Part shown: positions 1 to 64,000 of the stretch, piece by piece
How positions within the stretch are numbered: the first letter of the stretch is position 1
Layout of the letters: each line of letters begins with the position of its first letter
The notes under the pieces: generated by a model
The model's database searches: none
Told to the model about the DNA's origin: nothing
Seen by the model: the letters and a program-made list of their open reading frames with translations, nothing else
Translations under genes and position numbers: made by a program
Assembly: GCA_965153355.1 (NCBI GenBank)
Contig: OZ231126.1
Location: 9,176,001-9,240,000, forward strand
Length of the DNA: 64,000 nt
Direction: 5' to 3'
DNA from: Flaccisagitta enflata
Lineage: Eukaryota

Positions 1-10596
<10,596 letters not shown>

Positions 10597-12006
10597 TCTT
10601 CTCTCTGTTACCCCCTGGGGGTTCCAACAAGTGATCGTCTTAAACCTCTTCCATCTCCCATATCCCATGGGGGGTTCTAATCAGTGATCTTCCCCAAGTA
10701 TAATCTCTCCTTTCTCCTTTACCCTTTGGGGGTTTCTACAATTGATCCTCTCTCCCTCATTCCCTTCGCCAAGTCTAAAAAGATGATCCTGCTTTCCCCT
10801 CTGCCACTACTTCTACCACCTGGGAAGTTAAATCCATCCCGTGATAACATAAAGAAACAGGTCGCCCAAGGGCTATATGTGGTCAGCGATACCCGTTGCC
10901 CTGCTTTGAGTGATTGTGAATTGAATCAGTCCTAGGGCGAACAAAAGCCCAATCCAACGACCGAGAAAAAGACTTTGGACTGGTGCGAATGTGCTCTTTG
11001 ATCTTTTTCACTATTCATAGTGATGCAACACTTATATGTCATAGCGAGGGTGCCTTATGGTGGCGGCTGCCTTGATAGTTGACATGGCATATTATCAATT
11101 TGGTCGAAAATATGGAACTATGGATCATGGATGTATGCAACTATGCTTCCTAATTTGCACCGACTCCAGTTTTCTGATGCAACGGATATATCTAGTCACG
11201 CTTATTTAATCAACTTGCAACTGTTTACGTTACAACGATGATACCGTCTGTGGGAAGTGTTTAATATCTGCTCGCGCGCTCATCCCAAAGCTCCAAATCC
11301 ATGGTCGCCGATCATTTTAGTTCGGAAGGTTACGGCGTAGCGTCTAGCGAGTGTGGGTGTAATAAAAACTGTAATATGGCACCTTCCTTATCTCAGCGGC
11401 TGATTGATAACTCGTTAATAATTTTAATACAATGCAATGTCATTGTCATGTTCGTGGGAATTTCCGTCTGTAGTTAATCGAGATTTGTTAAAGAAATCGA
11501 TACAAATAAAACGCTTTATCTCAATTTATCACCGTCTTTTATTTTTCGAAGACGCCCTTCCGTGTGTCTGAATTCCAGCGTTCAATGAAAAGTTCGGTCA
11601 AACAACGAAGATCCATTTGACGATGACAGTTATTGTAGGGAGATACCGGTAAAAGATGTAAATGTTGTCGAGTTTCTTGTCAGTGGACGATACTTCCTCC
11701 GCGATTTGGGAAATCATGATTTCTTGAGACAAAGAAAACTAACAATTACGAAATCCAAATGACAATGTCACATTGACGAAATTTTGAGGAATTAGGGAAA
11801 AGCTTATTGCATTGTTTCATCGACGACTGTATTAGCGTCGATCGGGAATGATGCAGCATCAACCAAACCGACCGAACGCTGCCTTTATTCTGTGTCTATT
11901 GAATACGAACTTGATCTTAAACGCGCTAATCGCCTACGACTAGACAAAGATGGCGTTAATTGACGATCGTGATTGGTTAATCTCCCACATTCGTCACTGA
12001 TGTATA

Positions 12007-12410
12007 CAGATGGGACCCTAATAAGAGCGGAGGAGGGACCCAAAGTTTTAGCATCACCCCCTACAGCTTATACGGTTCAAGTAAATTTCTCACTTGTGGT
12101 GGCGGAATATACCTTAGGTGGATACAATTGGCGCCACTGTGGCAATTTTTTAATTTCCACCTAGAACACCTCCAAATTGTCAAAATTGAAGAAAAAATTG
12201 TTCGATTTTTTGGGGGGCTCCAGAGGGTGATTTGGTGAAATCTAAGGGTGTTCTAAGTGGAAATTCAAAAATCGCCACAGTGGCGCCAATTGTATCCACC
12301 TAAGGTTTAAACCGCCATAGCAAGTGAGAAGATTGCTTGAACCATTTAAGCTGTAGGGGGTGATGCTAAAACTTTGGGTCCCTCCTCCGCTCTTATTAGG
12401 GTCCCCTCTG
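12007..12410. mobile_element. Tc1/mariner-type MITE, palindromic
   Basis: CAG...CTG termini with TA on both sides (12005-12006, 12411-12412); inverted arms of ~165 bp starting GGGACCCTAATAAGAGCGGAGGAGGGACCCAAAG. Confidence 0.88.
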
Positions 12411-12426
12411 TACTTAAGAAGACGAG

Positions 12427-13757
12427 ATGGCGTTAATCGACGATCGTGACTGGTTAATCTCCCACATTCGTCATTGTTTCGTGACGAGTGACGAATCCGG
12501 ATTCTGCGAACACGTTTTAGGCAAAGACGAAGAATGGAAACGAATTATCGAGGATGATAAGGAAGAAGGAATCGGCAGACGAGGAGATCAACTTCCGGTT
12601 TATGCCAGGGGCAACGATGAAGGAGCCGAAGGTCGGTTTCGGAAGAAGTCGATTTGCTGAAATGTTGTGATTCGACTTCTTCCCTTTCTTCATTTCTTCT
12701 TCATATTATTGCCGTACTTCTAAAGCCGCGGTTCTATCCGCTTTTTCTTTTCATCTTCTTCTTCTTGTTCCATCTCTTCTACTGCCTCTTGTTTCGTTTG
12801 TCCTTGGTTTCCTCTGCCTTCTTCCTCTTCTTGCTTCCATCTTCCTCTTGTCGTTGTTGTTGTTCCTCTGCTCTTTATTCTTCTTCTCCTTCTTCTCCTG
12901 ACCCTTCCATGTTGTTGTTCTTCTTCTTTTTCTTCTTCTTCTTCGTCTTCTTCTGAGCCTTCCACGCTTCCCTCCCTTTCACCCAATCACACATCCAGGT
13001 TCTCCCCCATCTTCCCCTTTCCGTTGTCCGTCGGTGTCATCCTTCTCCTCCTTCCGTTCCGCCTCTTCCTCCGCATCCGACGCTGGCTTCGTGTTGCCTC
13101 CTTCGCCCGATTTGCATTTCGACGTTCGTCCATCTCCTCGTCCGACTCCCAACCGCAGCAGCCCGTCAGTCGGCGACGACAACGCCCATAAGTCACGACG
13201 AGTCCTTGCCTCTCGTCAGGCCGAGGCCGCCGCAAACTACGATCCCAAAATTGGCGATCAACTGTTTGTCAAAAAAGAACTGGAAGAAATCGATATAAAG
13301 AAGACGAAAACCGGCGGTGGTAGGACCGAAGGAACGGAGATGGTACGTTTTGTACAAACTTGCGCTTTATCAACGAGCTTTCCCGCGCATAAATGAATCG
13401 AGATCTCTCAAGTTTTAGCTAGTCATTGATTTTAGTGTAAGCTATTGATTGATTTCAACGAGGGCTATTGATTGAATTTAACGAGGGCTATTGATTGATC
13501 GATATTGCTAGACATTTAAGCCATTGATTGTCTTTCCAGGTTTCGTCGTTGCGTAAACTGTTGAGTGTGGCGGCTAAAATGCCAGCCAATCCATTCTTCG
13601 AATTCGTCCAATTCGACGGCGCTTCACATCCCGGACTGCCAGTCAAACGAATACACATATTCCTTTCCATGTGCCAAGGTAAGTATGGTCTGGATTCTTT
13701 TTCTTTCTTTCTTTCTTTCTTTCTTTCTTTCCTTCTTTCTTTCTTTCTTTCTTTCTT

Positions 13758-13796
<39 letters not shown>

Positions 13797-16700
13797 TTCT
13801 TTCTTCTTTTTTTCTCGTCCTGCCTTCTGTTTTTCTTTCTTTCCTCTTTCTTTTTCTCTCATTCTGCCTTCTGTGTTTCTTTCTCTTGTCCTGCTTTCTG
13901 TCTTTCTTCTTGTCTTCCAATGCTTATCATTCTATTTTAGTCGCGGACCTCAATGGAAGTAAGCCTTAATACCTATCTCCCTTCCTGCCTCATCATCGCC
14001 GTATTTCCAGACTTGTGACAATTATTTCAGGTGACGATCGATGGCAGCCGTTGGCGATCGCAGTCACGTGGACGGCCAAAGTTTCTGTGGGTGACTTGGA
14101 TTTATTTTTATTTTTAGTCGCGTGCTACGCGACTCTACACCTCGCTCTATCCGTCCGTCCGTCCGTCCGTCCGTCCGTCCGTCCGTCACACTTTACTTTT
14201 TTTCTTGGTTTTCGTGTTCTTTGGCCTCACTGCTGCCCAAATGATCAAGTGACCTCAAATACGGCCCCTGCCCCTCCGCAAACTGATGATATTGCTCCAT
14301 TTGTTAGGATCACTGTCTCTGGTGAGGCATAACCGGTATTCGACTGAATGTGTTCACTCCTACCATTTCTTATCAATTCAGGAACTGATCGGTCTCATCT
14401 GCCATCACTACATTCAGTCCGGTCGTGAGCCGAGTTTGAATAACTCCACTCCCGCCGGATATTCGCTTCACATGGCAGACGACGATGGCCTAGTCGAGGA
14501 AGACTTCGCACCCCTCGACCCTAGGTGAAAAGTGATAACATCATTTTACAGTAGAGCAATCGTAATATGTGTTCGCTTTTAGAACCTTATGAAGATATTT
14601 TATCCAGCTACCATTATCCGGATATTCTACCTAGTAGTTCTTTAATTTTGTATGTCTGTATAATCCGTATAATGATTGGGGGGGTCGGTAACAACGAACT
14701 TTGGAAATGCCAGTCGGACATATGACCAATGTGTGCACAAAAACGATATATAAACACATGTGAACGGAAAAAGGAGTCACACCATATCGTTTACAGTCGT
14801 GCCACACCCCTTATTTACATTGTAATGAATAGGGAGAAGGAAGAGGAAGAGGAAGCTCCTATACTTTACTATGGGAAAGGTAGGGTTGGCACGACTATAA
14901 ATGATAAAATCTCATGAACTTTTCCTTCTAGTTCTCAGGTTGTTTTGTGATTGCGAATGGTCTGGTGATATGTCCGATTGGCATTTCCAAAGTAGGTTGA
15001 TACCGACCCCCCCAATAATGATTTCCGCGAATTAAGGAGAGACTTTTGGCACTGCAGAACAAAGAAGAATAAGAAGCGCCATCGAAATAAATTGGTAGCC
15101 AGCATTAAGATCCTCATTTGCATATTGCAGTTTTACTTTAATAGCTCCCATATAATGACAAAAAAATAAAATTAATCAATTTGAAGTATGAAATCACATA
15201 GAAGAACAAGTTGGTGAGGTTCAGAAAAAAAGAACACTTTTGCATTTACAAAACTTATCAACACCATATCGTATATATTTTAGCCGCCCCTAAATGGAAT
15301 TGATATGTAAGGCAGGTAAAAAAAATTATTAGATGTGGTGGAATTGTCGGAGCTAGCTTTGTTGGAGCCGGCTTTGCTGCGAAAGAAATCTATCGGCTCT
15401 CCGGCTTATACGAGAATCACGTTGTTGCCTGTGTTGATGGTATTTTTCAATGTTTGATAATTCGTTCGCGGCCCGCTGTAAGGGAGGGGCTGATCTTTCC
15501 TACCATTGAGGTCAATCTCGGCAGCGTACGGGGAAAACCTCTGCCCCCGCCCCCTCCCCCCCCTCCACCGATAAGAACCAAGAATCTGGGAAGTACTTAC
15601 GTATAAATTGACTTGTATTGTCTTTTCGCAGAGAGCCGATTTCCAAGTTTGACTTTCCAAATTTGGCTTTAGTTGAACATGAACTGCCGCCCGAAGCCGA
15701 GGAGGAACCTCCCGCTATTATAACCGGTGAATCTTTAAGTGTCAAAAGATAGATGGTGCTTGTTTTTCGATATACAATTATACAGACATTCACTCATTCA
15801 TACACCTATACTTTCATTCACTCATTCTCTGGTTCACTTATCATTCATTCTTTGATTCATTCATTCATTCATTGATTTAAACACTCATCCATATCATTCA
15901 TTCACCTACTCTTTTATTCATTCGCGCTCTTCCATTCGTTACTGTTTCATTCATCCCATAACTGCCATTTCTCTCCATTATGTGTAGTTAATATACCTCA
16001 ACGTGGATGGGGGAAGATACAAGTGGAGAACGAGGGTCTCCTCATGCGAGACATCCTCAAAATCGTGCTGGAAAAGCGCCGCATCAGGGAAGGCCGCGGC
16101 CGCGAATACGGTTTAGCACGGGAAGACGACCCAGGTAGGTCAACTGGATAATAAATTCAATTTTGTCAGGCTAGGCCGCTATGGCGAATACGTTTTACCA
16201 CATGGAGATTACACAGGTGAATCAACTGAGTAAGTTTCATCACATCGACTGGATAAAAGATAAGGGGGCAGACCAGTCCAGATTATGGTTTAGCACGAAG
16301 AAGATCCATGTACAGGGCCGGGCTACAGGCTGACGGCTATGAGATTTTCTTATTAAGTCGCTAATGTCTCAACAAAACAGTCATTGTCTGCATTCGCATT
16401 CGCTCATATTCAATTGACCAATCTACGCAGAGCGGTTGTTGGATCTGGACCGTCCTTTGCGAGAGATGGGGACTCTGGAGTTTCGTTTGAAGCGATTGAA
16501 TTGTTACGATCCCGAGGCAGACTCCAACAACGCAGACGTCGACTTCAAGGCTCAAGATCATCAAGAACTGCTCTTCCCTTTCCCACTCCTCGGAGACGAC
16601 AGAAGATATAAAGTCGACATTGTCAAAAGAATTAAAGTAAGAGATTCTAGAATCGTGTGACTAGATGTGCCGATTCTGTGTGGCATCACTGGCATGTTGT

Positions 16701-18718
16701 CAATGCTATGCGGCAGGCAAGCTCCAAAGTGCGGAAGGTGTGGCCCAGACTTGGCCATAGAAACCTAACGAAACCAGATTGGCTGCTAACAGTAGGGACT
16801 GGCTTCAATTCAACAAGATTTGCCAACTTTTATGATCATATGACCGACTTACGTATGGCCACTGTTTGCGGTTTCGTTCATCACTTATGGTAGATGGAAT
16901 CCTCATTTACATATTGCGGTCATAAGTTTAATACAGGCTGATGAACGTTCTGTATACAATAATAGAATCATTCTCAGCGTAAATAAGCGCTTCATTCTTG
17001 TGACCAAAAAATTGCCCGATGACTTCGTAAATACAATGCCCGAAAACCCATTATGAATAATTTTGCTTTACCTCCGAAGACGATTAAATTTTGTTATAAG
17101 GGTTGCGATACTTTCTTTGAAAAATCGTGTCGGACGTAATAATTCAACGCTCATCTTGTGATTCTTGTCCATGACCCAGCACCCTATCCAATACGCTGCG
17201 GCGGGGTGGTTTTTGGCATTGTCACGCAGTGACTTCTGCGACATATACATACTCACAGAGCGTTGCGCAGAAGCAACGATTCAGTTTAGATGTTTTACCC
17301 ATTGATCACTTAAGACAAACAGGGGGCGGAAAGAAGGGCGGAAGTTGGGGTGCGGTCCATATCCTTTGTGCATACAAGTGTATGAAGCGTGTATTATGCA
17401 TGAAAAAAACACCTTTGTTTTTGTGTTTGTTAAGTTATGATAAAGTTTCCTCTGCATGAGTTTATGTTCATGGCAGGCCTGTATATTGTTCTACATTCCC
17501 CCCCCCCCCGGTGGGGGGGGGAAAATAATCAAAGGGTTTGGAGATGGGGGAAAAAAATTAAGGGGGAAAAAAGAGAAAAAAAGAAAATTTGGGGAAAATA
17601 AAACTTTTGGCAATACCAAATCATAAATAATGATTAGTAAAACACAAATTAACATTATTTAAACCTTAAAAACACTGTTTTATTGCTATATGGGGAAGAA
17701 AAACATAGATTTTATAACGCAACGCGACGCGTCGCGGGGAAGAAAATCAAAGGCAGGGGGGGGAAACTAATCAAAGATCATAGAACTATATACATCCCTG
17801 GTTCATGGTTACTGCCTTCCAGGCTAACGTCGAGGCGCATTTGGACATCAGCGGTGAACAGGTGAAGTTGGAGCCTTTGGTCACCGGCGCGGCCAAATCT
17901 GTGCTCATGGATGTCGAGAACATCCTCGAAGCTGTCATCATCAACGAATCAAAATCAAAAGGAACAGCGCTTTTCAGGTCGGTTGGTCCTACCCTAACCT
18001 GTGAGACTGAAAGGCGCCTGGGGACTATTCCTGTTCCCACTATTACCTTTGATAGATTCATTCATTTATTGTTTTTCCATTCAACATCCAATCATGATCA
18101 CATCGATATCGACGTATGTATTCAGATCCTTTTAACGTCTATTTAATGAGCTGCACTTACATTGATTAATTGAATCCTTTGATCATTCATTCATGCCATA
18201 TGATTGGATGAAATTGCAAAGAATTGGCTGTTGACCATGTGGCAGTATTATACCCATGTCCAATTGTCCATTACTCTCATGCACCTGTAAGGATCCGAAT
18301 TTGTTCTTCTGGCCGACCATCTGCTTAGTGCTTATGTATTACTTCTATGTCCATTTTGCTCATGTATCTGTCAGGAATGGATATTGTCCTTCTGGCGGAT
18401 CATCGGCTTATGTATTTATTCTATGTCCATTTCGCTCATGTATCTGTCAGGATCGGGTATTGTCTCTCTGTTAGAGCATCTGTACATTTATTAATTCTAA
18501 CCATGTCTATTTCTATTCATGTTTCTATTCATGTATATTTCTATCATGTATCTGTTAGGATCGGGTATTGTCCTTCTGGTAGCAGCGACGTCAAACAAGT
18601 CAAGCTTTCCTGCGTGACTTTGGTCGCCAACGAAATCGTCGACAAAATCAGCGACATTCTCAAAAGACATTCCGCCAGAAACGACACCAAAACAGAATAT
18701 AGACGCAAATGGACTTGA
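12427..18718 (+). CDS. MAPKAP1: mTORC2 subunit SIN1 (MAPKAP1), 10 exons
   Basis: Exons 12427-12631, 12999-13342, 13540-13678, 14031-14086, 14382-14524, 15632-15726, 15988-16134, 16431-16636, 17823-17977, 18559-18718, all in frame. N-terminus MALIDDRDWLISHIRHCFVTSDESGFCEHVL; CRIM-domain motifs NPFFEFVQFDG, ELIGLIC and DDDGLVEEDFAPLDPREPISKFDFPNLALVE; then RBD- and PH-like segments ending ANEIVDKISDIL. Confidence 0.93.
17474..17800. mobile_element. hAT MITE
   Basis: TIRs CAGGCCTGTATA / TATACATCCCTG; 8-bp TSD GTTCATGG at 17466-17473 and 17801-17808. A second family member is inverted at 42848-43154. Confidence 0.88.
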
Positions 18719-19289
18719 TACTTATTAGTTGATATCAACGAACTTCAGCGGGAGATGTTCTTCATTAATGTCTGCGTCGTTCGCTAGTCATGATTAGACA
18801 TTTCTGAAGCAATCCTGTTCTTAGCGTGATCATTTTCGATTTTTTCCACTTCGTAGTTTTTGACAACACTGCCTTTCATAGATTATGTATCGTCTTAATT
18901 GCATTTCTTACGATCTCTGTTATATTCGTTCCGATTTTCGCGTTTTGAATCACGAATTGGGAAGGACATTTATGGGTTATAGGCGTCGTACCATTCCCCA
19001 AAGGTATTTATGGTTGTGGTTTCATGTTTTGAGATTCATCTACAGTAGTTATTTTGAACCTGCGCAGGTGCAGCTCTCTGATGAGAAACTGAATGACAAA
19101 ATCGATTGATAAAGAGTTGGGGATCCCTTTCGGGACTGACCGTCATGTGGACATTTATATAGATTGGGCTGTGAGTTTCACTCTCAGGATGCGCAAAACG
19201 TCGAAAGACATGAATACATATGAAGTCATTTGTTAGTCGCGTGCTACGCGACTCTACACCCCGCTATGTCGGTCCGTTGGTCGGTTGGT

Positions 19290-20034
19290 TGTTTTACAAA
19301 CGAGGGGTGGTGGCGGCGATGGATGGTAAAGGCGGCATCGGTTCTTCCATCACCTTGAATCGGTCGGCGCCATCTATGGATTGCTGGGTGTCAAAGGTCA
19401 AGTCCTCATGGGGTGAGCCACCATATTCGTCCCCAAAGTTCAATCACGCAATGAGCGTACCCGGATTCCTGGCTCGCTCGTATCCCTCGATCAGCATATG
19501 AATGACCTGGAGCTTGATGGGATGAAACTCTCATATAATAATAAGGGACCATTGCAAACGAATGCTGTAGCCAAACTAGCCCTAATCATGTCATCTTTCC
19601 TATCATAAACAAGTAAAGAATCGATTGAGACAAAGGAAAAAGTGTTGTTCTTTTGCACACGTACAATGAATAATAATAATGCCCTAAGAATCATACGTAA
19701 ACGCTGTATGCCATCATACTACCATTGGCACACTACCATTATCGTCCATCTTTTAGGCCCAAAGGGACCACCGTTTTTAGGCATGAACATCTTCAGAGTC
19801 TATACAAGGCTCATCAAGAGCTAGAGTCATCGTCATTCCATCATCTGCGATCATCATCTGCAGATTACTCCGTCATCTGCAGCGCCATCTGCAGCATCAT
19901 CCGCCATCTTCCAAATATCATACTACACGGGCATTTTGAGCCCCTTTGTAGCTAATTTTCCATGTCAAGGTATAATGTTCATCCATGATTCGATTCCCGG
20001 ACCTATAGACAGAGGGATAGAGGGATATGTAATA
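19290..20034. mobile_element. Possible degraded solo LTR inserted into a HINE microsatellite
   Basis: A unique 745-bp segment splits a family-1 HINE (19231-20178); GTTGGT on both sides; termini TGTTTTACA...TGTAATA are an imperfect TG..CA. Confidence 0.4.
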
Positions 20035-20367
20035 GTTGGTTGGTCGGTCGGTCCCCTTTTTACTTTTCGGCGTTTACTTTTTGAGCATATGGCTCCTGCC
20101 CAGATGCCCTAGTGACCTTCTCCAGCACTGCTCCTGCCCACCCGCACGCGACTAGGGTAGCCGTGTATCCGGCGTTGTTTCATTTGATTTCATTTATACT
20201 TGAAGCAACTGTCCAGCAAATGATATTCAAGAACAAATAAAGAGACTTCAGTTTATCCATTCGAGATGGACAATTATGGTTAAAACGGTTGTCTCAGGGA
20301 AAAAAAAACCTTGAACCGTCACGTCATATTCTGTACTTGGGAATCTAGAAACTGTTTAAGCGCGAAG

Positions 20368-23300
20368 ATGGAAGTGGGTGAAATGGCCTTTGTGACCTTG
20401 CTGAATGATATCGTGCATGTTGGAAGACAAAAAACAAGGTGAGATTCGATTTATTTTGCTGTTCTGACTGGTCTAAGTACGTAAGTTGGTCTGTCAGGTC
20501 ATCGACCAAAACTAATCTGTTTTCGGAAATCCATGGGCGTTCTATAATTGGCCATTTGTACGCAACTGGGTGTGTCTAACCGGAAAGTGCTAATAGTTTC
20601 CCCATTGCCGTTTCAGGTGGGAAAAGGCGAAAAAAGCTTCAACCTGCTTGACTGACGAGTCGTTCGCAAAGTTGCTTCTTGATCTACTACTGTACAAATC
20701 TATCCCGACAACTGGCATACAAGAGAAGAAGAAGATGAAGAAGAACGAGGAAAAGGAAGAGGAAGAACTGAAAAGAGACTTCAAAGAAGAGGACTGCGAA
20801 GAAGTTGATAGCGTCGTGAAGCTTCCTCTGAATAATGTTGTGGTAAAAACAGAGAATGTAGAATCGGTAGCTGTTGTCGCGGAAATGGTAGCCGATGAAA
20901 TGATTTCAAACGTCGCCGTCGATGCCCAAAGAGACACCAGATTCCCAGGCGTCGATGACCGCGCGCCCGTCAATCCTCTTGATACGACCGATGGACGTGA
21001 TAGTGACCTGAATGGGACTGAAACGAAGAGAGCCACGCGGAATCGGAATAAGATAAAACAGCCAATTATGACTATCAAGAAGGACCTTCCTCCTAAAACG
21101 GAAGTGAAAAGTGAATCCACGAATGATGTCAAAGCTGAAGTGCCAAAACGGAAAGGGGGTCGACCTCGCAAAATAAAAAGAGGACGACCGCCAATATACA
21201 CCAAAGAAGAGGCTGAGAAAGCCAAGCGAGCGCAATATCAAAGACAACGGGAGAAATACGAAATGCAAAAAGTAAGAGCATTGGGGACGAAAGAATATTT
21301 TTAGATGGGATCAAATTCGTATGAAAAGCGAAATTTGGTGATGAAAAAAAAACCAGGCCAACACCTTTTAGACGCGTGCGGTCGTCAAGACTAAAAGACA
21401 AAATGTAAAATGACTTGAAACGACGTAAAACGGCAAAAAAAGCAAACGCATACTGACGGACGGACGGACCGACAGATATAGCGGGTCGTAGAGTCGCTAC
21501 TAAAAAACAAAGGGAAAAGCAAAGTATGACGGACCAAGGGACGCAGGCGGTCTCTCCAACTGATTAAATGTTTTTTTGAGTCGCAAGCACGGGACTAAAG
21601 AGCTTAAGAGACGTATCTTTTTCATATCAGGCGGCTTGGAAGGAGAAATACAAAGAATATTTTGAAGTAAAGGGAGAAGAAGCCATTTGTCGTCTCTGCA
21701 AGTGCCGCTCAAGTTATGCAACAAACCACACTGCTTTAGGCTTTCATTTGCTCTATAGCCACGGTGAGTTCAGTTTCCAAGGACCTGTTAAGTGGTGACT
21801 TAAGTCACCTGTGAAATGATTTCAAAAACAAACTTTTTACAGGGAAGTGCAATAGGGACGGATGGGAGCCATTCCCCTTATCCAGTTGAGTGGTGACTTT
21901 GGTCACTTGCTTGCTTTAAAGTACAAATGTGTGTAACTTCCACGACGAACCTTCGTTTGTAACTTTCTTCACCATCATTGAACTGTTGCACCCATGAAAT
22001 CACTGGTGCTACGGCCATGGTCAAATAGCATACGATTTTTAATCATGATGATACAAATAGAAGAAGCGGGTTCATGCGCGTGCACGTTTTTTGGTAGGAC
22101 AACCCCATTACATAGCTTTTACAGGGAATTTTTGCAGGGATTCTTAAGTTCAGTCAAACATAGATTCTCCTTTCTCTGGTTTTATCCTAGGTTTAAAACG
22201 GCGTGGGGATTCTTTTCAACCGCTAGTTTGCGAAAACGGCTGCGATGAATCCATGAAGTTTTCTTTTTACAAAGATTATAAAGTACACAATGAGATATTT
22301 CACGGCTTGCCAGGTATAGTATAGTAGTAGTAGTTGTATAATATAGTAGGTTTTTACTTCACTATGGGATCTATGATATTAATCTCATTTCCCTTCTCTT
22401 GCAAACAGGGAGGAAGCTGAAAAATTTGAAAAAGGAAAAGAAGAAGAAAGATGATGCGATATGTCACATTTGTGGTGAAATCTCCCCTAGCATTTACCAT
22501 AAGCTGAAACATAAGCATAATGAGATGATCGAATGCACAGGTATGATTCTTTAAGTTACCATCTGATTAATGTTTCTATTTACCAGTTATGGCTAGTGTT
22601 CCGCTCGTATTCAATTTTTATCTTGAATTTTATATTTCTATTTGGCCCTGTGGTCTGAAATTTGAACATATGCACCAAAGGTGAGAAAAACGTATTTGGC
22701 TTCGTTTTTCTTCAGTTTGTCGTAAACTAATCCCGAAAAAGAGAATCACAATTCATAACAAAGTGCATCGGCGTGGGATTTGTCCATATCCTAACTGCAA
22801 AAAAGAATTCAAATCTGAGAACTTTCTCCAAACTCACATTCTAATGTAAGCACTAGAATAAAGAAAACGGCGGTTTCAGGATCGTTAAGTCAGAATTCTT
22901 GCGGCATTGGTATTGCTTGTAATGGTTTGATTACTTGGACTACATGAAGTCAATAAGTTTAAGAGCTTAATTTGTAACCATTGAAATTTTGATCTTCTCC
23001 ATCTTACAGTACACACAAACGGCACCTGCTGAAGTGGTATCGCTGTCCTCATTGTCCCAAAGCATTTCGTGTGAGTGTAAATCGTGTAATCCATTTTATA
23101 TTGAGTGGATTAGAAAATCCTCCGTCCACACCACTGAGCCATATTACATTAATTGCGCCTTAATTATAAATCAAAGTTTTGGTGTCGGTTAGTAAGGACG
23201 AATATGTGTCTTGTTTTTCAACTCCACTTTAATGGGAATGGACGGAATTTGGTTTGGGTTAGGGGTGGTGTAACGGATCAAATTAGGGGCGGGGTTGCGG

Positions 23301-23983
23301 CTTGGGATTTGTGTCAAACCAAAAACAATAGGTATTTCTCTGAACTTAATTCGCACACACATGGCCACAATACAATGGACTCGATCTATCTAGCACCTAT
23401 CTGGATATAGGGCACATTTGAATTTGTTTTTGTTAATTTTAATGATTTAATCAGGTAAAGGGAAGGTTGCGGAGACACAAAAAAACTGTACACCATTTTT
23501 GGCAACCATTTGAATTATTTCATTGTCCCGAACCTGGCTGCAACCAATCATTTAAGCGGGAGAAGACGTTAGAACATCATTCCAACATGCACAACAAAAT
23601 TAAACCATACCAGTGTATCTGGTGCAATTTTACAGGTATTTTCCTCAATACTTGTAAAGAGCTTATTGATGGCAGTAGCTTGAATGTTTACTCCTAATCT
23701 TTTGGCCGTAATCATCATGATTACGTTGTTTACCTGCCGTAGATTACTCATGTTGGTTGGCTGACATGATTTGGCAGGCTGATGAAAGCATTTGAGCCGA
23801 CAATTAAGTATTCTTCTGATTGGATTTTGCCTCAATCTCTCCGCAGGAGTTCAGCAAAATAATATACGTTCACACGCTTCTACTTCTCACCAAGCCGAGT
23901 TCCTCAAAGCTCAGGAGTCAAATGAAAGATACTGGCGTAGGACAGATTCTACCCTTGTTGAGCCATCAACTTCCGAGTCATGA
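20368..23983 (+). CDS. ZF-A: AT-hook + BED-like + C2H2 zinc-finger protein (ZNF692/ZFP91-family-like)
   Basis: Exons 20368-20438, 20617-21271, 21631-21763, 22191-22313, 22409-22540, 22716-22845, 23010-23070, 23455-23635, 23847-23983, all in frame. Motifs RWEKAKKASTCLTDESFAKLLLD, KRKGGRPRK/KRGRPP, WKEKYKEYF...AICRLC...LGFHLLYSH, CPEPGCNQSF...HSNMH and KPYQCIWCNFT. Confidence 0.85.
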
Positions 23984-24163
23984 AACTTTTAGCAACATAT
24001 TTGTCTGCTGCTTGAAAGGAGCCTCGAATACTTTATCTACTCTGCGTTCAATGCCGTTTGATTATATTTGTTATATTAGCTTTATGTTGACTTTCAGCAA
24101 CCGTCCAGGAAATATTTTTCATGCGCTGATGCCTATGATATATGACTAAAGTAACAGTGAGAG

Positions 24164-46713
<22,550 letters not shown>

Positions 46714-47297
46714 TCGGAAATCACGCTTCCATTTGGAAGGATTCATTGACTCTTTCATTCCGTTACTGCTTCCCTCTTTGATTCAAATTTGTTTTTATGA
46801 GCAACATGTTCAGTCGTTACACCCATTTATTGCCATACCGAACATTTTAGCATTTTGGCCTTGCCAACCAGTAAGGGGCAGGGGGGAGGGGGGATCGTAT
46901 AGGGTAGCTGAGCGTTAGAAAATAATTGTGGCATCATTTTGAAACTAATAGCGCGATTTAACTATTTAAATGTAATGCTCGAATGATTTGAGTCTTTAAA
47001 ATCAATTTTCATCGAATGTTTATCTTGTTGATCTTGATATGAAGATTTCTCGACCTTAAAACGTTTATAATGCCCCAAGGATACCGTCCACTATGAATAT
47101 TTCTGTATATTGAGAAAAAGTGTGAAACTGTGTCATCGCGACTTCGTGTCGTCCAATGACAGCATTTTTGCTCGACTTTGATTTTCGTTGACGCTTGAGA
47201 GCGGATAAATTTGCAAAAACGCGTGATACCCCAAATAACGGAATCGGAAGAATGCTCAGACTTTCAAAACTCAAATATCTTTTCACAACAGTTCGAG

Positions 47298-50200
47298 ATG
47301 GTTCGAAATTATCGGCACGTTCGCCCTACCAAAGCCAAGAGAAAAGGATGTTCCGACGCTGCTAAAAAGAGATGGGCGATATTTCGAAGAAAGAAGCAGG
47401 CCAAAGTTGAGAATGTATCAGATGGAGTTGACAAGGGAGAGGGGGATGGAAATGTAAGTCTAGACGAAGTTGTGGAAGGAGAAGAGGGAAGCAGAGGAGC
47501 TTGCATATCCATTAGACCCATTTTTAAGTGCGTCCTCGCACTTGTATAAGAGGTCATATCTGTCGGACGTTTGAAATGCGCAAAACGGCTCATTCTGACA
47601 TATTTCTTCATTCCTATCACCTTTCATGCCTTACCACATGCATTTTCATTGATTCCTTCATTCATTTATTCATTTATTCATTCATTCATTCATTCATTCA
47701 TTCATTCATTCATTCATCAAAAACGTTCATTCACAAATTCTTAATCAAGCGAGGCGCACTTATTGGCCTTCACTTGGCCTTGCTTCCCGAGACTTTTGTT
47801 GCTTGAAAACATATGACAGTGCCATATTGTTGCAAAGACCATCTTCTTTCATTACATGTTGTAAAAAGAAAAAAAAGATTATAATTCTTGGCTCGTTTCT
47901 CGAACGGTGAAGGATAGGAAAATGAAAATAAAGCTGTAATAAAAAAAAAAAAAATCAAAATGAAAATTTTTAAAATCTGATTTCAGATTCAGATTCTTCT
48001 TGAAAAAGTATGGATGAATAGTGCTCTTCTTTTTAGTTGCGGACACTCAACTCTATAAGAAGCTTTGTCCGTCTGTTGGTCTGACCGTCCGTTTGTCCGT
48101 AATGATAGAGTCAAAAGGTGGGAATCCGCGCATTTCCGCCCCTGCCCACCCGTCCGCAACTGGTGGCCGTGTACTCGGCCTTGTTTTGATAATTCCACAA
48201 GAAGCCTTTCATATATTAAAAACAACTAACAAAAAGTGGATGTTCATTTGAAAGTTGATATGTCTCTCCGCAGGACTTTAAATTGGATGCTGAGCTGATG
48301 TTTGACCCTATCTATATCGGAAAGGAAAAAGAAAGGTATGCATTGTAATGGGATTTCGCAACAATATTTTAAATTGCATGCATTTTGTTTACTTCTCAGT
48401 TTGTCCCAGTTGCTATTTGCGATTTGGTTATTTTGGCCCTAACTTCAGGTGGGAGGCAGCAAAGTCGAGGTTATCCTGCTCTTCGGATGAAGATCTAGCC
48501 AAATTCCTCCTTGATCATCATTTTGAAGTCCCGCTGACGCAGCGAGATGGATGCGTGGAAGATGGAGCAAGCAGTGGGAATGATAGTGGCAGTACCAACA
48601 AAGATGGTGGGGAAGACGGATTTGCCGATGAAACGGAGAATAACCGCAACCTTCAAAGGGAAGACGTGAAGGTCGAGGGAGCGACGCGAGAAGCTGATAC
48701 CAAGGCACTACTAGAGACGTTTGAGATTTCCCTGCGTGAGGGTTTAGGGGAGTCAACGTCCTCATATTCTAACACGAACGTCAAGAAAGAAAACGGCGAC
48801 AGACTTCCGCCTAAGAACAAAATAACCAAATTGGGGAGCCCGCTCACCGAGTCAACAAACCTCGGTGGTATGGAGGATGAGGAGGAGTGTGTCGACGACA
48901 ATATGGACACTGTAATCCAGACTCCGTTATTGGAGGAGAAAGCAAGTGACGACATGAAATGTAACAAGAAGAGAAAAAGAGGTCGACCGAGGAAAGTGGT
49001 TGCACCGAGGGAGGAGGAAGAAGAAGAGCGGGAATTGGTCGACACTGGTATAGACTCAAACACAGTTTTACAACAACAGACTTGTCATAGAAGAACTGGT
49101 GCTCAACCCACGGTCAAGACTCCTTCACTGAAGGGGCATTTAAAGGAGAGTGGGACTGACGATGTGAAATGTAACATGAAGAGAAAACGAGGTCGACCTT
49201 GGAAAGTGGTTGTACCGAGGGAGGAGAAGGAAGAGGAGGAGGAGCAGCCACGTCATCGGCCAAGAGCCTGCAAGAAAGCATGTGCTGTAGACGTTGATTC
49301 CGTTCAAGATATGGACGATATGCATGAGGATGAAGAGTATGGGGGTGTTTCTAGTTAAAGAGGATCGCGTTTTGAAAGGGCCACTCGGTCGCTCGCTACG
49401 TTCATTCTCTCACTCCGCTCACTCGCTCCGCAGCGCTACGCTCGCTTTGCTCGCTCGCTCCGTTCACGGGCTCGCTCACTCACATCGCTCACTCCATCGT
49501 GGGACAGTTGAAATTCTTGAATATGTGTTCACACTGTTATCGCGTTTCACGGGAACAAACGCGTTTTTCATCTGAACTAGAAACACGCCCTATGACCCGG
49601 AATTCATTCCACCGCTCAATGAGGATGGATTGGTGAGCGAGAAGAAAGCAGCTATAGCTGGATTTCATTAGGCCTGATTAAATGACTGGTTTAATGAGCT
49701 GTTTTTGAAACTCAAATACCAAATATAATTTTTAAGGAAACATCTTTTTACTTTGTTAGGCCCTTGCAAGAAAGAATCTTTTGGATCATTTTGACGTTTT
49801 GTCCGAGACTGAGGTGGTTTGTCGTCGTTGCAAATGGCATTTATCCACCAACAAGACGATGGCTCTCTCTGGTCACTTAAAAAGTAGTCATGGTGAGCTA
49901 TTTCTGTCTCAATTCAGTGGGTTCAATCCAAGACTTTAACCTCGAATATTGACGACAAAAAACTACACCGTTGATCATGTTTAAGAGGGCTCAAACATGG
50001 AGTCTTACCTGAATTTGCAACCGCTTGGCTTAAAATCAAAGGAAATTTAGTTTTTTTTTTGTTGCAATTATTACAATCTCTGCATTGTACAGGCATTGTT
50101 CGAAATGGATCCATTTATGAACACTTGTTTTGCGATCATCCAAAATGTGATTCTTCGATCAAATTCGAGTCTTTTCAAGATTACCGAATTCACAATGAAA

Positions 50201-53200
50201 AGGTCCACAACGATGGTAAATATTTTGAGCTGGATCCAATTTGAATTTCAACTGCGCCTATATTGCTAATCAATTGTTTGTCACGTGCACGTGACTCTAG
50301 TAACACGATCTGTCGGTTGGTTGAATGGTCTGTGACGCTTAGCTTTTTCCATGTTTATGGACAGTTTTTGTATTGCTGCCCCTGTCCAAATGTTTATTAA
50401 GATCATTTTGCTGCCTCTGCCCACCAGCAAGCGATTTGGGTAGCTGTGTATCCAGCCTTCTTTATTTCTTTCTTGCAGAAAAAAACAATAAGAAAGGAAA
50501 CAGGGAAGCAATTTATGCCGGTGAAAATGTGGTAAAGAGTCGAAATCGGCATGCGGAAAGCCACCCCCCTCAAAAGGATGAAGCCACATTATTATGCAAT
50601 ATTTGCGGCGTATCTTATCACAGCCGCAGCTCATTATGGTGCCACATGCAAAATCATCGCGAAAAAGTTCTTTGCACTCACCCGGGTACGATTTACATGT
50701 TTCAACTCCTTAGTCAGGAAATTGTTAAATTCGAAACGTGTTTTTTTCGCCCTCTGAAAATACGGTAATAATCGTAACTCTGGCCAAAAAAAAGCGAACT
50801 ACTTGTTTGTCAGTGTTTCACATCCAAGCCATGAGAAAAGTAGCAAAATCCATGAACATTTTGAAGGTCTGCGAAAGATCTTGGAAGAGACCTTGCTGGA
50901 TGTCCTAGCTCCACCCGTTTAAAAATGACATTCGGATGAAGACAGGTGGTCAAGAATTTGGAAATTCAATACGCGATTTTCATAGATTAAACACATTGAT
51001 TTAGAAATTTGTTCTTTGCGCCATTTTAAAGAAAGTTTGAAGCTCTTTAGTTTGCTCATGGATAACAAGTAGCTAAGAAAATCCTGAGCTGCATCATTGA
51101 CAAGTGACGCGGGGTCACAGTATCATTGTGGACGGGTGGGCAGGGGTATCCAACCCCCATCCACACCCCAAACCACCCCCAACAATCCAACATACACAGA
51201 AAGTATCAAATAGTCGCAAAAGCGTTAGATGGTCAGCGGCACCCGTTGCCCTTATGTGAGTGTTTGTGGGTGTGAGATAGAGGCGCAGCGGCCCCAAAGG
51301 TGCCGATGACCTATGCTGTTTTTATTTGAACCTTAGGCTGGGATTTGAGCCTCGAGGCTGGGATTTGAGCTTAGAGGCTGGGATTTGAGCCTTGAGGCTA
51401 GGATTTGGGGCTGGAGACTATGATTTGAGCCTTGGGGCTGGGAGTTGAGCTTCAAGGCTGGGATTTGAGTTTTGAGGCATTGGTTTGAACCTCGAGGCTG
51501 GGATTTGAGCCTCAAGGCTGGGATTTGAGCCCTGAGGCTGGGATTTGAGCCTCAAGGCTGGGATTCCAGCTTCAAAGCTAGGAATTGAGCCTCGAGGCTA
51601 GGATTTGGGTCTTGAAACTAGGATCTGGGCCTGGAGGGGGTGGACGGAGAAAAAGAAGGAGAAGGAGAAATTTCCCCTTTGTGAGAAAGCATAGGTCCTC
51701 GGCCCCTTCAGGGCCGCTGCCCAAAAGGTTTGTTTCCCCACTCAATCACCCTGGACCGATGGACCAACGGACAGACCAACGGACGGACAAAGCCTCTTAT
51801 AGCGTGTCCACAAGTGACTCCAACTGAAAACGGAAAATCTTTGGAACAAGGCCAAGTTATGGCCAATAAGTGCGCCTCGCTTGATTAAGAATTTGTGAAT
51901 GAACGTTTTGAATGAATGAATAAATAAATAATAGAATGAAAATGAGTGTGGAAAGGCATGAGAGGTGATAGGAATGAAGAAAGACGACAGAATTGGCCGT
52001 TTTGAGCATTTTTAACGTTTGCGTTACCGACAGACCAACCAACAGACAGACCGACCAACGGACACGACCTCTTATAGAAGTGCGAGGACGCACTTAAAAA
52101 TTGAAATTATCACTTTTTTCAATCAGGGATTTTTAGTCGCGCGCACGCGACTATTACCCGCTCTGTCCGTCTGTCTGTCTGTTGGTCCGATACGCTTAGC
52201 TCTTTTTAGTCATTTTACGCCATTTTAAGTCATTTTAAGTCATTTTTAAGACAATTTACATTTTGTCTTTTAGTCTTTAGGTCTTTTAATCTTTTAGTCT
52301 TATGGTCTTAACAACAGCACGCGACTGTAAGGTGTTGGCCTTGTTTTCTTCAAACCTTTGCCATTTTTAAACGAATGAAGCTGCAATGACCAGCAACCAG
52401 GAACATCACATTTTGAAGAATTTTCGCAGAGCTTTCAAACGGATTCATGTATTCATGGATTTTCTGTGGTTCAGGCCCACACTAACTAACAAAACGAGCT
52501 GACCGCTTTCTTTCTTTGCCATAGTTTCATCAGAGACCGATAGGAAAATGATCAATGATGGGATCAATTGATTGATGTTTGACTTGGTAATGCCGATGCC
52601 ACGTTTTGCTACAAGGTTGCGGTCAACTAGTTCCAGCGGCAAGATATTCACGACACATGGGACATCATTTGCCTGGAATTTGTCCTTATGCTGATTGCAA
52701 AATGGAGTTCAAGTCGCAAAACTCGATCAAATCTCACGTCAGAACGTATGAAAGATAACACGATACAAGTGTGTGATAGTTGTGACCTTACCTCACACGA
52801 GGTCGAGGCTTATTTATTGATTTGTCTCTTGAATTTCCTTTTCTCAGGGTTCACAAACTGAATGCAAAGAAATCATATCAGTGCAGCTATTGTCCGAAAT
52901 TATTCCTGGTTAGTATTGATAAAGGTCGGTCAGTTGGTCCAATTATAGGTCACTCTTTCAGTCCGTCTTTTAGACAGTCTATGTGTCCTCTGTCAGTTGT
53001 CCTTTGTCACTCCATTGGTCTGTAGAATAGATGGCTTTGGCACCTCTTGGGAGTCATGTGAGGAAGTTGGCCGCAGGCTGGAGGTGAGCTGTTTTGAATT
53101 ATCCCCCCCCATGCTTTCTATTCCTTTCGATCATTTATGCAGTGGATTTATTTATTGAACCGACATGAGAAAGAAGTTCATGGAGAATCTCGCGACTTCA

Positions 53201-55863
53201 GTTGTCCTGAACCAGATTGTAACCAATCTTTCAAGAGTAAAAAAAATCTCACTCTGCACAGAAATACACACAAGACTATCAAGCCTTTCCAATGTATGTG
53301 GTGCGACTTTACTGGTAGGTTTATCTGAAATCCAGGTTGGTTTATTCCTTGTTCATGTTTAAAAGTTTTCTGAGTATGGTTTTGGCCAGTCTGTTTTTGT
53401 GGCGGTATGAAAATGCGCATTTGAGATGCCATGCGTGTGTCTGAAGTAGGGATGTGGAAGCGGTCAATTTTAGTGCCGCTTCCACCGCTTCCGCTTCCGC
53501 TTCCATTTTGTAGTACAAATACTAGTAGCTATCCCATCCTCCAAAACGGAAGCGGTCAATCACTTCCACATCCCTAGTCTGAAGGTTGGAGTATGGAGGG
53601 GGGTTATGTGTCCCTGCCCATCCATCCGCGACAAATTTATAATCCTACATTATTAGCTCCTTCACACATGGTATTTCTCAACTGTGGCCATCCACAGGCT
53701 ATTCTTGTTTGGCATGCATCAGTTGGGTGCTTCACATAGCAAAAGTTGGTTATTTCTTTTCACCCTCTTTATCTAATGCGGAGTGGTTAATTTTAGGACT
53801 CTTACCAGTTTTCTTTTATCAAAAATTGTTCATCTTTGGTTTTTTGTCCTCGACGATCAGTTTACGTCGAGGACTATAACATAGCCTTGATCGTGTAGTA
53901 AGCCGTTTGTTGTCGTCGTCGTGTCAACCCTTAAAAACTTGAGAACCACAACTCAGATGCTGATGAAACTTGGTCAGTGTTATTTTTAGAGCATTACTAA
54001 CCTGTGTACCAACTTTCAACAACATTCATAAATATTTAATACCCTTTGCCTATTATTTTTGTAGTAACATTAATTCCTGGACTTGTGCAATTTACATAGG
54101 GGAAGGGTAGTAAAGGTTCACCAATGTTGTTCAAACTTGTTGTGAAGGTTTATTGCATCAATTAAAGCTCCCCCGCAAGATTTCAGATAATTCTGAGTAT
54201 TGGTTTAGAAGATATAAGGCTATTTTGCTAGTAATATTAATTCCTGGACTTGTGCAATTTACATAGGGGAATGGTAGTAAAGGTTCACCAATGTTGTTCA
54301 AACTTCTTGTGAAGGTTCATTGCATCAATTTAAGCTCCCCTGCAAGATTTCAGTCAATTCTGAGTATTGGTTAAGAAAATATTAGGGTATTTATGATGTA
54401 TCTAGTAACATTATTTCTTGGACTTAAGAATTTTTTTTTTGAAAAAAATGTTTTGTTTTTTTTTTTTTTTTTTGAAATTTATTTTTTTTTTTTTTTGAAA
54501 TTTTTTTTTTTTTTTTGACTTTAAGGTATGCAATTGGTAGCCGGGTCAGACTGAGTAGCCGGGTCAGACTGAGTAGCCGTCAGACTGAGTAAGGTCTTGA
54601 ATTTAAAAAAATTTTTTTTAAATTTTTTTTAAATTTTTTTTTTTAATTTTTTTTTGAAAAAAAATAATTTTTTTTTAAAAATTTTTTTTGAAAATTTTCT
54701 TTGAAAAAAAGGTTTTTTTTTGAAAAAGCTTTTGAAAAAAATTTTTGAAAAATTTTTCTTTTGGACTTTTGTATGCAATTGGTAGCCGGGTCAGACTGAG
54801 TAGGGTCAGACTGAGTAGCCGGGTCAGACTGAGTAGCCGGGTCAGACTGAGTAGCCGGGTCAGACTGAGTAGCCGGGTCAGACTGAGTAGCCGGGTCAGA
54901 CTGAGTAGCCGGGTCAGACTGAGTAGCCGGGTCAGACTGAGTAGCCGGGTCAGACTGAGTAGCCGGGTCAGACTGAGTAGCCGGGTCAGACTGAGTAGCC
55001 GGGTCAGACTGAGTAGCCGGGTCAGACTGAGTAGCCGGGTCAGACTGAGTAGCCGGGTCAGACTGAGTAGCCGGGTCAGACTGAGTAGCCGGGTCAGACT
55101 GAGTAGCCGGGTCAGACTGAGTAGCCGGGTCAGACTGAGTAGCCGGGTCAGACTGAGTAGCCGGGTCAGACACCAAATAGACTACAGTCGAGGACTGTTG
55201 TTTTTAAGCTTTTTAGAAAATTGTTTTTGAGGACCTAATTTGCATAATGCAGTGGGATAAAACAATATGCTGACATTCTTTGAATTAGCTTTTATCAATT
55301 TCTATTCTTCAATGAATTGTTGATCTGCCTCTTCATACGCTCTTTCATAGCTAATGATCTGATATTTTTATTTATTATTACAAATATTATGATTTCTTGA
55401 GATAAATCATTGCCCTTTTATTACCGAAATTACACAGGATTTTACTGAATTCTGGGAAATCTGCGGAAACTTTAAGGCCAAAACAAAAACAGAAGATAAA
55501 GGAATTTTGAAAAAAGGAAAATGGTCATCTTTATGATTTTTGTTCCTCCATATTCCCCCAGTAGGGTGAGAGGATACTCCCAACTTTTGCTATATGAAGC
55601 ACCCAAATGCATCAGTAATTTGATCAGGTTAAAACTTGTTTGATGCCCCAGGTGTTCAGTATAACAACATCCGATCGCATGCTTTAACCTCGCACAAATT
55701 GGAATTTCAAAAAGCTCGAGAGAAGAGGGAGAAGTATTGGCGTCGTACACCTGGCGTTGATGTTGGAGAATTGCCTTTTGCTGGCGTAGACAATGAACAA
55801 TTGCCATCTGCTGGTGTAGACAGTGCAGAAATGCCATCAGCTGGTGTAGACAATGCACAATAG
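47298..55863 (+). CDS. ZF-C: paralogous AT-hook/BED-like/C2H2 protein; the reading frame is continuous only if the MITE-derived intron 49337-49580 is spliced
   Basis: Exons 47298-47453, 48274-48335, 48449-49336, 49581-49632, 49760-49892, 50093-50215, 50479-50685, 52616-52745, 52848-52908, 53143-53314, 55652-55863. All downstream exons are open and phase-matched to ZF-B. Confidence 0.75.
49341..49590. mobile_element. 250-bp TIR MITE (PIF/Harbinger-like, 3-bp TSD) inside a coding exon
   Basis: TIRs GGGGGTGTTTCTAGTT / AACTAGAAACACGCCC match 15/16; TAT duplicated at 49338-49340 and 49591-49593; (CGCT)-rich core. Confidence 0.88.
53447..53576. mobile_element. 130-bp hAT MITE
   Basis: TIRs TAGGGATGTGGAAG / CTTCCACATCCCTA; 8-bp TSD GTCTGAAG. 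Confidence 0.9.
53845..55200 (+). mobile_element. HINE-like element, family 3, carrying an 18-bp satellite (GAGTAGCCGGGTCAGACT)n
   Basis: 5' hairpin GTCCTCGACG...CGTCGAGGAC; 3' end ACAGTCGAGGACTGT; about 21 near-perfect 18-mers at 54781-55170. Confidence 0.7.
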
Positions 55864-58581
55864 CAAATTACTGGTGTAGACAATAAAACTGAATTTTCAC
55901 TACCATTACATGCATAAGCAATGATTAAGCGATATGATTAAGATTTGATTTGGGTCCATGGCTTTTTTAAGCATTACATCCTTAGTGACCAACATGTGGC
56001 TTCATCCATTCCTTGATTGTTGTCGATATTTGGGCATAATGAATAATTCTCAGCACGATTTTGTTTTACTTTCCAAATCCTCCGCTAGAGCGAAGCTTTA
56101 ATTTGAATAGTTTCGGGCCGTGATACATAAAACTCAGCCAACCCTTAGCCCTAAAGCTAACCCTGTCCCTAACCTTAAAACTATCCCCAACCCTAAACCC
56201 ACCCCTAACCCTAATTCAAAAAGCTGCTTAAGAAGTCTTAAAAACAAAAGATCACAGATGATTGCACAAATGTTCCGATATTTGTATATTGATTACCTCT
56301 CATGCATGAAAATTGGCCACCTCCACTCTCCAGTCTCTTTCTGTGAAAGCTTGATTTGATGTTAGCTTAAACTGCAAATCTGTTACAGGGAGGCCATGGT
56401 TTTCGTTCATTCAAGTTGCCATTTTTCTTTGTAGGTGCAGCACCCTGTTCAAGAGCTTTTTGAGAGTTGGTTGAAAAGATTTTAGAGTTAAGTCGTCTAA
56501 TTTGTTTATGTAAGAGGCCTTTTACTTATATTAGGGAACTAAGCAGCGGCAAACCAGCAAGAAATGGGGTGAAAAAAAAGATGTCGTATTTTTTTAAACA
56601 CCTTTGCTATACTAAATATGAATAAATACGATAGGTATTTGATCAATTTTCAATCAGAATTACTTGGAAACACATTATTGTCTGATCCTGTGATTTTTTT
56701 TACGATGAAATTTAATAAAATTGAAAGAGAAAGGAGAAGGGCCTTAAAAATTACCTCCTGAGGTAAGATTGAGGCCAACTCGCTAAAACACGCCAAACCA
56801 CCTTGTAGATTAGCTTACGGGGAATTCATATCTGTTTTCGGAAATTATTTTCTATGTGGCGAAGGATGGCGAGATACAAGACTGTGAGCCTATGCCAAGC
56901 ACAATCATGAGAACCATAAATACCATCATGAAATTGACACATAGAATAGACGCAAACGAGCTACACGTTGTGTACCAATGAAAACGTCTTTTTAGATGCG
57001 TCTTCGCATCACTATAAGAGGGTCGGTCCGTCCATCCGTCGGTCCGTCGGTCCGTCCATTATGCCTCTTCTAGTATCACGCAGATGACGCATCTAGTTGT
57101 CCGCTTGGGCTTGGTTAGATGCATCCTCGTATCACTATTATAGGCTGTGTCCATTGGTTGATTGGTCAGTTGGTTGGTTGGTCGGTAATGCATTCAATAA
57201 TAAGGCCGGATACACGGCTACCCCAGTCGCGTGCGGGTGGGCAGGGGCCGTAATTGAGGTCACCAGATCATTTGGGCAGGAGCAGTGAAGCCAAAATCCC
57301 AGAAACCCAAAAAAAGTAAAGTGTGACGGATGGATGGACCAATGGACCGACGGACCGACAGACCAGACAGACTGACGGACGGACCGACAAAGCGGGGTGT
57401 AGAGTCGCGTAGCACGCGACTAAAAACATCAAAATAATGCATTTCTTCAACAGTTACGTGGTTCTACGCAGTAGAAGTAGCATACATTCAGTGACTCATT
57501 CATTCAATAATTCATTTATTCATTCATAAATGACAGTAATTCATAGAACAAGGCCAACACCTTTCAGTCGCGTGCGGTTGTTAAGACCATAAGACCAAAA
57601 GACTGAACACCAAAGGACCAAAACATTAAAAGACTAAATGCAAGCTGTCTTGAAATAACTTAAAATGATCTAAATTGATGTAAAACGAAGAAAAAAAACT
57701 AAGCGTGATGGACAGACGGACAGAGGGATGGATGGACAGATGGACGGACCGACCAACCCGACCAACCGACCAACCGACGGACAGAGCTAGTCATAGAGTC
57801 GCGTGCATGCGACATAAAAACATGCATTCATAAAAAAACATTCATTCATTCAAAGAGGACGCCTCGTTCTGTTTTAAAATGAAATTAGTTCATACATGTC
57901 AGGAGCTTTCAAATTTCAAAATAGTAGTCTGGTGGAGCTAGTTCTAACTGACGTAGCCCTTGAGCTAGCTCCTTACAAAGATCGTTGCCCACAGTCATTG
58001 AGAGAAAAAGTTCTAGCAGTTGTGCAAAGAGATGTTTATACACGCGAATGAAGAAATGAATGTTAATAAACACTTTAAACAGGCCTTAATTAAGTGATTC
58101 TGTTGACCGTGCACGCCGGGCACGCACACGCCACTCACAATTATGTGTAAATGAAGTTATTTCCTCAATCTTACACGTTTGTTTACTAAAGATGAATAAA
58201 TGAAACGATTCTCATGACAACAAAGCAACGGCTTCTTTTTAGTCGCGGACACGCCGTGTCGGTTGGTAGGTCGGTAGGATGGTACGTCCGTGACAATTTT
58301 CATTGAATTCCGAGCGGTTTATGGTTTTTTCCATTACCGCCCCTGCCCAACCGTCCGCGACTGGATTGCCGTGTATCCGGCCTTGTTTTTTAGTCGGCTG
58401 CTACGGTTGGTTGTTCCGTCACATTCTACCTGGTTTTTTTATTTGCGGTCTTAGGTCTCACTGTTTCTCCCTCAATGCTTCAATGACCTAAAATGCGACC
58501 CCTGTCCACAACTGGGATAGCCTTGTATCCGGCCTTCTTGTTATGTTCAACTCCAACAAAGTTGTGAGTGCGGGTCATGGC

Positions 58582-58639
<58 letters not shown>

Positions 58640-59305
58640 GTGTGTGTGTGTGTGTGTGCGTGTGGCTGTGTGTGGCTGTGTGTGTGCGTGTGGCTGTGTG
58701 TGTGTGTGTGTGGCTGAGTGGCTTTGTTTGTTTGTTTGTTTGTGTGTGTGTGTGTGGTGGTTGTACAAATTAAAATCTTACGGAAAATGTGGTTGATTAT
58801 TATCTTTTTAACCGATGTAGATTTCCAAGTAAAAGATGACCTATCAATTTTCCCAAAATTCTACCAACACTCAAATCTTATCACTAACGGTTGGCCTAGG
58901 TGGCCCTAGGTGGCCCTAGGTGGTGCCAGCATCATTACCAGTGTCTATATTAATTGTCTGGTAGGTTTTGAGGGTGTAATTGCTCATCTCGACTCATTGC
59001 AAAACACTGAATAGCTCCATTTTCTTGGAGAAAAAAAAGTGCCAGAAACTTAGTGGCAGGTACCGCTCATTTACACTACTCTAGGCGGTATGAAATGAGT
59101 CCCAAGTGTCAATTATGGCTGTCATCCGTGTGACCCATGTAAATACGAGCCAATCCATGTGCTGGAGGCCATATTGAAACATTTCAGTTGTTTTCGTATT
59201 AGTACCCTACTTATATAGCATCAGATTAAACGATGATACGCATCTGTTTAATTAGCTGATTTTGCGGTTTTCAATCTCACATACATTCCTGGCATTGGTG
59301 GCAGG

Positions 59306-61742
59306 ATGGAAGTTGGCAAGGCTGCTTTTGTTACCTTGCCTGATGAAATTGTGCATGTCGGGAGACAAAAAAAGAGGTAAGATCAATACTTGCCAAAATT
59401 GTTTACGTAAGATGGAGGGCTGACGACCCCATGATTAAACGATAAGGGGGGGGCCTAATTGGCTCAATTTTTTTTCAATCAGAAGTTTTTGCAGCGGAAT
59501 ATCAGAAAACAGATGAAGGGTAAGGCGCTTTAGATCCTATCTAGGTTTTGTGATTTGATTATCCCAATTGGCCCAACCAGCCTGATGACCTATTTGGATT
59601 GAACTTGATAAAGAGTCTCTGAAGGGAAGAATTTCACATTTGTGAAAGATAAATTGAGATTTGAGCGTGCTAACTGGCCCAGCCTACTTAACTGGCTTAC
59701 TGGCCTTAAAGTAAATGTGCATAACTTGGGAGCCTTTCTACCAATTTAGTTGAATTTTGATGTGAAGTATTCCAATGGGAACTGGCCTACCATCCAACTA
59801 GCCCACTGGCTCAGTGAAAAACTTGTGTAGCTTTGTCATGTTTTACAAAAGGGCCTAATGCAAAATTTGCTCTGAATGAATGTGTATTTTCCTCCTATCT
59901 CAGGTGGGAGAGGGCCAGGAATGCCTCTTTCTGCGTTACTGATGAGTCTTTTGCCGAAATGCTACTCGACCTGCTTCTTTTCTTACCTGTACCAAGATCA
60001 AAGGGAGTTGATGGAGATAAAGAAAAACATGGCAATGAGGGACTGGATGGTGCCAGAAATGAAGAGTGCGGTGATGAACCAAAGCTTATTCCTGTTGACT
60101 GTGTGATGAAAACGGAAAAAGCTGAATCGGCGACAGTAATTGCAGAGAAGGTAGCCAGAAAATCATTATCTAACAATACCAAAGATATCCAAACCAGCGC
60201 CCGAGCCCCAGCCGTGCAAAACATTACTGAGTCTGGTATAAATGGCCTTACTGACAACCAAATAGACTCAAATGTGTGCAGTGATCCCTCTGTTGATAAT
60301 GGTGATATTTCTAATAATGAAACAAAGGAAGCTGCATGCATAGATGACAAAATCTTGGAAATCAACTCCAAGTGCAAAGATGAAGATAATGCCAGCAATG
60401 TGGATGAAGTGAGCATGGTGGATGTGGAGGTAAAGGATAATATGAGTCACAGGAGTGATCCAGGGAAGGTGCTTGTGCGAAAAAAGCGTGGTCGACCAAG
60501 AAAGGGAGGTGACAGAATCTTGATGATTGACTCCAAGTGCAAACATGAAGAAAATGCCAGCGATGTGGAAGATGTGAGCAAGGTAGATGTTGAGATAAAG
60601 GAAAATGAAGGCTGTGATCCAAGGGAGGTGCCAGTGCGAAACAAAGGTGGCCGGCCTCGAAAAAAGGAGCAAAAAAGGGGGAGACCTCGAAAATATTTCA
60701 GCAAAGAAGATGCTGAAGCAGCGAAAAAAGAGCATGTACGAAGACAACAGGAGAAGGACAATTTAAAACAAGTAAGATGTTAATTCCTATCATCGAAACC
60801 CTGACTCTCCACCATTGTAGAAGTGTCATCGCTTCTTCTGCTGGATTGCATAAGGTCACTAAGGTTTGGTGACATACCCAACTATCTGGTGCGCCATAAC
60901 CATGGCCAAAAAAAAGAAAGAAAGAAAAAGAAAGAAAAAGAAAGAAAGAAAGAAAGAAAAAGAAAGAAAAAGAAAGAAAAAGAAAGAAAGAAAAAAGAAA
61001 GAAAGAAAAAGAAAGAAAAAAAAGAAAGAAAAAGAAAGAAAAAGAAAGAAAAAGAAAGAAAAAGAAAGAAAAAGAAAGAAAAAGAAAGAAAAAGAAAGAA
61101 AAAGAAAGAAAAAGAAAGGAAAGAAAGGGAAAGAAAGGGAAAGAAAGGAAAAGAAAGGAAAAGAAAGGGAAAGAAAGGAAAAGAAAGGAAAAGAAAGGAA
61201 AAGAAAGGAAAAGAAAGGAAAGAAAGGAAAAGAAAGGAAAAGAAAGGAAAAGAAAGGAAAAGAAAGGAAAAGAAAGGAAAAGAAAGGAAAAGAAAGAGAA
61301 AAGAAAGAGGAAAGAAAGAGGAAAGAAAGAGGAAAGAAAGAGGAAAGAAAGAGGAAAGAAAGAGGAAAGAAAGAGGAAAGAAAGAGGAAAGAAAGAGGAA
61401 AGAAAGAGGAGGGAAAGAGGAGGGAAAGAGGAGGGAAAGAGGAGGGAAAGAGGAGGGAAAGAGGAGGGAAAGAGGAGGGAAAGAGGAGGGAAAGAGGAGG
61501 GAAAGAGGAGGGAAAGAGGAAGAAAAGAGGAAGAAAAGAGGAAGGAAAAAAAAGGAAAGAAAGAAGAATTGGATGTTCTTCGCGGTTTTTAACCTTTGCA
61601 TTACCAAGCAAGCAAACAGTTGATCTATGTAGTGATGAGCGTGGACACTTATGAGTTGGACCACATTACTTTAAAACAAAGTTGCACCAAAGGGGAAGGG
61701 CTGATTCTGTCCTTCATGCGTGTCTGTCTCTCTCTCTCTCTG

Positions 61743-61813
<71 letters not shown>

Positions 61814-63486
61814 TTTGGCGTACGCGCGTACTTGTGGAATGACAAACGCTTACGTTTATGAGTCCGCAGAAATTGAAGGAACGCTTACGATTACGCTTAC
61901 GAGTACAGCCAAAAATGGCGAGTGCAGCAAGTACGTGTCCGCGTCCGCGTATGATTATGCCATCGCTGGCTTGAATATGTGCTTGGGTGAAATAATTTTC
62001 CCCAACAGCCCACCCAGCCATCAATGGTACTTATTGAGGTTTAATTTCAAAACTCAAAAAATTTTAAAATTTTGTCAGAAACATGGTCACACATGATTGC
62101 TTGAACGCTATTGATAACCATTTTACTGTCATATTGATTTCCTTATTGTATTCAGATAATTTTTTTAGCAATAGAACTGCCAGTGATATATCTTTTTAAG
62201 CCTAATTTGCGTGAAGTATGAGCTTACAAAAGAAAATCCAAGTATGGATTCATTCACACTATTCAACGGACTACAGTCGTCTACTTGTCGGAGCGAATTG
62301 AAGACGACGATTAAGATATAGCTTATAGTCTTTAGTTTTTAGCCCTGTGTGTTTGTTTGCGCGCTTCTGTCATGTCATGACGAATAAAATATCATTCATA
62401 TGTAATAATAAGCAGGCTACATGATGATTATGGTTTTGTTCAATTTTCAAATGTAAAATTGATGAATTTCACCCTGTCCATGGTTGGGTTACCATGAGAC
62501 CAGCCAAGAGTGTTCAGTGAGAAGGTTCCCCGGCCCTGATGTCTGGCAAGCGGGCCTATGAAATGAAGACTGTTTGATTTGTGCGGAATCGTGCATTTAA
62601 GAGTGTTTGTGTGTGTGTGCGTGTGCGTTTGTAGGGAGGTTGTTTGTCCCTGCATATCTATCCCCGACATTGTTGTAACCAAGGATTACATGTTCCTCAT
62701 ATAGGCAGCTTGGAACGAGAAATGTCGTGAGTACTTCAATGAGAATGAGGATGAGGAGAAGGAGGAGAGGAAGAGGAAGAAGGAGAAAGAAGAGGAGGAA
62801 AAGGAAGTGAGCGCAGGGATTGAGAAAGGAAGTGAGATGTCACGCTTACGTTTACGATTACGCTTGGAGGACAAGGCGCAGACAGTATCGAGGGACAATA
62901 ATGGGATGAGAACAGAGTTGGAAGAGGAGGAGGAAGAAATGGAAGTGGATGATCTTGATCGGTCTGATGATCCCGATTATGATCCTGAATTTGTCGACGA
63001 ATGCTTGGAAGATTCAGAGGAGGATTTTGAGGAGGAGTTGGAATGGGATTCGAAAAATCTGGGGCTAGCCCTGGAAGGCGTGTCGACAGAGAAAGAAAAG
63101 GAGAAAATGGAGGTAGTTGCCTTGTTATAACTATAAATTGTGTTTTAAGGATATCTTGCGCGCATGTTTTTAGGTGCGACAAAGCACCTCTGTAACTGGC
63201 TGTGTCTGTTGCTAAGTTGGTCTGTTTGTCGGGAACGCATTTGTTCGACGATCAACCCGTCGCACCTTATTGGCCTACTTGGCCTAGTTTTTATGCGCTG
63301 AATTTATGCTCAATTTGCGCGTTGGTAATGAGTTCAGTATTATCTTGTAGGAATTTCAAAATGAGAAAAATTTGGAGCATTTCGACATTTTGGTGGGTGA
63401 AGAGGAGAGAGTTGCCTGCCGTCTTTGCAATGCACGAATCCTGTCCAATATAAAATCACTCGCTAACCATTTGAAACTGCAACATG
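59306..63486 (+). CDS. ZF-D: fourth paralog, 3'-partial in this window
   Basis: Exons 59306-59376, 59904-60771, 62705-63112, 63351-63486. N-terminus MEVGKAAFVTLPDEIVHVGRQKKRWERARNASFCVTDESFAEMLLD closely resembles ZF-A; three GRP AT-hooks; BED-like exon NLEHFDIL...ACRLC...LANHLKLQH. Confidence 0.8.
60908..61565. repeat. Purine-only compound microsatellite (GAAAA / GGAAA / GAGGAAA / GAGGGAAA)
   Basis: Directly visible; the repeat unit drifts along the tract. Confidence 0.95.
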
Positions 63487-63501
63487 GTTAGACTTAACTA
63501 C

Positions 63502-63590
<89 letters not shown>

Positions 63591-64000
63591 TGACCGACAG
63601 ATACACTGACTGACAGAAAAACAGACTGACACACACTGTATTTGATATTTCTAGCGTGAGAATTGAGTAGCTGATCCTTTCGTCTATCTATGAATGCGTT
63701 CTTGAGTACACAAACATTTAATGCATAATCACCGGCACGTCAAACTGCGAGAGGGGCAATAGTCGCAAAAGATGGTCAGCTATACCCGTGCCCTGCCTTA
63801 GTAGGTTGTGGTTGAAGTTGAGGGGGGAGCCGGGCAGCGGCCCCAAAGAGGTTGATGACATATGCTTTCACACAGGGGTATTTTCTCCTCCTCCTCTGTT
63901 CCCCCTCCCCCCACCCCCAGGCCCATATCTCAGCCTCAAAGCCCATATCCCAGCCTCGAGGCCCAAATCCCAGTCTTGAGGCCCGAATTCCAGCCTCAAG

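Follow-up and report, generated by a model that had tools for sequence, protein, structure and literature searches.

Why should a stretch of animal DNA start the same gene twice? The window analyzed here (64,000 nucleotides of a Flaccisagitta enflata contig) contains a gene for SIN1, a component of mTORC2, whose first 16 codons occur in two copies, separated by a palindromic MITE. The preliminary description of this locus proposed three readings, a repair duplication that rescued the gene, a regulatory upstream ORF followed by a strong hairpin, and a decoy peptide competing for RICTOR. The evidence assembled below favors the first: with a probability of about three in four, the window represents a derived insertion allele of SIN1, a scar of break repair, in which the 16-codon ORF is incidental, rather than a device kept by selection.

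An intact-looking gene preceded by a copy of its own start

As to the gene itself, the downstream SIN1/MAPKAP1 gene looks intact. Residues 1-32 of the ORF from 12427 align to residues 1-32 of human MAPKAP1 from the mTORC2 structures (E 0.0016), with Ala2 and Asp5 identical and Leu for Phe at position 3, and the N-terminal Rictor-anchoring segment starting with Met-Ala, by which SIN1 is recognized, is present. The CRIM domain (Pfam PF16978) is found with an E-value of 1.2e-12 and 48.5 bits versus a cut-off of 27.2 bits, and a match to RBD_SIN1 scores 17.5 bits, under the 27-bit cut-off, the query being a single exon and thus short. The Pfam scan of 41 ORF pieces, all single exons and short queries, gave no PH domain, Pfam with exon 1 alone gave no family, and the search for exon 1 homologs against longer proteins gave 12 candidates, none of them at E <= 0.01. 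A metatranscriptome contig from run X9, which begins only at 13280, joins 13341 to 13539 with GT..AG borders. The coordinates of these and other features are collected in Table 1.

The importance of the very beginning of this protein is apparent from the human complex, for which the passages on SIN1 in a structural preprint describe acetylated Ala2 and Phe3 as buried in Rictor, residues 6-33 as two helices on Rictor, and SIN1's N-terminal stretch to residue 137 as winding over Rictor and mLST8, with 1-3 additional N-terminal residues disrupting assembly (bioRxiv 10.1101/2020.04.10.029835). These passages agree with the earlier statement that the SIN1 N-terminus inserts into RICTOR. As the exact N-terminus matters for assembly, only an allele rebuilding the exact start would be expected to persist.

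The two copies of the start form a 52-nt direct repeat with three mismatches (49 of 52 positions identical, E-value 3e-18 by blastn inside the window), which read T/C at 11961, T/C at 11973 and C/T at 11997 (copy 1/copy 2), and the longest exact run common to both copies is 23 nt. Each of the three mismatches touches the third letter of its codon and is synonymous (ATT/ATC, GAT/GAC, CAC/CAT), the translation of the upstream 16 codons is identical to residues 1-16 of the ORF starting at 12427, and codon 17 is TGA in copy 1 (11998-12000) and TGT in copy 2, all as originally described. Of this TGA, the letters TG belong to the repeat and the A to the junction filler. The contexts of the two AUGs are alike, with a purine at -3 (A for the AUG at 11950) and G at +4. 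A longer duplication of 65 nt, obtained by relaxed alignment to about 11935 with two gaps, was rejected as too weak.

Table 1. Features of the SIN1 locus in the window (positions are those of the window)
Feature	Position	Strand	Evidence or remark
Native SIN1 5' flank (presumed promoter-proximal region and 5' UTR)	11825..11947	+	Contig from run X3
Repeat copy 1, presumed orphaned original SIN1 start	11948..11999	+	Spans -2 to second base of codon 17
16-codon ORF MALIDDRDWLISHIRH and junction TGA	11950..12000	+	Translation
Left junction filler, 5 nt	12000..12004	.	Outside repeat and MITE family; missing in single-copy allele
Palindromic MITE with TA flanks	12005..12412	.	TA 12005-12006, core 12007-12410 CAG...CTG, TA 12411-12412
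Right junction filler, 12 nt	12413..12424	.	In-frame TAA 12415-12417
Repeat copy 2, presumed working SIN1 start	12425..12476	+	Uninterrupted into rest of exon 1
SIN1 exon 1, coding part, 69 codons	12427..12633	+	Putative donor AAG|GTCGGT 12633/12634, read from sequence
SIN1 exon 2, end	13280..13341	+	Donor 13341/13342; metatranscriptome contig, run X9
SIN1 exon 3 (part)	13539..13680	+	Metatranscriptome contig, run X9
SIN1 CRIM-domain exon, borders approximate	14370..14525, or 14253-14525	+	PDB MAPKAP1 201-250, E 6.5e-12
SIN1 Ras-binding-domain exon, approximate	16014..16148	+	Pfam RBD_SIN1, E 0.0041, weak match

The element between the copies and its junctions

The element between the two copies has a TA target-site duplication, terminal inverted repeats, a small size and many relatives, as is typical of MITEs. 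Its core measures 404 bp, its inverted arms (12005-12170 and 12247-12412) measure 166 nt each and are 91% complementary, and as RNA it folds to -297.7 kcal/mol. While it occurs a single time within the window, its summed word depth in run X1 is about 5e4 to 7e5 versus about 1e2 in the flanks, a difference of three to four orders of magnitude that is not to be read as copy number, and the depth is also raised in runs X3 and X9. Only two of the 408 positions (12333 and 12341) differ from nearly all other family members. Of the earlier label, a TA-flanked mariner-type MITE, the flanks and the location between the copies stand, and the term mariner-type is narrower than the data allow and amounts to a guess; the TA flanks and the CAG...CTG ends point, on sequence grounds, to the Tc1/mariner superfamily. 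Searches of the metagenome contig collection with a 30-nt MITE end and with the repeat's 23-nt invariant core gave zero matches each, and Rfam gave zero matches at gathering score for the whole window, and so no known miRNA or spliced-leader RNA family.

Other copies of the family cease matching at 12003/12005 and at 12412/12415, and the 5-nt and 12-nt fillers are thus not part of the element. These fillers, along with the element's own TA, speak against the most obvious interpretation of the 52-nt repeat, a target-site duplication made by a transposase, which we rejected. Templated synthesis of the filler was also rejected: with the 19-nt junction filler as a query, two 9-mers were found within 6 kb (0.5 expected), both in GAA/TTC-rich low-complexity DNA. 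Another candidate, unequal crossover between two allelic MITE insertions, fails as neither junction matches the single-copy sequence described below.

Could the entire arrangement be an artefact of assembly, two haplotypes having been joined wrongly at a heterozygous MITE insertion? The left junction, of copy 1 to the MITE, is unbridged among the contigs listed, and its basis is the assembly of the window itself. Run X1 leaves 11811-11965 uncovered, and 6 positions set its contig at 11700-11810 apart from the window, indicating two haplotypes nearby. Holes in coverage, however, prove nothing, and the right junction is bridged by an X1 short-read contig (12385-12473) that runs from the MITE end through the 12-nt filler, which the single-copy allele lacks, into copy 2, at a depth of 146, near that of the adjacent single-copy contigs (94-166). 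A bridged filler of this kind makes a non-trivial insertion allele real. Copy 1, in addition, carries its own letters at three sites and its own 5-nt filler, unlike the product of a simple haplotype join. We therefore consider an artefact very unlikely. An empty-site joint was not found in run X1, which thus appears to carry the insertion form only.

A single-copy allele from a marine metagenome

The most telling evidence comes from run X3, a marine metagenome from a study other than those of the organism's own runs. One X3 contig (467 nt, depth 5.44) joins 11825-11973 to 12451-12726. It covers 149 reference bases to the left of the joint and 276 to the right, 23 of its letters fit either side, and it skips 477 bases, with no added letters and no MITE. 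The contigs were presumably assembled with a 31-word graph (k = 31), in which a false fusion of the two copies would be impossible, the longest exact run that they share being 23 nt. As a single-copy allele free of the MITE exists in nature, the structure in the window is best described as a derived insertion of 477 bp. The single-copy form is represented by one contig, in one of four runs, and no intermediate allele, with the duplication but without the MITE, was seen in these four runs.

The X3 contig differs from the window by 5 letters in the 149 nt upstream (about 3%) and by 18 letters and 5 gaps over 12451-12726, none of those listed lying before 12621, with a difference of well over 10% in the intron. 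Given these flanks, the contig, by its sequence, is from a distinct haplotype or from some close relative. It could stem from a sibling species rather than the same population, so that the term polymorphic is not proven. The MITE differs from its family at only 2 of 408 positions, suggesting that the insertion is young relative to the divergence of the flanks, and this in turn favors the empty site as the ancestral state.

The opposite polarity, with the insertion form being older and the single-copy contig being a revertant produced by recombination between the 52-nt copies, is suggested by the location of the joint within the longest identical run (23 nt) and by the letters of the contig, which, as deduced from the position of the joint, are copy-1-like at the second variable site and copy-2-like at the third, thus copy-1-like on the left and copy-2-like on the right, as a crossover product or a secondary deletion would leave them. 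However, one in four of the possible letter patterns gives the same look by chance, and flanks that differ by about 3% to more than 10%, versus about 0.5% for the MITE, place the insertion later than the divergence of the haplotypes. We consider this polarity unlikely.

How the insertion allele may have formed

The preferred reading, a scar of break repair, has to account for 477 bases added inside the first 17 codons: a palindromic MITE of 404 bp between its TA flanks, from a highly repeated family, 17 bases of filler, and a second copy of the 52 bases with the start codon and codons 1-16. Break repair is the most likely source of the long repeat, and two routes can be envisioned. By one, a short stretch would first have been duplicated in tandem, with filler at the junction, and the MITE would then have entered a TA of that junction in the ordinary way. 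By the other, a staggered break would have taken up a fragment bearing the MITE in a single step. By either route, copy 2 and the remainder of exon 1 encode the complete SIN1 with its exact N-terminus, and the gene survives, while copy 1 would be the original start, now orphaned but still joined to the native 5' flank and ended by the junction TGA. The earlier proposal of a repair duplication by which the gene was rescued fits these data, as a MITE-free single-copy allele is found and the duplicate restores a complete ORF.

One observation does not follow from the simplest form of this scenario. The two copies differ at 3 of 104 nt versus 2 of 408 for the MITE from its family (Fisher p = 0.059), and a single recent event by itself does not account for the higher divergence of the copies. 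A Poisson test that treated the repeat divergence as a known rate (P = 6e-4) was replaced by this fairer split test.

Among known systems, the closest in terms of the element are the insertion polymorphisms of Stowaway-like (Tc1/mariner-type) MITEs, which are likewise small and non-coding, with long inverted arms, TA flanks and high repeat depth, and likewise found at the 5' end of a gene in one allele and missing from another. A usual cut-and-paste insertion, however, leaves TA only, whereas here a 52-nt host duplication and 5 and 12 nt of filler bracket the element. The ORF survives here even though the insertion is within the first coding exon. In terms of the junctions, the closest are the tandem duplications with filled junctions that, in the portions of the study describing them, are ascribed to polymerase-theta end-joining of aborted recombination intermediates (Kamp et al. 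2021, PMC8654963). As described there, these are also short direct duplications with extra non-templated or patchwork letters at the junction and with no need for a transposase, of about 100 bp to 10 kb, from repair-defective C. elegans. Here, in contrast, the unit would be about 71 bp, the animal is wild and a MITE occupies the junction, and the repair route is a proposed one. A bolder variant, to which we give very little credence, would be that this MITE family may regularly make long, start-preserving duplications of its flanks.

Is the small ORF selected or functional?

As to selection, the argument for it is that three of three differences between the copies are synonymous. If all three changes had occurred in one neutral copy, this outcome would have a P of 0.007-0.037. 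The position of the X3 joint, however, implies differences in both copies, and this removes most of the apparent signal: with 1-2 changes in copy 1, the chance P is 0.19-0.33 or 0.035-0.11. The three differences thus appear, from the deduced letters, to be split between the copies, and so offer nothing in favor of the small ORF being under selection, and the caution voiced at the outset, that three substitutions are too few to prove selection, is borne out.

As to translation, transcripts from the native promoter would carry, 5' of the SIN1 AUG, the AUG in its strong context, the 16-codon ORF, three more AUGs and an RNA hairpin folding to about -298 kcal/mol. Such a leader should sharply cut SIN1 translation unless the transcription start, or a cis-splice or trans-splice site, is downstream of copy 1. 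Were the specimen healthy and homozygous, the allele would not be a null, and the predicted translational block would thus be bypassed somehow. The polyA reads of run X24 (6% of the run) cover neither 11700-12101 nor any SIN1 exon bin (zero depth); 132 reads were placed, all of them partial fits and all on the MITE or on 12705-12771, and these come from MITE-like sequence elsewhere.

The regulatory upstream ORF and the decoy peptide are both, judging from the sequence, unlikely, although the former, by its AUG context and hairpin, is physically plausible. If the upstream ORF and the long hairpin were a selected attenuator, tuning down the dosage of SIN1, and thus of mTORC2, then the allele would be maintained, and the strong context of the AUG at 11950, of the same kind as that of the main AUG, the -297.7 kcal/mol hairpin between the two AUGs, the 3/3 synonymous differences and the presence of the insertion form only in run X1 would all be as expected. 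A hairpin of this size, however, is expected to block scanning, not merely to tune translation, the differences seem divided over the copies, with 1-2 of them in copy 1, and the upstream copy is absent from the one other allele seen, the X3 contig, and the upstream ORF is thus not conserved. An attenuator is, in our view, quite unlikely.

A decoy would be a 16-residue product that, with its Met removed and its new end acetylated, fills the cleft of Rictor meant for the SIN1 N-terminus and so modulates the assembly of mTORC2. The peptide is the same in both copies, and residues 1-16 include the counterparts of what the SIN1 passages of the structural preprint describe as Rictor anchors in human (Ala2, the hydrophobic position 3, Asp5). 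By the same passages, however, 16 residues make up a small part of the interface of SIN1 with Rictor and mLST8, and the ORF is missing from the single-copy allele, making a decoy extremely unlikely. We also give very little credence to a combined reading, by which a break in the first SIN1 codons, caused by the MITE or close to it, was repaired so as to rebuild the start, and the allele, perhaps homozygous in the sequenced animal, was then kept as the translated upstream ORF and hairpin set the dosage of mTORC2, or as the acetylated ALIDD... peptide competes for the Rictor cleft.

Upstream ORFs of the GCN4/ATF4 type and the hairpins of Kozak's experiments repress cap-dependent scanning, and such leaders are conserved and tuned. 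Alike here are the upstream AUG in a strong context, the short ORF and, before the main AUG, a stem of great stability. Different are the origin as an insertion scar, missing in another allele, a stem far beyond what scanning tolerates, and the status of the leader itself, which is predicted. A limited literature search produced no described case of a MITE insertion with an upstream ORF and a hairpin in a 5' UTR.

What the locus exemplifies

With repair as the preferred origin, the locus is a natural example of a coding exon that outlives a transposon-associated break by way of a duplicated gene start, so that a protein in need of its exact N-terminus for structural reasons is still encoded. 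Should the allele be common, it would offer, in an animal of the marine plankton, a natural hypomorph or bypass case for mTORC2 dosage. The locus would also be a test of how the cell handles a 400-nt hairpin in a leader. It also carries a warning for annotation, as in the insertion allele the gene does not begin at the first ATG that opens a perfect SIN1 N-terminus. In other respects this is a fairly ordinary insertion polymorphism, a scar rather than a proven regulatory device.

The sequence around the two starts

One way by which the upstream leader could be avoided is a transcription start close to copy 2. Another would be splicing from near 12002 to 12400 or 12417; the right end of the MITE is 71% pyrimidine and has AG as its last letters. 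The translation initiator of short 5' UTRs, TISU (SAASATGGCGGC), lies within 30 nt of the transcription start and aids transcription, as described for mammals in portions of two studies (PMC3177215, PMC2518114). Both SIN1 starts match this mammalian consensus at 9 of 12 positions, including AAG/GAG-ATGGCG, and mismatch at the last two, which, by the same portions, belong to the segment that YY1 binding requires. By analogy, and as a lead only, such a TISU-like context would let copy 2 seed its own transcription start. The ATGGCG in the match is also simply the coding sequence for Met-Ala.

The duplicated start of SIN1

The start of SIN1 is carried twice, in a 52-nt direct repeat (11948-11999, copy 1, and 12425-12476, copy 2; blastn E-value 3e-18 within the window) with mismatches at 11961, 11973, and 11997 (sites 1, 2, and 3), all third-position transitions and each synonymous. 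In copy 1, ATG 11950 opens MALIDDRDWLISHIRH and TGA 11998-12000 ends the ORF, while ATG 12427 in copy 2 opens the identical 16 residues and reads on for 69 codons, this ORF part being closed by a donor-like AAG/GTCGGT at 12633/12634. The duplication claimed in the preliminary description, with the same 16 residues in both copies, three synonymous mismatches and then TGA, is thus reproduced base for base. As the final A of this TGA is the first base of the 5-nt left filler, the stop was made by the junction.

The first 32 residues of the ORF at 12427 align with residues 1-32 of human MAPKAP1 (SIN1) in mTORC2 structures (E 0.0016), and matches to later domains follow (Table). Four public runs were mapped on 11700-13700: polyA RNA raw reads (X24) and DNA contigs (X1) of the same organism, a marine metagenome from another study (X3), and a metatranscriptome (X9). 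A contig of the latter passes from 13341 straight to 13539 over an interval bounded by GT..AG, and the gene is therefore transcribed and spliced in the sea. The placement of the SIN1 N-terminus in RICTOR, earlier taken as established, is confirmed by a 3.2 A mTORC2 preprint (bioRxiv 10.1101/2020.04.10.029835), in which it occupies a deep cleft between Rictor AD and HD, with acetylated Ala2 and Phe3 buried and Asp5 in salt bridges, and in which one to three residues added ahead of it disrupt assembly. Ala2 and Asp5 are conserved in the window SIN1, with Leu at position 3.

Features in the window, by coordinates
Feature	Position	Remarks
Left filler	12000-12004	five bases, between copy 1 and the TA-flanked element
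MITE core	12007-12410	404 bp, CAG start, CTG end, TA each side
Right filler	12413-12424	twelve bases, between the TA-flanked element and copy 2
CRIM-domain exon	about 14370-14525	PDB and Pfam matches
Ras-binding-domain match, weak	about 16014-16148	profile match
Long ORFs, one repeated gene family	20597-21301, 24611-25726, 48306-49358, 59818-60783	+ strand
Long micro-/minisatellite arrays	3300-3830, 13690-13930, 36560-37420, 45200-45850, 54640-55230, 60800-61670	

The element between the copies

The MITE has arms of 166 nt (91% complementary) and belongs to a highly repeated family: summed word depth over 11968-12436, which the mapping tool cautions is not copy number, is 5e4 to 7e5 in X1 versus roughly 1e2 in the flanks, and it is raised in X3 and X9 too. 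As other copies of the family cease matching at 12003/12005 and 12412/12415, the element ends with its TA flanks, to the exclusion of the fillers. Letters absent from nearly all other copies occupy 2/408 MITE positions (12333, 12341), and the window's copy is therefore close to the family majority. No second copy was found within the window, and an Rfam scan of the whole window gave no match at gathering score. The TA flanks and the CAG...CTG ends fit the Tc1/mariner superfamily; thus the label of a TA-flanked mariner-type MITE stands as to flanks and is plausible as to superfamily, but "mariner" proper is narrower than these features show.

About 100 of the polyA RNA reads match only the inner part of the MITE, 12236-12302, and then continue into one shared unrelated sequence (the loose end at 12258 is common to 96 reads; letters 12277 and 12280 differ); elsewhere in the genome, a fragment of the family seems to be included in an abundant transcript.

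A single-copy allele

An X3 contig (467 nt, depth 5.44) runs from 11825-11973 directly into 12451-12726 with no intervening letters, omitting exactly 477 bases, with 23 letters fitting both sides of the joint. This form of the locus has a single 52-nt copy and neither MITE nor fillers, with the start codon and exon 1 following directly on the native 5' flank. The longest exact run common to the two copies is 23 nt, and so they could not have been falsely fused by a 31-word assembly (we take k = 31 for the graph assembly of the run contigs). Relative to the window, the contig has 5/149 letters changed upstream and, over 12451-12726, 18 differing letters and 5 gaps (those listed there all from 12621 on); it is another haplotype or a close relative. 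It wholly accounts for the depth of bin 12437-12503 in X3 (4.31), so that no insertion-type right junction is seen there.

The single-copy joint was found in none of the other three runs. In X1, a contig at 12385-12473 (depth 146, neighbouring single-copy contigs 94-166) spans the MITE end, the right filler and copy 2, and no empty-site joint was seen; a specimen with the insertion form only would fit, though holes and depths prove little. No contig among those listed bridges copy 1 to the MITE, the left junction being known from the assembly. Another X1 contig, covering the 111 nt of 11700-11810, departs from the window at 6 positions and is followed by a hole to about 11965; it marks a second, fairly divergent haplotype just upstream of the locus.

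At some level the insertion form has to be the derived state, because no gene originates with its start in two copies. A reversion in X3, by recombination between the two copies, would place the joint in their longest identical run, where it is, and would leave the contig with the copy-1 letter at site 2 and the copy-2 letter at site 3, as is the case; however, its flanks are several percent from the window while the MITE is only about 0.5% from the family majority, which makes the insertion look younger than the haplotype split, and we consider reversion improbable.

The same contig bears on the three synonymous differences. Had all arisen in one neutral copy, the probability of 3/3 being synonymous would be 0.007 to 0.037, according to the transition bias. 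The leftmost joint position, after 11973, and the 23-letter freedom imply a T in the single-copy allele both at site 2 (the copy-1 letter) and at site 3 (the copy-2 letter); for site 1 the joint position gives no letter. At least one change therefore falls on the copy-2 side, where a working SIN1 tolerates only synonymous changes, and only one or two in copy 1, for which the chance of all being synonymous is 0.19-0.33 (one change) or 0.035-0.11 (two). The earlier caution that three substitutions are too few to prove selection was well placed, and these counts make no case for selection on the 16-residue peptide. The copies differ at 3/104 nt versus 2/408 between the MITE and its family (Fisher p = 0.059), mildly favouring an older duplication later hit by the MITE, or letters taken from another template at the event.

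Origin of the insertion

Transposases of the Tc1/mariner kind duplicate TA only. As the element already has its own TA duplication, and as fillers separate it from the 52-nt repeat, the latter is most likely a product of repair, in agreement with the repair duplication proposed earlier and with the single-copy allele in X3. In the reading that we put at about 45%, a stretch of ~71 bp would first have been duplicated in tandem, with 19 nt of filler at the junction, and the MITE would then have inserted canonically at a TA within it. Such a duplication would be of the kind that end-joining of aborted recombination intermediates yields, with filled junctions (PMC8654963). Somewhat less probable is a one-step capture, in which a MITE fragment with a few bases of donor flank would have been joined into a staggered break whose ends were filled in. 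Neither a local template for the filler nor an intermediate allele (duplication without MITE, among X1, X3, X9, and X24) was found, and the two routes thus cannot be told apart.

Predicted effect on SIN1 translation

The single-copy allele marks 11825-11947 as the native 5' flank, and in the insertion allele it is therefore copy 1 that the native promoter faces. A transcript from that promoter would first meet AUG 11950 (A at -3, G at +4) and the 16-codon ORF with its stop codon, then further AUGs at 12000, 12010, and 12363, and, ahead of the SIN1 AUG, the MITE stem, with a folding energy of -297.7 kcal/mol. Under scanning, such a leader should nearly abolish SIN1 translation, and if the specimen carries the insertion allele alone, bypass of the leader is likely. 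One candidate would be a transcription start seeded near copy 2; a TISU / YY1-type element, SAASATGGCGGC, matched at 9/12 positions at both starts (11946-11957 and 12423-12434), is a weak lead. Another would be the right end of the MITE, pyrimidine-rich and AG-ending, as a cis- or trans-splice acceptor. In the 6 in 100 X24 reads sampled, depth is zero on all SIN1 exon bins, and all 132 mapped reads are partial fits derived from MITE-like sequence elsewhere.

If the SIN1 5' UTR is very short, the duplicated start might carry along a transcription start of its own. A 31-codon ORF (11848-11943) with an ATG-ATG pair, in the frame of the SIN1 start and ending in TAG 11941-11943 just 5' of copy 1, would add another upstream ORF, given a transcription start further upstream.

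The allele combines a MITE insertion with an unusual flank duplication that saved the gene, and is a fresh instance of known events: transposable element insertion polymorphism, repair duplication, and an accidental uORF. By analogy with uORF-plus-hairpin leaders, the insertion allele would act alike only if transcribed, and the 16-codon ORF is absent from the sole other allele seen (X3), contrary to the conservation expected of a functional uORF. A narrow literature search brought up no published example of this kind, which is thin ground for novelty.

Other features of the window

The four long ORFs (Table) each have an N-terminal F/LRWEKAK...C.TDE.FAK.LLD-type motif and AT-hook-like KRKRGRPRK stretches, and may be domesticated or mobile DNA-binding genes; that at 20597-21301 has no Pfam match at E <= 0.1. 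The intron after SIN1 exon 1 contains a TTC-rich low-complexity tract (12690-12960), where reads are skipped. The micro-/minisatellite arrays are of GAAAGA-type, CT-type, and 24- to 30-nt units, and one of them lies within a SIN1 intron.

Follow-up and report, generated by a model that had tools for sequence, protein, structure and literature searches.

A segregating MITE insertion in a coding exon of a zinc-finger gene of Flaccisagitta enflata and the splicing that might remove it

The locus described here raises the question of whether splicing has neutralised a MITE newly arrived in a coding exon, or whether the gene is simply broken. For protists and algae there is ample documentation of intron gain of the introner type; such gain is, as far as the available part of one source goes, rare in animals and limited to two animal groups (PMC9860276); sea urchin and tunicate are added to the animal cases in the accessible portion of another (PMC12130899). 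The zinc-finger gene ZF-C, located in a window of 64,000 nt (the whole stretch of DNA that was analysed), carries a MITE in its second exon.

The insertion and its alleles

ZF-C is modelled with eight exons (Table 1), all of which are open if the MITE is spliced out, and all seven introns are GT-AG. It belongs to a tandem array of at least four paralogous units in the window, the paralogs being 41-67% identical in protein. The earlier note had described a 250-bp TIR element with a TAT TSD inside a coding exon of this gene, and each of these features was found again at the same position. The TIR arms are complementary at 15/16 positions (94%) and form the sole inverted pair reported by an inverted-repeat search of 49200-49750. 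The element is devoid of coding capacity of its own and abounds in GCTCGCTCACTC-like repeats, while searches with its translation hit further copies of this element alone and no transposase. With its TIRs, a TSD checked against an empty site, small size and many copies in differing contexts, it is a MITE; a second copy was not found in the window. The claim that the paralog ZF-B is uninterrupted at the homologous site is confirmed both by its reading (...DEEYDPEYIPRLDEDESVRE) and by the blastn alignment of the two genes, which ends precisely at 49339/25674; a third paralog reads DYDPEFV at the same site. Likewise, the unspliced insert does read EEYGGVSS-stop, the frame running through ...HEDEEYGGVSS to a TAA five codons into the MITE.

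Table 1. Coordinates of the element, the candidate splice sites and the exons of the host gene within the window (a slash marks the splice junction)
Feature	Position	Strand	Remarks
MITE body	49341..49590	+	250 bp; family boundaries, the same ends in 21 aligned database copies
Left terminal inverted repeat	49341..49356	+	16 nt, GGGGGTGTTTCTAGTT
Right terminal inverted repeat	49575..49590	+	16 nt, AACTAGAAACACGCCC; holds the candidate acceptor AG 49579-49580
Left TSD copy TAT	49338..49340	+	host exon Tyr codon; single Y of P0005 aligns to both TAT copies
Right TSD copy TAT	49591..49593	+	single Y of P0005 aligns to both TAT copies
Insertion-made in-frame stop TAA	49356..49358	+	gene-model codon 316; all zinc-finger motifs lie downstream
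Candidate 5' splice site AGA/GTATGG	49337..49342	+	5/9 consensus positions
Candidate 3' splice site GCGTTTTTCATCTGAACTAG/	49561..49580	+	11/17 pyrimidines; real acceptors 10-15
Competing internal acceptor TCCGCTCACTCGCTCCGCAG/	49414..49433	+	13/17 pyrimidines, CAG
ZF-C exon 1, modelled	48298..48335	+	ATG 48298 inferred; homology to ZF-B 24564-24668
ZF-C exon 2	48449..49632	+	host exon with the MITE
ZF-C exon 3	49760..49892	+	
ZF-C exon 4	50093..50215	+	
ZF-C exon 5	50479..50685	+	
ZF-C exon 6	52616..52745	+	Pfam C2H2 matches weak
ZF-C exon 7	52848..52908	+	
ZF-C exon 8	53143..53314	+	C2H2 finger; zf-C2H2 match of 27 bits (cut-off 25.2), E 5.4e-06
ZF-B uninterrupted homologous site	25670..25678	+	GAG TAC GAC

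The MITE insertion is a presence/absence polymorphism, newly recognised here. The earlier note had suggested looking for empty-site alleles, and one was found in a metagenome-derived sequence of 84 aa (P0005), which has a precise empty site (EEYDPEF) and agrees with the window at 56/59 residues over 49164-49340 and at 26/26 over 49591-49668. Since it reads on into intron 2, it represents genomic DNA without the MITE. Another metagenome-derived sequence (P0001; 344 aa, 5 member sequences, 3 contigs) ends in ...HEDEEYGGVSS, and its haplotype, which differs from the window by 22 substitutions and 22 gap positions, therefore carries the MITE at the same site. The filled allele is thus represented by the reference and three metagenome contigs and the empty allele by one contig only, all allelic sequences being known as protein; the expected DNA signature of the empty allele, without the MITE, is GAGTATGAC. 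Two side observations on these alleles speak against disruption: the filled one is commoner on contigs than would be expected of a strongly deleterious allele, and exon 2 is open in both filled haplotypes, the length differences between them keeping the frame.

An insertion into a gene that was already silent or a pseudogene would have had no consequence either way. The fast evolution of the tandem array, the many substitutions and indels by which the alleles differ and the lack of any transcript-derived relative among 3443 longer protein candidates (weak evidence) are consistent with this; nevertheless, the eight modelled exons are open, all introns are GT-AG, the C2H2 motifs are intact and the allele differences keep the frame, making prior silence very unlikely. 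The earlier note had also pointed to seven open downstream exons. The six modelled exons downstream of exon 2 are indeed open, with a seventh homologous exon near 55651, but as an argument this carries no weight because the insertion is still polymorphic and hence too recent for decay.

Candidate splice sites

Joining 49336 to 49581 yields ...HEDEENTPYDPEF, in frame and with 9 nt (3 residues) added, so that the splice arithmetic put forward earlier is correct, and the ZF-C model with this splice runs to 601 aa without stops. Among GTs from 49250 onwards and AGs up to 49639, 49337/49580 is the sole frame-restoring, stop-free GT-AG pair. An in-frame pair is by itself not surprising, because about five usable GTs combine with two usable AGs and about one third of the combinations would be in frame. 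The candidate intron of 244 nt is inside the size range of the short introns of ZF-C (102-263 nt).

The quality of the two sites is less convincing. All eight real donors of ZF-C match the consensus at 6-7 of 9 positions and the candidate donor lies below every one of them, while GTs of the same weak quality (5/9 each) occur at 49337, 49345 and 49499. A GTATGG donor is within the range of the host spliceosome, as two of the eight real donors (48336 and 52746) start with GTATG. The view that the TSD and the TIR start create this donor holds only in part: TAT (TSD) and GG (TIR) do come from the insertion, but the G at 49337 is an exon base, the third of a GAG codon. The candidate donor is fortuitous, relying on a chance exon G. 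The acceptor, on the other hand, is supplied by the right TIR as had been claimed, the AG lying within 49575-49590. The internal acceptor at 49433 is nevertheless stronger than that at 49580; paired with the donor at 49337 it would define an intron of 97 nt and bring in a premature stop. As a side observation on these sites, the GTATG donors used in ZF-C, the normal size of a 244-nt intron and a family right end of CTAG after pyrimidines speak against disruption.

If the filled allele were transcribed and the MITE efficiently removed as a GT-AG intron (49337-49580), a functional protein could be made in which GAG becomes GAA (still Glu) and Asn-Thr-Pro is added; the 3' site would then come from the TIR, and the 5' site from the exon G, the TSD and the TIR start. 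We consider the birth of an intron in this introner-like manner unlikely. The uniqueness of the frame-restoring pair, the open 601-aa model, an acceptor within the real range, the recurrence of GTATG donors in the gene and the apparent commonness of the filled allele argue for it, and the gain of 9 nt may be built into the MITE, with 10 nt remaining behind CTAG and the loss of one exon G; wherever a T-initial target is preceded by a G, a copy would then leave the frame intact. These points are to be set against a donor that is poorer than every real one and needs a chance exon G, the stronger rival acceptor and, as weak evidence, the failure to match any of the transcript-derived candidates. 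Moreover, when the seven established ZF-C introns were searched for the mark of an older element-derived origin, none proved to have terminal inverted repeats of more than 5 nt.

Alternatively, heterogeneous cryptic splicing, with mixed use of GTs and AGs around the MITE, would restore the frame in a fraction of transcripts and lead to stops in the rest, making the filled allele a leaky hypomorph and not a null. The three weak GTs and the plausible acceptors at 49433 and 49580 fit such a pattern, and insertions of Ds/dSpm in maize exons and of Tc1 in C. elegans exons are often imprecisely removed via cryptic sites near their ends. The likeness lies in a DNA transposon within a coding exon that has GT and AG near its ends; the difference is that splicing was demonstrated experimentally in those cases, whereas here it is a paper possibility. 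The whole-MITE RNA fold is unremarkable (z = -0.90; 40/200 shuffles fold equally well or better) and the TIR stem alone is notable. This predicted stem spans, by pairing, both candidate splice sites and could impede recognition at both ends, a point against specialised splicing and also against cryptic splicing, which we regard as improbable.

The MITE family and known introners

The MITE family is large: 254 representative ORFs match the translated interior of the element at E<=1e-3, of which 72 reach E<=1e-10. The flanks of the copies are unrelated, diverging exactly at the MITE ends. The family may be Tourist-like, of the PIF/Harbinger superfamily. In common with Tourist-like MITEs it has a length of about 250 bp, a 3-nt duplication, TIRs starting GGG..GTTT and TNA-like flanks in database copies (codon NAG before the MITE in 38/44; MITE followed by L, S or stop in 38/71); unlike them, the duplication in the window is TAT and not TWA, and flanking trinucleotides fit a direct repeat in just 1/13 database copies. 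Among viral contigs, 20 pattern matches to the family gave 0 confirmed. One JGI metagenome locus (L001) was the sole match with both TIR cores at the right spacing; it was rejected as a member of the same family, because only about 15 contiguous TIR bases are common to both and the interior is unrelated.

Introner copies would be expected between coding flanks in many genes. A recognisable coding domain was found by Pfam in the flanks of 1 among the 150 copies listed (Aa_trans, P0015), which counts against an introner-like origin but is a weak test given short, protein-level flanks; across the same 150 copies, spanning the MITE body, there was one further match, below cut-off. The protein atlas offered no usable taxon for this Aa_trans flank or for ZF-C exon 2 (best score 0.79, too low). 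The two ends of the element differ in their potential. At the right end, a conserved pyrimidine-rich stretch is followed by CTAG, and the motif TRNTP (ACT AG/A AAC ACG CCC in the window) is present in 52/71 copies with a visible right end. At the left end, a G ahead of T is possible in at most 12/44 copies (residue two before the MITE: S 10, R 1, C 1), which is not above the chance expectation of 1 in 4. On the 3' side the candidate splice site is thus supplied by the element in most of these copies; on the 5' side there is no such family-wide feature. Taken on their sequences, the family-level checks do not look introner-like, and the suggestion that this family generates introns is unsupported, in view of both the rarity of coding flanks in the copies listed and the few copies in which a donor G is possible.

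Compared with introners of the Micromonas, Symbiodinium and Aureococcus types, the element is alike in being a short TIR MITE with a 3-nt duplication and a CTAG within the terminal repeat, and in possibly drawing a 5' site from the flank, the TSD and the MITE start. Micromonas introners have a 3-nt TSD and TIRs, as stated in the available text of PMC11282704, and the in-frame remnant of 9 nt here has a counterpart in the 12 nt that Aureococcus introners add, according to the accessible part of PMC9860276; such short remnants and 3-nt TSDs in known introners favour the birth of an intron at this site as well. It is unlike them in its weak donor with a chance exon G, in the scarcity of listed copies with a coding flank, in splicing that exists on paper only and in a host gene whose other introns are not element-derived. 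In the tunicate Fritillaria borealis, MITE insertions in genes are neutralised at the RNA level, as reported in the portion of PMC11282704 at hand. The MITE insertion in a gene is a shared feature, but the MITE-derived introns there are non-canonical (non-GT-AG) and depend on an altered spliceosome; as all seven modelled ZF-C introns are GT-AG, there is no hint of a similar system here.

Fate and meaning of the filled allele

The fate of the ZF-C transcript from the filled allele is entirely a matter of what we infer from genomic sequence. The preferred reading, to which we give an even chance, is that of a disruptive insertion, still segregating, in a tandem gene family whose members are redundant, with in-frame splicing contributing at most in a minor or partial, cryptic way. 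A non-autonomous TIR MITE of a large family landed in coding exon 2 of ZF-C and duplicated the Tyr codon TAT, and filled and precisely empty alleles still segregate in natural populations. The filled allele would be mainly disrupted, through a truncated product or nonsense-mediated decay, and would be tolerated because the zinc-finger family is redundant and fast-evolving. The sole in-frame GT-AG pair would then be used only cryptically, in a minor or partial way, if at all.

A polymorphic transposon in a coding exon, both alleles of which can be recovered from natural samples, constitutes a clean natural experiment. Should the MITE be spliced out, which we think doubtful from the sequence features set out above, the locus would show an intron at the moment of its birth, in a natural population of a marine animal in which the intron-less ancestral allele still segregates, and such events would be frame-neutral (+9 nt) at any codon phase. 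If the MITE is unspliced, the locus would represent an unexceptional loss-of-function insertion that segregates in an array of redundant zinc-finger genes.

Insertion in exon 2 of the zinc-finger gene ZF-C

The window consists of repeat-rich, eukaryotic DNA (42% G+C) and contains diverged paralogous units arranged in tandem, among them ZF-C and ZF-B. ZF-C was modelled as eight exons from its paralogs and the GT-AG rule, with GT-AG boundaries in 7/7 introns (113, 127, 200, 263, 1930, 102 and 234 nt, in order). A GT directly follows exon 8, and an extra homologous exon lies near 55651.

Modelled exons of ZF-C and the element inserted in exon 2 (window coordinates)
Feature	Position	Remarks
ZF-C exon 1	48298-48335	modelled
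ZF-C exon 2	48449-49632	modelled; element inside
ZF-C exon 3	49760-49892	modelled
ZF-C exon 4	50093-50215	modelled
ZF-C exon 5	50479-50685	modelled
ZF-C exon 6	52616-52745	modelled; weak C2H2 matches only
ZF-C exon 7	52848-52908	modelled
ZF-C exon 8	53143-53314	modelled; C2H2 at curated level (E 5.4e-06, 27 bits vs cut-off 25.2)
MITE segment	49341-49590	250 bp; bounded by 16-nt inverted repeats, 15/16 complementary
TAT flanks	49338-49340 and 49591-49593	direct repeat on both sides of the element

The arms of the element are the sole inverted pair found in 49200-49750. The host frame runs into it as ...HEDEEYGGVSS, followed by TAA; if the element stays in, the ZF-C model meets its first stop at codon 316, before every finger motif. 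At the homologous place ZF-B reads ...DEEYDPEYIPRLDEDESVRE, uninterrupted, and a third paralog reads DYDPEFV, while the ZF-C/ZF-B nucleotide alignment stops precisely at 49339/25674. The earlier note had described the terminal inverted repeats (TIRs), the TAT flanks, the EEYGGVSS-stop reading and the uninterrupted ZF-B correctly, and all were recovered at that place. The element is a real MITE insertion in a coding exon, and it is polymorphic. A TIR search of the window (up to three mismatches) returned only the two arms and one three-mismatch site at 39132, against 0.63 chance matches expected, and the window is therefore without a second copy at this threshold; self-blastn of 44000-54500 gave no further matches to the element.

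The window holds other repeats as well. Exon 2 holds a 95-nt duplication (48934-49028 and 49144-49238, 84% identical) coding for a repeated KRKRGRP.KVV.PREEE block, of which ZF-B has one copy. A foldback-like inverted repeat (arms 44210-44504 and 44549-44843, 295 nt each, 80% complementary, 44-nt gap) sits upstream of a partial zinc-finger gene (46004-47546). A dispersed repeat with the recurring translation ...LY.PLC.SV..SVGPSV...PND.V...APAHPHAT.VAVYPAL... has copies at 5613-5885 (+), 13970-14329 (+), 48018-48248 (+) and 57141-57419 (-), one of them immediately upstream of ZF-C exon 1.

Filled and empty alleles

A search of exon 2 against a collection of 5.8 billion proteins yielded three proteins among 1443 candidates. 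Two of these, P0002 and P0003, resemble ZF-B and have no interruption. The third, P0001, is 344 aa long and stands for 5 member sequences from 3 contigs. It is an allele of ZF-C, differing from the window by 22 substitutions and 22 gap positions; since its C-terminal end is again ...HEDEEYGGVSS, it represents a filled allele with the same insertion site. A second search used the final 90 exon residues against shorter proteins and gave one protein among 7 candidates, P0005, reading ...DMHEDEEYDPEFIPPLNEDGLVSEKKAAIAGFH. In tblastn, 49164-49340 is matched by residues 1-59 of P0005 (56/59) and 49591-49668 by residues 59-84 (26/26), and the single Tyr aligns to both TAT copies. The final eleven residues are translated intron 2, which identifies the contig of P0005 as genomic, unspliced DNA from the ZF-C locus with a precise empty site. 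The empty-site allele that the earlier note proposed to look for thus exists, and it confirms the element boundaries and a net insertion of 253 nt. Together, filled P0001 and empty P0005 show that the insertion still segregates.

P0002 (compared with 48438-49340 and 24773-25723) looks chimeric, with a ZF-C-type N-terminal half and a ZF-B-type C-terminal end, and is without the second KRKRGRP repeat; this suggests that the tandem paralogs undergo unequal crossing-over or gene conversion in the population.

The MITE family and known introners

The open internal frame of the element (49342-49572, 77 aa) was scored against 1.84 billion representative proteins. It matched 254 at E<=1e-3, of which 72 reached E<=1e-10 and 1 reached E<=1e-30. 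The matching proteins are spurious ORFs that span the element elsewhere. When 21 of them are aligned, similarity extends from G(A/V)FLV to TRNTP, exactly the ends of the window element, and the flanks are unrelated. The element thus belongs to a MITE family with abundant copies. No copy was found in the viral contigs searched. A scan of JGI metagenomes gave a single TIR element, 240 bp long, at locus L001 (134-375), which was rejected as a member, its interior being unrelated. About 15 contiguous bases (GGTGTTTCTAGTTAA) at its ends are shared with the window TIR, which may reflect a distant family with a related transposase, or chance.

The architecture proposed in the earlier note is already known from introners, transposons that create spliceosomal introns. 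According to Gozashti et al. (2022; PMC9860276), introners occur in 175/3,325 genomes and only two animal groups, some families carry the 3' site in the element and derive the 5' site from the target duplication, and Aureococcus elements lengthen the mRNA by 12 nt. A 2024 review (PMC11282704) describes Micromonas introners as MITE-like elements that have TIRs and 3-nt TSDs and supply one splice site themselves, the other being made in the duplication; it also describes MITE-derived non-canonical introns in Fritillaria. A sea urchin and a tunicate are named among validated hosts by Gozashti et al. (2025; PMC12130899). The only unusual feature of the present case is the availability of both alleles.

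An introner would be expected to border coding exons. In a Pfam scan of 150 copies among the matches listed, a flank domain appeared in 1 (Aa_trans, E 9e-08), with one more below cut-off; such scarce coding flanks point away from an introner, although the test is weak since the flanks are short. The left boundary is visible in 44/150 listed copies, and an NGT codon (G before T) is allowed in at most 12/44 (second residue ahead of the element: S 10, R 1, C 1). These 44 copies thus show no enrichment of the donor G over one in four, and a boundary donor is not a family property. At the right end, visible in 71/150 listed copies, TRNTP occurs in 52/71, so that CTAG is conserved together with the pyrimidine-rich codons ahead of it; this fits an element-borne 3' site, yet the stretch is simply part of the TIR too. 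The proposal that the family generates introns was not borne out by the coding-flank and donor-G counts, both read at the protein level, and the family appears to have no specialisation for introns.

The flanking residues suggest TNA-like family flanks: NAG is the codon ahead of the element in 38/44 listed copies, and L, S or stop follows it in 38/71. In the 13 of the listed copies (P0006-P0155) with both flanks visible, the trinucleotides are direct-repeat-compatible in only 1 and reverse-complement-compatible in 6 (shuffle mean 3.0; 6 or more in 2.4% of shuffles), a pattern at odds with the direct TAT of the window copy. The element may be a Tourist/PIF-like MITE, but its TAT does not fit the TWA duplication of such MITEs.

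Among the matches listed, P0015 is the only family copy adjoining recognisable coding sequence, an Aa_trans exon meeting the left end directly (...FVIIESQ/GAFLVKDD). If its DNA were seen, it would be a second candidate exon or intron-boundary insertion.

Possible splicing and fate of the filled allele

When every GT from 49250 on was paired with every AG up to 49639, exactly one pair, 49337/49580, restored the frame without a stop, giving a 244-nt intron and the product ...HEDEENTPYDPEF; the in-frame joining of 49336 to 49581 claimed earlier is thus arithmetically right. The earlier note's account of the donor GTATGG holds in part: the rest derives from the TSD and the TIR start, but the G is the last base of the GAG codon of the exon, and the donor exists only because the target happened to have a G just before. 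Efficient splicing at this pair would amount to the birth of an intron. In its favour, two real ZF-C donors (48336 and 52746) also start GTATG, and 244 nt is typical of ZF-C introns. However, the candidate donor (AGA/GTATGG) matches MAG/GTRAGT at 5/9 positions, all eight real ZF-C donors scoring 6 or 7, and two more GTs within the element also score 5/9. The candidate acceptor has 11/17 pyrimidines (10-15 in the seven real ZF-C acceptors) and competes with an internal CAG acceptor at 49433 (13/17), whose use with donor 49337 gives a 97-nt intron and then a stop. On paper the in-frame splice could occur, but it depends on a weak donor that arose by chance and faces a competing acceptor; intron birth appears unlikely.

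In maize and C. elegans, exon-inserted transposons are removed via cryptic splice sites, and leaky, heterogeneous splicing of the filled allele is conceivable, if about as unlikely as intron birth. In the predicted fold, both TIRs pair as a long stem taking in both candidate splice sites; the whole-element fold is no more stable than shuffles (z = -0.90). It is very unlikely that ZF-C was already silent. Of the sampled words, 33-84% occur in marine metagenomes and in DNA runs from the organism, and 5-9% in three metatranscriptomes; the small shares in the metatranscriptomes are no evidence of expression. The sequencing runs found also include a polyA RNA run from the organism.

The modelled downstream exons are open, as claimed earlier, and the model reads through 598 codons once the element is removed. 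Nevertheless, their intactness is uninformative on splicing, because an insertion that still segregates has left no time for decay. There is about an even chance that the filled allele is mainly disrupted and would be tolerated within a redundant gene array.
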